Virus record (IMG/VR): IMGVR_UViG_3300027752_001458
Location: 45,676-109,675 of that record
Strand: one strand, 5' to 3'
Origin: a virus
Length of the DNA stretch: 64,000 nucleotides
Both the position numbers and the translations under genes were made by a program. Under the pieces are notes generated by a model. The model did no database searches and was not told the origin of the DNA. It worked only from the letters and a program-made list of their open reading frames with translations. Shown here piece after piece: positions 1-64,000 of this stretch (its first letter is position 1; every line of letters begins with the position of its first letter).

Positions 1-225
1 TTCAATATTGAGGTTGTCTATTTGCACACCAGTAACACCGGTCTGTGCAATAACAACTGTACGTCCTGGCTCTGCGGCATACTGTCCTCTAAGCCACTCC
101 TCTTCACCGATCATGTACAACTTAAGATTGTAACTGGTGTTTTCGTAGTGGTCTAGTATGTTACCCATCACTGCGTCTAGGTATACATTTTCTATCGCTT
201 CTTTTTTATCTTTCGTTTTTGCCAT
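1..225 (-). CDS. 5' end of a probable baseplate hub protein (runs off the window)
   Basis: Own translation from ATG at 225: MAKTKDKKEAIENVYLDAVMGNILDHYENTSYNLKLY..., open to position 1; start overlaps the stop of the gp53-like gene; product inferred from context only. Confidence 0.5.
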   Translation of the reverse strand, partial: MAKTKDKKEAIENVYLDAVMGNILDHYENTSYNLKLYMIGEEEWLRGQYAAEPGRTVVIAQTGVTGVQIDNLNIE

Positions 226-521
226 TATCTGAGTCTGTCTATTGCATTAGTTGAAGGTATATAAATTTCTTTACCTGAAGTAAAATCTTCAAGCGGGTCC
301 ACTAACAAATCTGGATTTCTTAATGCAAACACCCACCACAGTTTCGTAGTGCCGAATAATTTATTAGACAACAGATCTGGTCTCTTGTCAAATTTACTTT
401 CAATAACATAGACCTGGTCAGCAGGCGATGATCCAATTTTTGGTAGCGTGTTAACATCTAAGTAAAACTTATTAACAGGCGCTCCTCGTAAGAAACTGTT
501 AGTGTCGTGGAAGGAAGCCAT
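225..521 (-). CDS. Baseplate wedge subunit, gp53-like
   Basis: RPDLLSxxLFGTTKLWWVFALRN motif typical of gp53/LysM-like wedge proteins. Confidence 0.75.
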   Translation of the reverse strand: MASFHDTNSFLRGAPVNKFYLDVNTLPKIGSSPADQVYVIESKFDKRPDLLSNKLFGTTKLWWVFALRNPDLLVDPLEDFTSGKEIYIPSTNAIDRLR

Positions 522-1276
522 TATACAAACCCTTTATTGAATTGTGCACCACTGGAAAAAGCATTTAAGTCAAACTGACTTCTTAGTTTCTTCTGTGTAT
601 ACTGCGGTACCATTTCGATCATGATGTCTGTCTCTGTGGGCATGTACGTTATTGTCTTGCCCTGTGTAGGGTGATTGTATTCAACTGGTACATAGTCCAC
701 GCCGTCCGGTAATTGTATGTTAAAACTTCTAATAATTACTGGCACTTTGTTGAATCCAAAATGACCCAAGTATTCAAAAATTAGTACAGGAGGTGGAGTA
801 CCATAGTACCCTTGCTCAACTGCTGAATCTCCGTAGTAACCTTTTGTCACACTCCTTAAAAAATGGAATATGGACAACAGGTACTGTGCTTCTTCTAGTG
901 TGTTTGCTGTAAACTGTCCTTGTACTGGCAATGTTGCAGGCTTACTATTAAGGTAAGTGTAAAACGGATAGTTAGATCCGTGTTGGCTATGCTCATCATA
1001 GTCCACTTGACCTTGTAAAAATATGTTTGGTGTATAAGGATACACAATTCCGCCACGTTCTTTCAGAGGACTTAATATACTAGGCTGGTCTTCGCCCTTA
1101 TGGTTCTTGGTACCATAGGCAATGTCTTCTCCGCCTTTCTTAGGTCGGATCCTAGCTCTCCAATCGAAATTACCTATATCTTTTCTGTTTGATGGTAATT
1201 CGTTTATGTTTAGTCCGATTCCCCCAGCCTTGCCTTGTCCTGCTGGTTCTCCGTCAATTAATATGTCATCTGCCAT
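521..1276 (-). CDS. Baseplate/tail-tube initiator-like protein (gp48/gp54-like)
   Basis: YPYTP, GTPPPVL, FNKVPV motifs; start moved to MADDILI (1276) because AGGAG lies just upstream; baseplate context. Confidence 0.6.
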   Translation of the reverse strand: MADDILIDGEPAGQGKAGGIGLNINELPSNRKDIGNFDWRARIRPKKGGEDIAYGTKNHKGEDQPSILSPLKERGGIVYPYTPNIFLQGQVDYDEHSQHGSNYPFYTYLNSKPATLPVQGQFTANTLEEAQYLLSIFHFLRSVTKGYYGDSAVEQGYYGTPPPVLIFEYLGHFGFNKVPVIIRSFNIQLPDGVDYVPVEYNHPTQGKTITYMPTETDIMIEMVPQYTQKKLRSQFDLNAFSSGAQFNKGFV

Positions 1277-1349
1277 TATATGCTCCTTGCTATTATTTAT
1301 CATAATAAATAAAAACGTATTTTAATTATCATAACCTTTAGAATAAACA

Positions 1350-1377
1350 TTGACATCGGTACATTTTAGTGTATAAT
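1350..1377 (+). promoter_or_regulatory. sigma70-type early promoter for gp55-47-46
   Basis: TTGACA-N16-TATAAT. Confidence 0.75.
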
Positions 1378-1412
1378 ACAATATAAACGAATTATAGTTT
1401 TGAGGAGACAAA

Positions 1413-2288
1413 ATGACTACAACAGGCAGAAAAGTTAATTATCTTAATAATAAAGATATTTTAAAAGAAATTCACAAGAGCAAGTTAAGTTACTGTTATG
1501 TAACTGATGACGACTACATCCAGCAAGACATTATCTTAACAGACGTGTCAGAAATTAACGCAGAAACAATTGAACAAGCAAAACTGAACAAAGCACATGT
1601 GCAGTCTAGGGCCGCATACGAACAAGCTATTAAAGAAGGGAAATGGGTTAAGAAGCCTAAGCAGAAAGAATTTGCTGTTGATCCTGAAAGTTTAGCTGTT
1701 GATGGGTTAGTGTTTAGAGTTATGGGATATGATCATATTCCGGATGAGCCAGGCAGGAAGAAGACTACAAAAACTGTTGCTGACACAAAAGCAAAAGTAA
1801 ACTTCCCTCCGTTCAAGCATTATATTTTAGATAGTGCTGGTGCTAATCCTAGAGAAGTTGTGCGTAGCCACTGGATAGGTGGACTACACAATGGACACTT
1901 TAGCGTTACCCACGGTAACATCAATAACGAGCTAGGCAAGATGTTTATGAAACTTGTTGAGCGTTACAGTCAGCGAGGTAACTGGAGAGGTTACACTTAT
2001 GTTGATGAGATGCGTGGACAAGCATTAGTGCAACTTGCACAAATTGGCTTACAGTTTAACGAAGCAAAATCAGACAACCCGTTTGCATATTATACGGCTA
2101 CTGTTAATAATAGTTTTACTAGAGTACTGAACTTAGAGAAACGAAATCAAACTATCAGAGATGATATTTTAATCGAGCAGGGACATTTACCCAGTTACGG
2201 CAGACAGATTGCACATGAAAACTCGCTAAGAGAAATGCGAGCAAGTGCAGAAGCAGAATTGGAAAACTCCGGCAACGCAACTAAGTAG
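1413..2288 (+). CDS. gp55: Late-transcription sigma factor
   Basis: NYLNNK, NWRGYTYVDEM, FNEAKSDNPFAYYT motifs; upstream of gp47/gp46. Confidence 0.88.
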   Translation: MTTTGRKVNYLNNKDILKEIHKSKLSYCYVTDDDYIQQDIILTDVSEINAETIEQAKLNKAHVQSRAAYEQAIKEGKWVKKPKQKEFAVDPESLAVDGLVFRVMGYDHIPDEPGRKKTTKTVADTKAKVNFPPFKHYILDSAGANPREVVRSHWIGGLHNGHFSVTHGNINNELGKMFMKLVERYSQRGNWRGYTYVDEMRGQALVQLAQIGLQFNEAKSDNPFAYYTATVNNSFTRVLNLEKRNQTIRDDILIEQGHLPSYGRQIAHENSLREMRASAEAELENSGNATK

Positions 2289-2296
2289 GGACTCAT

Positions 2297-3316
2297 ATGG
2301 CAAACCTTTTTGAAAGGGCCGCATGTTTTACAGATATACATTACGGCTTAAAACAAAACAGTAGACAGCATCTTAAAGACTGTCACAATTTTATAGATTG
2401 GTTTATAGCAGAAGCAAAGGCTCGAGATTGTGAGACTTGCTTCTTCTTAGGCGACTGGCATCATCACAGAGCAAGTATTAATATTGCTACGATGAATGCT
2501 ACTATTAAAGATCTTAAAAAGCTGAACGACAACTTTAGCAAAGTTTACTTTATAACTGGTAATCACGATTTGTACTATAGAGAGAAACGTGATCTTAACA
2601 GTGTAGAATTTGCTAGGGATTTAGAAAACTTTGTTATGGTAGACGAACACTTCTTGCAAGACGGTGTTGCTATTATTCCATGGCTAGTCGGTGACGAACA
2701 TAAACTGTTAAACAAAGTAGATTGCAAGTACATGTTTGGGCATTTTGAGTTACCATACTTTAAAATGAATGCAATGGTAGAGATGCCAGACCATGGTGGT
2801 ATCACAGCAAAAGACTTGTCTAATCCAGAATATGTATTCAGTGGTCACTTCCACAAGCGACAATACAAAGGCAATATCCATTATATGGGTAATGCGTTCC
2901 CGCACAACTATGCTGATGCACAAGATAACGAGCGTGGTGCTATGTTCCTCGAATGGGACCAAGAGCCACAATATGTTAATTGGGCAGAATGTCCTAAGTA
3001 TGTTACTATGGGACTTAGAGAATTACTAGAAGCACCTGAGAAATTCTTAGACGAGAATACACATGCTAGGATTAAATTAGACGTTGCTATTAGTTACGAA
3101 GAGGCAAACTTTATAAGAGAAACATTTGCTGAAAAGTTTAGTGTTAGAGAACTACAACTTATTGTCGTAAAAGAAGAAGACGAAGTTTTCGATGGAGAAG
3201 AAATTAATTTTGAGAGTGTTGACCAAATTGTAATTAGTCAATTGGAAACAATCGAAAGTCAATTGGTAGAAACACATCGACTAATTGAAATTTATAGGAA
3301 TATTGAAATTGCTTAA
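2297..3316 (+). CDS. gp47: Recombination endonuclease (Mre11/SbcD-like)
   Basis: Metallophosphoesterase motifs TDIH, GD, GNHD, GHF, SGHFH. Confidence 0.92.
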   Translation: MANLFERAACFTDIHYGLKQNSRQHLKDCHNFIDWFIAEAKARDCETCFFLGDWHHHRASINIATMNATIKDLKKLNDNFSKVYFITGNHDLYYREKRDLNSVEFARDLENFVMVDEHFLQDGVAIIPWLVGDEHKLLNKVDCKYMFGHFELPYFKMNAMVEMPDHGGITAKDLSNPEYVFSGHFHKRQYKGNIHYMGNAFPHNYADAQDNERGAMFLEWDQEPQYVNWAECPKYVTMGLRELLEAPEKFLDENTHARIKLDVAISYEEANFIRETFAEKFSVRELQLIVVKEEDEVFDGEEINFESVDQIVISQLETIESQLVETHRLIEIYRNIEIA

Positions 3317-5084
3317 AATTAAAAATGTAACAGCCAAGAACTTTATGAGTGTAGGTAACAACTTGCAAGCCGTAACGTTCGATACTGATTCATTGACATT
3401 AGTGTTAGGTCATAACTTAGACCTAGGTGGCGATGGTAGTAGGAACGGTACAGGTAAGACTACTATTATTAACGCACTCAGCTATGCACTTTACGGCGAG
3501 GCACTGACTAACATCAGAAAAGATAATCTTATTAATAAGACAAATGGTAAAGGAATGATTACCACTGTTGACTTTGAGATTAAAGGAACTGAGTATAGAA
3601 TTGAACGTGGTCGAAGACCTAACGTGTTAAAGTTCTATATCGATGGTAACGAATCGGCTGACAACGAACAGCAAGGTGATATGCGTGAAACTCAAAAAGA
3701 CATCGAGCGTGTCATTGGGTTCCCACATAATATGTTTAAGCATTTAATTGCATTAAACACATACACTGAACCGTTCCTCAGTATGAAAACAAATGACCAA
3801 CGAGACATGATTGAACAGTTGTTGGGCATTACTGAAATTAGTTCTAAGGCAGAAGTGCTAAAGGAATTACTCAAGTCTACTAAAGACAGTATTAAAGACG
3901 AAGAGTCTAGGATACATGCAGTACAGAATGCTAACAAACGTATCGAGTCCAGTATTAAAGACATCGAAAGTCGGAGTAAGGCTTGGGGCAGACTCAAAGG
4001 AGATAAAGTTCATGGATTGCAAACTAGTTTAGATACATTAGAACACACTGACATTAAAGCAGAGCTAGACTGTCACAGAAAGATTGTGGATATTAATGAA
4101 AAACAAGCAAAGCTAACGGCACTTAAAACAGACTTGACCACAAGAACAACGTCAATGAATCGAAGTGACAATAAACTTACTACCTTAGAAGCTAACTTAA
4201 CAAAAGCACTCGAAGGTGTATGTCCTACATGCGAGCAAGGTACTGCACATTTAAGCACACATGAAAAGTATACTGATGATTTGAGTGAAGAGATTAAAGA
4301 AGAGCAACGGTACAATGTTGAGCTAGTTGATAAAATTAGAGAGATTACTTCTACTATTAAAACACTTGGCAATATTCCTGAGACGCCTATTACGTTTTAT
4401 AACAAAATGGAAGATGCGTTACAGCACAAACATAATGTTGAAACGTTACAGGCACAAATTGAAGAAAAGATTAAAGAAGAAAATCCGTATGTCGAGCAAG
4501 TAGATCAACTTAGAACATCGGGTATCGAAGAAGTAAGTTATGAATCAATAAACGATTTCACTAGTTTAAAAGAACACCAAGAGTTCTTGCATAAACTATT
4601 AACCAGTAAAGACAGTTTTATTCGTAAAAAGATTATTGACCAAAACTTACAATACTTAAACTACCGACTGAACTACTATTTAGAAAAGTTGGGCTTACCA
4701 CACGATGTTAAATTTAACAGTGACTTAACTGTTGATATTACAGAGTACGGTAGAGACTTAGACTTTGATAATTTAAGTAGGGGCGAACGTAACAGACTTA
4801 TACTAGGTATGAGTTGGGCGTTTAGAGACATTTACGAAAGTCTTAACCAGCCTATGAACTTGATGTGTATCGACGAACTAGTAGATAGTGGCATGGACAC
4901 AACAGGTGTCGAGAATGCACTAGCAGTTCTTAAGAAGATGGGCCGAGAGTCAAACAAGAATGTATTCCTTATTTCGCACAAAGAAGAATTACAAGGGCGT
5001 GTTAACAATGTCTTGTATGTTGTTAAAGAAGGAGGATTCACTAGTTACAGTAATGACATAGAAATCCTTGATGAGAATACGTGA
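3285..5084 (+). CDS. gp46: Recombination ATPase (Rad50/SbcC-like)
   Basis: Walker A NGTGKTT, CPTC zinc hook, LSRGE signature, IDE Walker B, ISH; true start may be TTG at 3309. Confidence 0.92.
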   Translation: MKFIGILKLLKIKNVTAKNFMSVGNNLQAVTFDTDSLTLVLGHNLDLGGDGSRNGTGKTTIINALSYALYGEALTNIRKDNLINKTNGKGMITTVDFEIKGTEYRIERGRRPNVLKFYIDGNESADNEQQGDMRETQKDIERVIGFPHNMFKHLIALNTYTEPFLSMKTNDQRDMIEQLLGITEISSKAEVLKELLKSTKDSIKDEESRIHAVQNANKRIESSIKDIESRSKAWGRLKGDKVHGLQTSLDTLEHTDIKAELDCHRKIVDINEKQAKLTALKTDLTTRTTSMNRSDNKLTTLEANLTKALEGVCPTCEQGTAHLSTHEKYTDDLSEEIKEEQRYNVELVDKIREITSTIKTLGNIPETPITFYNKMEDALQHKHNVETLQAQIEEKIKEENPYVEQVDQLRTSGIEEVSYESINDFTSLKEHQEFLHKLLTSKDSFIRKKIIDQNLQYLNYRLNYYLEKLGLPHDVKFNSDLTVDITEYGRDLDFDNLSRGERNRLILGMSWAFRDIYESLNQPMNLMCIDELVDSGMDTTGVENALAVLKKMGRESNKNVFLISHKEELQGRVNNVLYVVKEGGFTSYSNDIEILDENT

Positions 5085-5506
5085 GCCAGTGGACATATAA
5101 AGGTAAACAAGTAGACGAGCTACCGACAGACTGCGAAGCATTTGTTTACCTAATCACAAACTTAACTAGCGATAAGAAGTACGTTGGTAAAAAGTTAGCA
5201 AAGTTCAAAACAACCAAGCCTCCCTTAAAGGGAAAGAAGAATAAACGCCGTGGCACTAAAGAAAGTGACTGGCGTACATATTGGGGCAGTTCGGATCACT
5301 TAAATGCTGATGTGTTAGAGCTAGGCGAAGATAAGTTTACAAGAGAAATATTGCATTATTGCCCAACTAGAGGCATAGCAAGTTACATCGAAGCAGAAGA
5401 ACAATTTAATCGAAATGTTCTCTTGACAGATGAGTATTATAATGGTATAATAAACGTCAGAGTAGGCGGTTCAAAAATACTAAAGGAACATTTTGGAAAG
5501 ACATAA
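5081..5506 (+). CDS. Small GIY-YIG family endonuclease (Seg-like catalytic domain only)
   Basis: AFVYLITN...KYVGKK, YWGSS, E, YYN motifs. Confidence 0.8.
   Translation: MSQWTYKGKQVDELPTDCEAFVYLITNLTSDKKYVGKKLAKFKTTKPPLKGKKNKRRGTKESDWRTYWGSSDHLNADVLELGEDKFTREILHYCPTRGIASYIEAEEQFNRNVLLTDEYYNGIINVRVGGSKILKEHFGKT
5423..5451 (+). promoter_or_regulatory. Consensus sigma70 promoter inside the GIY-YIG gene, facing the non-coding region
   Basis: TTGACA(5423-5428)-N17-TATAAT(5446-5451) with extended -10 TG. Confidence 0.6.
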
Positions 5507-6029
5507 CTATATATTGAACATGGCACACACCGACACCCAGTCTCGCTAATAAAAACGATCCCAGACACAAAGTCAAACTAATAAAGTACAACACATAGGA
5601 CTATGCACCAGCCCCAACCGAGGCCAATATCGGACTCTTCGACAAACCTGAACAAGGTGCGAGAATTAGAGATGCATAGCGGTAAAGATACGACACATAC
5701 GAAAAACTGTATTAGAAGGATGTAGGCACTGAGAAAAAGCAACCTACAAGTTTGTATAACTAAACTCTACAAGGTTATACAAATTTCCGTGAGATGAGAC
5801 GGTAGTGTATGGGGACAGAAAGCTCACTGGTTCCTTTAAGCACCCGAGTTAGAGATGATGATGGCTCATATGATGACAATATGACCGAACAGCTTCTCCT
5901 TGCAATAGGAGAAGTATGACTCCAACTATATGATAACTTTAAATTACTTCTTTAATTTAAAAAAGTTACTTCAAGAACTGAAATGAATGAAATGATTGAA
6001 GTTAGTAGAAGTAAAGATACGAAGTATCT
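5507..6029 (+). ncRNA. Putative large structured ncRNA and/or replication origin
   Basis: ORF-free ~520 nt with many stems: 5601-07/5673-79, 5721-26/5743-48, 5751-60/5774-83, 5787-90/5799-5802, 5866-71/5879-84, 5893-5900/5907-14, 5944-51/6007-14, 5968-74/5996-6002, 6015-20/6024-29. Confidence 0.55.
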
Positions 6030-6546
6030 ATAAAGTATTAAACAATTCAACAGTATCTCTGTAAGACAAACGTAAATTAACTGTATACAAATAAAAGTCT
6101 TTGTTTAATGAATGTAATGAAGCTCCATGGAATTTAGTTACGTCTAGTATACACACTTCACCTGGATGTAACATTTTATTGTGTTCTGAGTCTTTATGTA
6201 TTATTTCAATTGGAACATCTTCTAAGTTAAACATTATATTAGTTTTTCTTGTTAGAGGGTTCTTCCATCCCATTAACCAATCCTGATGTAGTTTCACCAT
6301 TGTACCTTGCTTAACAGTTTCTATTGCTACACTATGCTCCGCAATGTCTAACGGCAACGGAGTAGCGTCTATTATTTGTTGTTGTAGGCTTTGAGGCATG
6401 TCGCGGAGTAAAAAAATGTGCTGATCCATTTCAGCACGGTCTTCTACTAAATGAAACTCACTAGCCTCTTTGAACTGCGTTATAGGTTCAACAAGTTGTC
6501 GCATTGCGTCAACATCATAGTCCCACTTTAAAATTGTGCTATACAT
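6028..6546 (-). CDS. Putative 2OG-Fe(II) oxygenase/cupin-fold protein
   Basis: HQD...LDVTKFHG (HxD...H) pattern. Confidence 0.55.
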   Translation of the reverse strand: MYSTILKWDYDVDAMRQLVEPITQFKEASEFHLVEDRAEMDQHIFLLRDMPQSLQQQIIDATPLPLDIAEHSVAIETVKQGTMVKLHQDWLMGWKNPLTRKTNIMFNLEDVPIEIIHKDSEHNKMLHPGEVCILDVTKFHGASLHSLNKDFYLYTVNLRLSYRDTVELFNTL

Positions 6547-6977
6547 TCGCTGTAGAACATCCTATTATTGACTGTTACAAACTCAGCTTTGAAGGGATTT
6601 TCGCGGTTATCACACCCATGTTCTTTAGTAGTATCTATTATAAAGAACTCGCCTACTTGTATAGTGTGGTCTTCTATTACACCATTATTAGTGTGCTGTA
6701 CTGTAGCAGGCCCCTCTCCCACGTTAATCAGTATATTACTGTTTCTCCCACCGATATCTATGTGCAAGTGCAGTTGATCATGTTCCATAATATACTCTAA
6801 TCCCACGTGGTGTAACGGCTCAATATGGTACTTTTCGATGAAGTCAGCAGGCATCCTGCTCCATAACTGCTGGGCAGAATACAGCTTTTGGCGAATCTTC
6901 CTAAGCTGTACTACGCTACTCAGCATCTTGTCTGTACGCAAAAACTCGAGGAATTGCTTAAATTCTATACTTTCCAT
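6528..6977 (-). CDS. Putative 2OG-Fe(II) oxygenase/cupin-fold protein
   Basis: HID...IDTTKEHG pattern; TAAATA-N5-ATG late promoter. Confidence 0.55.
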   Translation of the reverse strand: MESIEFKQFLEFLRTDKMLSSVVQLRKIRQKLYSAQQLWSRMPADFIEKYHIEPLHHVGLEYIMEHDQLHLHIDIGGRNSNILINVGEGPATVQHTNNGVIEDHTIQVGEFFIIDTTKEHGCDNRENPFKAEFVTVNNRMFYSECIAQF

Positions 6978-7021
6978 ACCAGTATTTACCTAATTAGGAG
7001 CCAGAAAGAATGGTAAAAAGG

Positions 7022-7050
7022 TTGACTTTGGTACTAGATACCAGTATAAT
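7022..7050 (+). promoter_or_regulatory. sigma70-type early promoter
   Basis: TTGACT-N17-TATAAT. Confidence 0.75.
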
Positions 7051-7083
7051 ACATGTATATTAAGCAAATAAGGAAAGAGAACT

Positions 7084-7551
7084 ATGTACAATATATACCA
7101 AATCAAACTAAGCGAAGCAGTATACAACTTTGTTAACGGTCCAGAAGGCGGACACACAAAGACTGCTGAAAAGTACCCAGAGTACAACACTCATATGGAA
7201 GTAATGCACAAGGGTTCAAAAGGATATACTCCTGAGATGTTTGCACATTACACTAAGGTTTGTGAGGTTGCTAACTTTGAACCTTCAGATCAAATTCTAG
7301 AAGAAGTGTTTAAAATCTTAAACGGTTACTACTTCGATGAAGAGACTGAGACAGACGAGACATTTGATGCTTTCGTTAGTGGTTTTAAAATGAAGACAGT
7401 CACTCGCAAGAACGGTGAAGTTGTAACTTTCAGAGACATGCATTCACTATCACTTGGTGACATTGTTGAAGACACTTCAACTGGTGAGTTCCACATGGTA
7501 GACGGCATGGGCTTTAAGCAAATTCAAACTAAAATAGCGGAGTTAGTGTAA
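7084..7551 (+). CDS. YodL-like domain protein
   Basis: N-terminal YxIYQI and C-terminal MHSLSLGDIV...VDGMGF motifs. Confidence 0.6.
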   Translation: MYNIYQIKLSEAVYNFVNGPEGGHTKTAEKYPEYNTHMEVMHKGSKGYTPEMFAHYTKVCEVANFEPSDQILEEVFKILNGYYFDEETETDETFDAFVSGFKMKTVTRKNGEVVTFRDMHSLSLGDIVEDTSTGEFHMVDGMGFKQIQTKIAELV

Positions 7552-7782
7552 ATGGCTGTTAAGACTAAAAAGTATGTGCGTATTGATTCATACAACGACT
7601 TGTTAATGCCACTTGAGGTGTTTGAGCGTGTTGCTGATCAAATTATGTTTGTGCGAACTGTATACGAAGACGGTGCAACACACCTTTCTGAGATAACTGA
7701 AATTGATAAGTTTCACTTGCACACTCCTGCAGAAGTTGAAAATTTACTGATGCACGACAAGTTGAGTAAATCGAATGATTGA
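7552..7782 (+). CDS. Hypothetical protein
   Basis: GGAG RBS, tightly packed in the operon. Confidence 0.65.
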   Translation: MAVKTKKYVRIDSYNDLLMPLEVFERVADQIMFVRTVYEDGATHLSEITEIDKFHLHTPAEVENLLMHDKLSKSND

Positions 7783-8089
7783 TATATTACAAGAAGTAAC
7801 AGACTGGGGCAAGTACTCAGTTAACAACGGCATTTATCATGTGAACGGTGCAGGACAGTTAGTTGCATATAAGCCATCAGATGATGCTGAACTTAAAACG
7901 TTTATTAACCCATTAAAGCAGTTTAGCAAAAGTAGACGTAAGTTTGTTAAGCTCGGGCAAGTAGAAGAGCAGTTAGCAGATGACGTTATTGTTGTACAAG
8001 GCAGTAACGGAAAAACTTACACAATCCAAGATGGCAAATGTAGTTGCCCTGGTTACACTTACAGAGGAGATTGTAAACATGTTAAATAA
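7775..8089 (+). CDS. SWIM zinc-finger protein
   Basis: C-terminal CSCPGYTYRGDCKH. Confidence 0.7.
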   Translation: MIDILQEVTDWGKYSVNNGIYHVNGAGQLVAYKPSDDAELKTFINPLKQFSKSRRKFVKLGQVEEQLADDVIVVQGSNGKTYTIQDGKCSCPGYTYRGDCKHVK

Positions 8090-10430
8090 AATTATTAGTG
8101 TATCAGCAGTATTATTGTTAGGAGCATGTGCAAGCGGCGGTGGGTCATCCCCTGCTCCAGTGACACCTGTAGTATCTACTTCACAAGCAACTACTACACC
8201 CACAGACCAACGGCATGCGTTTGACACATGGTCTAAAGTGTTCACTACTAATTTGTCAGGCTACAGTGCTAGTGTAACACAAAAGTATGACATGACGGAT
8301 TATACCACAACAGGTTTGCCTGCTCCAACTGAAAAATATAAAATAGCAGACTATGGTTTTTTCCGTTCTACTATTACAGGCAGTCATCCTGGGTTTGACT
8401 ACGAAGACACAACACCTATTTTAAGTTTCATGCAACATGGTCAGATTATCAGAGCTGACTTAAATGGCGATGGATGGCAAGACTTTTACTTGGCGAATTG
8501 GGTCGGCAATGACAGGTCTGAATTTGAACCTGACAGTATGTTGTTTGCATTTTTAAATGATGGTGACGGTAACTTTATATTAAGCAACGATTTGTTTCCA
8601 GAAGGCAACCCTTGTTTTAGGGGCTCCGGTTGTGACAACAATACTGAACACCAAAAAGGTTTAGTGGTTGCAGACTTTAATGGAGACGGCATTGACGACA
8701 TCTATCAAGGCACTACACTTGTGCTCAGCGACAACGGAAAGTTATACGATAAAGGCGACACCCATTTGCCTATGGCAGAGTTGTTTGAGAAGTGTATGCC
8801 TGGTCAATATAACAGTATGTGTTTCCAGCACGATGCTGATGTAGGCGATGCAGACGGTGACGGTGACATAGACATTTTTATTCCTATCTCGTCAGCACAT
8901 GTTGATAACTATCCTATGCCTTGGGCAATGTTAATAAATGACGGCACTGGTAAGTTTACTGCTAATCAAAACTTCCCAACACAGGCGGCAAATGTGTTTG
9001 CTACAGCGGCTACTATAGGCGACTTCGATGGTGACGGACACGGTGATGTTGCTGTTGGGTGGTTTATGACAGCCGAAGCAAAAGCAAATGGCTTTAGCGA
9101 AAACTATGACAATAGTGCAGGCACGGTATTTTGGAATGATGGAAATAATGATTGGAGAAACAGAGCATGGACAGAGCTTCCTGACAACTACTACGGTGCA
9201 AACGGAAATGCAAACGACATAAAAGCATTTGATTTTAACGGAGACGGCTTACTTGATATTATACTTGCGTCTACTAAGCACGAACCATATTACGATGGCA
9301 GGGTTGTACAGTTTTTCTTAAACAACGGTGATGAGACATTTAGTGATGTTACAAGCACAGTTAATCCAGACACAAAATATGTTAACGGTTTGTGCCCAGA
9401 CTCAACTGGTCCTTGCTATTGGAACGGAGACGGCAACTTAGAAATATTAGACTTTGATGCAGACGGTGATTTAGATATCGTCGACACAGTGTTTGGTACT
9501 TATGCGTTAATAAACGAAGACGGCACGTTTACAATATACGATGACTTTCCTACTTTTGACGACAGCACATCTTACTACCCAGTAGAAATAGACAACAAGT
9601 ATTTCTATGACTTTATTGCTTCAACTACGGAATACAGCGACACAGAAAGTATCCAAACATTTTATCAAGTGTTAGATCCGCCTTTTGTAAAAATGATGGA
9701 AGAGATTACTAACAAGCCTAAAGCATACGTTGAAGGTATATTTGAAAGTAAGATGTTGTTTAGCGACTTACGACAGAACCAACGCTCAACCTCATTGTTT
9801 GCTACTGATATGGAAACATACGGTATGGCAGGAGTGACACACAGAACAGACACGTTCGGATTTAATGCAGGTAAACTTACTGGTGATAACAATGGTAGTT
9901 TTGTTGGACTTGACTATGTAAGCAATAACATACACGTTGGCATTAACTATGTTAACAACACTATGTCAATGTATAATCCTACAGAATATTACGGCACAGG
10001 TTCAGCTGATGTTGACTACGACACTGTTAGTGTGTTTGCAGAACAAGTGACTTATTTGACAGACACATGGTATACATCATACGGTGTTGAACTTTACCAC
10101 ACTGAAGTAGATAGCTTTACTGAACAGAACAGTACACACAATGTTACAGTGGATGCATTTAATATGTCTGACGCAAAACTGTTTGCTGATATTACAGGCA
10201 AGTTTAATTCTAAATTAGGCTCAACGTTTGTAAGTTTAGGGTATGAAGTTTATCGTGGACTAGGTAGCAGTACTGTTAACTTTGCTGATGTACTAGAGTA
10301 TGATTCATCGCGTGAACTGGACTTAGGTAAGATTTCGGTATTACACATGTATAACTCTTTTTATGCAAGAGCTTCTATGAATACAGAAGAGTATAACACT
10401 TTTGAAGTTGGTTTTTTAATTAACTGGTAG
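8079..10430 (+). CDS. Lipoprotein with FG-GAP/VCBS repeats and C-terminal autotransporter-like beta-barrel
   Basis: AGGAG then ATG 8079; signal peptide with lipobox LGAC; six DxxGDGxxD-type loops; Tyr/Gly-rich strands ending FEVGFLINW. Confidence 0.7.
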   Translation: MLNKIISVSAVLLLGACASGGGSSPAPVTPVVSTSQATTTPTDQRHAFDTWSKVFTTNLSGYSASVTQKYDMTDYTTTGLPAPTEKYKIADYGFFRSTITGSHPGFDYEDTTPILSFMQHGQIIRADLNGDGWQDFYLANWVGNDRSEFEPDSMLFAFLNDGDGNFILSNDLFPEGNPCFRGSGCDNNTEHQKGLVVADFNGDGIDDIYQGTTLVLSDNGKLYDKGDTHLPMAELFEKCMPGQYNSMCFQHDADVGDADGDGDIDIFIPISSAHVDNYPMPWAMLINDGTGKFTANQNFPTQAANVFATAATIGDFDGDGHGDVAVGWFMTAEAKANGFSENYDNSAGTVFWNDGNNDWRNRAWTELPDNYYGANGNANDIKAFDFNGDGLLDIILASTKHEPYYDGRVVQFFLNNGDETFSDVTSTVNPDTKYVNGLCPDSTGPCYWNGDGNLEILDFDADGDLDIVDTVFGTYALINEDGTFTIYDDFPTFDDSTSYYPVEIDNKYFYDFIASTTEYSDTESIQTFYQVLDPPFVKMMEEITNKPKAYVEGIFESKMLFSDLRQNQRSTSLFATDMETYGMAGVTHRTDTFGFNAGKLTGDNNGSFVGLDYVSNNIHVGINYVNNTMSMYNPTEYYGTGSADVDYDTVSVFAEQVTYLTDTWYTSYGVELYHTEVDSFTEQNSTHNVTVDAFNMSDAKLFADITGKFNSKLGSTFVSLGYEVYRGLGSSTVNFADVLEYDSSRELDLGKISVLHMYNSFYARASMNTEEYNTFEVGFLINW

Positions 10431-10440
10431 GTATTACACT

Positions 10441-10746
10441 TTACTCGGGCGGCATTGATGGAGCATCACCGCCCCAATTAGCTTCACCACCCTCGTTAGA
10501 CCCCCAATCATCTCCATCGTAACTAGCACCTTTGTCGCCACCCTTAATTTTATTATATCTATTAAGTGTTTTGATTAGTGTTTCCCGCTCAGCAGGACTA
10601 AGATGCCATCCCTCAGTATATGAGACAGCCCCTTCGCTAAAAATTGCCAGCTCTGCAACTTGACGAGTGATTAGTTTTTGTTCTTTATCGAGTCTGCCTA
10701 GGTAGCCCGTAATTTCTTCAGGCTCAGCCGATCCTAGGAACCCGTG
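10441..10746 (-). CDS. Start-less -1 frame extension (gp51/gpT-like) of the upstream chaperone gene
   Basis: 101 open codons HGFLGSAEPEEITGYLGRLDKEQKLITRQVAELAIFSEGAVSYTEGWHLSPAERETLIK...PPE*; only in-frame start codon is 4 residues from the end; entered at slippery A AAT TTT TTC. Confidence 0.72.
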   Translation of the reverse strand, partial: HGFLGSAEPEEITGYLGRLDKEQKLITRQVAELAIFSEGAVSYTEGWHLSPAERETLIKTLNRYNKIKGGDKGASYDGDDWGSNEGGEANWGGDAPSMPPE

Positions 10747-11603
10747 AAAAAATTTACAGGATCAAAGTTAATAGGTGCATCGAATTGGTTATCGCACTTT
10801 TCATTTTGACAATCTATATATACTGATTGCTTAACACCTTTAGCATTAATCTCATTAACAAACTCTTCAATTTGTTTACCAGTTACACTGTCTGTATTTT
10901 CCAGAAACTGCCTAATTTGTTTAACGTCACTAACAATGCCGATCTCACCATCTTCATCTGTGTATCGAATTTCTTTCACACTGTCAATTATCATTTCAAA
11001 ATTTAAGTCTGCTAATTTAACAAAACTTGTATTGAATGCTTTTAGACGTTCCATATCATCTGTTAGCTCTGAAATAGCCTGCATACTTCTAGTACTTTGG
11101 AAACTGGCTAAACCAGCTTTAATTGTACTACCATATGTAAACGGCAATGTTACTAACGTAAGACCATTTGAAAGTTCTTTAACATATTCATTTTCAAGTG
11201 ATTCCATAGTTGCTAATGAACTATCAATGCTAACCATAACAGTACTTAACTCTTTACAAGTCGGGCACTCTGCGTTAACTGTGACTTCGTCACCGCCACT
11301 TGCACCTCGAATAGCAATTAAGATTGCATCAACGTCTGCACTAAAAAGTAACTTAGGCTTCTTGATTTCAGGAACACATGACTTAATTAAATTAGAAACA
11401 GCTTCACCATTTAATAATGCATCTGGGTTCTTAAGCATCAGTTCGTCTTTAGTAGTCATTGGATAAATTGCAAACTCACCAGATTCTGGTGTTGCACATA
11501 TATCATCAGTATAAAATTTAGCACTACTAGGAATATCTAAATACATCTTAGGTGCTCTAAAGTAAGCACTTAACGGATTACTTTGATTTTTTTGTTCGCT
11601 CAT
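10734..11603 (-). CDS. Baseplate hub/tail assembly chaperone (T4 gp26-like)
   Basis: NPLSAYFRAPK, PMTTKDE, AIRGAS, CPTC and CxxxxC, ends DPVNFF; divergent from the tape measure gene. Confidence 0.75.
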   Translation of the reverse strand: MSEQKNQSNPLSAYFRAPKMYLDIPSSAKFYTDDICATPESGEFAIYPMTTKDELMLKNPDALLNGEAVSNLIKSCVPEIKKPKLLFSADVDAILIAIRGASGGDEVTVNAECPTCKELSTVMVSIDSSLATMESLENEYVKELSNGLTLVTLPFTYGSTIKAGLASFQSTRSMQAISELTDDMERLKAFNTSFVKLADLNFEMIIDSVKEIRYTDEDGEIGIVSDVKQIRQFLENTDSVTGKQIEEFVNEINAKGVKQSVYIDCQNEKCDNQFDAPINFDPVNFFTGS

Positions 11604-11749
11604 TTTTGCTCCATATAATCCTTTGTGGATTAACTATGTACTTATTTATCTATATTAACAATAGTTTTAATGAATTTATTGAAAACTCCTCATTAAAAGC
11701 AGTTTTAATAATAGTTGATAAATATGATTAGTAACAGAGGATACCCAAA

Positions 11750-14700
11750 TTGGCAGTTTCATTTAACTTAGACGGACAAGCCTTAACATTCCCAGACTGG
11801 GCGAGTGAGGCAACAGCGGAGCAGATGCTAGATATACTGAAAGGTATAGCTAAGTCATCAGGTGCTTCAGAGAAAGATCAAAAGAAAGTTACAGATTCTG
11901 CTAAGAAGACGTTAGATGAACTGAAGAAAGGTAACGCAAATGATGACGTTACAGCAGAAGATCAAAAGAAGCGAGACGAGAAACTACTTAAAGAAAATAA
12001 AAAACTAGGAGACGGCTTTAAGGAACTGGGCAATCAATTAGAGCAATATAAAGTAGACAAAGCATTTGATGCCTCGTTCTTAGGTACATTAAAAGCATCG
12101 TTTGAAAGCGAAGGTGAGAATGTCGGCAGGGCTATAATGACCACCGGCGAACACTTGTATAAAGGTGCGGCATACGTTGGCGGTGCAGTTCAGCAATATG
12201 GTGCAATGCTGGGCAACAGCATATTAGGTGCAGGCGAAAGTTTAAATGACTTAGCTAAGGTAGGTGTTGGCTTTAACGATACCTATTCCGGTATGGCAGA
12301 AACAGCTGGCTTGGGCGTGGCCCAACTAGCAGGACTAACAGGAAGTTTCGGCGGAGCGGCGGCACTAATTTCAGCATCAGCAAAAGTTGTAGCAACACAA
12401 GGCTTTGGCAACTTCACTAAATCAATGAGATTTGCTTCAGATATATCTGAAGAATTAGGCATGAGTTTAGAAGACAGCATGGGTGTGTTCTCAGAATCAT
12501 TAAAGTCACGTCAGATGTTGATGAACGTAGGTAATGCTGACCAAGGCAGAATGAACAAACAAATTCAGAAGTCGACAAAAATGCAGATGGCGTATGCTAC
12601 TGCTATAGGTGTCTCAACAGAAGAGATGTCAGCGTTTGTCGAAAGTTTAACCCGCAACAACGGTCTATTAACATCATCGCTATTGAGATTCGACGATACA
12701 CTACGAGGCGATGTAATTGCTGGTATCGAAGTATTTGCTAGTGGACTAGCAGGTATGGGCGGACAAGCAGGACAAGACATTGCATCAGCATTCCTAGAAG
12801 CAGGTACGGCAGGTGCAATTGGTATGAGCCAAGCGGCAACAGGCTTTGTTACAGCATTGCCAAGTTTAGCAGGCCCAATGAACGAGTTTGCAAATGCAAT
12901 GAAAGACGGCACACTTACCCAAGAACAATCAAAAGATATGGTTAACAGTTTAACCGGTCAACTAGGAAATTTAAGTGCAGGTGAAAAAGATCGTATCTAC
13001 CAAATGGCTAGAATCGGTGATGAGTCTGCAAAAACAATGGCTAATGCTATTGCACAGTTTGAACAAAGCGAAGACAAGTTAAAAGAAGTAAACGAAAAGT
13101 TCGGCACAGCATTCAATATGGACGCAGTGCAAAAAGGTACTAACCAGTTTAATAAGATGATGACAAACATATCAGGTGGCGCCTCGAATGCGTTCTACAG
13201 TTTGTTTGCAGATCCCGAAATAATGAAAGTTATTGAAGACGGGATGGCGGAAATATTTGCCATGTTTGGCATGGGTGTAGATGATCTAGCAGGCTCGGCA
13301 ATGGATGCAGGCGGCATGGTTAAGAGCATGGTCCCTGCTGTTAAGAGCTTTGTTGGATTTATAGTAGACATTGGTAAATCAGTAGCAGGCTTTTTTGCAA
13401 AATTTAAAACAGATGAAGGCTTTGACTTTGGTGCAATGTTTAGCGGCATCATAGGTAAGGCTAAATCGGCATTGTTCACAGCAATATTGACTTTTGTGGG
13501 TATATGGCTAGGTGCAACAGTTGCCACACATTATGCAAAAACTGTATTAGGTCCAGCAATCGGAAAATTTGGCAAAGAACTATTTGCTAAACACAAAGGC
13601 CCAGCAATGGCTATGGCCAAAAATGCCCTTGAATATACCAAAGGCATGTTTGCAAAACATGGACCAGCCGCAATGAACATGGCTAAAAATGCACTTAACT
13701 ACTCCAAAGGTCTGTTTGCAGGTGGAGCCACAACAGGCAAAAATATTCTCAATAATTCTATAGCTTATGCAAAAGACGTATTTAACACTTCTGGTGCAAA
13801 AGGTGTAGCAAGTAAAATGAGCGGTTACGCATCAGCATTTGGTAAAAAAATATTCAGTGGCGGCGACAAAATAGCAAAAACAGTTGCCAGTGCCGCCTCA
13901 TCCTTTATGGGCAAACTTACAAAAGGTGGCGCACCTGATGTTGTAGGCAAAGGCGTGGCAAAAGCTGGTGGCCTAGTGTCTAGTTTAGGTGCAAAAGCAA
14001 AAGCACTTGTGCCAAAAGGATTGAGTGACAAAGTAAGTGGCATGGGCGGTAAAGTATCAGGCATGTTAAAAGGTGCGTCAGACAATGCAGACAAGGCCAC
14101 AATGCCAATGGGCAAAGGCGGCGGCTTCTTACAAACAATAGCAGATGCAGTTAAAAAATTCGGCGATAGCAAAGTTCTTAAAGGAGCGGCGGCTATTGCA
14201 TTGTTGGGAGCTTCAGTTGGTATAGCAGGTGTAGGACTTAAACAATTTAACGATGTTGACTTTGCATCAATAGTTAAAGGCACATTGGCGTTAGGCGGCT
14301 TAGCCGCATTGGCGCAAGTATTAGGTAAAGGTTCTATGGGAATGATACAGGGCGCCGCGGCAATAGTATTGTTAGGAGCCGCAGTTATACCATTAGCATT
14401 CGGTCTTAGTTTAATGAAAGACGTCGGATTTAAAACAATTGGCGTATTGGCGGCAGGACTTCTTACACTAGGTGGTGCGGCGGCAATACTTAGTTTTGCA
14501 TCACCATTTATAATAGCAGGGTCTTTTGCAATCGCGGCATTGGGCGTAGCACTTGGCGTGTTCGGCGTAGGAATGTCACTGGTAACTGGTCCACTAAATG
14601 AGTTTATAACCGGTATGAGTAACCTTGCAGAAGTTAACGGAAAAGGACTAGCATCTGCGGCTGGCGGAGTATTAGCAGTAGGTGCCGCAATGGCGTTATT

Positions 14701-15982
14701 AGCCCCAATGCTTCCGTTCATGCTGATAGGCGCATTAGCGGGCCCGGCTATTGAAAAGATAGCACTAGCCACAATGATGTTTAACTTTACTGATATGAAA
14801 AACTTAGCGTTGGCAGGTCCGGCATTAAAATCATTAGGTGAGGGCATGAGTTCATTGAGTGGCGGCTCATTAATGAGCAGTATCAAAGATGGCATTGGCT
14901 CATTGTTCGGTGCAGATAGTCCTATAGAAAAAATAAAAAACTTTATTGAAGGCTTCAAAGGCATTGACTATTCAGGTTTATTCTTTGCATCTGAAGGCTT
15001 ACTACTATTACAGTCATCTATATTAGGCTTGCCTAAAGCATTAGACTTAGCAATGTCATACATGAATGTGCTGGGCGAGCATTTCCTTACTCTTGCAGAC
15101 AGCTCAAGGTCAATAGGCATATTTGGATCTAGGATTGGTCCTTTTGCACAACACATGGAAACACTTGCGATTTCGTTCATGTTATTAGGCGATAGACCGT
15201 TTAGTGCATTTGATGGTGTAGAAGAACAAGCTAAAGGCATGGATATGTTCGCAACATCAACTGAAAGACTTTCCTCGGCACTAGGTAGTATAGAATTCGA
15301 CTATATAGCGGATGGGTTTCAGGAAATCGCTTACAGTATAGAGGACATGGCGGCTGCCATGTCAGATATTAGCATGGGAGACATGCTAAAAATGGGTGCA
15401 ATGAGACTGCTCGGTCCTAGCAAAGAAGAGATTCAAGAGGACGATAAACAAACAGCAGTTAAACATGTTGCAGGAGAGAAACTCCGCGGCACCTTCGGTT
15501 CAGATGAAGGCCTTCAAGGGCTAATGGACAACATATCCATGTCATCCGGTAAGAACACTTACGCCCCAGGAGAAAGTGCTAAAGAACAAATGTTACTCCG
15601 CCTGCCTGAGATAGGTGCGGCAGGTATTGATCTTGATGTTAAAAAAATGCAAAGTAAGGAACTAGGTGTTGCGGCAACGGAAATGCAACGGGTTACAGGA
15701 CTCTTACAATCACAAATTGACATGTACAGGATGCAAGAAAGCTCAGGTGTTATTGTTGCAAAAGACGTTCCTACTACAGCACAACCAGTCAAAGAAGAAT
15801 TGGTAGCTACACCAGGTAAAATATCGCCTAACTCTCCCACAGCAGATAAGAAAAAATTGGAAGAAGCTATTGGCGGCGACATGACACAATCAGAATTACT
15901 TACAGAGTTAGTTAGGTTAACGCAACTTAATAACAACTTGCTCAAGAAAGGCAACAAAATCACTGCTGAAATAGAAGTTTAA
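11750..15982 (+). CDS. Tape measure protein
   Basis: 1410 aa, Ala/Gly/Met-rich helical, hydrophobic repeats and 22-aa internal repeats; GATAAATA promoter, AGGA RBS, TTG start. Confidence 0.8.
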   Translation: MAVSFNLDGQALTFPDWASEATAEQMLDILKGIAKSSGASEKDQKKVTDSAKKTLDELKKGNANDDVTAEDQKKRDEKLLKENKKLGDGFKELGNQLEQYKVDKAFDASFLGTLKASFESEGENVGRAIMTTGEHLYKGAAYVGGAVQQYGAMLGNSILGAGESLNDLAKVGVGFNDTYSGMAETAGLGVAQLAGLTGSFGGAAALISASAKVVATQGFGNFTKSMRFASDISEELGMSLEDSMGVFSESLKSRQMLMNVGNADQGRMNKQIQKSTKMQMAYATAIGVSTEEMSAFVESLTRNNGLLTSSLLRFDDTLRGDVIAGIEVFASGLAGMGGQAGQDIASAFLEAGTAGAIGMSQAATGFVTALPSLAGPMNEFANAMKDGTLTQEQSKDMVNSLTGQLGNLSAGEKDRIYQMARIGDESAKTMANAIAQFEQSEDKLKEVNEKFGTAFNMDAVQKGTNQFNKMMTNISGGASNAFYSLFADPEIMKVIEDGMAEIFAMFGMGVDDLAGSAMDAGGMVKSMVPAVKSFVGFIVDIGKSVAGFFAKFKTDEGFDFGAMFSGIIGKAKSALFTAILTFVGIWLGATVATHYAKTVLGPAIGKFGKELFAKHKGPAMAMAKNALEYTKGMFAKHGPAAMNMAKNALNYSKGLFAGGATTGKNILNNSIAYAKDVFNTSGAKGVASKMSGYASAFGKKIFSGGDKIAKTVASAASSFMGKLTKGGAPDVVGKGVAKAGGLVSSLGAKAKALVPKGLSDKVSGMGGKVSGMLKGASDNADKATMPMGKGGGFLQTIADAVKKFGDSKVLKGAAAIALLGASVGIAGVGLKQFNDVDFASIVKGTLALGGLAALAQVLGKGSMGMIQGAAAIVLLGAAVIPLAFGLSLMKDVGFKTIGVLAAGLLTLGGAAAILSFASPFIIAGSFAIAALGVALGVFGVGMSLVTGPLNEFITGMSNLAEVNGKGLASAAGGVLAVGAAMALLAPMLPFMLIGALAGPAIEKIALATMMFNFTDMKNLALAGPALKSLGEGMSSLSGGSLMSSIKDGIGSLFGADSPIEKIKNFIEGFKGIDYSGLFFASEGLLLLQSSILGLPKALDLAMSYMNVLGEHFLTLADSSRSIGIFGSRIGPFAQHMETLAISFMLLGDRPFSAFDGVEEQAKGMDMFATSTERLSSALGSIEFDYIADGFQEIAYSIEDMAAAMSDISMGDMLKMGAMRLLGPSKEEIQEDDKQTAVKHVAGEKLRGTFGSDEGLQGLMDNISMSSGKNTYAPGESAKEQMLLRLPEIGAAGIDLDVKKMQSKELGVAATEMQRVTGLLQSQIDMYRMQESSGVIVAKDVPTTAQPVKEELVATPGKISPNSPTADKKKLEEAIGGDMTQSELLTELVRLTQLNNNLLKKGNKITAEIEV

Positions 15983-16052
15983 TAAAAACTTTTCCGTTTT
16001 GCTTGACATTATTCCTATGAAGTGATAAATATACACATATAAAGAGGATTTT

Positions 16053-17738
16053 ATGGCTACTTGGCGAAAATATTTTAACAGTGCAAACGGCGGATTACCT
16101 GTAAACGTTACAGGCAACAACACCGACGGATACAGTGCAACACATTCTAGATACAGCAGTTGGCTCCCAGAAGTCTATGCTGGCAGTCCTAACAGGTTAA
16201 TGAGATACATGCAGTATGACCAAATGGACAATGACTTAGAGATTAATGCGGCGCTAGATATTCTAGCAGAATTTTCTACTCAAGAAGATGACACAACTAA
16301 AACTCCGTTTAGATTTAGATTTACTGAAGACCCTAGTGAAACTGAAATGAAAATTTTAAGTAAAACACTAGACCAGTGGAACAACTTAAATGATTTTAGT
16401 CGTAGAGCTTTTAAAATGGTAAGAAGTACATTAAAGTACGGAGACCAATTTTTAATTAGAGATCCTGAAACATACAAGTTATACTGGACTGATCCAGCAA
16501 ACATTGAAAAAGTTATTGTTAACGAAAGTAAAGGCAAGAAAATTGAAACTTACTTTGTTAAAAACTTAGAAGCAAACTTTGAGCAACTAGCGGCAACATC
16601 TGCGGCGGCACTACACTCCAGACCATATGGCGCTGGCGGCGGAATGTTAGCAGGCGGAAACATTGGCACTAGTGCAGGCGCACGAAACGATACAAGTCAA
16701 GGCGCAAGCCAAGGCATGCCTGTTGATGCAACACATGTTGTACAACTAAGTTTAACAGAAGGCATGGACCACAACTGGCCCTTTGGTATTAGTATTCTAG
16801 AACCTGTATTTAAAGTATTCAAGCAAAAAGAATTGCTGGAAGACAGCATTATTATTTACAGAGTGCATAGAGCACCTGAAAGAAGAGTGTTCTTTATTGA
16901 CGTAGGTAATATGCCTCCGCATAAAGCACAACAGTACTTAGAAAAAGTTAAGTACGAAGTACAGCAAAAGCGTGTGCCCAACAAGAATAAAGATGGACAG
17001 AATGTTGCAGATGCGGCATACAATCCAATGAGCATGTTAGAAGATTATTTCTTTGCTCAAACGGCAGACGGCAGAGGTTCGAAAGTTGACACATTACCAG
17101 GTGGTACAAACTTAGGTGAGATTGACGACTTAAAATACTTCAACAATAAACTGTTAAGAGGACTTAGAGTACCAAGCAGTTATTTGCCTACTGGTCCAGA
17201 TGACGGAACAGCACAGCATAACGATGGTAAAGTGGGTGTAGCATACATTCAAGAACACCAGTTTGCAAAGTACTGTCAGCGTCTACAAAGACAAATTATT
17301 AGAAATTTAGATAGAGAATTTAAGATGTATCTAAATTATAAAGGCATCGAAATTGATAACAGTACGTTCAGTGTAGAATTTACTGACCCTCAGAACTTTA
17401 GTAGTTACAGAGAGTTAGACTTAGATACACAAAGAGCTCAACTGTTTACAGGTTTAGAAGCAGTACCATATTTAAGTCAGCAGTTCAAGTTGAAGAAGTA
17501 CTTAGGTCTTTCTGAAGAAGAAATGAGAGACAACGAGCATTACTGGAAACAAGAGAACAAGTATAACACGTCAGGCGCTGGCACTGAAGATGTTGGTTTA
17601 AGAAACGTAGGTGTTAGACCCGGTCCAAGCATGGACTTGGACATTGATGCACCAATAGATGATATTCCTGATCCAGCATTAGATGCAGAAACACCGGATG
17701 TTGATGTTATGCCACCGGTGACTCCAGGGGAACTATAA
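16053..17738 (+). CDS. gp20: Portal protein
   Basis: IIYRVHRAPERRVFFIDVGNMP, MLEDYFF, LPGG. Confidence 0.95.
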   Translation: MATWRKYFNSANGGLPVNVTGNNTDGYSATHSRYSSWLPEVYAGSPNRLMRYMQYDQMDNDLEINAALDILAEFSTQEDDTTKTPFRFRFTEDPSETEMKILSKTLDQWNNLNDFSRRAFKMVRSTLKYGDQFLIRDPETYKLYWTDPANIEKVIVNESKGKKIETYFVKNLEANFEQLAATSAAALHSRPYGAGGGMLAGGNIGTSAGARNDTSQGASQGMPVDATHVVQLSLTEGMDHNWPFGISILEPVFKVFKQKELLEDSIIIYRVHRAPERRVFFIDVGNMPPHKAQQYLEKVKYEVQQKRVPNKNKDGQNVADAAYNPMSMLEDYFFAQTADGRGSKVDTLPGGTNLGEIDDLKYFNNKLLRGLRVPSSYLPTGPDDGTAQHNDGKVGVAYIQEHQFAKYCQRLQRQIIRNLDREFKMYLNYKGIEIDNSTFSVEFTDPQNFSSYRELDLDTQRAQLFTGLEAVPYLSQQFKLKKYLGLSEEEMRDNEHYWKQENKYNTSGAGTEDVGLRNVGVRPGPSMDLDIDAPIDDIPDPALDAETPDVDVMPPVTPGEL

Positions 17739-17941
17739 TGAAATTAACAGAATTTTATAATCCGGAAGCAGATAGATCAGCAACAAGAGACTTTGACGAT
17801 ACTCGTAAAACTAAACTTACTTTACTATCTCTTAATAAATTAAGAAAGTACAGAGAGTTAAAGAAGAAAGAGAATATCGAACAGGCAGAGTTTGCATCTA
17901 TTATGTATTCCAAAGCACAAGAATCAGACGCGGCCCTATAA
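17738..17941 (+). CDS. Small head-module protein
   Basis: TAATG overlap with the portal stop; basic helical protein. Confidence 0.65.
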   Translation: MKLTEFYNPEADRSATRDFDDTRKTKLTLLSLNKLRKYRELKKKENIEQAEFASIMYSKAQESDAAL

Positions 17942-18805
17942 ATGAAATTAGCTGTTGTAGGCTGTAGCTGGTCTAGCCGAGATGTAGATTATCCTGATGT
18001 GGAATTTGGCAAGTTAGTAGCAGACTATTACGATGCTGAATACATTAACATGGGAAAGCCTGCATGTAGTAACCCAGGTATAGCACTCCAAATAGATTAC
18101 ATCCTCGATGGTCACATGGGCCCACTACCTGACTTAGTATTGATCAATGCTACCACAGTAACCAGAACAGAACTTAAACTAAACAGTAAACGCAGATTTG
18201 ATCCTAAAGCAAGTTGGGATAATGTGCAGTTCAACATGATGTTTGGAGAGAAGCTTAGAGACATACATGCACCTGGGTACGGCAAAGGATACGATCCTAG
18301 TATTGTAATAGACAGTTTCTCTACTATATTTGGTGAGGACATGCAGAAGTCGTTCGGCGAAGCATACTTCCATCCTAGATACGAAGATGCATTTACACCA
18401 AAGTCATATGAAGCAATGAAAAAATGGTTTTTATACTTCTTTGACGCTGACTTAGAAAGATATAAACAGCAAATGATACTGCTTGGTTCCTGCTTAAAAC
18501 TAAAAAAGAAAGGTGTTAAATTTATCTTTTGTCCTAATACATTTGACTGGGCCGAAGACTTATACTTACAAAAAGACAAGCCTAGTACTGAAAATCCAGA
18601 GAAATCAGTGACATGGGAAGTGCTAGAAAATAGCGAACTACTATGGTCAGGCATTGCAGAATCTTTATGGTTAGAAAATGAAATTTACGGCAGTTATGAA
18701 AAGAGTCCAGGCAGTTATATGGACAATCACTTGCCAGTAGAATGCCATATGGACTTTGCTTACAAAGTTATATCACATGTAAATCAGCATGGATTGGCTA
18801 AATAA
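17942..18805 (+). CDS. SGNH/GDSL hydrolase-like protein
   Basis: N-terminal GCSW, GxxxxSN, C-terminal DNH. Confidence 0.55.
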   Translation: MKLAVVGCSWSSRDVDYPDVEFGKLVADYYDAEYINMGKPACSNPGIALQIDYILDGHMGPLPDLVLINATTVTRTELKLNSKRRFDPKASWDNVQFNMMFGEKLRDIHAPGYGKGYDPSIVIDSFSTIFGEDMQKSFGEAYFHPRYEDAFTPKSYEAMKKWFLYFFDADLERYKQQMILLGSCLKLKKKGVKFIFCPNTFDWAEDLYLQKDKPSTENPEKSVTWEVLENSELLWSGIAESLWLENEIYGSYEKSPGSYMDNHLPVECHMDFAYKVISHVNQHGLAK

Positions 18806-18982
18806 ACGTATATACAAAAACATCAGATACTCACATCAAACGCAAAAATGGTTCAAAAAAGCCTGCTTTGCAAACAAAAACACATCTTTTAATAAGTAAA
18901 CATACATTATATTGTGTATAGTCGTTTGACTGTCTATGCATAATCATTTAAATGAAAACTTTTTTATTATTAGGAGCTCATA

Positions 18983-19756
18983 ATGTCAGAACGCAGTAAA
19001 TTAGAACAGGTCTTAGAATTCCTACTTGCGGAAGATAACGAGCGTGCCGAAGAGCTACTTCACGAATATGTCGTTGAAACTGCTCGTCAAGAGTACGAAC
19101 GTATATTGGACGAAGATGAAGTAGAAGCTAAAGACGAAGACGAAGCTGATTTAGACGAATCAGAAGAAACTGAAGAAGAAGCAGTCGAAGAAACTATTGA
19201 TCAAGCTGATCCTGAAAACGATTTTATTACAGATGTTGAAGAAACAGATGACGAAATTGAATCAGACGAAGTTGGTGAAATGGAATTAGACGGAGAAGGT
19301 GAAGAGGGCGAAGGAGAAGAGGAAGAGTTAGAAGACAAAGTCGACGAACTTGAATCAGAACTAGAAGACCTAAGAGCTGAATTTGAAAAATTACTTTCAG
19401 GTGACGACTCAGGTGACGAAGAAATTGAAGGCGACATGGAACCAGAAATGGGAATGGAACCAGAAATGGAAGAAGAATCCGTTGAATACGATTTAGACGA
19501 AGAAGTAGCAGAAGACGATGACGAAGTTGTCGAAGAAGCAACTAAACTTCAAGACGCAGTAGCGGCACCAAAAGGTGGCGATGCAGGCGAAGGTGAATCA
19601 CCATTCAGCAAACAGCCAAAAAGCACAACAGTAAGCGGACCAAACGGTGGCGGAAGCCCAGTTAAGTCTACAGACGGTGGCGAAGGTAACAAAGGCGAAG
19701 GCGCTAAAGTTAACCCAACTACTGACAACATTAAAGTTGAGCCTAAAACGGCGTAA
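18983..19756 (+). CDS. Highly acidic prohead core/scaffold-like protein
   Basis: Glu/Asp-rich; between portal and prohead protease; AGGAG RBS. Confidence 0.65.
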   Translation: MSERSKLEQVLEFLLAEDNERAEELLHEYVVETARQEYERILDEDEVEAKDEDEADLDESEETEEEAVEETIDQADPENDFITDVEETDDEIESDEVGEMELDGEGEEGEGEEEELEDKVDELESELEDLRAEFEKLLSGDDSGDEEIEGDMEPEMGMEPEMEEESVEYDLDEEVAEDDDEVVEEATKLQDAVAAPKGGDAGEGESPFSKQPKSTTVSGPNGGGSPVKSTDGGEGNKGEGAKVNPTTDNIKVEPKTA

Positions 19757-19784
19757 TGTTTATTAATATTAGGAGTTTTTAACA

Positions 19785-20414
19785 GTGCGTAAACTATACG
19801 AATATATGAGTTCAGAACAAAGTAAGATTCAATTACTTGAATCAAACGATGGTAAGGACTTATTCATGCAAGGACTATTCATCCAGGGTGACGTAAAAAA
19901 TCAAAATGGAAGAGTATATCCGAAGGATGAGATTCAACGTGCTGTTGAGAACGTAACTAGTAGATTAAGTACAGGCGAAACTGTAATGGGCGAGTTAGAT
20001 CACCCAGAAGAGTTACAAATAAACCTAGACCGAGTAAGTCATATCATTACAGAAATGCAATGTGATGGCTCTAATGGTTTAGGTAAACTTAAAATAATAG
20101 ATACACCAATGGGGAATATTGCAAGAGCGTTATTAAAAGCAGGAGCAAAGTTAGGTGTGTCAAGCAGAGGGAGTGGTAATGTTAATGAAAGCGGTAAAGT
20201 TTCCGATTTTGATATCATTACTGTAGATATAGTTGCCCAACCAAGTGCCCCAGATGCGTATCCAAAGACCATTTATGAGTCTTTGTTTAACATGAAAGGT
20301 GGTAGTATGATACATACTATTGCAGAAGACTATACACATAACAAAAACCAAGATGTTGAAATGCATCTAAGTAAACAAATCGTTAATTTTATTAACGAAT
20401 TAAAATTGAGGTAG
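19785..20414 (+). CDS. gp21: Prohead protease
   Basis: NQNGRVYP, GELDHP, VSH, GVSSRGSG, DIVAQPSAPDA. Confidence 0.95.
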   Translation: MRKLYEYMSSEQSKIQLLESNDGKDLFMQGLFIQGDVKNQNGRVYPKDEIQRAVENVTSRLSTGETVMGELDHPEELQINLDRVSHIITEMQCDGSNGLGKLKIIDTPMGNIARALLKAGAKLGVSSRGSGNVNESGKVSDFDIITVDIVAQPSAPDAYPKTIYESLFNMKGGSMIHTIAEDYTHNKNQDVEMHLSKQIVNFINELKLR

Positions 20415-20423
20415 GAGACTACT

Positions 20424-21533
20424 ATGGCAGTAAACTTTAAAGACCTTATCGAGTCTAGCGATATGAACGAAGAAGTTCGTACAAGTATCGTTGAGGCCTG
20501 GGAAAGTCGTCTTGCCGAAGCCCGTGAGGAACTAACAGCAGAATTAAGAGAAGAGTTTGCTCAAAGATATGAGCATGACAAAGGCTTAATTGTTGAAGCA
20601 GTTGATGGATTTATCAAAGAAAGAGTTGAAGCAGAAATGCTTGAGCTTGCTGAAGATAAGCAAACAGTTGCTAAAGAAATAGTTACTTACAAAAAGGCTG
20701 TTAGCGAACATGCTGTTAAATTAGAGAAGTTTATCGCTGAGCAACTTGCAAAAGAAGTTAAAGAGTTAAGAACAGATAGAACTAACGTTCAATCACATGT
20801 TACTAAACTTGATGATTTTGTAGTTGAGCAGTTAAGCAGTGAACTCAAAGAGTTCCATGCGGATAAGCAGGCTTTAGTTGAACAGAAAGTGAAAATGGTT
20901 AGAGAAGGCAAAAAACAACTTGCTGAATCCAAAGCAGATTTCATTAAACGTGCCGCTGACAAGGTGGAAACTGTTGTCAACAAGATTGTAAAAGAGAATG
21001 TTGGAACGTTTAGAGATGATATCACAGCCGCAAGAGAGAACGATTTCGGTCGTAGAATATTCGAATCATTTGCAAATGAGTATAGATCAAGTTACTTGAA
21101 CGAAAACTCAGCAGTAAAAGATTTGCAGAAGGAAATCGCTGAAGTGAAAAACCAGTTAGCAGAAAGTAAAACAGAAGTTAAAGCGAAAGCTAAGACATCT
21201 GCTATTACAGAAAGCAAACTAAGAGTATCAGAAGACAGATATGCTCGTAAGGAGCAACTGGATGAGTTACTCAGACCTTTAGCTAAAGGAAAGAAAGAGA
21301 TAATGGTGGACCTTCTTGAAAGTGTAAAAACTGAGAATTTAGAGAAGCAGTTTAATAAGTATCTTCCTAGTGTTTTAGACGGCGAAAGCACACTTAAAGA
21401 AGATCGTAAACCATTAACAGAATCAGTGAGACAAGAACACACTGGTAATAAAAGCGTACAGCCTTCAACTGAAGATGTACAGGGCGTAGTCGAAATTGAC
21501 GAAATCCGTAAATTAGCCGGACTTTCAAATTAG
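20424..21533 (+). CDS. gp22: Prohead scaffolding protein
   Basis: Coiled-coil acidic protein between gp21 and gp23. Confidence 0.8.
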   Translation: MAVNFKDLIESSDMNEEVRTSIVEAWESRLAEAREELTAELREEFAQRYEHDKGLIVEAVDGFIKERVEAEMLELAEDKQTVAKEIVTYKKAVSEHAVKLEKFIAEQLAKEVKELRTDRTNVQSHVTKLDDFVVEQLSSELKEFHADKQALVEQKVKMVREGKKQLAESKADFIKRAADKVETVVNKIVKENVGTFRDDITAARENDFGRRIFESFANEYRSSYLNENSAVKDLQKEIAEVKNQLAESKTEVKAKAKTSAITESKLRVSEDRYARKEQLDELLRPLAKGKKEIMVDLLESVKTENLEKQFNKYLPSVLDGESTLKEDRKPLTESVRQEHTGNKSVQPSTEDVQGVVEIDEIRKLAGLSN

Positions 21534-21543
21534 GAGATAAGAA

Positions 21544-22689
21544 ATGGCAGAATTATTTGAGAGCAATTGGTCAGCAACTAAGGATGCACTACTTGAGGGT
21601 TTAAGTGGTTCACGAAAAAGTTCATTGGATGTGGTCCTTGAAAACACTAAGAGACATCTTCAGGAATCAGCTTCAGGTGGAGCGACACAGGCTGGCAATA
21701 TTGCTACATTAAACAAGGTTATGTTACCTTTAATCAGAAGGGTTATGCCTTCCGTGATTGCAAACGAACTAGTAGGCGTACAGCCTATGACTGGCCCAGT
21801 AGGGCAGATTCACACATTAAGAGTGAGATATGCAGACAACACTTCGGGTACTAACCCAGGTGATGAAGCATTAAGCCCATTCAAGATTGCAAATCAATAT
21901 TCAGGCAACCCAGACGCTACTGCAAGTAGTGAAGGAACTGCTGGTAATAAGATGAGCATCCAAATCTTGAAGCAAACTGTTGAAGCTAAAACTAGACGTT
22001 TAAGTGCAAGATGGACTTTTGAGTCAGCTCAAGATGCCGAAGCTATGCACGGTTTAGATGTTGAAGCAGAAATCATGCAGGCACTAGCACAAGAAATCGT
22101 AGTTGAAATCGACCAAGAAATTATCGGTTCACTAAGAACTCTAGCTGGAACAGGTACTGCGTTAAACTTTAACGGTATTAGCACTGACTACAAACCAACT
22201 TACGTTGGTGACAGACATGCTCTATTAGCTGTTGAAATTAACAGAGCGGCAAACAGAATTGCGGCAAGAACAAGACGTGGCGCTGGTAACTACATCGTAG
22301 TTAGTCCAGAAGCGTTGACTATTTTACAGTCAGCATCTACTTCTACTTTTGCTAGAACAACAGAAGGTTCATTCGATGCACCTACTAACACTAAACTTGC
22401 TGGTACTTTAAACGGTTCCATCAAAGTGTTTGTTGATTCTTATGCGGCAGACGGTACTAAGGTACTAGTAGGATATAAAGGTTCATCAGAAACTGATGCT
22501 CCTGCGTTCTATTGTCCTTACATCCCATTAATGAGCACAGGTCCAGTTATGGATCCGAGCACATTTGAACCAGTAGTTTCGTTCATGACTAGATATGGTT
22601 ATATTGAACTTACTAACACTGCTTCATCTTTGGGTAACGCGGCAGATTACGTTGACGCAATTACATTGTCAAACGTAGCATTCCAGTAA
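21544..22689 (+). CDS. gp23: Major capsid protein
   Basis: LIRRVMP, GVQPMTGPVG, VEAKTRRL, FYCPYIPL, FMTRYG. Confidence 0.96.
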   Translation: MAELFESNWSATKDALLEGLSGSRKSSLDVVLENTKRHLQESASGGATQAGNIATLNKVMLPLIRRVMPSVIANELVGVQPMTGPVGQIHTLRVRYADNTSGTNPGDEALSPFKIANQYSGNPDATASSEGTAGNKMSIQILKQTVEAKTRRLSARWTFESAQDAEAMHGLDVEAEIMQALAQEIVVEIDQEIIGSLRTLAGTGTALNFNGISTDYKPTYVGDRHALLAVEINRAANRIAARTRRGAGNYIVVSPEALTILQSASTSTFARTTEGSFDAPTNTKLAGTLNGSIKVFVDSYAADGTKVLVGYKGSSETDAPAFYCPYIPLMSTGPVMDPSTFEPVVSFMTRYGYIELTNTASSLGNAADYVDAITLSNVAFQ

Positions 22690-22712
22690 GTCTTACTTAA
22701 CGGAATAAAATT

Positions 22713-22744
22713 AAAAGCACTTCCTTCGGGAGGTGCTTTTTTTT
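22713..22744 (+). terminator. Rho-independent terminator after gp23
   Basis: AAAAGCACTTCC-TTCG-GGAGGTGCTTTTTTTT. Confidence 0.9.
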
Positions 22745-22801
22745 GAGTTTTTGTTCAAAAAGATAAATACAACATATAAAGTTGAACTTTAGGCGAGCTA
22801 T

Positions 22802-25800
22802 ATGACAAACAAAACTAATTTTAATCCAGACGGCAATCTATTTGTAAAAGGCGGTATAACTGCCGAAGGAACAGTAGTTGCTTCCGGAACTGGAATATCC
22901 AGTATTGCAGGAGAACTTGTAGTTCTCGGCACAGGTAACACTACAATCGCAGGCGACCTTGTTGTTGCAGGCAAGATGGAAGTTACCGGAGACATAGTAT
23001 TTAAAAGCGATACACAAACTGTTAACGAAGCAGACGGTTACGTTATTAACAGTGACAGTGATGTTGCCACAGCATACTTACAAATCAATTCAGATGTAAG
23101 CAACATAAGATTATCATACAGCACAAATAGTGCTACAATTGGTTATGCAGGCATAACAGAACATGTAAACGTCAACGCCACTTCGTTCCATGTGTCAAAC
23201 AACATATCAGCTGGTGGTAACTTATCAGCTGATGGACAATTAGCAGTTACTGGTAACACTACTTTAAGTAACTTAACAGTTAACAGTGGATTAACAGTAA
23301 CAGGCGAAACAGGCTTTGCTGAATCCATTACTCTGCCAAATGACAAGTCAGTAATTTTTACAGGCGGCTCGACCCTTACTTCAACTAGATGGTCAGGTAC
23401 AGCCAATATAGCAGATAAGTTAACTACCCCAAGAACAATTACAACCCAATTGACAGGTGATGTTGTTGGTACAGGTTCAATAGCATTTGACGGACAAACT
23501 GATGTTACAATAGCCATTGCTACTACTGGGTACAGAGACGATTCAGTGATACTTGGCACAGATACAACGGGTAACTATGTTGCCACAATAGCAGATTCAG
23601 GTAACGGTAGATTAGTAGTAACAAACAGTGGTAGCGAAGATGCCGCAGTTATTTTAGAATTAGGCGACACAGCCGTTACTCCTAAAACATACGGACAAGC
23701 AGATTCTATACCACAAGTAACAGTCGACCAGCAAGGTAGATTAACTAACGCATCTAATGTGTCAATACAGATAGCAACAAGTCAGGTTACAGACTTAGAC
23801 TTAGCTATCCAGAGCAATGTTAGTGCAGGTACAGGACTCACGTACACGTCAGCTACAGGTGTTTTCAACATCACTGATACTATTACAGGTGCAAGTTTTG
23901 GTAGTGCTACAGCAGTACCTACGTTCACTGTAAATGACCAAGGACAACTAACAGCGGCGGCAGATCAAAACATAGCAATACCTCATACGCAAGTTACAGA
24001 CTTTGACACAGAAGTTAGAGCATTAGTAAGCCATGTAGATGCAGGTGGCGATGGTAGTTTAGCATATGATAGTTCAACTGGTGTAATTACTTATACAGGT
24101 CCAAGTGCCGCAGAAGCAAGAGCACATATTAGTGTTACAGATGCTGGTGGAGACGGAAGTGCGGCTTATAATAGTTCAACTGGTGTAATTACTTACACAG
24201 GTCCAAGTGCTACAGAAGTTAGAGCCCACTCGTCAGGTGGTGACGGTATTGATTATGCTTCAGGTGTAATTGATGTAGATGCTACAGTTGTAAGAACAAA
24301 CACCGCAGGTGTACAAACAATTTCTAAAGATACAACATTTACTGGCACAGTTGACTTAACAGGTTCAACAGTAACAGCATTAACTCAAGCAAACAGCGAT
24401 ACAACAACTAAAGTTGCAACAACACAATATGTTGAAAACAGAATTGCAACAGTGTTAGGTGATGCTCCAGCGGCATTAGATACTTTAGGCGAAATTGCAA
24501 ACGCATTAATAGATGATAACAACATTGGTAACGTACTAACAGCAAGTATATCTAACACAGATTCAAATGCTATAGTTAAGCAAGGTACAATGGCAATGAT
24601 AGGTGACCTAGACTTAGGCACAAATAAAATTGTAAGTGTTGGAGATCCTACAGCGGCACAAGACGGAGCCACAAAGAATTATGTCGACACAGCAAACTCT
24701 GAAATGCTTAGTTATGTTAACACAGCAAACTCTGAAATGCTTAGTTATGTTGACACAGCAAATACTAATATGCAAAGTTATGTTGACACAGCAAATACTA
24801 ATTTGCAAAGTTATGCAGATGATGGAAAAGTAGCCAAGACGTTTAATATTGGCGCTTCATACTCATTTAACTTGTCTACTAAACTTGCTAACGGACTAAT
24901 TGTTTCTGCGGAATCGGCATCATTGGCAAGTCCAGCAACAGCGAACAACACAGTAGCATTTAGTAATCTAGATGATACACAAAATCTATTCATTAACACT
25001 GTAAAGTTTGACCATTCATATGCAGTACTGCATGAAGGCGAACAAACTGTTAGCGGAAAAGTAAGCACACTAGTAGGCGATGGAACAACAACTACTATTG
25101 TAACACCTACAGCTCACAGAGCTACAACAGGCGAAGCATACGCCATTTATAATACTAGTGATGTGGCAACGCACGGCATATTTATTGCAACAGTTATTAA
25201 CGCAACAACGTTCACAGTACCTAGCAGTTTTAATGGTTCAGCAACTGGTTCAGCAAGTTTACCTGGGTTTGTAGATTCAAACGCAACAGCAGATAATCAG
25301 ACCAGAAATGGTAACTTGTTTATACACGGTGACGTAGTATTTTCTAGAGGAATCGATGCAGGTGAAACGGAAGGCAGAAAACAAGGTACAGGTAAGATAA
25401 CTTCGGCTGGCGATATAGTGCATGCCAAATCCGCAAACGCAACATATGCCGCGGCACAGAGTTTTATATCAAATGTGCCACAGTATCATTACAAAAGCAC
25501 AATCGGTGCATTAACAGGTGCCACGTCGGTGTCAGCAATGGCATTCACAGGGTCGAATATATTTGTAGTAACAGGTGCCGCTGACACCACCGATACTTAC
25601 TTGGGTGCAGAAGCAACAGGTAACATTAATGCAGTAGCAGGATATGCCAGCACAGAAATTGGTGTAGCAAGAGCTCACTATCAGAACTGGGGCAAAACAA
25701 CAGCATTCGTCGGCGACTTTGCTAATGTAACAAACTTTACAAATGTTTACGACAAGTCCACAGAATCAGACCAAGCAAATAATTCAGGTGACGGTAGTAC

Positions 25801-28600
25801 ATTTACTACTGGTTCGAGACCATTAGAAAGATTAACAGTAGACGGTGCTATACAACTAGGTCCAAGGCATACGCCAACAGACTTACTAGTTAACGGTACA
25901 ATGTTCTACGATGACAATGATAACAAATTAAAAGGTGTACAAAACAATAGAATTATTGAACTTTCAGCTGAAACTGTTAGTACAATACACCCAGGTGACG
26001 GTACAGGTGACCACGCTATAACTAATCCATTAAGTGGATCAACTTATTACTTGAAACAGCTATCAGCTGGAACAGGTATTAGCATGGCAAATGCCGGCTC
26101 TAACAGTGCAGACATAATCACTGTATCAACAAACGATGCTCACATTAGAACATTGTTAACTGGTACAAGTAATATAACTTATAATAACACAACCGGTGTA
26201 ATAAGTCAAGCATTGACAACAACAGACGTTACAGAAGGCGACAACTTATACTTTACAAACGAGAGAGTTGACGACAGAGTAGGCGCATTAATTGTAGGCG
26301 GTGCAAACATCAGTGTAACATATGATGATGCCGCTGGTACGTTAACAGTTGCCGCAGACTTAGATGGCGATGTTACAAGTGTTGTAGCAGGCGCAGGTCT
26401 TATTACAGGCGGCACATCGGGTGACGTAACTTTAGACATTGGAGCAGGAACTGGTATAACAGTTAATGCAAACGATATAGCAATAACAAATTCAGGTGTT
26501 ACAGCAGGTACATATGGTACTGCTTCACAAACACCAACACTCACTGTTAACGCACAAGGACAATTAACAGCCGCAAGCCACCAAGCGATTAGTATTACAG
26601 CATCGCAAGTTAGTGACTTCGACGAAGCACTTGACGACAGAGTAAATGGGCTAGTAGTTGGTGGTAGTAACATCACTGTAACATATAATGATGTTGCAAA
26701 CACATTTACAATTGATGCAGATGACACAGGCGACATTACAGCCGTAACAGCAGGCACAGGATTAACAGGCGGTGGCTCCGACGGAGACGTTTCACTTAAC
26801 GTTATAGGCGGAAAAGGTATTACTGCTAGTGCAGATGAAATTGCATTAGACTTTACAGATTTCAATACAAGCAATATTACAGAAGATACAAATTTATATT
26901 ATACTGAGGCAAGAGCAGATGCTAGAGTAGACGCAGGATTTACTGCTAAGTCAACAAGTGATTTAAGTGAAGGAACTAACTTATACTATACAGATGTAAG
27001 AGCAGATGCAAGAATTACAGCGTCTGACACTGATGCATTAAGCGAAGGTTCAACTAACTTATACTTTACAAACGCAAGAGCAGACGCTAGAGCAGATAGT
27101 AGGTTTGCAACTCAATTAGCGGCATCTGATACAGACGATTTAAGTGAAGGTTCAACTAACTTATACTTTACAAACGCAAGAGCAGATGCAAGATTTGATG
27201 TTAAAATTGCGGCGGCTGACACTGCCGATTTAAGTGAAGGCACTAACTTATACTATACAAATGCAAGAGCAGACGCTAGAATAACTAACGCATTAATTGA
27301 CGAAGATAGCATGGTAACTAACAGTGCTACTAGAATTCCTTCACAGCAATCTGTTAAAGCATACGTTGATGCACAGGTAGATACAAAAGATGCACTTAGC
27401 GAATTAAGTGGCGATACAGATGATGTATCAGAAGGCTCAACAAACTTATACTATACAAATGCAAGAGCAGATGCAAGAATTTCAAATGCAATACTAGATT
27501 CAGATGCATTTACTGGTGCAACTGCAACTAACATACCATCAGCAGAATCAACAAAAGCATACGTTGATACAGCGGTTCTTGGCGTAGTTGGTGGATCGCT
27601 AGATTTAAGCAGTAAAACTACAGACGACTTATCTGAAGGTACAAGCAACTTATACTATACAAATGCAAGAGCAGATGCAAGAATTTCAGCGGCTAGTACA
27701 AGTGATTTAAGTGAAGGAACTAACTTATATTATACCCAAGGTAGATTTAATACTGCCTTTACAGCAAAAGATACGGATGCGTTAAGTGAAGGATCAACTA
27801 ACTTATACTTTACAAATACCCGAGCAGATGCAAGAGTAAGTGCAACATTACCTAACACAGATAGTTTAACTGAAGGTACGAGCAACTTATACTTTACAAA
27901 TGCCAGAGCAGATGCAAGAATTACAGCGGCTAGTACAAGTGATTTAAGTGAAGGAACAAACGAGTACCACACAGCGGCAAGAGTTAATACACTAGTAGAC
28001 AATAGAGTTACCACTGCATTCGTCGATGCACTAAATGTTGATGCTGATACATTGGATAGTATTTCAAGTGCAAGTTTCATGAGAAGCGATGCGGCAGACA
28101 CGCATACTCATACTATTACACCAGCAGTAGACAACAGTATTGACTTAGGATCAGGTTCTTTACGATACAATGAAGTACACGCAGTAACTTTCCAAGGAAC
28201 AGCAAGTTCGGCGAATTTTGCGGATTTGGCAGAGCGATATGTTGCAGACGAATCTTATACTCCAGGAACAGTTGTTGAATTTGGTGGAGCCAATGAAGTA
28301 ACAGCAGTTACTAGAGAAGGGACACCAGCAGTAGCAGGCGTTGTTTCAACAGATCCAGCATACTTAATGAATGCTCAACTAGAAGGCACGAATGTTATAG
28401 CAGTTGCACTTAGAGGAAGAGTTCCGTGTAAAGTGCTTGGGCCTATTAGAAAAGGTGATGTACTCATAGCAAGTAGTACAAAAGGCTTTGCAAAAGCGGC
28501 ACCGTTTAGAGGATATCAAACTCCTGCGGCAAGTATTGTAGGCAAAGCAGTCGGCGAGTTCCTACAAATAGGCGAAGGCGTAATTGAAATCGTAGTATAA
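22802..28600 (+). CDS. Long virion fibre/structural protein
   Basis: 1932 aa Thr/Gly/Ala-rich; APAALDTLGEIA fibre motif; repeats; C-terminal ADLAERY...GVVST...VALRGRVPCKV chaperone/autocleavage-like domain. Confidence 0.8.
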   Translation: MTNKTNFNPDGNLFVKGGITAEGTVVASGTGISSIAGELVVLGTGNTTIAGDLVVAGKMEVTGDIVFKSDTQTVNEADGYVINSDSDVATAYLQINSDVSNIRLSYSTNSATIGYAGITEHVNVNATSFHVSNNISAGGNLSADGQLAVTGNTTLSNLTVNSGLTVTGETGFAESITLPNDKSVIFTGGSTLTSTRWSGTANIADKLTTPRTITTQLTGDVVGTGSIAFDGQTDVTIAIATTGYRDDSVILGTDTTGNYVATIADSGNGRLVVTNSGSEDAAVILELGDTAVTPKTYGQADSIPQVTVDQQGRLTNASNVSIQIATSQVTDLDLAIQSNVSAGTGLTYTSATGVFNITDTITGASFGSATAVPTFTVNDQGQLTAAADQNIAIPHTQVTDFDTEVRALVSHVDAGGDGSLAYDSSTGVITYTGPSAAEARAHISVTDAGGDGSAAYNSSTGVITYTGPSATEVRAHSSGGDGIDYASGVIDVDATVVRTNTAGVQTISKDTTFTGTVDLTGSTVTALTQANSDTTTKVATTQYVENRIATVLGDAPAALDTLGEIANALIDDNNIGNVLTASISNTDSNAIVKQGTMAMIGDLDLGTNKIVSVGDPTAAQDGATKNYVDTANSEMLSYVNTANSEMLSYVDTANTNMQSYVDTANTNLQSYADDGKVAKTFNIGASYSFNLSTKLANGLIVSAESASLASPATANNTVAFSNLDDTQNLFINTVKFDHSYAVLHEGEQTVSGKVSTLVGDGTTTTIVTPTAHRATTGEAYAIYNTSDVATHGIFIATVINATTFTVPSSFNGSATGSASLPGFVDSNATADNQTRNGNLFIHGDVVFSRGIDAGETEGRKQGTGKITSAGDIVHAKSANATYAAAQSFISNVPQYHYKSTIGALTGATSVSAMAFTGSNIFVVTGAADTTDTYLGAEATGNINAVAGYASTEIGVARAHYQNWGKTTAFVGDFANVTNFTNVYDKSTESDQANNSGDGSTFTTGSRPLERLTVDGAIQLGPRHTPTDLLVNGTMFYDDNDNKLKGVQNNRIIELSAETVSTIHPGDGTGDHAITNPLSGSTYYLKQLSAGTGISMANAGSNSADIITVSTNDAHIRTLLTGTSNITYNNTTGVISQALTTTDVTEGDNLYFTNERVDDRVGALIVGGANISVTYDDAAGTLTVAADLDGDVTSVVAGAGLITGGTSGDVTLDIGAGTGITVNANDIAITNSGVTAGTYGTASQTPTLTVNAQGQLTAASHQAISITASQVSDFDEALDDRVNGLVVGGSNITVTYNDVANTFTIDADDTGDITAVTAGTGLTGGGSDGDVSLNVIGGKGITASADEIALDFTDFNTSNITEDTNLYYTEARADARVDAGFTAKSTSDLSEGTNLYYTDVRADARITASDTDALSEGSTNLYFTNARADARADSRFATQLAASDTDDLSEGSTNLYFTNARADARFDVKIAAADTADLSEGTNLYYTNARADARITNALIDEDSMVTNSATRIPSQQSVKAYVDAQVDTKDALSELSGDTDDVSEGSTNLYYTNARADARISNAILDSDAFTGATATNIPSAESTKAYVDTAVLGVVGGSLDLSSKTTDDLSEGTSNLYYTNARADARISAASTSDLSEGTNLYYTQGRFNTAFTAKDTDALSEGSTNLYFTNTRADARVSATLPNTDSLTEGTSNLYFTNARADARITAASTSDLSEGTNEYHTAARVNTLVDNRVTTAFVDALNVDADTLDSISSASFMRSDAADTHTHTITPAVDNSIDLGSGSLRYNEVHAVTFQGTASSANFADLAERYVADESYTPGTVVEFGGANEVTAVTREGTPAVAGVVSTDPAYLMNAQLEGTNVIAVALRGRVPCKVLGPIRKGDVLIASSTKGFAKAAPFRGYQTPAASIVGKAVGEFLQIGEGVIEIVV
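24680..24811 (+). repeat. 4 x 33-bp coding tandem repeat (YVDTANSEMLS-type hendecad)
   Basis: Units start at 24680, 24713, 24746, 24779; they form two near-identical pairs. Confidence 0.9.
26220..27990 (+). repeat. ~12 coding repeats of DxLSEG(S)TNLY(Y/F)TNARADAR
   Basis: Counted in the translation; related units also occur in the second fibre. Confidence 0.85.
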
Positions 28601-28618
28601 AAATCGGATAACAAGTTA

Positions 28619-29071
28619 ATGAGATTTATTATAATCGGTGTATTATTATCTATGTTCTCAGCAAGCGTTTTAGCAATGCCTGTACTAGAAGAACCGGAAT
28701 TAATATTTACTAATAGGTTAAACCCACTAAGTATATTCAATCCACCAAAAGAACCAGAATTGGTATTTACTAAACCTTTCGACACCACTCTTCGTCTCAA
28801 ACATTATGAAGATGGTCGTAAGGCTAAGATGTATTGGTATGCTATCAATGCTCTAGATGTGTACACTACTTATAGTGGATTGAGACAAAATGGAAATTTG
28901 TATGAAGTCAATCCATTGCTACCAGACAGACCTAGTTTATCACAGTTGATTTTACACAAGGCAGTGCTATTAACTGTATATGATCGCCATCTTGCATTTA
29001 CGAAACAGGATTATCGCTATTTGAATTTCATCCTTACTACTGTTGTCATTAATAATAAATCACTTTACTAG
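28619..29071 (+). CDS. Secreted/membrane hypothetical protein
   Basis: Signal-peptide-like N-terminus, duplicated EPEL(I/V)FT, LDVYTT...EVNPL motif. Confidence 0.6.
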   Translation: MRFIIIGVLLSMFSASVLAMPVLEEPELIFTNRLNPLSIFNPPKEPELVFTKPFDTTLRLKHYEDGRKAKMYWYAINALDVYTTYSGLRQNGNLYEVNPLLPDRPSLSQLILHKAVLLTVYDRHLAFTKQDYRYLNFILTTVVINNKSLY

Positions 29072-29224
29072 AAGAAATAGTAGTTTAGTGTTTTAAAACA
29101 CACCCCTTTCTAACTTTCTCGATAAATACTGTTTATAAATAATGCGTTAGCATTAATTATGACTAGGCACTCGACGGAATGTCTAGACTACATAAACGTA
29201 GAACATAAAAATAGGAAGAATACG

Positions 29225-32200
29225 ATGGCCACAGCAATTCAATGGAGACGAGGTAACACTTCTCAAACCGCTAGTTTTACAGGTTTGGTCGGTGAGATTA
29301 CAGTCGATACAGACTTATCTACCGTTATTGTCCACGACGGCTCAACAAGCGGCGGACATAGGTTAGCGAAATTCTCAGAGCTTTCAGCATTTGGTGATGG
29401 AGATATTACAAGCGTAGTAGCAGGTACAGGTTTATCTGGTGGTACTACTAGCGGTGACGCTACAATTAATATCGACAACTCAGTTGTTGCAACTTTGACA
29501 GACTCGCAAACTTTAACAAATAAAACATTAACTAGTCCAGTTTTAAACACTGGGATAAGCGGTAGTGCATTAATCGATGATGATTCGATGGGTACAGCTA
29601 CAGCAACAACAATTTCAAGTTCGGAATCAATTAAAGCATACGTTGACGCAGTCGAAACAGATGACGTAGCAGAAGGTTCAACAAACGTATATTTCAGCAC
29701 AGCAAGAGCAAGAGCTTCTGTTAGTGGTGGAACAGGTATTACATATACGCAAGGCACAGGTGTTATTGCATTAACAGATGAAGATTTCATCTCAGGTGTA
29801 ACAGCAGGATCAGGTATAACAGGCGGCGGAGCCACTGGTAACATTACTGTTGCTTTAGACTATGAAAACATGGCAGGCAACTTAATACCAACAGCAAACG
29901 TAACATACGATTTGGGTTCTACAACAATGATGTGGAAAGACATTTATGTTGGTCCAGGTTCTTTATATGTTAACGGACAGAAAGTATTAGAAGATGACGC
30001 AGGTACAATTACAATTAGTGCAGATGCAGATCAGAACGTTGCAGTTAAGACATCCGGTTCAGGTGATGTTGAATTAAACGCATCAGGTACTGGCGTAATT
30101 AACGCACAATCGAGCATGTTGTTTGATGCTTCTAAAACACTAGGCGGCACAGGCGGATTACAGTTATCAAGTAACATCAATGCAAGTAGTAACTACATTA
30201 ATAACGTAGGTGCTCCAGCAGTTGCCGGCGATGCTACAAACAAAACGTATGTAGACGGCACATCTTATCTTACTGGCGGTGACGGTATTGATAACGATTC
30301 AAGCACACTTAACCTTGATGCTACTGTTGTAAGAACAGCAGGCGCTCAAACTATTGGTGGTGCAAAGACATTTAGTAGCGATGTTATATTTAACGGTGAC
30401 TTTACTGTTAACGGTACAACATCAACAGTTAATACTGAAACAATTTACTTAGAAGATAACATTATTACTTTGAACTACGGTACTTCCGGCGCTCCAACAG
30501 AGAACGCAGGTCTTACAGTTGACAGAGGTAGTAGTGCAGATGTAAACATTCAGTGGAACGAAACAAGTGATCAGTGGGAAATTACTACAGACGGTAGTGC
30601 GTACACTAAGATTGCACAATCAACTACAGACTTAACTGAAGGAACTAACTTATACTATACAACAGGACGTTGGGATACCAAATTAGCTTCTGCAGATACA
30701 GACGATTTAAGCGAAGGTTCAACTAACCTTTATCACACAACGGCAAGAGCAAGAGCGGCAATTAGTGTTTCTGGTGACTTAGGTTACAACAGCACAACTG
30801 GTGTTATTAGCTTCACAAATGACGCAGGTGATATTGAAAGTGTTGTAGCTGGAGCTGGTATGATTGGTGGCGGAACGTCAGGTGATGTTACACTTAACGT
30901 TGCAGGCGGATTTGGTATTACTGCAAATGCAGACGATATCCAAATTGCTAACTCAGATGTTAGAGCATTGTTTACAGCATCAGGCGATATCAGCTATAAT
31001 AACAGCACAGGTGTTTTTAGCTTCACAAATGACGCAGGTGACATTGAAAGTGTTACAGCAGGAAATGGTTTAACAGGCGGCGGTGCAACCGGCGCTATCA
31101 CTATAGCATTAGACGACTCTCATGTAAAAGGACTTGTTAGTGCTGGCGGAGACTTATCATACAATAGCTCAACAGGTGCTTTCAGTTTTAGTCATCCTAC
31201 TATGTACAATGATGCAGACGCAACTGACGCGGCAAGAGCGGCAGTATCAGCAGGTGGCGATATAGCATACAATAGTTCAACTGGTGTAATTAGTTACACA
31301 ACACCAACAGAGCGAACTGATGCAGAAGTCAGAGGCTTAATTAGTGCAGGTGGTGACTTGGCATACAACAGCACAACTGGTGTTATTAGCTTCACAAATG
31401 ACGCAGGTGATATTGAAAGTGTTGTAGCAGGTACATTGTTAGACGGTGGCGGCACAAGTGGTGCAGTTACACTAAACGTTGACCTTTCAGAACTAACAGA
31501 TATGACAGATGCAGTTGTTGGTACAGCAGATGAGATGGTACTACTAGACAGTGGTGTACAGAAGCGTAAACTTATTAGCGAAATCACACTAAGTGACTTC
31601 AGTAATGACTTAGGCAACTACGGTGGTTATACAAGTAACGTAGGTGACATCACAGGTGTTACAGCAGGAACTGGTTTAACAGGCGGCGGCGCAAGCGGCA
31701 GTGTTACAGTATCATTAAGCCACTTAGGTTTAGAGAACTTAACAGATCCAAACGATGATAGAATTGTGTTCTGGGACGACAGTGCAAGTGCTTTATCCTA
31801 CCTAGATGCTGGTACAGGTATTAGTATTAGTGGTGCTACAATGTCAGTGAACATGGGTGCATTTGATACAGCCGATCTAACTGAAGGCACTAACCAGTAC
31901 CACACTAGTGCAAGAGTTAACTCACTGATTGATACTAGAGTTACTAATGCTTTTGTAGACGCATTGAATGTAGATGCAGATACATTAGACGGAATTAGTA
32001 GTGCAAGTTTCATGAGAAGCGATGCAACTGATTCACATAGTGGAACATTTACTCCAAGTACAGATAACTCAATTGACTTAGGTTCAAGTTCTTTACGATA
32101 TAATGAAGTATACGCAGTAACTTTCCAAGGAACAGCAAGTTCGGCGCAGTTTGCGGATTTGGCTGAGAAATACGAAAGTGATGCAGAACTAGATGCTGGT

Positions 32201-32515
32201 ACAGTTGTTATGTTTGGCGGTGAAAAAGAAATTACTGCATGTGATAGTGAAAACTGTCATGCAGTTGCAGGTGTTATTAGTACAGATCCAGCATACATGA
32301 TGAATGCAGGCGGCGAAGGTCAATATGTAGCATTAACAGGAAGAGTACCTACTAAGGTTACTGGACCAGTTGCTAAAGGTGACTTGATGGTTTCCGCAGG
32401 AAACGGTATGGCTAAATCAAATAACGAAGCACAAGCAGGAAGAATAATTGGTAAAGCAGTTGAATCTTCTGAAGGTGGCGAAGCAGTTATTGAAGTATTA
32501 GTTAACATGATGTAA
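29225..32515 (+). CDS. Second virion fibre protein, Mtd_N-like N-terminus
   Basis: Start MATAIQWRRG (AGGA RBS); GEITVDT...HDGSTSGG; C-terminus paralogous to 22802-28600. Confidence 0.8.
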   Translation: MATAIQWRRGNTSQTASFTGLVGEITVDTDLSTVIVHDGSTSGGHRLAKFSELSAFGDGDITSVVAGTGLSGGTTSGDATINIDNSVVATLTDSQTLTNKTLTSPVLNTGISGSALIDDDSMGTATATTISSSESIKAYVDAVETDDVAEGSTNVYFSTARARASVSGGTGITYTQGTGVIALTDEDFISGVTAGSGITGGGATGNITVALDYENMAGNLIPTANVTYDLGSTTMMWKDIYVGPGSLYVNGQKVLEDDAGTITISADADQNVAVKTSGSGDVELNASGTGVINAQSSMLFDASKTLGGTGGLQLSSNINASSNYINNVGAPAVAGDATNKTYVDGTSYLTGGDGIDNDSSTLNLDATVVRTAGAQTIGGAKTFSSDVIFNGDFTVNGTTSTVNTETIYLEDNIITLNYGTSGAPTENAGLTVDRGSSADVNIQWNETSDQWEITTDGSAYTKIAQSTTDLTEGTNLYYTTGRWDTKLASADTDDLSEGSTNLYHTTARARAAISVSGDLGYNSTTGVISFTNDAGDIESVVAGAGMIGGGTSGDVTLNVAGGFGITANADDIQIANSDVRALFTASGDISYNNSTGVFSFTNDAGDIESVTAGNGLTGGGATGAITIALDDSHVKGLVSAGGDLSYNSSTGAFSFSHPTMYNDADATDAARAAVSAGGDIAYNSSTGVISYTTPTERTDAEVRGLISAGGDLAYNSTTGVISFTNDAGDIESVVAGTLLDGGGTSGAVTLNVDLSELTDMTDAVVGTADEMVLLDSGVQKRKLISEITLSDFSNDLGNYGGYTSNVGDITGVTAGTGLTGGGASGSVTVSLSHLGLENLTDPNDDRIVFWDDSASALSYLDAGTGISISGATMSVNMGAFDTADLTEGTNQYHTSARVNSLIDTRVTNAFVDALNVDADTLDGISSASFMRSDATDSHSGTFTPSTDNSIDLGSSSLRYNEVYAVTFQGTASSAQFADLAEKYESDAELDAGTVVMFGGEKEITACDSENCHAVAGVISTDPAYMMNAGGEGQYVALTGRVPTKVTGPVAKGDLMVSAGNGMAKSNNEAQAGRIIGKAVESSEGGEAVIEVLVNMM
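30785..31428 (+). repeat. 65-bp exact direct repeat within fibre 2
   Basis: 30785-30849 identical to 31364-31428; a third partial copy near 31000-31060. Confidence 0.85.
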
Positions 32516-32562
32516 AGAATCCTAACTACCTTAGGCTCGTGATGTTGCAAGGCGTCACACTA

Positions 32563-32591
32563 AAGGGAGGTGTTAAAACCTTCCTTTTTTT
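32563..32591 (+). terminator. Terminator after fibre 2
   Basis: AAGGGAGG-loop-CCTTCCTT then T run. Confidence 0.8.
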
Positions 32592-32619
32592 ACGGCTATT
32601 AAATGCTAAAGTTTGGATT

Positions 32620-32650
32620 AAAAAGGGGAGTAGTTAACTCCCTTTTTTTT
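32620..32650. terminator. Bidirectional terminator
   Basis: AAAAAGGGGAGT-AGTTA-ACTCCCTTTTTTTT. Confidence 0.8.
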
Positions 32651-32652
32651 GA

Positions 32653-32778
32653 TTAAAGAAATACCCGTTGACTTATATTAACCAAGTTACCGGTTTTCAT
32701 CATGTTATCAAATTTGCGGAAGTAAAGCGATGCATAACTGTGAGTTAGCATGGCTACTGTCCCTATTGGGTTCACCAT
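32653..32778 (-). CDS. Unlisted 41-aa small protein
   Basis: TAGGAG-N6-ATG; MVNPIGTVAMLTHSYASLYFRKFDNMMKTGNLVNISQRVFL*; CATAAATA upstream; terminator right after the stop. Confidence 0.7.
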   Translation of the reverse strand: MVNPIGTVAMLTHSYASLYFRKFDNMMKTGNLVNISQRVFL

Positions 32779-33030
32779 ATTATTCTCCTAAAATGTGATG
32801 TTACACACATGCACACATGTTTGGGGTAACCTCACCTCGAATGAGGAATGTTACAACTAATCAAACGCTATGTTACAGTTGTGTTACAACAGGTATTTAT
32901 GCAACTGGTAATTTTTTGTGCTTAAACACGGCAGAGTTTAAATAATTAGACTAGCTAAACGATAAATACATTTACATAACACATATCACACACTTAGATA
33001 ATAATAAAATAATAAAATCAGGTGAAGTGA

Positions 33031-33327
33031 ATGGAAGACATTTTTAAACTTATAGGCGAAGTTGGGTTGCCCATAGCAGGCTCCCTAACGATGGGCTTTT
33101 TTATATTCCTCATAATTAAACAAATGCTTGCCGGCATTGTCGGTCAAATTGAAACACTCACTATGTTCTGCAAAAGCCTAGAAGGCCGAGCAAGAACAAT
33201 GAGCAATGAGATGATAAAAATCGACTTGCTTGTTAGTAGTGCATTGAATTTAAGACCAGACATTGAACGTATAGCAAGAGCCGAAAACTTTGTTGAAGAC
33301 GGCAAATTAGATGTGAGGCGAGACTAA
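33031..33327 (+). CDS. Small single-TM membrane protein (holin-like)
   Basis: IGEVGLPIA then a TM helix and coiled tail. Confidence 0.65.
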   Translation: MEDIFKLIGEVGLPIAGSLTMGFFIFLIIKQMLAGIVGQIETLTMFCKSLEGRARTMSNEMIKIDLLVSSALNLRPDIERIARAENFVEDGKLDVRRD

Positions 33328-33626
33328 TGGATATGGCTCAACTGATATCCGACCACGGCTACCCAGTAGTAGCAACAGTGGGATTGGGATATTTTATTTT
33401 TTATGTATGGCGCTTTATAGGTTCAGAAATTAAACCTGCATTAGGCAACATGCATATGGCGTTAATAAGAGTTATTGATCAGACGAGGATGCTTGATCAA
33501 GACATGATTCGATTACAACAAAAAGTAAACGTTGTAATAGAGTACAGACAGAGACAAGAAGTTCTAGAAGATGCAGAAGAAAAGACTGCACTTAGAGAAC
33601 AAAAACAACAGGAAGTTAAAAAATGA
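33327..33626 (+). CDS. Small single-TM membrane protein, paralog of the previous gene
   Basis: ISDHGYPVV then TM; RMLDQDMIRL resembles RTMSNEMIKI. Confidence 0.65.
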   Translation: MDMAQLISDHGYPVVATVGLGYFIFYVWRFIGSEIKPALGNMHMALIRVIDQTRMLDQDMIRLQQKVNVVIEYRQRQEVLEDAEEKTALREQKQQEVKK

Positions 33627-34120
33627 GTAAGTTTTTATTAATAGCGGTTGGCTATTTTGTAATTGCTCTTGCACCAAGTGTACAAGCAGACCAACTAACA
33701 CATAAATTTAAGTCTCCGAGTTTCAGCGGCATTGGAACTGGAGCACATTACCTTACGATTGAGAATCAAGAGAAAAGTCGTAGGGACAAAATTGCAGACA
33801 ACATTGAATCGGCACTTAAAGCGGCAGAGCGAGCAGACTCAAACAGCACAATTAACAAATTCATTAGAAATTTAGAGAGTAGAATATACGCTCAAATCTC
33901 TAAAGGATTAGTTGACAGCATGTTTTGTGATCCGGCTACTGTAGTAGAGTGTACAGGTTCAGACTCAGGTGATTTTACAATTGAAGGTAATAATGTAAGT
34001 TACCAAATAGTTATAAGTGACGATGGATTAGAAGTAATGAGACTTACTATTGTTTCTCCAGATGGCACAATAACACAGATAGAAATACCGATTGGCATCG
34101 GCAGTATCGGCGGCGGATAG
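33623..34120 (+). CDS. csgF: Curli assembly component CsgF
   Basis: Signal peptide then QLTHKFKSPSFSG; immediately upstream of csgG. Confidence 0.8.
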   Translation: MSKFLLIAVGYFVIALAPSVQADQLTHKFKSPSFSGIGTGAHYLTIENQEKSRRDKIADNIESALKAAERADSNSTINKFIRNLESRIYAQISKGLVDSMFCDPATVVECTGSDSGDFTIEGNNVSYQIVISDDGLEVMRLTIVSPDGTITQIEIPIGIGSIGGG

Positions 34121-35121
34121 TGAAAGATTTTTATAAACTTTTTGCCGTAGTGGCATTATTGCTAACTACTGGGTGTGCCAGTATTGCTATACCAGGTGAC
34201 AAGCAGTGCCAGGCTGATTTTTTAGAATGCATTGAAGAACCACAACAAGTAGAACTCCCAACTTATAGAAAGTTACGTTACCTACCTCCTGCGGAAACAA
34301 TGCCAGTAGTAGCAGTTTACCAATTCGCAGACTTAACAGGACAACGTTTAAGTTCGGACGGAGCGGCAAGTTTTAGCACAGCCGTAACACAAGGTGCAAA
34401 GGATTTACTAATTGACGCTCTTAAGGCGGCAGGCGCTGGAAAAGACCCTAAGGGTACTTGGTTCCGTGTCGTTGAAAGAGGATTAGGATTAGATAATTTA
34501 GTGCGGGAAAGGCAGATTATTCGAAGTACAAGAGAATCATATGCCAAAGATAGCGACCCCGCACAGCAAGTACAGCCATTATTATTTGCTGGGATGATAT
34601 TAGAAGGAGGAGTTGTAGGTTATGACTCGAATATCGAAACAGGTGGCTCAGGTGCAAGATATCTTGGTATAGGGACAACAAACCAATACCGAAGAGATAG
34701 TGTAGTGGTATCATTGAGAGCAGTAAGTACACTTACAGGCGAAGTGATATTGAACGTACAGACATACAAGACCATTCTAAGTGTAGGGCAAGCCGGCGAT
34801 GTGTTCAAGTTCCTTGACATGGACACTAAATTGCTTGAAATAGAAAGTGGTTTGACAGAAAATGAGAGTGTAACATGGGGTGTTCGTTCAGCGATTGAAG
34901 CCTCTGTTTTAGCTCTTGTTGAACAAGGTGACGAGAGAGGATTTTGGAAAATAGTTTACCCAGAAAATTGGGACCAACTAGTGGCTGAGCAAGAACAGGC
35001 ATATTGGACGAGGGAGTCTATTAAGTTACTTAAAGACCCTATTAGTAACGAAACGAAATCTAAACTCAACAAGAACGATGATTCTATTGTAAAGAAAATT
35101 TTTTACAAAAAGGAATCTTAA
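34120..35121 (+). CDS. csgG: Curli secretion channel CsgG
   Basis: Lipobox TTGC; VAVYQFADLTGQ, FSTAVTQGA, WFRVVER, ERQIIR, EGGVVGYDSN. Confidence 0.93.
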   Translation: MKDFYKLFAVVALLLTTGCASIAIPGDKQCQADFLECIEEPQQVELPTYRKLRYLPPAETMPVVAVYQFADLTGQRLSSDGAASFSTAVTQGAKDLLIDALKAAGAGKDPKGTWFRVVERGLGLDNLVRERQIIRSTRESYAKDSDPAQQVQPLLFAGMILEGGVVGYDSNIETGGSGARYLGIGTTNQYRRDSVVVSLRAVSTLTGEVILNVQTYKTILSVGQAGDVFKFLDMDTKLLEIESGLTENESVTWGVRSAIEASVLALVEQGDERGFWKIVYPENWDQLVAEQEQAYWTRESIKLLKDPISNETKSKLNKNDDSIVKKIFYKKES

Positions 35122-35143
35122 TTAACCATATATGGAGTAAGTT

Positions 35144-35944
35144 ATGAAGACAAATAAATTTTTTAAGAATACATTATTAACCGTCTTCGCTATAACAGGG
35201 ATATTATCAATTGACCTTGCGTCAGCGGATAATGAAGTTTTAATAGATCAAGTTGGTGACAACTTAACCTTAACAGTTTTACAAGCAGGCTACGGTAACA
35301 GTTTATCTGGAGATACAAGTCAGGGTACTGATTTAACTCTCACAGGCGGTAGTTTAATTGTAGATCTAATCCAAGACGGTAATTTAAACGAGATCTTCGG
35401 ATCTTGGGTACTCGATGGATCAGGGTCAAGTGTATTAGATTTTTACTTTCAGGGTAACAGCAATATCTGGGATATGAATATTGGTGCTACAGGCAGTAGT
35501 GATTATACTGATATTTTATCAAACATTACTGGCGACAGTAACCTTTTTGATATTGATATTGGTGGTAACAACACAGCTGAAAGTTCAAATATGGATCTAG
35601 TAGTACTCGGATCAAGAAACGATTTCTCAACTAGTTTTACTAATAGTAAAGTTTGGGCCGCAGGCTCTGGCAACAATTCTACTGGTACACAGACTATGTC
35701 AGGAATTTTAATTGATTCAAGTTACAACACTTGGAACTTTGATATCACAGGATCAGACAATGCGTTTGCCACAAAGCAACAAGGCAATGACGCACATCTA
35801 TTAACTGTGGAATTAGACGGTAGCGATGGTGATTTCCAATTTATACAAGATATGACAACCACATGCTCACCTGCTTGTAACGGTGTCATTAATTTAAATA
35901 TAAATAGTGAAAATGCGTCAGTTAGTGTTAAGCAGACAGACTAG
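35144..35944 (+). CDS. Curlin-like repeat protein (CsgA/CsgB-like)
   Basis: Signal peptide; recurring QxGxxN / GxxN beta-solenoid repeats. Confidence 0.7.
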   Translation: MKTNKFFKNTLLTVFAITGILSIDLASADNEVLIDQVGDNLTLTVLQAGYGNSLSGDTSQGTDLTLTGGSLIVDLIQDGNLNEIFGSWVLDGSGSSVLDFYFQGNSNIWDMNIGATGSSDYTDILSNITGDSNLFDIDIGGNNTAESSNMDLVVLGSRNDFSTSFTNSKVWAAGSGNNSTGTQTMSGILIDSSYNTWNFDITGSDNAFATKQQGNDAHLLTVELDGSDGDFQFIQDMTTTCSPACNGVINLNINSENASVSVKQTD

Positions 35945-37088
35945 TACATTAGCATTTATGCTTTTGTTTGCGTTTAATGTGCAAGCCTCCGTCGGCTCAA
36001 TCGGCGGAGTGCTTGAACAATCTGGAAGTGTAGCACAAATACAACGAAATAAAGAAAACATACGAGCAGTTTTAAACGAAGAGATTGCTAGTATGGATGA
36101 AGTAGAAACAAAGAACGGACGATTGAAAATTAAATTTGTCGATGATACACTAGTGAGTTTAACAGAACACACTTACATGGTCATCGACGAATATGTGTAC
36201 GACCCGAACCCAAGTAAAAGCAAAATGGCATTAAATTTTGTGTCAGGTACAGCAAGATTTGCCACAGGCGGCTTAGGTTTAGTACCCAGAGAGAACATTA
36301 CAATACAAACTCCTACAGCAAGTATAGGCATAAGGGGAACAGATTTTACTACCACAGTCGATGAACTGGGTAGAAGCCTAGTAATACTATTACCAGACGA
36401 TAATTGTACTGATAAGGTATCACTAGAAGAAGGTTGTGCACCTAGTGGGAGTATAACAGTCACTAATGCAGGCGGAACTCAAGTGCTCACAGAAGCATAC
36501 CAGGCAGTAATGGTAAGCACTTTTGAGACTATACCGACCACTCCGGTTACACTTGTTAATTTAGATTTAAATATGATTGACAATATGTTCATTGTAAGCG
36601 AACCTGTAGAAATTAAAGAGGCAGTTGAGGAACAACAAAGCGAGTTAAAAGGTAGCGCCGGACTTCTAACTTTTAACGGGCTAGACCAGGACTTGCTAGA
36701 TATAGAAGGACTGGAATCTAATACGGCAGATAATTATGAATTTACAGAATTAGATATAGATTTTTTAGATGTTGAATTCTTAAATGATTTATTAGACATC
36801 CTAGAGGATAATATAGATTCGCTAGGCGAAGAACTTAACAATCAAGGTGACGGCACCGACAAACTAATAGGCACACGCTTTGGTAACGATCCAGGTACGC
36901 AGTTTAATACGTTTGCAGATTACGATGGTAAAGTATTCTTTTTAAGACAAGTATCAAACAAAATTGGAATTAAATTAGAAAAAGGTAGTCAAGCAAGAAT
37001 TGAATTGTTTGACTCAGATGTAGGAGAAAACTTAATATGCCTAAACAGTTGTGACGGCATATACATTAGTATTACACAAAATGATTAA
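35907..37088 (+). CDS. FecR-domain periplasmic protein
   Basis: Signal peptide; DEVETKNGR, IQTPTASIGIRGTDF; acidic C-terminal half. Confidence 0.85.
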   Translation: MKMRQLVLSRQTSTLAFMLLFAFNVQASVGSIGGVLEQSGSVAQIQRNKENIRAVLNEEIASMDEVETKNGRLKIKFVDDTLVSLTEHTYMVIDEYVYDPNPSKSKMALNFVSGTARFATGGLGLVPRENITIQTPTASIGIRGTDFTTTVDELGRSLVILLPDDNCTDKVSLEEGCAPSGSITVTNAGGTQVLTEAYQAVMVSTFETIPTTPVTLVNLDLNMIDNMFIVSEPVEIKEAVEEQQSELKGSAGLLTFNGLDQDLLDIEGLESNTADNYEFTELDIDFLDVEFLNDLLDILEDNIDSLGEELNNQGDGTDKLIGTRFGNDPGTQFNTFADYDGKVFFLRQVSNKIGIKLEKGSQARIELFDSDVGENLICLNSCDGIYISITQND

Positions 37089-37953
37089 AATATTACAGAC
37101 AATTATATTAGTAGCAGGACTTGTATTTGCAGAACAAGTAGCAAGTGCTGACAACGAAGTGCTTATAGACCAGACTGGCGACAACGTTGTTATTGGTATC
37201 TTACAGGAAGGATACAATAACAGTATTGATGTAGATTTAGGATTAGCTACTTTTGATACTTCCAACACATTTGAAGTAAAACAGGAAGGCCATAATAACG
37301 AAGTTTTCCTTAGTGTAGGTGGAACTGACAATACGTTGGTGCTGATACAAGAAGGCAACAACAATGATATCAGTTGGACAGATTCTTGGGGCAGTGGTAA
37401 AGCATGGGGCGGAGACTTAGACGGCAATTATAATAACATACACATTCAGCAAAAATGTAGTTTTACAACATGTAATCCAAACGAGGCTCAATTTCATATA
37501 TGGGGCAACAGTAACACCGTTCTATTTGGGCAAGGCTATTATCTAACAGGCCCTAGCGATACAACATTTGATTATGATAACTGGGAACCAGGTGGCAACT
37601 TTCTCCGGTTAGACATTCACGGCAGTAGTAATAGTTTTAAAGGTGGTCAAAAAATGGATAGCACTAGTACTAATCATAATATGACTGTAGACATACATGG
37701 TAACAGCAACAATGTATTTGCACAGCAATGGGCCAATGGTAACAAGACACTTACTTTAAACGTTGACAGCAACAGCAATTCTGTTGCCATTGAACAAAAC
37801 AATAGCGGTAATCACACCGCAACAGTAACACTTGATGGTTCGTACCCTACAAGTTTGAACTTGCTACAAACAGGATCAGGTAATCAGTCATACACACTAT
37901 TCCAAAACTGCCAAACAGTTGGCGGATGTAGTGTGTCTATAACACAGGACTAA
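37081..37953 (+). CDS. Second curlin-like repeat protein
   Basis: Signal peptide; QEGYNN, QEGHNN, QEGNNN repeats; shares ASADNEVLIDQxGDN with 35144-35944. Confidence 0.72.
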   Translation: MIKILQTIILVAGLVFAEQVASADNEVLIDQTGDNVVIGILQEGYNNSIDVDLGLATFDTSNTFEVKQEGHNNEVFLSVGGTDNTLVLIQEGNNNDISWTDSWGSGKAWGGDLDGNYNNIHIQQKCSFTTCNPNEAQFHIWGNSNTVLFGQGYYLTGPSDTTFDYDNWEPGGNFLRLDIHGSSNSFKGGQKMDSTSTNHNMTVDIHGNSNNVFAQQWANGNKTLTLNVDSNSNSVAIEQNNSGNHTATVTLDGSYPTSLNLLQTGSGNQSYTLFQNCQTVGGCSVSITQD

Positions 37954-38053
37954 AACGCAAGTGAATCACGTATTTCATTGATCTGCGCCAACAAATTTGC
38001 ATAAATAAACTTTGTAAAAGGGTTAACCTTTTCGACAACCTAAGGAGAACGCT

Positions 38054-38341
38054 ATGAATAGATTACTATCTATTACAGCAGTCCTCGGTTTTGTTGTTTT
38101 TCTTCCGTCATGTGCGTCAGTTGGCGCAGTAATTGAAGGTGGGAAAGAGTTTACTACAGGCGTAGTAGATGGATCCGTTAATGCAGTTTCTACAATAGCA
38201 GGAGCAGTATTAACAGATGTATCTAGTATCACAAGCACAGCGGCACAAGCCGCTACAGGTGTAATTGACACCGTTGCGACTGAAGTAGATAAACAAACCG
38301 ATGCATTGCAAGAACCAAAAGCAAAGCCAGAGGGAAAGTAG
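38054..38341 (+). CDS. Small lipoprotein ending in a GGGAAAG slippery site
   Basis: AAGGAG RBS; lipobox LPSC; Ala/Thr/Val amphipathic repeats. Confidence 0.75.
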   Translation: MNRLLSITAVLGFVVFLPSCASVGAVIEGGKEFTTGVVDGSVNAVSTIAGAVLTDVSSITSTAAQAATGVIDTVATEVDKQTDALQEPKAKPEGK

Positions 38342-38451
38342 TAACTTCATCAGCCAGGAAGGTAGATGAAGAAATTGCTGAACAAGACATTAAAGTTATA
38401 GTACGCAGTATTATGATGTATTGTTCTAAAAATCCCAAGGAATGCGAATAA
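38338..38451 (+). CDS. -1 frame extension of the lipoprotein (37 aa)
   Basis: VVTSSARKVDEEIAEQDIKVIVRSIMMYCSKNPKECE*; fills the gap to the terminator; no upstream start codon in this frame. Confidence 0.6.
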   Translation, partial: VVTSSARKVDEEIAEQDIKVIVRSIMMYCSKNPKECE

Positions 38452-38452
38452 C

Positions 38453-38480
38453 AAAAGCACACTACGGTGTGCTTTTTTTT
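38453..38480 (+). terminator. Rho-independent terminator
   Basis: AAAAGCACAC-TACG-GTGTGCTTTTTTTT. Confidence 0.88.
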
Positions 38481-38493
38481 GATAAATATATTA

Positions 38494-40551
38494 ATGAAAT
38501 GGTTACTAAGCGGCTGGACCGTAGCAATATCTATATTACTATTAACGACTTTACGAGTTGCCGACCCTACACCATTACAGAGTTTGCGTAGTCAAACATT
38601 CGATGCATTACAGCAATTAGATGTTAAAAAAGAAAGCAACGAAGTTGTTATAATTAACATTGGCGAAAAAAGTTTACAACAATGGGGGCAATGGGCATGG
38701 CCAAGACAGAACATAGCACAGTTGATATCAGATTTGCGGAGCAAGAACGCTGGAATAATTGGTTTAACGATTATGTTTCCGGAAACAGACCGATTTGGCG
38801 GGGACGCAGTTTTGTCAAGTTGGATGTCGGAGAACGGGGTAGTTTTATCCCAGACCCCATCTGGCAGAGGAATAAAGAGTACAGGTCCTCATATTGGTAC
38901 AGCAACGATAGGCCCAGTATCCGCTACGGACTACTTGCTGACATGGCCGAATCTCGTAACGAATATTGATATATTAGAGAAGTCAGCCGCAGGCATTGGC
39001 GTAGTAGCAAGCGAGCCACAAGCAGACAATCAGACGAGAACATATCCACTAGCAGTCGCTGTTGAAGGAAACATATATCCTAGTTTTGCTATTGAAATGC
39101 TTAGGGTGTATACAGGCAAACCTAGTTATATTCTAAAGACATCCGAGATCGGCATTAAAGAATTTGCAGTACCTCCGTTTGATCCTATTGTGACATCCGG
39201 AAGAGGTTCTGCATACATAAGATTTAATAACATATTTGAAGAACACGAGTATGTTCAAGCGAGTGAACTGCCTGACTTAGGCGGAAAGTTCGTAATAGTG
39301 GGAGTAAGTGCTGAGGGTGTTGCTAATCCGGTTCCCACTCCGGTAGGCAACATATATCCACAGTACATACAAGCTCATATGCTACAGAACTTTATTGATG
39401 GTAGTAACATTACCAGGAGTGAACTAAGTGCTGTGTACGAGCTTCTGTGTGCGTTGTTGAGCATGATCCTAGTGGCTCTTGCGATATATAAGTTACCCAT
39501 ATGGGCAGGACTGTTTACTACAGTAAGTATTGTAGGAGCAATTGCCTATTCTACTGTACACTTTTATACTGCAAACTTATATTTGTTCGATGCAACCTTC
39601 CCTGCAATAGCAACATTCTTAATTTTTACACAGGCAAGTTTTAATAACTTCTGGGTACAGTTTAAATTGAGACAAGAAATACAGAAACAATTTGCTGGAT
39701 ATGCCTCACCTACCGTTGTTAGAATGTTACAAGATAACCCGGACTTAATTAAACAAGGCATGAAGAAAGAAGTTAGTATATGCTTTTCAGACTTACGTGG
39801 CTTTACTCCACTAGGTGAGAGCTTTGGCGATGATGTACAGGGCTTAACAAAAATGATGAACGAGTATATGGATGCTATTACACAACCTATACTTGATGCA
39901 GACGGCATGGTGATTAAATATATCGGCGATGCAAGTATGCACATACACAATGCTCCTATGGACGACCCAGATCATCCTAAGAGTGCGGTGCAAACAGGAT
40001 TACAAATGCTTAGGGCAGTGGAGAAGTTTAATGATAAAATTGTTAAAGAGGGCAGACCACCCATTGGTATGGGTGCTGGTATTAATACTGGGCTCGGTTA
40101 TATTGGGGAAATGGGCTCCACTGCAAGACACTCATATGACATACTCGGAGACGCAGTTAGTACTGCCGCGAGAATAGAAAGCAAGTGTAAAGAGTATGGG
40201 TGCTTATTACTTGTAGGTGGAGACACATACAAGCATACTAAGAGTGATTTCTTTTATCTAAAAGTAGATGACTTGCAAGTAAAAGGTAAAAGTGTTGGAA
40301 TAGAAATATACACTGTACTGGATATTAAGCGAACTAAGTATGTTAAAGGTAAGCAACTACACGCACAGATGCATAAACATTATCGTAACCAAGACTTTAA
40401 TAAAGCAATTAAATTGTGTAATCAACTGTCTAAAACCTTTGATGGTAAGATGAAAGATTATTATGCTATGTGGATTGAACGTTGTGAATTTCAACTAACA
40501 CAAGACTTACCTAAAGATTGGAACGGGATATTTATTGCCACAGGCAAGTAG
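38494..40551 (+). CDS. CHASE2-domain class III adenylate cyclase
   Basis: GQWAWPR CHASE2 motif, three TMs, FSDLRGFT, IKYIGDA, GINTG, LGDAVSTAARIE; start MKWLL at 38494. Confidence 0.92.
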   Translation: MKWLLSGWTVAISILLLTTLRVADPTPLQSLRSQTFDALQQLDVKKESNEVVIINIGEKSLQQWGQWAWPRQNIAQLISDLRSKNAGIIGLTIMFPETDRFGGDAVLSSWMSENGVVLSQTPSGRGIKSTGPHIGTATIGPVSATDYLLTWPNLVTNIDILEKSAAGIGVVASEPQADNQTRTYPLAVAVEGNIYPSFAIEMLRVYTGKPSYILKTSEIGIKEFAVPPFDPIVTSGRGSAYIRFNNIFEEHEYVQASELPDLGGKFVIVGVSAEGVANPVPTPVGNIYPQYIQAHMLQNFIDGSNITRSELSAVYELLCALLSMILVALAIYKLPIWAGLFTTVSIVGAIAYSTVHFYTANLYLFDATFPAIATFLIFTQASFNNFWVQFKLRQEIQKQFAGYASPTVVRMLQDNPDLIKQGMKKEVSICFSDLRGFTPLGESFGDDVQGLTKMMNEYMDAITQPILDADGMVIKYIGDASMHIHNAPMDDPDHPKSAVQTGLQMLRAVEKFNDKIVKEGRPPIGMGAGINTGLGYIGEMGSTARHSYDILGDAVSTAARIESKCKEYGCLLLVGGDTYKHTKSDFFYLKVDDLQVKGKSVGIEIYTVLDIKRTKYVKGKQLHAQMHKHYRNQDFNKAIKLCNQLSKTFDGKMKDYYAMWIERCEFQLTQDLPKDWNGIFIATGK

Positions 40552-41178
40552 TTAGTCGTCCGGAGTCCATTGCCTAACAGCAGTAAATAGATTTGCATAG
40601 TCAAGCAAATCAGACCTCAATGTTTTTAAATGTGTTAACTCAATAGGAATACGTAGACCCGAAGCTTCGTATAGCGGAAGATAGAAGTTTATAATTTTAT
40701 CAACACGTTGTCGGTCAGTTAAAATTGCTTTCATTACTCGTTGATGCCATTCGTTGCTAGACACTATATCAAATAGCCACCCATGATGTGGACTATGACT
40801 GTTAAACTTCTTAACCATTTCTTTTGTTTCGTAGTACACTGCTCGCACAGGATTTATATTTACTCTGTATTTTTTCATCACGGCAGGGTATACCCACCAG
40901 TGTTCTCTACAACGTTGGTTTTTTAAGAATCCTCTATACTCGTTCTCCATGCTCTTTGCTAAACCATCTGCACTTTCCCTAATTTCCACTTCATAGACTT
41001 TTATTAACCTGTCTGCTATCCTCTTATGTTTAGCAGAAAAGTCTTCGTAGTTCTCCTTAAGGTCAAGTATAGAGAACGTACCGTCTAAAAATGTGTTGGG
41101 AATTGTTTTGTGTAGTTTGAATTTATTAAGCTCAGTAGTCAAACGTATAGAGTCAAAATTTATAATATCCTTTGACAT
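40552..41178 (-). CDS. Hypothetical protein
   Basis: Start MSKDII after GATAAGTA-N5. Confidence 0.65.
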   Translation of the reverse strand: MSKDIINFDSIRLTTELNKFKLHKTIPNTFLDGTFSILDLKENYEDFSAKHKRIADRLIKVYEVEIRESADGLAKSMENEYRGFLKNQRCREHWWVYPAVMKKYRVNINPVRAVYYETKEMVKKFNSHSPHHGWLFDIVSSNEWHQRVMKAILTDRQRVDKIINFYLPLYEASGLRIPIELTHLKTLRSDLLDYANLFTAVRQWTPDD

Positions 41179-41189
41179 GCTATTACTTA

Positions 41190-41636
41190 TCACATATTGA
41201 TCTTTAGGATAGTGCGTAGTTTATTAACGCCCTTGTTTCTTCCTAAAGTGCTCTTAGCACCAAAGTGTAGTGGCATAGGCCAATTACCTATATCGACCCA
41301 AGCATACCCGGCACTCTCTTTATTAAGATTGGGGATAAATTCATCGTCGACTAGGTATACAAAACTGTAGTACATAAAGTTTTTATCTTTACTTTGGTAT
41401 ACATCAATGGGATTTAATTTTTTTAGTTCTGGGACGAGACCTATTTCTTCCATAAGTTCACGTTGAATAGTATCGTAAGTAGTCTCACCGTCATCCATCA
41501 TACCTCCCCAAAAACCCCAGGTGTGTTTTCCTTTCTTGTCGGAGTTGCGGAGTTGGAATAAGCATCTGCCTGTAGACTTGGATAAGAACAAAACACCAGC
41601 GGCACTTATGCCGTTGTGTCTAGATAAGTTAGTCAT
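41190..41636 (-). CDS. NUDIX hydrolase
   Basis: Nudix box GMMDDGETTYDTIQRELMEEIGL; start uncertain (41636 or further upstream). Confidence 0.85.
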   Translation of the reverse strand: MTNLSRHNGISAAGVLFLSKSTGRCLFQLRNSDKKGKHTWGFWGGMMDDGETTYDTIQRELMEEIGLVPELKKLNPIDVYQSKDKNFMYYSFVYLVDDEFIPNLNKESAGYAWVDIGNWPMPLHFGAKSTLGRNKGVNKLRTILKINM

Positions 41637-41668
41637 CGGGTTAAGTGTTTGTAGAACGCTCTCTTTGA

Positions 41669-43069
41669 TTATACGTTCAGGCGCCAGAACCCTGGGTTGT
41701 ACTTCCCTTCGTATGTGCTTGTCCATTGAACGTTTTCCCATTTGTATTGTTTGTTTGTGTATAAGTTTTTAACATAATGAACACTTTCTTGGTTTGCTGA
41801 TGTAGAAGCATCAAATGATATAATCCATGCAGTGCCGTTGTATTCAATAATGTCATTAGCGTCTGCGGATATACCCCAACTAGCGCCATGTAACTCTGTA
41901 GTAAGTAAGTAACGTTGTCCTGTTGTTGCTACGGCTAAAGTGCCATCACCTGGATAGTTTGCTGTAGCATCGACTATTCTTGTTACGTTTGTTTGTGTTG
42001 TTGAAGGCAAAGTGTCAGTATCCAATGTAAATATAAGTTTAGATGCATCCGCTGGATTTCTTGCCACTAAGCCAGTTATCAATGTAGACGAGTCTACATC
42101 GTTCGATATATTAAGTTGTAATGTACTTGCTGTAGTTAACGGAATGTCTGAAATACTTATGTTAGCATTCGCTGTACCGGTTCCCTGTGGGGAGAGTACT
42201 TCTAGTAAATCATTCCAGTTAGCTTCTGTGGCACCGTTTTTATATAACTTGGCCACTGTACCAGTAAGTTCAACTTCATAATTGTTAGGTGATATTGTGT
42301 GCAACTCAAAGTCTTGATCCAAGTCTCTAAAGAAGTCGTACATATCTTCGTCATAACCTAAATCTCCGACACTGCCTGTGTCGTAAATATTTGTTATAAT
42401 AGTATTAATAATTTTTTGTCTTTTAACTTTAGCGGGAGGACTTACCCATATAGGTAACACAAATGTTAGTGTAGCAACATCAATTGTTTCATCAACTCCT
42501 GCAGGAACACTTCTGTTGCTCCATTGTATATCAGTTAATTCGACTTCGTATAAACTAGTCCAGTCTAATGGATTGTTTCCTTGCTGTAGTTGTATACTAG
42601 GATTAAATAGGATTAAAATTTGTTCTAGTAATTGTAATTTTTGATCTGTGTTCCCACTCCAAATATCAATGTTCATTGTTAAGTTGTAAGGAACAGGCAT
42701 ATATCTATCTGTTGTATATAAATTTCCAGGAAACTCTGCCGAACTGTAAGTAGCATTGCCAGAGTCATATTGTCTTTCAGCAACTTGTACTTTACTAACA
42801 AGCATTGGATCTTGTGCTCTGTCTCTAGCAATAAGCAAACTTGAAATGTTACATGATATAAACGGTGTACTATTAACCATGTTCTCCGAACCTTTGGTCA
42901 ATATATGTGCAACCATACGTTGCATGTCTGCATATCTTACTGGAACTTTTTGGTAGTTCGTAACACCATCACGTTTACCTTCTGCAACTGTAAAGCCACT
43001 GAATATTCTCATGAACTGAAGCAAGTATCTTCTTAACTGTGCGTCATAAAAGTAATCCATATTTGCCAT
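41669..43069 (-). CDS. gp15: Tail terminator/sheath stabiliser, gp15-like
   Basis: YFYDAQLRRY, KVPVRY, MPVPYNL, QLLEQILILFNP. Confidence 0.85.
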   Translation of the reverse strand: MANMDYFYDAQLRRYLLQFMRIFSGFTVAEGKRDGVTNYQKVPVRYADMQRMVAHILTKGSENMVNSTPFISCNISSLLIARDRAQDPMLVSKVQVAERQYDSGNATYSSAEFPGNLYTTDRYMPVPYNLTMNIDIWSGNTDQKLQLLEQILILFNPSIQLQQGNNPLDWTSLYEVELTDIQWSNRSVPAGVDETIDVATLTFVLPIWVSPPAKVKRQKIINTIITNIYDTGSVGDLGYDEDMYDFFRDLDQDFELHTISPNNYEVELTGTVAKLYKNGATEANWNDLLEVLSPQGTGTANANISISDIPLTTASTLQLNISNDVDSSTLITGLVARNPADASKLIFTLDTDTLPSTTQTNVTRIVDATANYPGDGTLAVATTGQRYLLTTELHGASWGISADANDIIEYNGTAWIISFDASTSANQESVHYVKNLYTNKQYKWENVQWTSTYEGKYNPGFWRLNV

Positions 43070-43070
43070 A

Positions 43071-44099
43071 TTAATCTGCCTTAGGTTTCACAGCCTTACT
43101 CATATTAGTCTTTTCTGACTGAGTAGTACCGTCTGTGTTAGTAGTTATTTTATCATTGTTAACGAATGATGTGAGTAGTTTATTGGCGGCACTCCAGACA
43201 TTCTTGTTGTCATCGCTCACCTTAATCCATCTAGTACCTTGCTTCTTAAACAGTCTGTGTGGACTGAAGTCAGTTCTCAAGTAGTACTCTCCGTCATTTG
43301 CATCTAGTGGCATTGCATCGCCACTGCCTACTATTGATATACCGTTAGGAGCTTCACCGTCACCGGGGAAGTATACACCAGGCTTGTCTTGCGAATTAGG
43401 ATCAACATATAAGTGTCCACCTTCATAATAACCAGCGTCATATTGAACTTCTGAATTTGCTAGTTCTATAACCTTATCCGATATTGCAATCTCAGTGCTG
43501 TATGTACTTAAAATATTTCTAAGGTCGTCAGCTTGTTCACCTGTACCGAGTATGTCTCTGTACTCAGGACTATCTGTAATATTTTTAAGTTTGACTTTCC
43601 ATAAGTGAGGCCACCATCTAGCATCGTAACCTTCTGCTGGTCTGCCAGCATCACTTACAACGAAGAATCTATTAACTGCGGCTCCACCGCCTAAGAGTAA
43701 ATCATCTCTTAAATGCGGAAGCTCAAGCACATCGCCTGCCATCAATCGCCTACCCAACATGTTAGCACAGGTATTCATATGGAAAGTCATAGATAACGAA
43801 TCGTTATTTACAAATAGTCCAAACTGTGTTAAATCGAAGTCGGGGTCTGCAATTTGATATGCACCACGTAGCTCGTAAATGTCAGCGTCATACTTTCTAT
43901 CCCTGTTCTCTAAAAAGACAACGTCTTGGATATACAGTTCCTCGCTTCCAATACTTGCAGATGTGTCATCTTTATAAGTGCCTACATACTTATGTACATA
44001 AACTCCTGTGCCACCTGCGTTGACAGACTCGGCTACAACTCTATCAATAAAGTCATAATCGTTTCCTTTGTTCTTGTTCCATAAACTTAATCTAGGCAT
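43071..44099 (-). CDS. gp14: Neck/head-closure protein, gp14-like
   Basis: FDLTQFGLF, GDVLELPH, WWPHLW; adjacent to gp15; start MPRLSLW. Confidence 0.75.
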   Translation of the reverse strand: MPRLSLWNKNKGNDYDFIDRVVAESVNAGGTGVYVHKYVGTYKDDTSASIGSEELYIQDVVFLENRDRKYDADIYELRGAYQIADPDFDLTQFGLFVNNDSLSMTFHMNTCANMLGRRLMAGDVLELPHLRDDLLLGGGAAVNRFFVVSDAGRPAEGYDARWWPHLWKVKLKNITDSPEYRDILGTGEQADDLRNILSTYSTEIAISDKVIELANSEVQYDAGYYEGGHLYVDPNSQDKPGVYFPGDGEAPNGISIVGSGDAMPLDANDGEYYLRTDFSPHRLFKKQGTRWIKVSDDNKNVWSAANKLLTSFVNNDKITTNTDGTTQSEKTNMSKAVKPKAD

Positions 44100-44128
44100 A
44101 ATGTAGTATTTATCACTTCCTGAAGTTC

Positions 44129-44157
44129 TTGACAAATACTTTGATAACTATTATACT
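44129..44157 (+). promoter_or_regulatory. sigma70-type promoter for the tRNA cluster
   Basis: TTGACA-N17-TATACT. Confidence 0.8.
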
Positions 44158-44171
44158 GTATAAGTAATTTC

Positions 44172-44261
44172 GGAGAGTTGGCTGAGTGGTCGAAAGTACC
44201 TCCCTGCTAAGGAGGCGTCTGGGTAACTGGACCGAGGGTTCGAATCCCTCACTCTCCGCCA
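44172..44261 (+). tRNA. tRNA-Ser(GCT)
   Basis: Cloverleaf, CCTCC-CT-GCT-AA-GGAGG, long variable arm, GTTCGAATC, encoded CCA. Confidence 0.95.
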
Positions 44262-44306
44262 CTATTTTAGAGCATTGGCAATGCTGGTGGTAAATATACG
44301 CAGTAA

Positions 44307-44381
44307 GCGAGTATAGTATAACGGTTATTACAAGACGTTGCCAACGTTTGGATATCGGTTCGATTCCGATTACCCGCTCCA
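44307..44381 (+). tRNA. tRNA-Gly(GCC)
   Basis: AGACG-TT-GCC-AA-CGTTT, GTTCGATTC, TCCA end; one A-C mismatch in the acceptor stem. Confidence 0.92.
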
Positions 44382-44431
44382 ACTACGAATAGTTCGTAGG
44401 CATTGTTACAAGTGTAACAGGAAGGTATAAC

Positions 44432-44674
44432 ATGGTTAATGCAATAACAACCAAAAAAGTAAGTAAGGCAACAACACCAGCAGTGTTAAAAAGAAAAGAA
44501 ATCGTAGATATTGATTTTGACTTTTCTAAGATTGGTGAGAATGTCCAGAAGAACGCAGAACAGATTAGCAAGAACCTTATGAGGAATGCTGAAATGATCG
44601 GTGAAAATGTTAAAAGAAACTCAGCGAGAGTTGGCGATAACATGAAGAAATACTTAAATAGAAATATTAAGTAA
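44432..44674 (+). CDS. 80-aa protein with four 11-residue Asn-rich repeats
   Basis: AGGAAGG RBS; IGENVQKNAEQ/ISKNLMRNAEM/IGENVKRNSAR/VGDNMKKYLNR. Confidence 0.75.
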   Translation: MVNAITTKKVSKATTPAVLKRKEIVDIDFDFSKIGENVQKNAEQISKNLMRNAEMIGENVKRNSARVGDNMKKYLNRNIK

Positions 44675-44688
44675 GCAAGAAAATATCT

Positions 44689-44764
44689 GGGGCTGTAGCT
44701 CAGTTGGGAGAGCGGTTCCCTTGCACGGAACAGGTCGTAGGTTCGATCCCTATCAGCTCCACCA
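44689..44764 (+). tRNA. tRNA-Ala(TGC)
   Basis: G3-U70 pair, GTTCC-CT-TGC-AC-GGAAC, GTTCGATCC, ACCA. Confidence 0.95.
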
Positions 44765-44790
44765 GGTATTTTACATCACAAGGATTAAGA

Positions 44791-45516
44791 ATGTATACAG
44801 AAAAAGTTACATGGGTACATCATTGGACAGACAAGACCTTCAGCTTTAAAACAACACGCAACCAGAGTTTTCGATTCATAAACGGCGAGTTTGCTATGAT
44901 TGGATTAAAAGGCGAAGAGGAAGGATCTCGACCATTGCTTAGAGCATATAGCATTGCTAGTGCTAACTATGAAGACGAAATCGAGTTCCTAAGTATTAAG
45001 GTACCGGATGGACCTCTAACAAGCCGTCTACAGCATTTAAAAGTCGGAGACGAAATAGTAGTAATGCCTAAGACAACGGGCACTCTAACGATTGATAACG
45101 TAACCTCAGCGAAGAATCTGTATTTGCTTTCAACAGGAACAGGTCTTGCTCCGTTTTTAAGTATTATTAGAGATCCCGGCACTTACGAAAAGTTTGAAAA
45201 CGTTATTGTAGTACACACCACTCGAACACATGCTGAACATACATACACTGACTTGATGGTAGAGTTAGCAGAAACATTTTCATTTACATATTACGATACT
45301 TGCACCCAAGAAGATTATGTGCGTAAAGGACGTTTTTGGGAACATGTAGAACACTTTACTGACAACGGATTCAATAAAGACACTGACAGGGTTATGGTTT
45401 GTGGCGGCCCAGAGATGAATTATCAATGTAGAGACTACTTTGAAGGTAACGGATTTATAGAAGGAAACTTGGGCGAACCAAATGACTTTGTATTAGAACG
45501 TGCATTCGTAGACTAG
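44791..45516 (+). CDS. fpr: Ferredoxin/flavodoxin-NADP+ reductase
   Basis: RAYSIAS, GPLTSRL, STGTGLAPF, VMVCG, ERAFVD; start MYTEKV after tRNA-Ala. Confidence 0.93.
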   Translation: MYTEKVTWVHHWTDKTFSFKTTRNQSFRFINGEFAMIGLKGEEEGSRPLLRAYSIASANYEDEIEFLSIKVPDGPLTSRLQHLKVGDEIVVMPKTTGTLTIDNVTSAKNLYLLSTGTGLAPFLSIIRDPGTYEKFENVIVVHTTRTHAEHTYTDLMVELAETFSFTYYDTCTQEDYVRKGRFWEHVEHFTDNGFNKDTDRVMVCGGPEMNYQCRDYFEGNGFIEGNLGEPNDFVLERAFVD

Positions 45517-45563
45517 CCGCCGTAACAACATTCAAGCCTTTGTAAAAAACAATAAATACATGT

Positions 45564-47414
45564 ATGTCAAAAATAAATCCGTTTAAAGACTTTGAAGTCA
45601 CTAACCACACACCAGTAGATTTTATTATACTTACAGACCCATACGGACTGTATAATGCACAGAACTGGGGCACACACATGCAGGCAGTGTTCAAGATGAC
45701 TGGGCAGGAGCTTGATCCTGATGTTGCTAGAGCACTACAGACTCGCAAAACAGACGACTCGTATAGTCCTAATGCTATATCTCATTCCCGTGGCCCGTCA
45801 AATTCTTACCATTTACGAACATTGGGTGCATATAAAGTTGCACATGAATGTAGGTTACGTGGATACACTGTACAAGTTGTAGATTACCAAAGTTTTTATG
45901 ATTTAGAAACGTTAAAACGAATTATGGACAAGTATGTAGGCAAAAACACATTGGCAATCGGCATATCGGTATCATTCTACATGCGATATCCTTGGATGTT
46001 GAATATGGTGACAAAAGAAATGCCTGTATTGCCACTTGAAGGCGTAAAAGATGAAGGCAAAATATTTGACGACTGGACTCTTAACTATTCCGGCTTCTTA
46101 ACACACGGTGAAGAGATTGATGATGCCTTTGTTAACTATGTAAAAGACATTAACCCTAATGTAAAGTTTATTAAAGGCGGAACTAGAGCAAGAGAAGATA
46201 TAGTTCACCGGAATGTCGACTACATAAATGTGGGCTGGGGCGATGTGACTATGCCGGAGATGCTTGATGAAATAAAAGCAGGCACGTCTGACGATATGCC
46301 AGTTCACACTAAGCACCCTTACAAGTTAGACCTGCTCAGTAAGTTAGCAATGGAGCACAGTACCATGAAATTTACAAAGTCAGATTTGTTATTCCCTGGC
46401 GAACTGATGCCACTTGAGTCCGGACGAGGTTGTATTTTTAAATGTACATTTTGTAGTCTTGAATTAGTTGGTAAAGAGAAAGGCACATACATTAAGTCAG
46501 AAGAAAGCATCAGACAAGAATTTATACACAATTACGAAGAACATGGCATAAAAGATTACTGGTTTGTCGAAGATACTTTCAACGATGACCATGACAAAAT
46601 GATACACTTGCATGAGATTATTACTAGTTTACCATTTAAAATTACGTTCTCATGTTATTTAAGATTAGATTTACTTTTCATTGGCAACAAACATAACCCT
46701 CCACAGCATCAGCTACTACTAGAGATGGGATTGAAGCGAGTGGAGTTCGGTATTGAGACGACTAACCATGACAGTGGAAAGGATATCGGCAAAGGATTGA
46801 ATCCACAAATACAATTACAATTTTTAAGAGACTTAAAAGCGGATCACGGTTGGAAAGATATTTTAATCGGGTCAGGTTTTATTATGGGTCTACCTAGCGA
46901 CACAAAGGAAAGTATCCAAGAAATGTTTAAGATAATGAGTCGAGATGATTTCCCAGTAGACAGACCTACAATTAGGTCATTGCACATTAGACCTGAAGAA
47001 ACAGGTAACAATGCTATTGAGGAACGTGGGCTTAGTGAATTTTCCAAGAATTGGGAAGAGCATGGGTACACTATGTCGTACGACAACCAGCATGGCATAT
47101 TTAAAACTTGGACAAATAGAAATGGTGTGTCTTTAGAGATGTGTGAAAAAATGCTATTGAATTATTTTAGACGCCACGACTTCAAACCGTTTAAGTCCGC
47201 CAAAGCTCAACAAATGAACATGGCAATATTAGCCACAATAGGCGTTGCAGAATTAGTGGCCCAAGGATTGCATTGGCCCACAGTTAGTGAAGACATCAAA
47301 TTCGATCTATTAGAATTCGAGCAAACAAATCCTAAACACACAAAACAGTTATCAGAAATACAAGCACTGAAGTTCTTAAAGTATACTGAATTACTACTGA
47401 CACAGGATCTATAG
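45564..47414 (+). CDS. B12-binding radical SAM protein 1
   Basis: LGAYKVAHECRLRGYTVQVVD; RGCIFKCTFC; EDTFND; FGIET; GFIMGLP. Confidence 0.88.
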   Translation: MSKINPFKDFEVTNHTPVDFIILTDPYGLYNAQNWGTHMQAVFKMTGQELDPDVARALQTRKTDDSYSPNAISHSRGPSNSYHLRTLGAYKVAHECRLRGYTVQVVDYQSFYDLETLKRIMDKYVGKNTLAIGISVSFYMRYPWMLNMVTKEMPVLPLEGVKDEGKIFDDWTLNYSGFLTHGEEIDDAFVNYVKDINPNVKFIKGGTRAREDIVHRNVDYINVGWGDVTMPEMLDEIKAGTSDDMPVHTKHPYKLDLLSKLAMEHSTMKFTKSDLLFPGELMPLESGRGCIFKCTFCSLELVGKEKGTYIKSEESIRQEFIHNYEEHGIKDYWFVEDTFNDDHDKMIHLHEIITSLPFKITFSCYLRLDLLFIGNKHNPPQHQLLLEMGLKRVEFGIETTNHDSGKDIGKGLNPQIQLQFLRDLKADHGWKDILIGSGFIMGLPSDTKESIQEMFKIMSRDDFPVDRPTIRSLHIRPEETGNNAIEERGLSEFSKNWEEHGYTMSYDNQHGIFKTWTNRNGVSLEMCEKMLLNYFRRHDFKPFKSAKAQQMNMAILATIGVAELVAQGLHWPTVSEDIKFDLLEFEQTNPKHTKQLSEIQALKFLKYTELLLTQDL

Positions 47415-49204
47415 TGGCATTATCTAGGCTAAATCCGTTTAAAGACTTCAAAGTTACCAATCACACACCAATGAATTTTATTATATTCACTGATCCTATT
47501 GGCGCAAACAGTCTAGCACAAACGTACACAGATGTTAACGTGTTGCTGTTACACAACGGCAAACACCCATGGGAAGTATCTAGAGACATACTATCTAACC
47601 CAACTGCTACACGCCCACACGCATTTAATGCTCGTTACCAACATAAGGCGTTAGGTGCCTATAAACTTGCACACGAATGTAGGCTTGCCGGCTTCACGGT
47701 ACAAGTAGTTGACAATACATCAGCGATGGATGTTGAAACATTAAAACGTGTTGTAGACAAGTATGTCGGAGAAGAGACATTGGCAATGGGCAAGTCAAAT
47801 ACATTTAGTGTAAAAATGCCCTGGACTCTAAATGCATTACCCATCGAATACCCATTTGTGCCTTTAGATGGAGCAACTGATTTAGATAAACTGTTCAATC
47901 CATTTCCCGGAGCAAAGGATCACGGGTTCTTACCTCACGGAAAGGAATTGGATGATGAATTTGTAAACTATGTAAAAGGTATTAACCCTAATGTAAAATT
48001 TATAACGGGCGGGGCGTTTACAAGAGAGGATGCCGAGTATAGTAATACTGATTTTATAAATGTAGGCTGGGGAGATGTAACATTGCCCGGGTTACTAACA
48101 AGATTGCGAGATGGCACAGCAAATGAACTGCCGGTACACACGAAACATCCTTATACATTGGATACTATAAGTAAAATTGAGATGGAACACTCGTCAATGG
48201 AGTTTATTCAATCGGATGTAGTAATACAAGGCGAACCTTTACCGCTTGAGACTGCTAGAGGGTGTATATTTAAGTGTAAGTTTTGCAACTTTGGACTATT
48301 AGGAAAAGAAAAAGGCTCGTACTTTAAGAGTTGTGAAAATATTAAAGCAGAAATTGAGCATAATTATTATGAACTTGGCGTTACTGATTACTGGATAGTC
48401 GAAGACACGTTCAACGATGACCACGAGAAGATAATTAGGCTACATGAGATTATTACGAACTTGCCTTTCAAAATTCAGTTTACTTGCTACTTGAGATTAG
48501 ATTTACTGTATGCTAACAGGAATCAACCAGTACCACAGCACCAGTTATTATTAGAGATGGGGCTGAAACATGTAGAGTTTGGCATTGAAACAACAAATCC
48601 GGAGAGTGCAAAGGACATTGGCAAAGGACTGCACCCAGAAATACAATTTTCCTTTCTTAGAGAACTACGAGACAAGCATGGCTGGGAGGATATGGTTCTG
48701 TCATCGGGCTTTATTGTAGGACTACCCAGCGACACAATAGAGTCACTCGCTAAAATGAGTAAGTTTCTTCTTAGCACAAACACTGTGTTAGATAGGATAG
48801 CAATACGACCACTTCGACTTGATCCAGTAACATTGAACCCGGCTCTTGACAGTCGCGACAGTAGTGAGTTTTCTCGTAACTGGCAGGACTACGGATACAC
48901 GTTAATTGGAACTAATACCGGCGGCTCACCTAATTATATAAACAAGAACGGATTAACATTAGCAGACTGCGAGAAGTTTTGCAAAAATATTAATATTCGT
49001 TCAGAAGGTCGCCTACAATCACTGTTTGAAGTAGAGTTAAAAGCAAAAGGACTCGCTTTCCCTACGATAACTGCCTTACAATTTTCACCAGGTGAATGGG
49101 ATGGATCAAAAAAGCATCAGCAACGACTTACTGAAATGCAACGTAGTAAGATACTGCATTACATCAAAACTTTGCTGACACAGGATATTAATTATGAAAC
49201 TTAA
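47414..49204 (+). CDS. B12-binding radical SAM protein 2
   Basis: RGCIFKCKFC; same architecture. Confidence 0.88.
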   Translation: MALSRLNPFKDFKVTNHTPMNFIIFTDPIGANSLAQTYTDVNVLLLHNGKHPWEVSRDILSNPTATRPHAFNARYQHKALGAYKLAHECRLAGFTVQVVDNTSAMDVETLKRVVDKYVGEETLAMGKSNTFSVKMPWTLNALPIEYPFVPLDGATDLDKLFNPFPGAKDHGFLPHGKELDDEFVNYVKGINPNVKFITGGAFTREDAEYSNTDFINVGWGDVTLPGLLTRLRDGTANELPVHTKHPYTLDTISKIEMEHSSMEFIQSDVVIQGEPLPLETARGCIFKCKFCNFGLLGKEKGSYFKSCENIKAEIEHNYYELGVTDYWIVEDTFNDDHEKIIRLHEIITNLPFKIQFTCYLRLDLLYANRNQPVPQHQLLLEMGLKHVEFGIETTNPESAKDIGKGLHPEIQFSFLRELRDKHGWEDMVLSSGFIVGLPSDTIESLAKMSKFLLSTNTVLDRIAIRPLRLDPVTLNPALDSRDSSEFSRNWQDYGYTLIGTNTGGSPNYINKNGLTLADCEKFCKNINIRSEGRLQSLFEVELKAKGLAFPTITALQFSPGEWDGSKKHQQRLTEMQRSKILHYIKTLLTQDINYET

Positions 49205-51029
49205 TCCGTTTAAAGACTTTGAAGTCACTAACCACACACCCGTAGACTTTATTATACTCACAGATCCAGCTGGACTATACAATGCACAGAACTATAATGT
49301 GCTTATGCACAAGATGGCATCAACACAAGGGCAAGAACCAGACCCGGACATATCTAAATCATTAATGACACGAAAATTGGACCCAGACTACGACCCACTT
49401 GCCGTACATCACTCACAAAGTAAGTGTAATTCACTTTATCTTAAAACAATGGGTGCATATAAAGTTGCACATGAATGTAGATTGCGTGGGTATACAGTAC
49501 AAGTGGTAGATTATCAGAGCTTCTACGATATAGAAACATTGAAACGTATTGCAGACAAGTATGTCGGAGAGAACACACTCGCTATAGGTATTTCAATATC
49601 ATTTTATATGCGGTATCCTTGGATGTTAAACATGTTGCCCAAGGAAATGCCAGCCTTGCCACTTGAAGGCATAAAGGATTTAGGTAAAATATACGATGAC
49701 CCATTGTATGCGTACCAAGGTTTCCTAACACATGGTGAAGAAATAGATGATGCTTTCACAAGTTATGTAAAAAGTATTAATCCTGACGTAAAGTTTGTAA
49801 AAGGCGGAACTAGGGCTAGAGAAGATGTTGAATTAAAGAATGTCGACTACATAAATGTGGGTTGGGGCGATGTGACTATGCCTGACATGTTAGATGAGAT
49901 GAAAAACCACACAGCAGACGATATGCCAGTTCATACTACACACCCTTATAAGTTAGATTTACTTAGCCAGTTAGAAATGAAGCACAGTACCATGAAATTT
50001 ATAAAGTCTGATATATTGATACCCGGAGAGATAGTACCGTTAGAGTCGGCAAGGGGTTGTATATTTAAATGTTCGTTCTGTAGTTTTGAATTAACCGGTA
50101 AAGAAAAAGGCACATACTATAAGTCTGCAGAGAACATTAAACAAGAGTTCATTGATAACTATGAACAGCATGGCATATCGGATTATTGGTTTGTAGAGGA
50201 TACATTCAATGATGACCACGCAAAAATGATACACTTGCATGAAATTATTACTAACTTGCCCTTCAAGATTACATTCTCATGTTATTTAAGATTAGATATG
50301 CTGTGGGTTAACCGTAATCAGGACGTACCACAACACCAATTACTCATAGAGATGGGGTTGAAACGTGCAGAGTTTGGAGTTGAAACAACAAATCCGGAGA
50401 GTGCAAAAGATATCGGCAAAGGATTGAATCCAGCACTGCAAATGTCCTTCCTTAGAGACTTAAAAGATAATCATGGCTGGAAAGACATAGTAACCGGCTC
50501 AGGTTTTATTCTAGGATTGCCCAGTGACACAAAGGAAAGTATACAAGAGACGTTTAAGATATTAAGTAGCGATGAATTTCCAATAGACAGACCTACGTTG
50601 CGAGTTTTACATATTGCACCTGAAGAAATGCACAATAAGGATATTGAGGAACGTGGTCTTAGCGAATTTTCTAAAAATTGGAAGGCACACGGGTACACAA
50701 TGTCCGGAGAGTTGCATAACGGTGTGTTTAAAACCTGGACAAATAGAAATGGCGTGTCATTAGCTATGTGTGAAAAAATGATATTGAATTATTTTAGACG
50801 TAAAGGCATGAAGCCGTACAAAGATAATGGCATGACCTCGATACTAGACACCATAGGGATAGTAGAATTAGTAGCACAAGGATTACATTGGCCCACAATT
50901 AGTGAAGATGTTAAATGGGCACCAAAAGAATTTCATCAAGGCATACCTGAGCATACGCAACAGTTAGCCCAACTACAAGCATTGAAGTTTCTAAAATACA
51001 CAGAATTATTACTGACACAGGATATATAG
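49194..51029 (+). CDS. B12-binding radical SAM protein 3
   Basis: RGCIFKCSFC; closest to copy 1. Confidence 0.88.
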   Translation: MKLNPFKDFEVTNHTPVDFIILTDPAGLYNAQNYNVLMHKMASTQGQEPDPDISKSLMTRKLDPDYDPLAVHHSQSKCNSLYLKTMGAYKVAHECRLRGYTVQVVDYQSFYDIETLKRIADKYVGENTLAIGISISFYMRYPWMLNMLPKEMPALPLEGIKDLGKIYDDPLYAYQGFLTHGEEIDDAFTSYVKSINPDVKFVKGGTRAREDVELKNVDYINVGWGDVTMPDMLDEMKNHTADDMPVHTTHPYKLDLLSQLEMKHSTMKFIKSDILIPGEIVPLESARGCIFKCSFCSFELTGKEKGTYYKSAENIKQEFIDNYEQHGISDYWFVEDTFNDDHAKMIHLHEIITNLPFKITFSCYLRLDMLWVNRNQDVPQHQLLIEMGLKRAEFGVETTNPESAKDIGKGLNPALQMSFLRDLKDNHGWKDIVTGSGFILGLPSDTKESIQETFKILSSDEFPIDRPTLRVLHIAPEEMHNKDIEERGLSEFSKNWKAHGYTMSGELHNGVFKTWTNRNGVSLAMCEKMILNYFRRKGMKPYKDNGMTSILDTIGIVELVAQGLHWPTISEDVKWAPKEFHQGIPEHTQQLAQLQALKFLKYTELLLTQDI

Positions 51030-51033
51030 TTAC

Positions 51034-51456
51034 ATGAACCTACCCCATGCTCACCCTATACTGTTAATTGACAGCCACGAAATAGGCCCCGGCCCAGTTG
51101 TTAAAGCCACATACACAGTTCCGTTAGATCACCCAGTACTTGAGGGACACTTCCCACACATCAAGATATGGCCAGGTGTTTATATGATAGAAGGTATGAA
51201 TCAAACAGCAGGACTCCATGCATTGAATACTGCGAAAGAACAGTTTGGTGATGTTGACCTTTCAAAGATAGTGACATTTGTTACTAGTATAGACAAAGTA
51301 AAATTTAGACAGCCTGTCTTCCCTGGCGACATACTCACTTACACTGCTGAATTAGTAGCAAAGAAGCGTTCACACTTGTTTTATGAGTGTGTAACATACA
51401 AAGATGCAGTTAGAGTATCACAGGCAACCATCGGTTTAACAGCAAAAGCACTTTAA
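51034..51456 (+). CDS. fabZ: 3-hydroxyacyl-ACP dehydratase, FabZ family
   Basis: LPHAHPILLID, GHFP...PGVYMIEGMNQ, KFRQPVFPGD. Confidence 0.88.
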   Translation: MNLPHAHPILLIDSHEIGPGPVVKATYTVPLDHPVLEGHFPHIKIWPGVYMIEGMNQTAGLHALNTAKEQFGDVDLSKIVTFVTSIDKVKFRQPVFPGDILTYTAELVAKKRSHLFYECVTYKDAVRVSQATIGLTAKAL

Positions 51457-51502
51457 TCCAGCTTTCAGTCATTTTTTGCTCTTTTGATTCAAAAATTACC
51501 AG

Positions 51503-51531
51503 TTGACACAGGATTTATTTTAAGTTATACT
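51503..51531 (+). promoter_or_regulatory. sigma70-type promoter
   Basis: TTGACA-N17-TATACT. Confidence 0.75.
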
Positions 51532-51569
51532 AATTATCGTTTGTAACCCAAAAAACATAAGATGATAAT

Positions 51570-52730
51570 ATGGCTAAAAGAAAAGCAAAGAACGTCTACT
51601 TAATGCCCGAACCTAAATGGTCGGACTTAGCACTAATTGATGACGAAGCAAAAAAACTTAAAATGGTACGAGACATGGAATACTTTGTCCATTATGAAGT
51701 TGCTGATAAGAAATGCTCGGCAACCATCCAGCCCTGGCTTGAAAAAGCAAGTGGACTCGATGCAGAACTTCTTAAAAAGTTAAAGCGAGTCCCTGACGTT
51801 TGGTTCAGCACATTTGCAAAGCATACATTCATATGGTCCAAGACTGGATACATGCACGATGATGTAAAGCAACACTTACTTAAAAAGATACCGCCACTTG
51901 AAGACAAGGCAGAGGCCATCATGGAAAAGCTGGAAGAGAAGAAAGCAGACGCAAAGCCTAAGATTAGTATACAACAACGTATGCTAGAACAAATAACAGA
52001 TTTGTGTGGCGCTTGGGACGAAATACTAGATGGATACGTTGTTGCTAACAAATTTGATGTTAGTTCGTTTGATCCTGAAAAAGATATGAAAATATTCAGC
52101 GGTGGGGTAATTAAACCAGCACACGCAAAACTAGTAAAAGACCAATACGAGCCTCAACATGCTGAAGCAGTTGAAAGTTTAGCAGGAACATGTGAGCAAC
52201 TGAACGAAGCATACGATTTTATGAACAAGAAAATGAAGAAAGAGTATATACAATACTTCGAAAAGATTATGAATGCCTGCGATGCAATTATCCTAACAGG
52301 TAAGGCAACTCGCAAGACTAGAAAGCCTAAAGCAAGAAGCAAAGATGTTATTGTTAAGAAGATGAAGTTTCAAGTAGCCGACGGCACACTAGGAATAGCA
52401 TCTATAACGCCCACAGATGTCGTGTACGCTAATGAAGTTTGGATCTACAATACTAAGTCCCGTAAGATTGGCGTTTATCATGCGAGCAATAAGGACCCTA
52501 AAGCACTAGGTAGGGAAGGCGCAGGCTTAATGGTCAAAGGAACCTCTATACTAGGATACGATATAGACACTAGTATGCAGAAAACATTGCGTAAACCAGC
52601 AGAGCAGATTAACAACTGGACTGGTAAAGCCAAAACAAAGTTCAACAAATCATTCGAAGAAGTTAAAACAACACCCACACGGTTAACTGGTAGATTAAAT
52701 GATACTACAATCATACTTAGAGCATTCTAG
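51570..52730 (+). CDS. Basic hypothetical protein
   Basis: 386-aa Lys-rich ORF under an early promoter. Confidence 0.7.
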   Translation: MAKRKAKNVYLMPEPKWSDLALIDDEAKKLKMVRDMEYFVHYEVADKKCSATIQPWLEKASGLDAELLKKLKRVPDVWFSTFAKHTFIWSKTGYMHDDVKQHLLKKIPPLEDKAEAIMEKLEEKKADAKPKISIQQRMLEQITDLCGAWDEILDGYVVANKFDVSSFDPEKDMKIFSGGVIKPAHAKLVKDQYEPQHAEAVESLAGTCEQLNEAYDFMNKKMKKEYIQYFEKIMNACDAIILTGKATRKTRKPKARSKDVIVKKMKFQVADGTLGIASITPTDVVYANEVWIYNTKSRKIGVYHASNKDPKALGREGAGLMVKGTSILGYDIDTSMQKTLRKPAEQINNWTGKAKTKFNKSFEEVKTTPTRLTGRLNDTTIILRAF

Positions 52731-52754
52731 ATACTATAAAAGATAAATACATGT

Positions 52755-53522
52755 ATGGCTACTAAAATTGATCAAATAGGTTACAACAATAGAGACGAAC
52801 TTATCACAGAGATAGGATTGCGTCTAGCAGATGGAATGGTGGATGTCGAGTTAGACAGAGCCCATTATGACGTTGCAATTAACAAAGCAATCGCAAAATA
52901 TAGACAACTTAGTTCAGGTTCAGTCGAAGAAGCGGTTATTTTTATTCAGACTCAAGCAGGTGTTGTAAAATATACATTACCTGACGAAGTAATTGATGTA
53001 AAACGATTGTATAGACGTGGCGTTGGCACTAATAGTGGCGGCGGTACAAACTTTGATCCGTTTGATGTCGCATTTAATAACATGTACATGTTACAAGCAG
53101 GGCAAATGGGCGGACTTGCAGTATTTGATGCATTTGCACAATACAAAGAAACCATTGGTCGTATATTTGGTAGCGAGTACAACTTTAACTTCAACAGAAA
53201 TTCAAAAGAACTTACTATTTTAAGAAATGTAAATCACGCAGAAGATATTGCAGTAGGTGTACACAACTTTATTCCAGAAAGTGTACTAATAAAAGATGTA
53301 TATGCAAGCGACTGGTTATCTGCTTATGCTTTAGCCCAGAGTAAAATGATGCTCGGCGAAGCAAGAAGCAAATTCCCTGGAGGACTTCCAGGACCTGGTG
53401 GCGCAACTACACTTAACGGTGATGCTCTAAAAGCAGAAGCCCTTACTGAATTAGATTCATTAATTGCTGGACTCCATAACATGGAAGAAGGTAATGCTCC
53501 TCTCGGTTTTGTTCTTGGATAG
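52755..53522 (+). CDS. gp13: Neck/head-tail adaptor, gp13-like
   Basis: VDVEL, LGEARSKF, LPGPGGATTLNG, terminal PLGFVLG. Confidence 0.82.
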   Translation: MATKIDQIGYNNRDELITEIGLRLADGMVDVELDRAHYDVAINKAIAKYRQLSSGSVEEAVIFIQTQAGVVKYTLPDEVIDVKRLYRRGVGTNSGGGTNFDPFDVAFNNMYMLQAGQMGGLAVFDAFAQYKETIGRIFGSEYNFNFNRNSKELTILRNVNHAEDIAVGVHNFIPESVLIKDVYASDWLSAYALAQSKMMLGEARSKFPGGLPGPGGATTLNGDALKAEALTELDSLIAGLHNMEEGNAPLGFVLG

Positions 53523-53527
53523 AGTTA

Positions 53528-54364
53528 ATGAACAACTGTTTTTGTGAACTTCCAGACTTAGACAATCCGTTCACTGTAGACGATATACTGTGTGAAGAAG
53601 ATCTAGAACTTATACACAACTACTCCTCAAAATCAAACTTAGGTGCTAACAAAGTACAGTGGCACGATTCAACTTCAGATTTTTACTCCGGCAAAGAACT
53701 TAAACAAAACTTTAGCGGTGTAGGTTACATCACTGACAAGAAAGTTATGCGTATGATGAATGAGTTTGTTAGGGATAATTTTCCAGACGAGTTTATTAAA
53801 AGTATGTGGTCAACTGGCATGGGACATAAATTTTTCCCTTGCACACTATTAGCATGGAACGATCCGTCGGATTGGCATTGTGAAGGATTACAGTATCCAG
53901 CACACCACGATCCTATAATGACTGAACAACGTTACAGCACAGTTTGTAATTTTAGATTGATCGGCGATCCAATTAATTCCCAAATACTATTTGCAGACGG
54001 TGATGATGAATTACAACAAGCAACTGAAGAAATCGTCACAGATTATATCACAAAAGAAGTGACAGGCACAAGTTCAAAAAATATATTTAGTAACATTAAG
54101 CCTAGGTCTTATACAGCAGACGGCAGTTTAATGACAAGTAGTCCCAATGATTATTTCTGCAAGCCAGAAGTTTGGGAACCTCATTTAACACAGGTAGCAG
54201 TAAAAGAGGGTTTCGATAATCCTTTCTTACTTAACTTAGCAAAGTGGCACAAAGTAAAAATACAAGACAATACCCCAAGAGTAACACTACGACTAATGGC
54301 TGAAAAGGACATTCCGTTCAGTACATGGGAAAAAATGGTTGACAACGGCACCTTTTTAAAGTAA
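53528..54364 (+). CDS. Possible 2OG-Fe(II) oxygenase-like protein
   Basis: WHCE...LNLAKWHKV...R pattern. Confidence 0.45.
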   Translation: MNNCFCELPDLDNPFTVDDILCEEDLELIHNYSSKSNLGANKVQWHDSTSDFYSGKELKQNFSGVGYITDKKVMRMMNEFVRDNFPDEFIKSMWSTGMGHKFFPCTLLAWNDPSDWHCEGLQYPAHHDPIMTEQRYSTVCNFRLIGDPINSQILFADGDDELQQATEEIVTDYITKEVTGTSSKNIFSNIKPRSYTADGSLMTSSPNDYFCKPEVWEPHLTQVAVKEGFDNPFLLNLAKWHKVKIQDNTPRVTLRLMAEKDIPFSTWEKMVDNGTFLK

Positions 54365-54394
54365 TATAAACGAAACTATAATATAAGTAACAGT

Positions 54395-55063
54395 ATGAGT
54401 AATTTAATAGGCATCTGCGGCTTTATCGGAAGTGGCAAAGACACTGTGGCAAAAATGTTCGTAGAACAGGGTTGTGTACAGGATAGTTTTGCGGCACCGT
54501 TAAAGGATATGTGTTCTAGCATCTTTGGCTGGGACAGAGACCTGCTGGAAGGTGATACAACACACAGCAGAGAGTTCAGAGAAACTACTGATTTATATTG
54601 GACTAGTAAACTTGGTATTGATAAATTTACTCCTAGACTAGCACTTCAGTTGTTAGGCACAGATATTATTCGCACACACTTTAGTCAAGACATGTGGTTA
54701 AACAGTTTAGAATACAGAATACGAAAACAGCGACAAGAAGAGATATGTGTCGTAGTTAGCGATGCTAGGTTTAAAAACGAACTTAACCTAATTAAAGACT
54801 TGGGCGGAGTTGTAATACATGTAAAACGTACTGAGTTACCTGAATGGTATGACTCTGCAGTTTGGGCCAACAACGGTAGTATAATTGCACATAAGACAAT
54901 GGAAACTAAATACAGTCATGTACATGCTAGTGAATGGAAATGGGTAGGCTATGAGTTTGACTATGAAATTGAGAACACTGGCACTTTATCTGACCTAGAA
55001 GCATCTGTACTTAAAATATGTGTAGACTTAGAAAATAATACCGATATCCAAGTTAGTAAATAA
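54395..55063 (+). CDS. Deoxynucleoside monophosphate kinase (T4 gp1-like)
   Basis: GFIGSGKDT, SFAAPLK, TPRLALQLLGT, SDARFKNE, HASE. Confidence 0.92.
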   Translation: MSNLIGICGFIGSGKDTVAKMFVEQGCVQDSFAAPLKDMCSSIFGWDRDLLEGDTTHSREFRETTDLYWTSKLGIDKFTPRLALQLLGTDIIRTHFSQDMWLNSLEYRIRKQRQEEICVVVSDARFKNELNLIKDLGGVVIHVKRTELPEWYDSAVWANNGSIIAHKTMETKYSHVHASEWKWVGYEFDYEIENTGTLSDLEASVLKICVDLENNTDIQVSK

Positions 55064-55189
55064 AATTCGCATATTTATCAAACCACTCCTAAATTTAGAA
55101 AACCGCTGGCATAATAATACCTTTTTAACACTTCTTTGATAAATATCTATACATAATACTATGTAGCGAAATTAAATTAGGAGATTATA

Positions 55190-57967
55190 ATGGCAGAATT
55201 AGTATCACCTGGTGTTAGCATTAGTGTTAATGATGAATCGTTTTACGCCTCAGCAGGCGCTGGAACTGTTCCTTTACTAATCATAGCGACCGCTCAAGAT
55301 AAGAGCAGTCCAGATGGATCAGGGACTTCAGCATTCACTTCGAAAGCACAAGCAGGAAAATTAAAATTAATCACGAGTCAAAGAGAGTTATTACAGAACT
55401 ACGGTAATCCGTTGTTTTACAGCAGTGGCAGTACAGCACTAAATGGTTATGATCTCAACGAATACGGCTTACTAGCGGCTCACAGTTTCTTGGGTTTAGC
55501 CAACAGAGCATTCATTGTCAGAGCAGATATTGACCTAGGTCAATTGGCGGCGACAGCAACAGCACCAACAGGCGCTATTGCAGATGGTTCATATTGGTTT
55601 GACACAGCAAGTTCAAAGTTTGGACTTAGAGAATGGTCAGGCACAGCATGGGTAAAGAAATCCGTATCAGTTGTAGATAAAATCAATATCAGAGCATCCG
55701 GCGCACCAAGTCAAGCATTTGGTCTTAACGGTGATTACGCAGTAGTGGCTAACACAGCCGCTGGCGGAACAGCATCTGCAGTCAAGTACTACGAAAAGTA
55801 CAGTGATGACTGGCAGGAAGTTGGTTCAGCAAGTTGGGTATCTGCTACAAGCAGTGACTTCCAATTTGGAACACACCTTGCAGTACCAACATTACAAAGC
55901 GATGGTGTAACATCATTGTCAACAGGTGACATTTTCATTCAGAGAACTACACCTAACACTGGAGCAGATCTAAGTGTTAAATTATACAGTCTAGCAAGTA
56001 AGTCTTTCAGTGCAGTAGCAACACCGTTCTACGCAAATACTGATACAGCTTACACAACTATTGGCACTGCCAATGTAACAGTTGGACAGGTAGTTGCAGT
56101 TCACGGAACTTCAGCAAGCCTAGAATTAAAAAGACATAACGGTAAATCAACTAATACTGGTACTGGTGCTACTAAAACGTCTATTGATGTTTCAGGTAAC
56201 TCTAGCATTGATATTGTTTATAATGGCGCAACAGTTGTTGTAACATTAACTGGTTCTATATCAAGCACTCCAGCAACTTCGACAGTTGAAGATGCAGTGT
56301 TTGACATTAACAGTGCTCTTGCAGGAGCTGGCATATCAGAAGTTGTTGCTTCACAGGGTAGTGACACAAATGTTGTGTTAGTATCATCTACAGGCAGAGA
56401 CATAGCAGTTAATAGTAACCATGCTGACTTTGGTCCAAGTTCAATAGGATTTGGCACAGGCGCGGCAACAGTTGATGTTGTATTTTCTAACTTCGGAGCA
56501 TTAAGTTACGAAGCAAGTAAATCAACAATTACAGGTACATTAGCAGAAAATACATATTGGTATGATGCGGCTGTATCCTTAGCAAAAACAGATATTTTAG
56601 AAAACGATGCATCTGCTGGTTGGCAGACACTTTCGACTGAATTACTAGTGGCTTCAACAGCACCAAGTGTACAGGCAGACGGTACAGCATTGGTCAATGG
56701 CGATGTATGGTTAGATTCAGATGATACTGAAAACTATCCAGCACTTTACAAACGTGCTTCAAGCAAGTGGGTAAAAATTGACGGAAAAGATCAAGTAACT
56801 GCTGAAGGTATTATTTACGCAGACTTTAGACAAACTAAAACAAGTGCTTTGGACGCTGATGCTCCATTAAGAACTGCATACCCACAAGGTATGATAGCTT
56901 TTAACAAACGTGCTTCAAGTGGTAGTGTTAAGCAGTATAAGATTAATTATACTCCGGCGGCTACTAACATTGGTAACGTTTGGGTTGATGCATCAAAGAA
57001 CCAAGTAGACGGCAAAATGTTCGGCTTAAGAAAAGCAGTACACAATGTAGTTAAAGTTGCAATGCAAAGTGCTATCGTAAGTAACGATGACCTTAGAGCA
57101 GAAACTAACTCGTTTAACTTAATAGCATCTCCAGGCTTTCCTGAGCTATTAGATGAGATGGTTGCATTAAGTGGTGATAGAAGAAATACAGCATTCGTTA
57201 TTGGCGACACACCATTTAGACTTAAAGCAGACGCAACAAGCACTAAGAATTGGGCAACTAATGCCAATACTGCTAGTGAAAACGGTGAAGATGGATTGCT
57301 AACAAGCTCTCCGTATGCCGCAGTTTACTATCCAAGTGCTTTATCAACAAACTTAGACGGTACTAACGTAGTTGTACCAGCAAGTCATGTTGCTTTAAGA
57401 ACTCTTGCTTATAATGACCAAGTTGCATTCCCTTGGTTTGCACCAGCTGGTTTCCAAAGAGGACTAGTACAGAACGCAACTTCAGTAGGTTTTGTTAACC
57501 CAGCTGATGGCGAGTACACTCCAGTATCACTAAACGAAGGACAGAGAGATAATTTATACTTGAACAAAGTTAATCCTATCGCATCTTTCCCAGGCAGAGG
57601 ATTAGTTGTTTTCGGTCAGAAGACACTTAACCCAGTTGCTAGTGCTTTGGATAGAATCAACGTTGCAAGACTAGTTGTTCACATTAGAGAAAGACTTGAC
57701 GACATCGTTAAGCCATTCTTGTTTGAACCGAATGACGATATCACAAGACAGAACGCAAAGGGCGTAGTAGATAGTTTCCTATCTAACTTAGTAGTCCAAA
57801 GAGGATTATTTGATTATGTTACAGTATGTGACGGATCAAACAACACTCCGACAAGAATCGATAGAAACGAACTTTATATCGATATTGCGATCCAACCAGT
57901 GAAAGCGATTGAGTTTATTTATATACCAATCAGAATCCAGAACACTTTGGGTTCAACAGCGTCTTAA
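55190..57967 (+). CDS. gp18: Tail sheath protein
   Basis: LVSPGV, PWFAPAGFQRG, VFGQKT, DRINVARL, FEPND. Confidence 0.95.
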   Translation: MAELVSPGVSISVNDESFYASAGAGTVPLLIIATAQDKSSPDGSGTSAFTSKAQAGKLKLITSQRELLQNYGNPLFYSSGSTALNGYDLNEYGLLAAHSFLGLANRAFIVRADIDLGQLAATATAPTGAIADGSYWFDTASSKFGLREWSGTAWVKKSVSVVDKINIRASGAPSQAFGLNGDYAVVANTAAGGTASAVKYYEKYSDDWQEVGSASWVSATSSDFQFGTHLAVPTLQSDGVTSLSTGDIFIQRTTPNTGADLSVKLYSLASKSFSAVATPFYANTDTAYTTIGTANVTVGQVVAVHGTSASLELKRHNGKSTNTGTGATKTSIDVSGNSSIDIVYNGATVVVTLTGSISSTPATSTVEDAVFDINSALAGAGISEVVASQGSDTNVVLVSSTGRDIAVNSNHADFGPSSIGFGTGAATVDVVFSNFGALSYEASKSTITGTLAENTYWYDAAVSLAKTDILENDASAGWQTLSTELLVASTAPSVQADGTALVNGDVWLDSDDTENYPALYKRASSKWVKIDGKDQVTAEGIIYADFRQTKTSALDADAPLRTAYPQGMIAFNKRASSGSVKQYKINYTPAATNIGNVWVDASKNQVDGKMFGLRKAVHNVVKVAMQSAIVSNDDLRAETNSFNLIASPGFPELLDEMVALSGDRRNTAFVIGDTPFRLKADATSTKNWATNANTASENGEDGLLTSSPYAAVYYPSALSTNLDGTNVVVPASHVALRTLAYNDQVAFPWFAPAGFQRGLVQNATSVGFVNPADGEYTPVSLNEGQRDNLYLNKVNPIASFPGRGLVVFGQKTLNPVASALDRINVARLVVHIRERLDDIVKPFLFEPNDDITRQNAKGVVDSFLSNLVVQRGLFDYVTVCDGSNNTPTRIDRNELYIDIAIQPVKAIEFIYIPIRIQNTLGSTAS

Positions 57968-57985
57968 TAAGAAGCTAACGTAAGT

Positions 57986-58016
57986 AAAAAAGGGGTCTTT
58001 TAGGCCCCTTTTTTTT
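57986..58016 (+). terminator. Terminator after the sheath gene
   Basis: AAAAAAGGGGTC-loop-GGCCCCTTTTTTTT. Confidence 0.85.
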
Positions 58017-58109
58017 GTCTTGTTAAAACGCACTTTAAAGAAAATACGCTAAATTAGATAAATAACTGTAACATAAATCCATAAGGATTTAAAGTTAGGA
58101 GAAAAACAA

Positions 58110-58751
58110 ATGGCAGATTTATTTGGAAACAAAAATAAGTTCGGTGTTCCGGTAGATGAAAGTGGCACAGCAGGCATCCTCATGCCTAAACTCAAATTTC
58201 GATTTAGAGTTAAGGTTGAAGGTTTCGGCAACGAGAACCGTGCTACAGAATTTACACAGAACGTTATGAATGTCAGCAGACCTAAAATTAATTTTGAAGA
58301 AGTAGAAATTCATTCTTACAACTCTAAAGTTTATGTACAAGGCAAGCACACATGGGAAACAATTCAACTTGTTATTCGTGATGATATTCAGAACACCGTA
58401 TCTAGATTAGCTGGTAAGCAAGTCCAAAGACAGTTAAACCACTTTAATCAACAGTCACCGTTGGCTGGATCAGATTATAAGTTTAATACTAGACTTGAGA
58501 TACTAGATGGTCAAAGCACAGCACCTATGGAAACATGGGGAATGGAAGGTTGTTTCTTACAAAATGTTGATTACAGTGATTCCGACTATTCAACCAACGA
58601 ACCAGTAACAGTTACTATGACTATCAGATTTGATAACGCAGTACATGTTGCAGGCGATGGTCAGGGTGGTGGTTCATCTAGAGCTGGTGGTACAGCAGAT
58701 ATATTCGCTGAAACGAACGTATTTACTGCAACTGGCGATGATACAGCATAG
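58110..58751 (+). CDS. gp19: Tail tube protein
   Basis: PKLKFRFRV, GKHTWE, W-x3-GCF, IRFDNA; follows the sheath gene. Confidence 0.88.
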   Translation: MADLFGNKNKFGVPVDESGTAGILMPKLKFRFRVKVEGFGNENRATEFTQNVMNVSRPKINFEEVEIHSYNSKVYVQGKHTWETIQLVIRDDIQNTVSRLAGKQVQRQLNHFNQQSPLAGSDYKFNTRLEILDGQSTAPMETWGMEGCFLQNVDYSDSDYSTNEPVTVTMTIRFDNAVHVAGDGQGGGSSRAGGTADIFAETNVFTATGDDTA

Positions 58752-58774
58752 TAAGACTACAATAGGGTAAAATA

Positions 58775-60019
58775 ATGGCTTTTGATTGGAAACAGTTAGT
58801 AAAAACCGGGTTGCGTGAATGGGAAACCAGACAGAGCGACCCGACTAAGCTAGACTCGGACAATGACCCATATACATATGGAGATGGCCCCGGTAAATTC
58901 CTTCAAGGAATAAACCATGCTACTCCATTTAACCCAAGCAACAATCCAGTAAGACAGAAGTTTAACGGGTATGTTAATTTTCACTTTAACGGTGATATTG
59001 ATATACCCGGTATTTCTGATTTAAGCAAGTCCGGACAACAAACAACACTTAGCAGTATGATTAAAACTGCTGACATACCTAGTGCAGAAATACAAACTGA
59101 CGTAAAAAACCAATACAACAAGAAACGAATTACTGTAACTCATGCAGAATTTAAGCCCATAACAATATCGGCTTATGATACTGTGGACAGTGCTTGGGTT
59201 ATTTTGTTAATGAGAATGTATTCGCACCTATTTTCAAATGCTATGGGACAGTATGATTTTGATACAACAGGAAAAGCAACTCCTAGGAAAATCCCATATG
59301 ATGTAGTACCTAGTGCAATACCGACAGGTAGCACAGAAGGCCCAACATACGGATTTAATAGTACATATTCAGATAACAACATGGGCTATAATTTAAGACC
59401 TGGAAAAGAAAAATATATGGTATCACATATAGACATAGTAATGTTTCATGCACAACGAACCATAGTGTACACTATGTTCAATCCTATAGTAACAGGCTTC
59501 ACTGTAGACGGAATAGATCATGCGTCATCAGACGCAGTTATGATTAACATGGATATCACTTACGAAAACTTCACTATCAGTCCTGTTGTTAATGGATTTA
59601 TTCCAGAATCAGACATGGCACGTTTTTTAGTCTCTGGTAGCGGGGACAAAGAATTATATAAAGGAGCCAGAGAAGTAGGCAACGATATTGCGGCAGGTCA
59701 GATTGCAGGAACACAGAGTGGCCAGCAAACAAGTAAAATGGCATCTCTAAAATCAAAAACATTAGGGTACTTAGCATCCGGAAATGGACAGAATTCAACG
59801 AGTAGATTAACAACAGACCAAAACAACAATTTTTGGAAAACAGTTGCCCAACCTGCAGGACAGGCACAAGCAAATCCAGGCGGTCAACAGTCAGACCCAG
59901 CCGATACAGAATCAAACAAAACGTATACAGTAAATGGTGAAGTAGTCACTAAAGAAGAGTACGATGAAGCAACAAGAATAGCGGCTAAGATTGGCGCGAC
60001 ACCCGGATCGTTCTCATAA
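58775..60019 (+). CDS. Tail-tube-like protein (gp54/gp19 paralog)
   Basis: KTADIPS, KNQYNKKR, PITISAYD, ITYE. Confidence 0.65.
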   Translation: MAFDWKQLVKTGLREWETRQSDPTKLDSDNDPYTYGDGPGKFLQGINHATPFNPSNNPVRQKFNGYVNFHFNGDIDIPGISDLSKSGQQTTLSSMIKTADIPSAEIQTDVKNQYNKKRITVTHAEFKPITISAYDTVDSAWVILLMRMYSHLFSNAMGQYDFDTTGKATPRKIPYDVVPSAIPTGSTEGPTYGFNSTYSDNNMGYNLRPGKEKYMVSHIDIVMFHAQRTIVYTMFNPIVTGFTVDGIDHASSDAVMINMDITYENFTISPVVNGFIPESDMARFLVSGSGDKELYKGAREVGNDIAAGQIAGTQSGQQTSKMASLKSKTLGYLASGNGQNSTSRLTTDQNNNFWKTVAQPAGQAQANPGGQQSDPADTESNKTYTVNGEVVTKEEYDEATRIAAKIGATPGSFS

Positions 60020-60453
60020 TGTTAAGTATGTATGAAACATTCGGCAACGAAATAAGTTACGAGAAAAGACGAGACAAAGTTGTACAGTTCTTAGAGAATA
60101 GTACGATTGCTTTTCCATTGCCTGAGGCAAGTGTAGATATATTAACTACAATGCTAGAAGGTCAGAACCCAAACGGTATGGACGCAACTAAAATACAAAT
60201 GGTTGAAGGTCGTTTAGAAGATATCGGATTTAACAAGCCTACAGCAACAACACTTGCACAGGCATTAATTAAGGTTGCACATCAGCAAGGTGTACACCCT
60301 ATATCATACTTCGAACTAAATGAAAGTAGTATAAAGTTAGCAGAAAACACATATAAAGCATTGAACACAATCAGACCAAAAGGCAATCTTGTTGGTTTAA
60401 CAGTTGAGAAACAAAACAAATTCAGTAAAATTGCTAATTTAATCAGGCCGTAA
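60019..60453 (+). CDS. Hypothetical virion-module protein
   Basis: TAATG coupling to the upstream gene. Confidence 0.65.
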   Translation: MLSMYETFGNEISYEKRRDKVVQFLENSTIAFPLPEASVDILTTMLEGQNPNGMDATKIQMVEGRLEDIGFNKPTATTLAQALIKVAHQQGVHPISYFELNESSIKLAENTYKALNTIRPKGNLVGLTVEKQNKFSKIANLIRP

Positions 60454-60462
60454 GGACTTAGC

Positions 60463-60924
60463 ATGGCGTCTAAATATTCCCAAGGAAAATACATTGTCGA
60501 GAATCCTAGTAAGTATATAGGATCAAAGGCACCCTTTGCTCGTAGCAGTTGGGAAACGGCGTTTATGAGGTTCTGTGATAGCCATCCAAACATAATCAAG
60601 TGGGCAAGTGAGAACGTTAAGATACCTTATATGCATCCTTTCACAGGAAAGATAACTAACTATGTACCCGACTTTATGGTTCAATATGAAGATAAGAACG
60701 GTAAAACACGAGTAGAGTTAATCGAAGTTAAGCCTAAAAGCCAAACTGTAATTGAAAATGCTAGAGGCAGGGGCGACAAGTTAGCAACACAAATTAATGC
60801 TGTAAAATGGGAAGCCGCCGCGGCATGGGCAAAAAGTAAAGGTATACATTTTAAAGTTATTACTGAAGATCAGATATTTAACAAGCCTAAACGAACTACC
60901 AAACCAAGACGCAAAATGCGTTAA
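60463..60924 (+). CDS. gp4: Head completion nuclease
   Basis: NPSKYIG, RSSWE, WASE, YVPDF, IEVKP, NAVKWEAA. Confidence 0.92.
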   Translation: MASKYSQGKYIVENPSKYIGSKAPFARSSWETAFMRFCDSHPNIIKWASENVKIPYMHPFTGKITNYVPDFMVQYEDKNGKTRVELIEVKPKSQTVIENARGRGDKLATQINAVKWEAAAAWAKSKGIHFKVITEDQIFNKPKRTTKPRRKMR

Positions 60925-60942
60925 CAACAACTAAATACTGTT

Positions 60943-61431
60943 ATGACAAAGAAACTTGAAGAAGAATTTAATTTACCATCTATAGAAGACGCATTAGCAA
61001 CTGACGAAGTTGAAAAGTTTGATGTGCAACCTAAACCTGAAATGTTTGAAATAGCTGAAGTTGAGAAAGCACTTAGTAATGCAGAAAAGATAGACCATGC
61101 ACTACGAAATGTTGAAGGCTTGGACGACCATAACATTGACATGGATAGTATTGCCCAACAAGCAACAGACAGTTTTCAGCAGTTAATGAATTTAGGCATG
61201 AATGTTAGTGATAGAGATGCAGGTAGTATATTTGACAGTGCGTCTAAAATGTTAAACACAGCATTAACGGCAAAAGACAGTAAAATTAATTCAAAGTTAA
61301 AGCAAATTGATATGATGATTAAGAAAGCAAGATTGGATAACAATGCTGGAACAGGTTCTAGTAGTGATTCAAGCCCAGAACAAACGTTTGATAGAAACGA
61401 GTTGTTAAAGATTATCAATAATAAAGATTAA
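60943..61431 (+). CDS. Probable terminase small subunit (gp16-like)
   Basis: Helical protein with terminal DRNELLK; near gp17. Confidence 0.6.
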   Translation: MTKKLEEEFNLPSIEDALATDEVEKFDVQPKPEMFEIAEVEKALSNAEKIDHALRNVEGLDDHNIDMDSIAQQATDSFQQLMNLGMNVSDRDAGSIFDSASKMLNTALTAKDSKINSKLKQIDMMIKKARLDNNAGTGSSSDSSPEQTFDRNELLKIINNKD

Positions 61432-62042
61432 ATTCTCCAAGGTACTAGTTTAAACCTTTCTTTAGGCAATCCCAAAAACGTAGTAGTCCATGCACTTTGC
61501 CCAACAAAGTCTAAGTGAGCCCATTCATCCTTTCTAAGCAGTTTAGTTTTTGCAACATCGTTCCAGTCGTGTTCTTCGATTGCTAGTTCTATGGTCTCTT
61601 TCATTTCTAATACATTGCTTAAATTATGACAGTCCCATTCAAAGTGAAACAATTCCATACAGTTACTTTTTGAGTCAACATAATCTATACTAATGTCTAT
61701 CCCCCACTTGGGTTTTAGGTTAATCATTTTATATAGTAGTGGCATACCTGGTGCCCAATGACTTAGTTGTTCCAATGCATACCCGTGATAACCTTTACGT
61801 TCATATAAGTCTGCATGATTAATATGAGCACCTGTTTTTATCTTATCGTTGATATACCAGTCTTGTTTTATATTGGCATTATATGTATTTGCGTCAGCAT
61901 ATTCTTGCTCAAGCAAACATAAGTCATATCCGCTTTGGTCGAACCGCTGTAGGGCATCTGCGTTGGGACAAACCATGTTTTCAATAGCCGCACCCCATGT
62001 GCCTTGTTGGTTAAATTTATTTTGAGTTAGTTTAAACTGCAT
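61428..62042 (-). CDS. Hypothetical protein
   Basis: 204-aa ORF with a CATAAATA late promoter. Confidence 0.65.
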   Translation of the reverse strand: MQFKLTQNKFNQQGTWGAAIENMVCPNADALQRFDQSGYDLCLLEQEYADANTYNANIKQDWYINDKIKTGAHINHADLYERKGYHGYALEQLSHWAPGMPLLYKMINLKPKWGIDISIDYVDSKSNCMELFHFEWDCHNLSNVLEMKETIELAIEEHDWNDVAKTKLLRKDEWAHLDFVGQSAWTTTFLGLPKERFKLVPWRI

Positions 62043-62087
62043 ACTTTTAGTATTTATGATAAATAAGTGTAACAGGAGTTTTAGACT

Positions 62088-62792
62088 ATGAGAGAACTAA
62101 AAGACATCATTTCTGAATCATTCAGTAAAGAGTACGGCTACAAAATTAAAGTTGCCAAAGATTGCTCTAGTGAAGATTTAGCAAAATTAGAAGCAATATT
62201 GTCAAAGTACAATGTTGTAAGTGCTACTCCTTGGAAGAGAGCACCTATTCAAGAGAACCCAATTGAGTTTTCAAGATTGAAAGGCGCACACTTTACAAGT
62301 GAAGTAAGTAGTACAGACGTTATATTGAAGTACCCAGTCAATGATAGAGTACTAGAAGTATACGTTGCGGTAAACTTAGGCGTAGACCATGAACGTGTGT
62401 TATGTTATGCTGTTAAAGATCCGCGTAAAGCAGAATCGGAAATAGCCGCAGAAGTAGCGACTAGCGATGTAGACAGGCACGTCAACGAAGACGATGCAGA
62501 GTTAACAAAAGAAGAACAAGCACATTATGAAGCAGAAAACGTTGATGTCGATTTCAGTGAAGCATTGTTCGGTGAAGAGTACAATACAAAATTCCTAAAA
62601 GAGCTACAAAGAATTAAAGACGAGAAAGGTGCAGATTACTTCCGTAACTATCCTACTAAGGATAACTTAATGGGTGAGAAGCATGCCGCAACAATGGACA
62701 CATTGATGAACACTCCAAACATGGGTAAAGGCGCTGAATCAACAAAGCATGTACATGACGTAAGTCAAACTAGAGGCGCAAGAAGCTCGTGA
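62088..62792 (+). CDS. Hypothetical protein
   Basis: GATAAATA promoter, AGGAG RBS. Confidence 0.7.
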   Translation: MRELKDIISESFSKEYGYKIKVAKDCSSEDLAKLEAILSKYNVVSATPWKRAPIQENPIEFSRLKGAHFTSEVSSTDVILKYPVNDRVLEVYVAVNLGVDHERVLCYAVKDPRKAESEIAAEVATSDVDRHVNEDDAELTKEEQAHYEAENVDVDFSEALFGEEYNTKFLKELQRIKDEKGADYFRNYPTKDNLMGEKHAATMDTLMNTPNMGKGAESTKHVHDVSQTRGARSS

Positions 62793-63187
62793 ATGATATA
62801 GACTTAAATAAGCGATTACTTGAAGCGTGTGATCCAGGTGTTTCAGACGGCACTGCCGAAAGTCACTCTTACAAAAAAGAATTCAGTACACAAACAGGGT
62901 CTGTTGTTGTTGATGCAAGTGCTGATTCAGTTGACGAACTTAAAATGTTATTACAAAAAGTTGGTATTACATTACCCGGTGGTGAACCAGCGGCGACTCA
63001 AATGCATTACGCAGATCCAATTGAGCATGACCATGCTGAAGAGCCAATGCAAGTTGTTAGTGTTGATGTAGACGATGAACAAGAAGAACCTGTAAATCCA
63101 TACAACAGCGGCACACCAGATAAGCAAGTTTTAACCAACATCATTAGAGATAAACTTAAAGCATATCTCATGAACGGTTCTAAATAA
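62789..63187 (+). CDS. Acidic hypothetical protein
   Basis: GTGA overlap with the upstream stop. Confidence 0.6.
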   Translation: MNDIDLNKRLLEACDPGVSDGTAESHSYKKEFSTQTGSVVVDASADSVDELKMLLQKVGITLPGGEPAATQMHYADPIEHDHAEEPMQVVSVDVDDEQEEPVNPYNSGTPDKQVLTNIIRDKLKAYLMNGSK

Positions 63188-63223
63188 CAACAATCCCCCA
63201 CATAAATCTACATAAATAACTGT

Positions 63224-64000
63224 ATGCCAAAAGGAACAGTAGGTACAGAGCTTGTAAAAGGCGCATACGATAGAGTTAGTTATGACGCAACAATGCTGAA
63301 AGAATTTCAGGAATGTTGTGACCATGATACTGGCCCATCATTCTTTATGAATAACTTTGTAAAGATTCAACATCCTACAAAGGGCGGTATATCATTTACC
63401 CCGTTTGATTATCAGGACGACCTTATTGAAAACTACAACACATATAGATACAGTATTAACATGCTGGGCAGACAGATGGGTAAGACCACTGTTGCCGCAG
63501 GCTATCTTTTGTGGTTTGCTATGTTTAGACCAGACAGTACAATACTAGTTGCGGCCCACAAGGCGGCAGGCGCAATGGAAATTATGCAACGTATACGATA
63601 TGCATACGAAAGTGTACCTGATCATATTAGGGCAGGTGTAACTGAATATAACAAAATGAGCATAACGTTTGATAACGGAAGTAGAATTGTAGCAAGTACT
63701 ACAACTGAGAATACTGGACGTGGTATGTCGTTAACATTAGTTTACTTAGATGAGTTTGCATTTGTACCTCCACGTATTGCCGCAGAATTTTGGACAGCAC
63801 TATCTCCGACACTTAGTACAGGCGGTAAGTGTATTGTAACTAGCACACCTAACAGTGACGAAGACACGTTTGCTAGTATTTGGCACCAGTCACAGAAAAC
63901 AATTGATGAGTATGGCAATGAACTAGAATTAGGTATTAATGGTTTTAAAGGCTACATGGCTACTTGGGACCAACATCCTGATAGAGACCAAGAATGGGCA
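63224..64000 (+). CDS. gp17: Terminase large subunit (3' truncated by the window)
   Basis: Own translation: IQHPTKG, FDYQ, GRQMGKTT Walker A, GRGMS, LDEFAFV, STPN. Confidence 0.95.
   Translation, partial: MPKGTVGTELVKGAYDRVSYDATMLKEFQECCDHDTGPSFFMNNFVKIQHPTKGGISFTPFDYQDDLIENYNTYRYSINMLGRQMGKTTVAAGYLLWFAMFRPDSTILVAAHKAAGAMEIMQRIRYAYESVPDHIRAGVTEYNKMSITFDNGSRIVASTTTENTGRGMSLTLVYLDEFAFVPPRIAAEFWTALSPTLSTGGKCIVTSTPNSDEDTFASIWHQSQKTIDEYGNELELGINGFKGYMATWDQHPDRDQEWA

What the first reader, a model, noticed from the sequence alone, without database searches (positions are those of the whole stretch)
5081..6029. Minimal GIY-YIG nuclease followed by ~520 nt of structured non-coding sequence with its own consensus promoter
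Seen: one of the longest ORF-free stretches in an otherwise dense window. It has a multibranch domain (CTATGCA 5601/TGCATAG 5673 enclosing two hairpins), a run of stems (5721-5748, a 10-bp stem at 5751-5783, 5787-5802, 5866-5884, 5893-5914) and a possible long-range CCCCA(5612)/TGGGG(5810) pairing. A TTGACA-N17-TATAAT promoter with extended -10 lies in the nuclease 3' end (5423-5451) and points into it. The 141-aa nuclease lacks the C-terminal DNA-binding domain usual in Seg/I-TevI homing enzymes. I see no group I intron, RNase P or tmRNA signatures. Inference: an undescribed phage ncRNA, possibly an RNP partner or guide for the nuclease (by analogy with IscB/omegaRNA), or a promoter-primed R-loop origin like T4 oriF/oriG.
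Basis: partly seen in the sequence, partly recalled or inferred. Interest (0 to 1): 0.82.

Follow-up and report, generated by a model that had tools for sequence, protein, structure and literature searches.

The report
Twin-box knotted RNA beside phage nuclease
The gene-free 520 bases after a small DNA-cutting-enzyme gene of this uncultured giant marine T4-like phage encode a real, doubly knotted non-coding RNA. It belongs to an uncatalogued family that carries the same 7-letter word twice and also occurs, without the enzyme, in bacterial genomic islands, so it is probably a gene in its own right and not the enzyme's guide.

Summary
Window 5507-6029 (+) is a conserved structured RNA, not a gap or a decayed gene. 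In 50 non-redundant relatives, 95.7% of cells pair and 46 of 78 pairs show compensatory changes. Two pseudoknots are supported, G.U outnumbers A.C 422:34 (so the + strand folds), and there is no codon periodicity. No Rfam family matches, tmRNA, group I intron and RNase P included.

A 7-nt word (ATATGAT, 5868-5874 and 5928-5934) is identical in both copies in 48/48 relatives scored, although seven different words occur. It has no complementary partner in the RNA or within 3 kb.

In phage contigs this RNA subtype always follows the 141-aa SegE-type GIY-YIG gene (108/108; 58/58 when loci are found through SbcC). The reverse does not hold. Melnitz phage (79% identical protein, complete genome) and two protein clades lack the RNA. 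Homologous twin-box RNAs also sit in Polynucleobacter-like genomic islands beside DUF6641 and an integrase, with no GIY-YIG gene within 1.5 kb.

The perfect sigma-70 promoter is real but confined to a sub-lineage.

This scan has already found the same family on at least ten other genomes.

The parts
3285..5084 (+). SbcC/gp46-like ATPase gene (context). It is preceded by an SbcD/gp47-like gene at 2297-3316, and its stop overlaps the nuclease start.
   Evidence: PHROG 77 E 4e-98; AAA_23/SMC_N; Metallophos for 2297-3316
5081..5506 (+). 141-aa stand-alone SegE-type GIY-YIG nuclease gene
   Evidence: PF19835 E 1e-33. Y23, Y34, G36, Y67, S70, E104 and N121 are invariant in 57 relatives. AF2 pLDDT 96. 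Best structural match is the I-TevI catalytic domain, Z 8.4; T4 EndoII scores Z 5.5.
5423..5451 (+). Sigma-70-type promoter (TTGACA-N17-TATAAT, extended -10) inside the nuclease 3' end, pointing into the RNA. Predicted start near 5458.
   Evidence: 12/12 consensus match. Present in the window and 8 of 25 cluster A loci, and absent from clusters B-D.
5507..5597 (+). C/A-rich leader with two copies of the GACACNNAGTC motif (5530-5542 and 5562-5574). Copy number varies among relatives.
   Evidence: alignment A1
5598..5854 (+). Knotted core with these helices: 5598-9/5844-5; 5601-7/5673-9; 5618-21/5630-3; 5638-44/5658-63; 5647-9/5655-7; 5687-91/5709-13; 5721-6/5743-8; 5749-61/5773-85; 5805-8/5840-3; 5811-6/5830-5.
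   Evidence: the count of structure pairs on 50 sequences: 95.7% paired, 46/78 pairs compensatory, 0/500 shuffles as high, slid controls 33-42%
5765..5854 (+). Pseudoknot 1: loop 5765-5769 pairs with 5850-5854.
   Evidence: 5/5 pairs with changes on both sides, and the top covariation score in an all-against-all scan
5789..5827 (+). Pseudoknot 2: 5789-5793 (GUGAG) pairs with 5823-5827 (CUCAC).
   Evidence: 4/5 pairs compensatory, 100% paired
5855..5937 (+). Twin-box domain: box 1 at 5868-5874 and box 2 at 5928-5934 (both ATATGAT), flanking hairpin 5893-5900/5907-5914.
   Evidence: Boxes identical in 48/48 scored relatives, with 7 different words. MI is 1.0 and 1.36 bits between matching positions, and there is no complementary partner. 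The hairpin covaries.
5938..6029 (+). A/T-rich tail with helix 5966-5972/6008-6014 and terminal hairpin 6015-6020/6024-6029 (C-GAA-G loop). It overlaps the stop codon of the convergent gene 6028-6546(-).
   Evidence: Compensatory changes in both helices in 20 sequences. A tail hairpin with a C-GNA-G-type loop is seen in clusters A, B and D and the bacterial loci; cluster C has a TTAG-loop hairpin at that place.

Best explanation
Shown:
- 5507-6029 (+) is a gene for a roughly 500-nt structured RNA of an uncatalogued, mosaic superfamily, which earlier reports of this scan called 'twin-box' RNA.
- A subtype-specific, doubly pseudoknotted core (5598-5854) is followed by a domain shared across the superfamily. 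That domain presents the same short word twice, around a hairpin, and ends in a hairpin tail.
- Members are carried by mobile elements. In aquatic T4-like phages the RNA lies directly 3' of a stand-alone GIY-YIG gene in the SbcD-SbcC neighbourhood. In Polynucleobacter-like genomic islands it lies beside DUF6641 and a tyrosine integrase.

Inferred:
- In this phage the RNA is made on the + strand from its own strong sigma-70 promoter inside the nuclease gene. In most relatives it is probably made by read-through from the SbcD-SbcC-nuclease operon.
- It acts as an autonomous RNA, not as the nuclease's guide. The nuclease is a neighbour, a conserved EndoII/Seg-like enzyme that shares the locus.
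- The two words must stay identical yet have no complement in the RNA. The most economical mechanism is that both copies pair with one element-specific complementary sequence on another nucleic-acid strand. My pick, at about 1 in 4, is the element's own template DNA. RNA box 1 could then pair with the DNA under box 2 and hold an R-loop or primer.
For: Covariation and strand:
- 46/78 pairs are compensatory, 95.7% of cells pair, 0/500 shuffles reach this, and slid controls give 33-42%.
- 38/77 pairs are compensatory in an independent RNAalifold run, tail included.
- G.U 422 against A.C 34.
- Non-coding: variability by codon position is 0.181/0.172/0.182, and indel lengths are not multiples of 3.

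No known family: no Rfam match at E<=10 and no tRNA or tmRNA.

Twin boxes: identical in 48/48 with 7 different words. Identical boxes also occur in clusters B and D and in the bacterial loci.

Superfamily: profile hits chain A-D-B-C. The bacterial RF01718 loci L403-L405 hit the cluster C profile at E 8e-8 to 4e-7, have no GIY-YIG within the locus, and have a divergent DUF6641 gene. An integrase and defence genes lie nearby.

Nuclease without RNA:
- The complete Melnitz genome has a 79% identical protein and no RNA.
- The E and F clades lack the RNA.
- Synechococcus phage S-SRM01 has only an 88-nt gap after its homologue.

Contigs from RNA libraries of four studies lie on 5465-5966. This is weak evidence: they are contigs only, and DNA carry-over is not excluded.
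Against: - In phage contigs this subtype is never apart from the nuclease gene: 108/108 in loci found through the RNA and 58/58 in loci found through SbcC. The pair is even inverted as a unit. This could mean functional coupling.
- The link from cluster A to the bacterial RNAs is a chain of partial profile hits plus shared twin-box/tail architecture. It is not a direct match.
- No transcript ends, strand or level could be measured.
- The pairing partner of the words is unknown. No complement was found within 3 kb.
- The promoter is not conserved.
Confidence: 0.55

Rival explanations
1. Cis-acting replication element. The transcript is a structured pre-primer, like ColE1 RNA II or the T4 oriF/oriG R-loop. 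It stays hybridised to its template and primes DNA synthesis. The twin words let upstream RNA pair with downstream template DNA, and the GNA-triloop tail hairpins act on displaced single-stranded DNA.
For: - A strong promoter points into the element.
- There is one copy per element.
- The family occurs in unrelated mobile elements, both phages and islands.
- Identity covariation, rather than complementarity, is what RNA:DNA pairing in cis predicts.
- C-GNA-G mini-hairpins and TAGCGA-like words occur in the tails.
- An earlier report of this scan (e1-5835862) reached this reading from island architecture. I did not test its slot argument.
Against: - The promoter is absent in most relatives.
- GC skew only follows gene strand.
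- Known T4 R-loop origins need no conserved fold.
- Invariant G.U pairs, two pseudoknots and many invariant unpaired bases look like a folded functional RNA, not just a hybrid-former.
- There is no origin mapping.
Confidence: 0.2
2. RNA partner of the adjacent GIY-YIG nuclease (guide, scaffold or inhibitor), by analogy with HEARO/omegaRNA-IscB. The RNA supplies the target recognition that the 141-aa protein lacks.
For: - The RNA-to-nuclease linkage is absolute in phage contigs, keeps the same orientation, survives rearranged flanks and is inverted as a unit.
- It persists down to 58% protein identity (L389).
- The protein has no DNA-binding domain and carries a conserved Lys-rich hairpin.
Against: - The protein occurs, with its catalytic residues intact, without the RNA: the complete Melnitz genome, clades E and F, and a cyanophage.
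- Homologous RNAs occur with no GIY-YIG found in the 1.1-3.1 kb loci.
- One conserved protein would have to read very different RNA cores.
- Stand-alone GIY-YIG enzymes exist (T4 EndoII, Z 5.5).
- The element is single-copy with no mobile-element ends.
- No guide-like match was found.
Confidence: 0.08
3. Cis-regulatory or stabilising 3' untranslated region of the SbcD-SbcC-nuclease mRNA. It would limit or time expression of a potentially toxic nuclease.
For: - The one-way dependence, where the RNA is never without the gene but the gene can be without the RNA, fits an accessory cis element.
- Most relatives have no separate promoter.
Against: - In about ten loci 0.85-1.76 kb separates gene and RNA, and in the two loci examined (L057, L067) the insert is a reverse-oriented gene.
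- The window has its own promoter downstream of most of the coding sequence.
- Bacterial relatives lie beside different genes.
- A 500-nt doubly knotted 3' UTR would be unprecedented in phages.
Confidence: 0.07
4. Not an RNA at all: a decayed remnant of a nuclease C-terminal domain, or a purely DNA-level structure.
For: Homing-type GIY-YIG genes usually have a C-terminal domain. GNA triloops are classic DNA mini-hairpins.
Against: - There is no periodicity and indels are out of frame.
- About 140 aa is the family norm.
- Invariant G.U wobble pairs and strand asymmetry are present.
- Pseudoknots are supported.
- RNA-library contigs cover the element.
Confidence: 0.03

Closest known systems
Polynucleobacter-1 RNA motif (Rfam RF01718; Weinberg et al. 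2010, PMC2864571)
   Same: Bacterial loci that carry RF01718 (L403-L405) continue 3' into a twin-box domain and tail. This part matches my cluster C profile (E 8e-8 to 4e-7) and has the same box-hairpin-box-tail layout as the window RNA.
   Different: RF01718 is a 141-position orphan motif that covers only the 5' part of those bacterial RNAs. It hits neither this window nor clusters B, C and D. The window's 5' core is a different, doubly knotted module.
GOLLD and ROOL large ornate RNAs of phages and prophages (RF01998, RF03087; PMC12286853)
   Same: Large, intricately folded, phage-borne non-coding RNAs of unknown function that were found by comparative genomics.
   Different: There is no sequence or structure match. 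This RNA is smaller, lies next to a nuclease gene rather than tRNAs, and has twin identical words.
HEARO / omegaRNA with IscB (HNH endonuclease-associated RNA)
   Same: A structured RNA genetically linked to a small nuclease gene.
   Different: Here the linkage is one-way, the element is single-copy, no guide segment or transposon ends were found, the RNA lies 3' of the gene, and relatives lack the nuclease altogether.
ColE1 RNA II and T4 oriF/oriG R-loop origins
   Same: A promoter-driven, roughly 500-nt transcript that could act in cis on its own template. The tail hairpins resemble single-strand initiation signals.
   Different: No hybrid, RNase H site or origin activity has been shown. The promoter is not conserved. 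The pseudoknotted core has no counterpart in those systems.
T4 SegB within the tRNA/stable-RNA cluster, and T4 endonuclease II (DenA)
   Same: SegB is a free-standing GIY-YIG gene lodged beside conserved RNA genes. DenA is a 136-aa stand-alone GIY-YIG that works with gp46/47 in DNA breakdown. The window gene sits right after the gp47/gp46 homologues, and in Melnitz it sits after nrdB (my recollection, not checked here, is that T4 denA also lies by nrdB).
   Different: The window protein has no Seg-type DNA-binding domain. It is not sporadic (58/58 loci), is under strong conservation, and shows only fold-level similarity to EndoII (Z 5.5).

Membership tests
Any Rfam 15 family (incl. group I intron, RNase P, tmRNA, GOLLD, ROOL, HEARO, RF01718, RF01712) | Covariance-model score at or above the family's gathering threshold | tested here: not met
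   Only chance-level hits at E 1.3-9.4, all far below gathering scores. Clusters B, C and D likewise.
Twin-box RNA (this scan's working name) | The same short word twice, identical within an RNA and variable between RNAs | tested here: met
   ATATGAT at 5868-5874 and 5928-5934. Identical in 48/48 relatives, with 7 different words.
Twin-box RNA (this scan's working name) | Multiply pseudoknotted fold supported by covariation | tested here: met
   Two pseudoknots, 9 of 10 pairs compensatory
Twin-box RNA (this scan's working name) | Hairpin tail with a C-GNA-G loop after the second box | tested here: met
   6015-6029 with covariation. Seen also in clusters B and D and the bacterial loci.
Polynucleobacter-1 motif RF01718 | Homology of the window RNA to RNAs that contain the motif | tested here: inconclusive
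   Homology holds only through a chain of partial profile hits (A-D-B-C-bacterial) and shared architecture. There is no direct hit.
Guide RNA of an RNA-guided nuclease (omegaRNA/HEARO type) | Protein and RNA co-occur obligately in both directions | tested here: not met
   RNA to protein is 108/108. Protein without RNA: Melnitz and clades E and F. RNA without protein: bacterial islands.
Guide RNA of an RNA-guided nuclease (omegaRNA/HEARO type) | A variable guide segment matching a target | tested here: inconclusive
   The variable words and a hypervariable stretch (about 5878-5892) exist, but no complementary site lies within 3 kb. Wider targets were not searchable in a meaningful way.
tmRNA | tRNA-like domain and a tag reading frame | tested here: not met
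   ARAGORN finds none and no Rfam tmRNA model hits. The candidate frames are not conserved (by eye on A2).
Group I intron with an endonuclease ORF | Flanking exons of an interrupted gene, and a group I core | tested here: not met
   SbcC is full length in all three arrangements. The downstream gene is convergent. There is no RF00028 hit.
GIY-YIG nuclease superfamily (the protein) | GIY and YIG tyrosines, catalytic Glu and Asn, and the GIY-YIG fold | tested here: met
   Y23, Y34-G36, E104 and N121 are invariant. I-TevI catalytic domain Z 8.4, PD-T4-3 Z 7.2, EndoII Z 5.5, UvrC Z 5.3.
Seg-type free-standing homing endonuclease | A C-terminal DNA-binding domain and a sporadic presence among close relatives | tested here: not met
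   The protein is only 141 aa, which is the family norm of 130-170 aa. The gene is present in 58/58 SbcC-anchored loci.
R-loop / RNA II-type origin | A persistent RNA-DNA hybrid and initiation of DNA synthesis at the site | not testable with these tools
   Only indirect evidence: a promoter in a sub-lineage, and no GC-skew signal.

The most novel reading that the evidence does not exclude
The twin-box RNA is a programmable specificity RNA for the small DNA-cutting or DNA-joining enzyme encoded beside it: GIY-YIG nuclease in phages, tyrosine integrase in islands. Its two identical 7-nt words would pair with the same core sequence in two DNA partners, loosely like the two loops of an IS110 bridge RNA. 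That would make it a new class of RNA-directed DNA transaction.
Probability: 0.06. Interest if true: 0.95.

Novelty: new variant of a known kind. Interest (0 to 1): 0.72.

Why it matters
Large, intricately folded RNAs are rare, and each class has so far turned out to do something unusual: ribozymes, RNA cages, guide RNAs. This family is abundant in uncultured marine T4-like phages. It reaches into bacterial genomic islands and has two covariation-proven pseudoknots.

It also has a feature I know from no other RNA: two copies of a word that change together by identity, not by complementarity. That points to pairing with an outside strand. The experiment is simple to design: change one word, then both.

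The result also corrects an attractive but probably wrong reading, an RNA-guided GIY-YIG nuclease. In addition, it extends a 2010 orphan Rfam motif (Polynucleobacter-1) into a full-length RNA family.

Tried and rejected
Contexts came from the search for related loci and the DNA search instead.
- Decayed C-terminal domain or hidden ORF: rejected.
- tmRNA: rejected. Melnitz has a permuted tmRNA elsewhere that is unrelated to this RNA.
- Group I intron: rejected on context.
- Metatranscriptome depth: run X1 shows word depth of about 450 over 5412-5813 against 30-65 in the flanks. The high-depth contigs carry variants of a related strain whose flanks may not lay at 90% identity, and the tool warns against ranking by contig depth. 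I therefore do not use it as evidence of abundance. No ends or strand could be read.
- Complement of the 7-nt word: not found at any consistent place within 3 kb in 122 loci. The only exception is where the word is itself part of a palindrome.
- A mini-ORF (ATG 5916 ... TGA 5931 TAA), with AGGAG at 5907-5911: by eye, a 1-nt insertion in about a third of relatives breaks the frame, so I rejected it as a conserved feature (alignment A2).
- Word positions 3-5 read ATG/GTG/TTG. I noted this but could not separate it from chance.
- K-turn or C/D-box reading of the GAUGA words: only chance-level Rfam hits.
- GC skew as an origin signal: none.
- Isolated phages in INPHARED: no record carries the A, B or C RNA types.
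- A 16-mer scan of GTDB genomes gave mostly chance matches; 1 of 120 was real (L389).
- L115 was a chance 18-mer match inside a coding gene.
- Complex prediction was not used, because it cannot take RNA.
Full report
**What is there**

The window is part of a 109,675-bp IMG/VR virus record, estimated 28% complete. That makes it a giant T4-like phage.

On the + strand lie an SbcD/gp47-like gene (2297-3316, Metallophos) and an SbcC/gp46-like gene (3285-5084, PHROG 77, E 4e-98). A 141-aa gene follows at 5081-5506 and overlaps the SbcC stop. It matches PF19835 SegE_GIY-YIG across the whole profile (E 1e-33).

From 5507 to the stop codon of a convergent gene at 6028 there is no ORF of 60 aa or more. 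A 12/12 sigma-70 promoter with an extended -10 lies at 5423-5451.

**The protein**

This is not a truncated Seg enzyme.
- A word-indexed search found 8000 relatives of 77-247 aa. The top 120 are 139-148 aa long and 80-100% identical.
- An exhaustive search found 2063 representative clusters, mostly 130-170 aa.
- Y23, Y34, G36, Y67, S70, E104 and N121 are invariant in 57 diverse relatives.
- The AlphaFold model has pLDDT 96.
- Its best structural matches are all GIY-YIG enzymes: I-TevI catalytic domain Z 8.4, PD-T4-3 Z 7.2, T4 endonuclease II Z 5.5 and UvrC Z 5.3.

It is therefore a probably active, stand-alone GIY-YIG nuclease. Phage T4 EndoII is a precedent for such an enzyme working without an extra domain or an RNA (established knowledge).

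**The gap is a conserved structured RNA**

I collected loci through the nuclease gene. In 25 of them the sequence after the stop codon is 71-88% identical to the window over 300-480 nt, and it never holds a conserved ORF.

RNAalifold on 20 sequences gave 77 pairs, 38 of them with compensatory changes, including the tail helices.

I then built a non-redundant set of 50 sequences and wrote a structure with 14 helices, two of them pseudoknots. On this set:
- 95.7% of 3826 cells form standard pairs.
- 46 of 78 pairs have changes on both sides.
- None of 500 shuffles reaches any of the five measures.
- Sliding the partners by 1-3 columns drops pairing to 33-42% and the covariation score from 0.326 to 0.04-0.08.

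Pseudoknot 1 (5765-5769 with 5850-5854) contained the top-scoring pair in an unbiased all-against-all scan. Pseudoknot 2 (5789-5793 with 5823-5827) has 4 of 5 pairs compensatory.

G.U cells outnumber A.C cells 422 to 34, so the + strand is the folded one. Variability has no codon periodicity and indels are not multiples of three. The single-sequence fold is only marginally better than shuffles (z -1.8), so the case rests on comparison.

Confirmed: the closing stem 5601/5673 with its two enclosed hairpins, and the stems 5721-5748, 5751-5783 and 5893-5914.

Not confirmed:
- The CCCCA/TGGGG long-range pair. TGGGGA pairs locally with 5830-5835, with GAGG<->TCTT covariation.
- The 5866-5884 stem is specific to this window.
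- The 5787-5802 stem is invariant and competes with pseudoknot 2.

**No known family**

Rfam 15 gives only chance-level hits at E<=10, on the 2.5-kb region and on the 561-nt element alone. ARAGORN finds no tRNA or tmRNA here.

A group I intron is excluded by context. SbcC is full length in all arrangements, and the next gene is convergent.

A 2023 survey of phage structured RNAs reports only motifs of 29-151 nt (PMC10690425). I found no paper that describes this RNA.

**Twin boxes**

Two 7-nt words, at 5868-5874 and 5928-5934 (both ATATGAT), flank the hairpin 5893-5914.
- In 48 of 48 relatives that a regular expression could score, the two words are identical.
- Seven different words occur: ACATGAT, TCATGAT, TCGTGAT, ACTTGAT, TCTTGAT, ATATGAT and TCGAGAT.
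- The variable positions share 1.0 and 1.36 bits of mutual information with the same position of the other box. They have no complementary partner elsewhere in the RNA.
- In 122 loci, neither the word nor its complement recurs at a fixed place within 3 kb.

This is covariation by identity. It implies that both copies meet one common partner.

**Linkage to the nuclease gene**

Searching viral contigs for an 18-mer of the RNA core, which is independent of the nuclease, gave 118 loci. Of the 109 with at least 750 nt of upstream room, 108 have the GIY-YIG gene upstream on the same strand. The usual distance from gene end to motif is 262-320 nt. The one exception, L115, is a chance match inside a coding gene.

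Loci found through SbcC instead carry both gene and RNA in 58 of 58 cases with room. There are three arrangements, one of them with the gene-RNA pair inverted as a unit. There are no empty sites.

**The reverse does not hold**

Among 76 nuclease loci with enough downstream sequence, the downstream sequences fall into several clusters:
- Cluster A (25 loci) is the window's type.
- Clusters B (17, plus L025 and L026), C (9) and D (5) are also long, non-coding and hairpin-rich. Partial profile hits link them to each other and to A, in the chain A-D, D-B, B-C.
- Clusters E and F and eight other loci have no such RNA within 3 kb.

On the protein tree, E is a well-supported clade (100/97) and F nests beside C.

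E-type loci follow a roughly 400-aa gene. In Methylophilales phage Melnitz, whose downstream sequence is E-type, the nuclease gene follows ribonucleotide reductase genes. Its protein is 79% identical to the window's, and its complete 141.5-kb genome has no hit to any of the four RNA profiles. Synechococcus phage S-SRM01 has an 88-nt gap after its homologue.

The protein therefore does not need the RNA.

**RNA without the nuclease**

Earlier reports of this scan on other genomes had seen the same family at least ten times. They claimed that relatives occur in bacterial islands and overlap the Rfam orphan motif Polynucleobacter-1. I tested this as follows.

RF01718 does not hit the window or clusters B-D. 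In a sample of 151 Burkholderiales genomes it hits four, three of them above the gathering score.

Three of these loci, L403-L405, continue 3' into sequence that matches my cluster C profile (E 8e-8 to 4e-7). By eye, all four show:
- twin boxes, for example CTC-AGCGAAAG and TCT-AGCGAAAA, changing to GGCGAAAG in both boxes in other genomes;
- a GAGCG...GCGAAA-type tail;
- a CGAAG-loop hairpin.

They have no GIY-YIG homologue.

In three of the four loci a DUF6641 gene lies divergently upstream. In one genome a tyrosine integrase lies 0.8 kb downstream, and SNF2-Mrr and EH_Signature defence genes lie beyond. So the superfamily is carried by unrelated mobile elements without this nuclease.

The link from cluster A to these bacterial RNAs is indirect: a chain of partial hits plus shared layout. 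I flag it as such.

**Expression**

Contigs from RNA libraries of four different studies lie on parts of 5465-5966. They are contigs only, so they give no strand, ends or level, and DNA carry-over cannot be excluded. I do not use the tenfold depth excess in one run, for the reasons given under Tried and rejected.

The perfect promoter occurs in the window and eight cluster A loci, and once in an RNA-less locus. It does not occur in most of A or in B-D. Most relatives must therefore be transcribed by read-through or from a promoter I cannot recognise.

**How it most likely works**

Shown: this is a folded + strand RNA of a mobile-element-borne superfamily. It has a subtype-specific knotted core and a shared twin-box/tail module.

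Inferred: it is an autonomous RNA. The nuclease is a conserved neighbour. Its place after the gp47/gp46 homologues fits an EndoII- or Seg-like DNA-processing role, by analogy with T4 host-DNA breakdown by EndoII plus gp46/47.

The identity constraint on the words is most simply met if both pair with one outside strand. If that strand is the element's own template DNA, RNA from box 1 could pair under box 2 and stabilise an R-loop. Together with the GNA-triloop tail, that would make the element an RNA-II-like origin. I rate this specific step at about 0.2-0.25 and the nuclease-guide model at about 0.08.

**Novelty**

The full-length family is not in Rfam. Only the 5' third of a bacterial subtype is catalogued, as an orphan motif. 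It belongs with the large ornate phage and mobile-element RNAs of unknown function. The twin words that covary by identity are, to my knowledge, new.

Noticed in passing
window 2297-5506: SbcD/gp47-like, SbcC/gp46-like and the GIY-YIG gene form one tightly packed + strand unit with overlapping stops and starts. This suggests the nuclease works with the gp46/47-type exonuclease, as T4 EndoII does in host-DNA breakdown.
   Followed up: partly
window 5916-5936: A mini-ORF (M-T-P-T-I, then TGA TAA inside box 2) lies 4 nt after an AGGAG that is buried in the 3' arm of hairpin 5893-5914. A 1-nt insertion breaks the frame in about a third of relatives.
   Followed up: partly
window 5868-5874 and 5928-5934: In all seven word variants but one, positions 3-5 of the word read ATG, GTG or TTG, the three bacterial start codons. 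They never read CTG.
   Followed up: no
window 5530-5542 and 5562-5574: Two copies of a GACACNNAGTC motif lie 32 nt apart in the C/A-rich leader. Relatives have one to three copies, or AAGGCACA repeats instead (L045 has three tandem 46-nt units).
   Followed up: partly
L067:3424-3942(-) and L057:1405-1929(-): In about seven loci (two of them examined here) a cupin-like 173-aa gene lies in reverse orientation between nuclease and RNA. It resembles the window's convergent gene 6028-6546. About 30 nt of the old nuclease 3' end stay attached to the RNA.
   Followed up: partly
L276 (Melnitz MZ577097.1) 45984-46436: Melnitz phage carries an annotated, apparently two-piece (permuted) tmRNA. It is unrelated to the twin-box RNA.
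   Followed up: partly
L407 (G053:C4:64000-82000): A Polynucleobacter-like genomic island. In order it holds a tyrosine integrase, a 224-aa unknown gene, the twin-box RNA, a divergent DUF6641 gene, and then SNF2-Mrr and EH_Signature defence genes.
   Followed up: partly
all RNA loci, at the nuclease stop codon (window 5504-5515): The motif ATAACT(N)T, which contains the nuclease's TAA stop, is also present just 5' of the bacterial RNAs, which have no nuclease gene. It may be the true 5' edge or a promoter element of the RNA.
   Followed up: no
window 44172-44764: Three phage tRNA genes (Ser-GCT, Gly-GCC, Ala-TGC).
   Followed up: no
L048:2799-2959: A weak hit (E 1.5e-4) of the cluster D RNA profile lies upstream, not downstream, of the nuclease gene in an otherwise RNA-less locus.
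   Followed up: no

Follow-up and report, generated by a model that had tools for sequence, protein, structure and literature searches.

E. coli and Salmonella have the canonical curli system (csgBAC-csgDEFG), which shares CsgG and CsgF at the sequence level with the phage locus described here, as well as the CsgA-like beta-solenoid fold of the subunits. It differs by the presence of CsgE, CsgC and CsgD, none of which was recognised in the phage module (CsgE and CsgC were searched for record-wide), whereas the phage subunits are 266 and 300 aa long with Cys pairs, and the phage operon carries extra signalling genes, which are not embedded in canonical curli operons.

Viruses known to carry a type VIII secretion system (T8SS) are the pelagiphages HTVC008M and Melnitz and podophages of the HTVC023P type (PMC7029224, PMC9004378, PMC9599517). 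The gene block reported here is not new: it is carried by HTVC008M and Melnitz and was described for pelagiphages by Wittmers et al. 2022 (PMC9599517) as "HK"-CsgF-CsgG-CsgA/B-FecR-CsgA/B-AC. A preliminary description of our locus, which credited the literature with csgF/csgG in marine myophages, was incomplete in this, since the whole block with FecR and the cyclase had been published. The pelagiphage papers make no mention of CHASE2, and the small transmembrane (TM) pair and FecR were read as histidine kinase and iron regulator, respectively (PMC9599517).

In bacteria, CHASE2 sensors partnered by FecR-domain and TPR/DUF2860 proteins comprise the CyaD1/CyaD2/CyaK cyclases of S. meliloti with NsrA (a putative FecR-domain protein), a cAMP cluster of Campylobacterota and a LysM-FecR protein with a CHASE2 kinase in Burkholderia; the S. 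meliloti cyclases sense through an outer-membrane protein (PMC13001267). As in the phage, the gene of a periplasmic FecR-fold protein stands beside that of a membrane CHASE2 receptor with cytoplasmic output.

Here, a window of 64,000 nt (IMGVR_UViG_3300027752_001458:45676-109675) was analysed, which belongs to a viral record of 109,675 bp, itself a fragment. The analysis adds to the published module (i) its co-occurrence across viral loci, (ii) a comparison with bacterial partners, (iii) the histories of the CHASE2 versus the catalytic domain, (iv) a tail common to FecR and the curlins, (v) corrections of gene labels, and (vi) the recognition of a lipoprotein as accessory. Our preferred reading, to which we assign a probability of about one half, is that FecR pairs with the CHASE2 cyclase as a bacterially derived envelope sensor that reads out the curli apparatus, outside-in, to a cyclic nucleotide.

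Composition of the curli locus

Nine ORFs were found on the + strand between 33031 and 40551, and together with the family matches they confirmed the gene set and coordinates of the preliminary description (two TM paralogs, csgF, csgG, a curlin-like gene, FecR, a second curlin-like gene, a lipoprotein and a CHASE2 cyclase, all on one strand). The features are:

32962..32968, + strand, late-promoter-like ATAAATA box, located 63 nt ahead of tm1 (motif position)
33031..33327, + strand, tm1, 98-aa single-pass membrane protein (phrog_18771, 4.7e-24)
33327..33626, + strand, tm2, 99-aa paralog of tm1 (phrog_18771, 8.7e-24; alignment)
33623..34120, + strand, CsgF homolog with signal peptide (Pfam CsgF, 1.5e-9, profile positions 7-119; phrog_35372, 2.4e-39)
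34120..35121, + strand, CsgG outer-membrane lipoprotein channel (Pfam, 2.4e-43)
35144..35944, + strand, curlin-like beta-solenoid subunit 1 with signal peptide, Cys pair and terminal VxVxQ tail (Curlin_rpt, 0.027)
35907..37088, + strand, secreted FecR-fold protein (Pfam FecR, 6e-10), overlapping both curlin genes
37051..37953, + strand, curlin-like subunit 2, probable start ATG 37081 (Curlin_rpt, 2.6e-4; NCBIfam CsgB, 4.5e-7)
38001..38007, + strand, ATAAATA box before the lipoprotein gene (motif position)
38054..38341, + strand, 95-aa lipoprotein with LPSC lipobox, rich in Ala/Gly/Thr/Val (own promoter box and terminator)
38453..38476, + strand, intrinsic-terminator-like hairpin with T run, 3' of the lipoprotein gene (sequence)
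38482..38488, + strand, ATAAATA box, 6 nt ahead of the ATG of the cyclase (motif position)
38494..40551, + strand, inner-membrane CHASE2 class III nucleotidyl cyclase (CHASE2, 6.8e-39; Guanylate_cyc, 1e-17)

Encoded in this operon of late type are a CsgG/CsgF channel of the outer membrane and a pair of CsgA-like beta-solenoid subunits; the gene of the secreted FecR-fold protein sits between the two subunit genes and that of the CHASE2 class III cyclase follows them. Gene ends overlap from tm1 through curlin 2, and the fecR ORF runs into both curlin genes, as had been noted before. The order (small TM pair, CsgF, CsgG, curlin, FecR, curlin, cyclase) matches that of Melnitz and HTVC008M, whose module likewise has no CsgE, CsgC or CsgD; the window differs by an additional lipoprotein unit before the cyclase, which has a promoter box and a terminator of its own. 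The locus is one copy of the viral module for type VIII (curli) secretion of the pelagiphage type. Tail genes surround it in the IMG/VR virus contig. The phage itself is marine and T4-like and probably belongs to the jumbo class, with contigs reaching 340 kb (jumbo size) as its closest relatives.

The csgF and csgG genes, assigned by Pfam, phrog and, for CsgG, matches to E. coli structures of this protein (E 1e-44), are adjacent. In CsgG the lipobox, the constriction-loop F56 and the TM hairpin are conserved, whereas Y51 and N55 of the constriction loop are not kept, and there is a C-terminal extension of ~55 aa. The absence of csgE and csgC that had been remarked upon extended to the whole 109,675-bp record, a fragment, in which both had zero matches; complete relatives are likewise reported to have neither of them, nor CsgD (PMC9599517).

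Curlin-repeat genes lie downstream of csgG, with fecR between them. Pfam support is weak for both calls (E 0.027 and 2.6e-4) and the NCBIfam CsgB match of curlin 2 (4.5e-7) is below the curated cut-off. The best solved match of the curlin 2 AlphaFold model was Pontibacter CsgA (8c50; Z 21.0, 241 residues aligned, 26% identity), and curlin 1 was homologous to curlin 2 (hhalign 99.7%, E 8e-27); on this model-based evidence, CsgA/CsgB-type beta-solenoid subunits are present. Melnitz-infected cells showed neither amyloid fibres nor clumping under the authors' conditions (Buchholz 2022, PMC9004378), which was counted against the sensor reading.

The first TM protein has an N-terminal TM helix and a helical C-terminal part, and belongs to the module's best conserved proteins (70-95% identity in the best 80 tm1-seeded viral loci, 42-94% in a wider set); among GenBank phages it was found in HTVC008M and Melnitz only. 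Its paralog is always beside it, and the pair always travels with the module, although in many loci it stands directly behind the cyclase instead. Neither protein had a Pfam or NCBIfam match at E<=0.1. The histidine kinase label (PMC9599517) was not supported for these proteins of 98 and 99 aa, which have no kinase domain, and HATPase_c was not found in the 109,675-bp record. Nor was there support for the earlier term "holin-like", as no holin family or other named family was matched and no endolysin is adjacent. This bears on a published speculation on lysis timing (Buchholz et al. 2022, PMC9004378), according to which CsgG/CsgF would be a gated pore like a pinholin or secretin, with the TM pair and the cyclase modulating the time of envelope breach. 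The late-type promoter boxes, the structural genes flanking the module, and the holin-like size and single TM helix of the pair would suit such a role, but CsgG is an outer-membrane channel whereas holins act in the inner membrane, the pair resembles no holin family, and two intact CsgA-like substrates, needless for a bare pore, are conserved; we regard it as very unlikely.

Promoter boxes, the lipoprotein gene and linkage across viral loci

The ATAAATA boxes reported before the first gene, the lipoprotein gene and the cyclase gene were recovered at 32962, 38001 and 38482. The motif is not enriched window-wide (25 found versus 22 expected). Among relatives it precedes tm1 in 41/56 distinct upstream regions (within 150 nt; background 5%) and the lipoprotein gene in 22/23, and its place relative to the cyclase ATG is precisely -13 in about half of them (>20), Melnitz included. 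Before tm2, csgG, curlin 1 and fecR it was found in <=1 of ~55-60 regions each, before csgF in 9/60 and before curlin 2 in 7/49.

Of the CsgG-seeded loci 22/46, and of the tm1-seeded ones 7/37, carried the lipoprotein gene, which is absent from Melnitz and HTVC008M; its look-alikes in the Atlas were viral only. It is an accessory insert. The preliminary description had made it a link of the signalling chain, which disagrees with its separate promoter box and terminator and its presence in fewer than half of the CsgG-seeded loci. The GTG at 38467, listed earlier as the cyclase start, lies inside the terminator hairpin (38453-38476), and the start is most likely the ATG at 38494. Located behind this terminator, the cyclase gene of the window is a separate transcription unit, and several kb are inserted before it in some relatives; both points were counted against the sensor reading.

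Co-occurrence was counted among the best 80 relatives per scan, near-duplicates included. The cyclase was found in 44/46 and FecR in 46/46 of the CsgG-seeded loci, and in 36/37 and 37/37, respectively, of those seeded with the TM pair, while all 33 cyclase-seeded loci had FecR and csgG together. This linkage persists in rearranged modules and in those whose identity is as low as 30-45%. The curli locus is tied to FecR and the CHASE2 cyclase both physically and evolutionarily, as had been proposed. An absence of co-occurrence, named in the preliminary description as refuting its proposal, was not observed. One contig (L104) has TolC/HlyD genes in place of CsgG/F next to the genes of FecR, cyclase and TM pair.

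The FecR protein and the CHASE2 cyclase

In the FecR protein a signal peptide directly precedes the FecR domain (residues 33-230), followed by an acidic disordered linker (~250-315) and a small beta domain (320-393) ending in IxIxQ. In the AF2 model the N-domain matched PupR (6ovm) at Z 15.2, and the C-domain was confident (pLDDT ~90). A tail of the form [IVLFY]x[IVLFY]xQ was found in 46/49 orthologs of FecR, 34/43 of curlin 2 and 25/42 of curlin 1, as compared with 0-1 orthologs for any other protein of the module and 5/127 of the window's frames. On one alphaproteobacterial contig there is a curlin-FecR-curlin trio that bears this tail too. The common part is the tail alone: no homology between the FecR C-domain and the curlins was detectable by hhalign (probability 5-6%), which was counted against the sensor reading.

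The FecIRA system (FecR/PupR anti-sigma) has the same periplasmic domain fold, but it differs by a cytoplasmic anti-sigma domain, a TM anchor and a cognate ECF sigma factor. The phage FecR has neither an anti-sigma domain nor a TM helix, ECF sigma (Sigma70_r4_2) was not found in the 109,675-bp record, and there is no TonB-dependent transducer among the genes of the module. The phage protein therefore shares a domain with the iron-citrate regulator without being one itself, and the iron-regulator label is unsupported.

The cyclase consists of a TM helix, a periplasmic CHASE2 domain (residues 24-334), a hydrophobic membrane-spanning segment, the catalytic domain (432-615) and a C-terminal extension of ~70 aa; PDB cyclases were matched with E-values as low as 2.9e-21. 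Its catalytic signature is D-K-D-D-S-R: Ser stands at the position of the transition-state Asn, and the remaining five residues are kept. This Ser was found in 28 viral loci of the window's type, and Asn in the other 36 viral and in 19/19 bacterial loci. Judged from this replacement, the activity and product of the window's cyclase appear uncertain, which was likewise counted against the sensor reading. The enzyme is 51% identical to that of Melnitz, with which its catalytic domain shares the D/S signature type, and 32% to that of HTVC008M, with which it does not. The identity of CHASE2 tracks that of FecR-N and CsgG whereas that of the catalytic domain does not (Melnitz: CHASE2 36%, catalytic 82%; L012: CHASE2 74%, catalytic 41%). 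These values indicate that the catalytic domain has been swapped between lineages, and the CHASE2 pattern was counted in favour of the sensor half being coupled to the module.

According to Wittmers et al. 2022, the signal would run inside-out, with regulators (the cyclase, FecR, the small "kinase" proteins) switching on curli production or secretion, e.g., through cAMP and in response to iron, rather than forming a sensor fed by the curli apparatus. This published reading (PMC9599517) agrees with the co-inheritance of the genes and with the effect of cAMP-CRP on csgD in Gammaproteobacteria cited there. We consider it quite unlikely, as late-type promoter boxes mark the whole operon and no cAMP-responsive regulator could be recognised, FecR is devoid of the anti-sigma domain and TM helix, ECF sigma was not found in the record, the small proteins have no kinase domain, and, CHASE2 being an input domain in the periplasm, the built-in direction is outside-in.

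Bacterial counterparts and the proposed sensor

The earlier statement that FecR and CHASE2 proteins pair in bacteria was borne out: a full-length CHASE2 cyclase was encoded within a few kb of FecR in 22/62 bacterial FecR loci, in line with the literature (PMC5192318, PMC9239204, PMC13001267), and annotated examples exist in Paracoccus (TPR-FecR-cyclase), Ensifer and Ruegeria. Alphaproteobacterial cyclases are 24-31% identical to the phage cyclase over the full length. In these 62 loci csgG, csgF and the TM pair were found in none. Immediately upstream of FecR, a TPR/DUF2860 gene was found in ~40 of these bacterial loci and in no viral locus (tblastn with two bacterial members), and in phages the curli genes occupy the position of this partner. 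The phage FecR further differs from the bacterial one by its linker, C-domain and curlin-like tail, and the bacterial sensor has a Clr/CRP-type receptor and a phosphodiesterase, neither of which was found in the phage.

Since bacterial FecR-CHASE2 pairs work without curli, the locus might hold two independent functions in a hypervariable island, i.e., a self-contained FecR/CHASE2 cyclase sensor acting on host cNMP signalling, beside curli serving adhesion, aggregation ("sibling capture") or superinfection exclusion. The separate cyclase unit, the multi-kb inserts of some relatives and the TolC/HlyD contig fit this view. Against it, fecR lies between the curlin genes and overlaps both, co-occurrence is near-complete over very divergent and rearranged modules, FecR and the curlins have a tail motif in common, and TPR/DUF2860 is lacking at just the place where the curli genes come in; we therefore consider it unlikely.

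The comparison instead suggests a borrowed sensor in which the usual outer-membrane partner may have been replaced by the curli channel and fibres. In this two-part envelope sensor of presumed bacterial origin, the curli apparatus would take the place of the TPR/DUF2860 partner, and FecR would have gained the acidic flexible linker and the C-terminal domain with a tail matching those of the curlins. From the partner replacement and this tail, we infer that FecR may report to the periplasmic CHASE2 domain how the CsgG/CsgF/curlin assembly stands (secretion, fibre growth or load), and CHASE2 would set cyclic-nucleotide synthesis in the cytoplasm. The nucleotide receptor would probably be a host protein rather than a canonical phage-encoded one; a cNMP-binding domain was found neither in this record nor in complete Melnitz, complete HTVC008M or the 340-kb relative (91% complete), and this was counted against the sensor reading. 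As regards the trans-envelope sensor of the preliminary description, the coupling of curli, FecR and CHASE2 is supported by co-occurrence, the lipoprotein link is not, and outside-in signalling is plausible. Roles in sensing contact or superinfecting phage or in timing lysis, also suggested there, found no support.

The locus was also covered by contigs from RNA libraries of three studies, in agreement with the metatranscriptome matches in PMC9599517.

The curli secretion module and its phage lineage

The window belongs to a 109,675-bp IMG/VR virus record and has a GC content of ~39%. The locus at 33031-40551 contains nine ORFs on the + strand, and these ORFs and their family matches confirmed what the preliminary description had observed here.

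Genes of the locus (window 33031-40551) in their order, with family matches

tm1 and tm2, + strand: 98/99 aa, paralogs with one N-terminal hydrophobic helix each, both in phrog_18771
csgF, + strand: CsgF (Pfam 1.5e-9)
csgG, + strand: CsgG (Pfam 2.4e-43) with lipobox; E 1e-44 against E. coli CsgG structures
curlin 1, + strand: 266 aa, curlin-like (Pfam 0.027)
fecR, + strand: FecR protein, 393 aa (Pfam 6e-10)
curlin 2, + strand: 300 aa, curlin-like (Pfam 2.6e-4)
lipoprotein gene, + strand: lipoprotein, 95 aa
cyclase gene, + strand: CHASE2 (6.8e-39) and class III cyclase (1e-17) domains

From tm1 to curlin 2 neighbouring genes abut or overlap; a 100-nt gap, the lipoprotein gene and a clean terminator hairpin (38453-38476) follow. 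Because the GTG at 38467 lies inside this hairpin, the cyclase most likely starts at the ATG at 38494. The locus is flanked by a tail-fibre-like gene upstream and by NUDIX and tail-sheath-like genes downstream. Domain searches of the 109,675-bp record found no CsgE, CsgC, HATPase_c, ECF sigma or cNMP-binding domain, and megablast of the locus against GenBank phages returned no near-identical record.

The same block is present in the same gene order in the phages Melnitz (OM43 host) and HTVC008M (SAR11 host), where GenBank labels exist for FecR and the cyclase (Melnitz) and for the cyclase (HTVC008M). The 'curli operon' was described by Zaragoza-Solas 2020 (PMC7029224), a lysis-timing pore was proposed by Buchholz 2022 (PMC9004378), and Wittmers 2022 (PMC9599517) reported exactly 'HK (1-2), CsgF, CsgG, CsgA/B, FecR, CsgA/B, AC' in podo- and myo-pelagiphages together with phylogenies, global distribution and metatranscriptome hits. 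The gene block is already published, and the locus is almost certainly this known viral curli secretion (T8SS) module. In the published readings an iron-regulatory role falls to FecR, a kinase role to the small proteins and the regulation of curli to the cyclase; CHASE2 is not mentioned in any of the three papers, and no paper combining CHASE2, curli and phage was found in the literature searched.

The closest relatives of the module lie on very long viral contigs (L031/G005, 339,794 bp; L017, 250,519 bp), and completeness was rated at 91% for the 340-kb relative and at only 28% for the 110-kb record of the window. In contrast to Melnitz and HTVC008M (141-147 kb), the lineage probably consists of jumbo phages. 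SAR11 and OM43 are among the ocean's most abundant cells, and their phages equip them with a secretion system that is absent from the hosts themselves.

Linkage of the module parts and the transmembrane pair

Relatives were collected with three seeds, and co-occurrence was counted at the loci with enough flanking sequence.

Module genes at relatives' loci with enough flank (each scan: best 80 relatives, near-duplicates included)

CsgG seed, 46 loci: FecR 46, TM pair 46, CsgF 46, cyclase 44, lipoprotein 22
TM-pair seed, 37 loci: csgG 37, fecR 37, cyclase 36
Cyclase seed, 33 loci: csgG 33, fecR 33, TM pair 31

These counts show tight linkage inside this phage group and are no census. The set stays intact down to 30-45% protein identity and despite rearrangements, the TM pair (tm1 and tm2) being placed directly behind the cyclase instead of ahead of csgF at 17/33 cyclase-seeded loci. 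The association of cyclase and FecR with curli genes, on which the preliminary description depended, was thus borne out (csgG and fecR at 33/33 cyclase-seeded loci); the lipoprotein, cast there as a link in the signalling chain, was found at 22/46 CsgG-seeded loci and is unsupported in this role.

Pfam and NCBIfam searches detected no family for the TM pair; they thus failed to reproduce the published 'histidine kinase' label, and the name 'holin-like' used in the preliminary description finds no support. An automatic Atlas cluster name, ExbB/TolQ or ExbD, was rejected (hhalign probability <1%), and a YvrJ-like assignment had an Atlas score of just 0.87, a lead rather than evidence. A profile search with the pair retrieved 948 clusters of small proteins. 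One further locus (L104:5210-15365), on a Rickettsiales-labelled MAG contig whose composition is phage-like, carries a 1317-aa FecR-domain protein, a TolC-like OEP, HlyD-like genes, a CHASE2 cyclase and tm1/tm2 without CsgG/F; the TM pair thus accompanies the cyclase, and the T8SS can be replaced by a different secretion system.

FecR and CHASE2 as a proposed sensor pair on the curli machine

The GTDB genomes were scanned with a FecR profile, which yielded 62 bacterial loci, mainly alphaproteobacterial, and 17 contigs with full or truncated viral-type modules in MAGs of unrelated phyla. Complete or truncated viral-type modules (L084-L099) were seen in MAGs labelled Synechococcus, Planctomycetaceae, Sphingobacteriales, Luteolibacter, Polynucleobacter and others; such modules in the MAGs of GTDB representatives are most simply, and likely, mis-binned phage contigs. 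At 22/62 bacterial FecR loci a full-length CHASE2 cyclase (24-31% identical) is encoded no more than a few kb away, and csgG, csgF and the TM pair were found at none of these bacterial loci. Cultured RefSeq strains provide a TPR-FecR-cyclase operon (Paracoccus aminophilus; L171, pAMI5), a TPR-FecR unit joined to an NHLP peptide exporter with a CHASE2 cyclase opposite (Ensifer), and a FecR-cyclase pair (Ruegeria). These findings agree with published clusters (PMC9239204, PMC5192318) and with S. meliloti, whose CHASE2 cyclases use an outer-membrane protein for sensing (PMC13001267). In bacteria, FecR/CHASE2 is a standard pair for sensing at the envelope. A host CHASE2-SpoIIE(PP2C)/DUF2860/FecR operon is present in two Pelagibacteraceae single-cell genomes (L162:5954-16256 and L154), with genes for prepilin peptidase and PilY1 on its flanks. 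The host lineage thus possesses a FecR/CHASE2 sensor of its own, next to genes of the type IV pilus. The same genomes encode a cNMP-binding acyltransferase at another place. At L171 the gene for a cNMP-binding patatin-like phospholipase, a possible type of effector for CHASE2 cyclases, is divergent from the TPR-FecR-CHASE2 cyclase operon.

In bacterial FecR loci a TPR/DUF2860 gene adjoins FecR (TPR plus DUF2860 gene directly upstream at ~40 bacterial and 0 viral loci), whereas in the phage module the curlin genes take this place, with fecR lying between them and its ends overlapping. The Pfam curlin calls are marginal (0.027 and 2.6e-4), and the assignment gains support from sequence and model comparisons. 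Curlin 2 matches NCBIfam CsgB (4.5e-7) and is homologous to curlin 1 (hhalign 99.7%, E 8e-27). In its AlphaFold model (pTM 0.76) it forms a regular solenoid of strand-turn-strand units, for which the best of 48,161 solved chains, in the full VIA search only, was Pontibacter CsgA 8c50 (Z 21.0, 241 aligned, 26% identity; runner-up 16.6); Foldseek with the same model gave no significant match.

The model of the FecR protein, which has neither an anti-sigma domain nor a TM anchor, combines an N-domain that is modelled with confidence and matches the cell-surface signalling domain of PupR (Z 15.2), an acidic disordered stretch (~250-315) and a confident seven-stranded C-domain (320-393) with weak, FHA-like fold matches only (Z ~4). 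Conservation in bacteria is limited to residues ~1-235, the linker and C-domain being module-specific. FecR ends in an [IVLFY]x[IVLFY]xQ tail in 46/49 orthologs, as do curlin 2 in 34/43 and curlin 1 in 25/42, compared with 0-1 orthologs for each other module protein and 5/127 window frames. A curlin repeat domain in the FecR C-domain was rejected (hhalign probability 5-6%), the terminal motif alone being in common. A curlin-like/FecR/curlin-like trio with viral-type C-terminal tails was also found on an alphaproteobacterial MAG contig (L100:9036-11847), with no csgG or cyclase alongside; its flanking genes are bacterial, with transposase remnants, and the CsgG and three CHASE2 genes of that genome lie on separate contigs.

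CHASE2 identity tracks that of the FecR N-domain and CsgG, and the catalytic domain is mosaic: in Melnitz, L058 and L068-L072 CHASE2 is 30-36% and the catalytic domain 81-86% identical to the window, and in L012-L020 the values are 62-74% and 32-41%. Judged from these identities, the sensor half is part of the module, and the output half can be exchanged. The window cyclase has the signature D-K-D-D-S-R, with Ser for the transition-state Asn and Asp at the base-specifying position, which occurs at 28 viral loci; S/T and Asn are present instead in 36 viral and 19/19 bacterial homologs. Comparison of window 39700-40551 with L001-L099 placed D-K-D-D-S-R plus a C-terminal extension of ~70 aa in the window and Melnitz, and D-K-D-(S/T)-N-R in HTVC008M and all bacterial homologs. 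Because D/S-type catalytic domains are 81-94% identical across modules whose proteins are otherwise only 35-50% identical, a recent spread via recombination at the TM/linker boundary is suggested.

The preliminary description had proposed a trans-envelope sensor running from a curlin filament through FecR and CHASE2 to cAMP. Its core is favoured, but not proven, by the comparative data: we give a probability of about one half to the new reading that FecR/CHASE2 would be joined to the curli machine as an outside-in sensor, the third partner of the sensor pair being exchanged for that machine and the output domain being swappable. With this recognition a vague 'function unclear' gives way to a wiring diagram that is concrete and can be tested, and two annotations now spreading in databases are corrected (the iron-regulator label of FecR and the kinase label of the small proteins). 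The lysis-timing and superinfection roles are unsupported. A complete mechanism is doubtful: in a host without such a sensor, the phage would build an extracellular curlin fibre on the CsgG/CsgF pore, tethered via the long acidic linker of FecR to the CHASE2 cyclase; surface events (fibre load, cell-cell contact, other phages) would become a cytoplasmic cyclic-nucleotide signal, which would tune the late infection programme via host proteins or the conserved TM pair; and the exchangeable output domain, swapped between lineages, would possibly make different nucleotides. A canonical cNMP receptor (PF00027) was absent from the 109,675-bp record, Melnitz, HTVC008M and the 340-kb relative.

Promoter boxes and RNA-library contigs

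ATAAATA occurs 25 times in the window against 22 expected, and since it is not enriched the motif by itself is no proof of a promoter. Among relatives it precedes tm1 in 41/56 distinct upstream regions (background 5%), the lipoprotein gene in 22/23, and the cyclase at exactly -13 of the ATG at >20 loci including Melnitz; it precedes tm2, csgG, curlin 1 and fecR in at most one each of ~55-60 regions, csgF in 9/60 and curlin 2 in 7/49 (background 5%). From this conservation of positions three late-type units are likely, the first running from tm1 to curlin 2 and the other two consisting of the lipoprotein gene and of the cyclase gene. The full T4 late box TATAAATA was uninformative, with 3 copies in the window against 6.5 expected; its copy at 35899, directly 5' of fecR, was discarded as not conserved (1/60 relatives). 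A sigma-70 promoter scan stayed at chance level. At the start of the cyclase gene (window 38482-38496), the box ends just 6 nt ahead of the ATG, so that an RBS would not fit, and the spacing, conserved in >20 relatives, may indicate a leaderless or unusually initiated late mRNA.

The locus and its flanks are covered by RNA-library contigs from three studies, from which strand and level are not readable and for which DNA carry-over is a possible source. Within the upstream tail-fibre-like gene (1118 aa; window 31000-32300) such contigs contain joints that go back or skip, consistent with internal repeats or strain variants.
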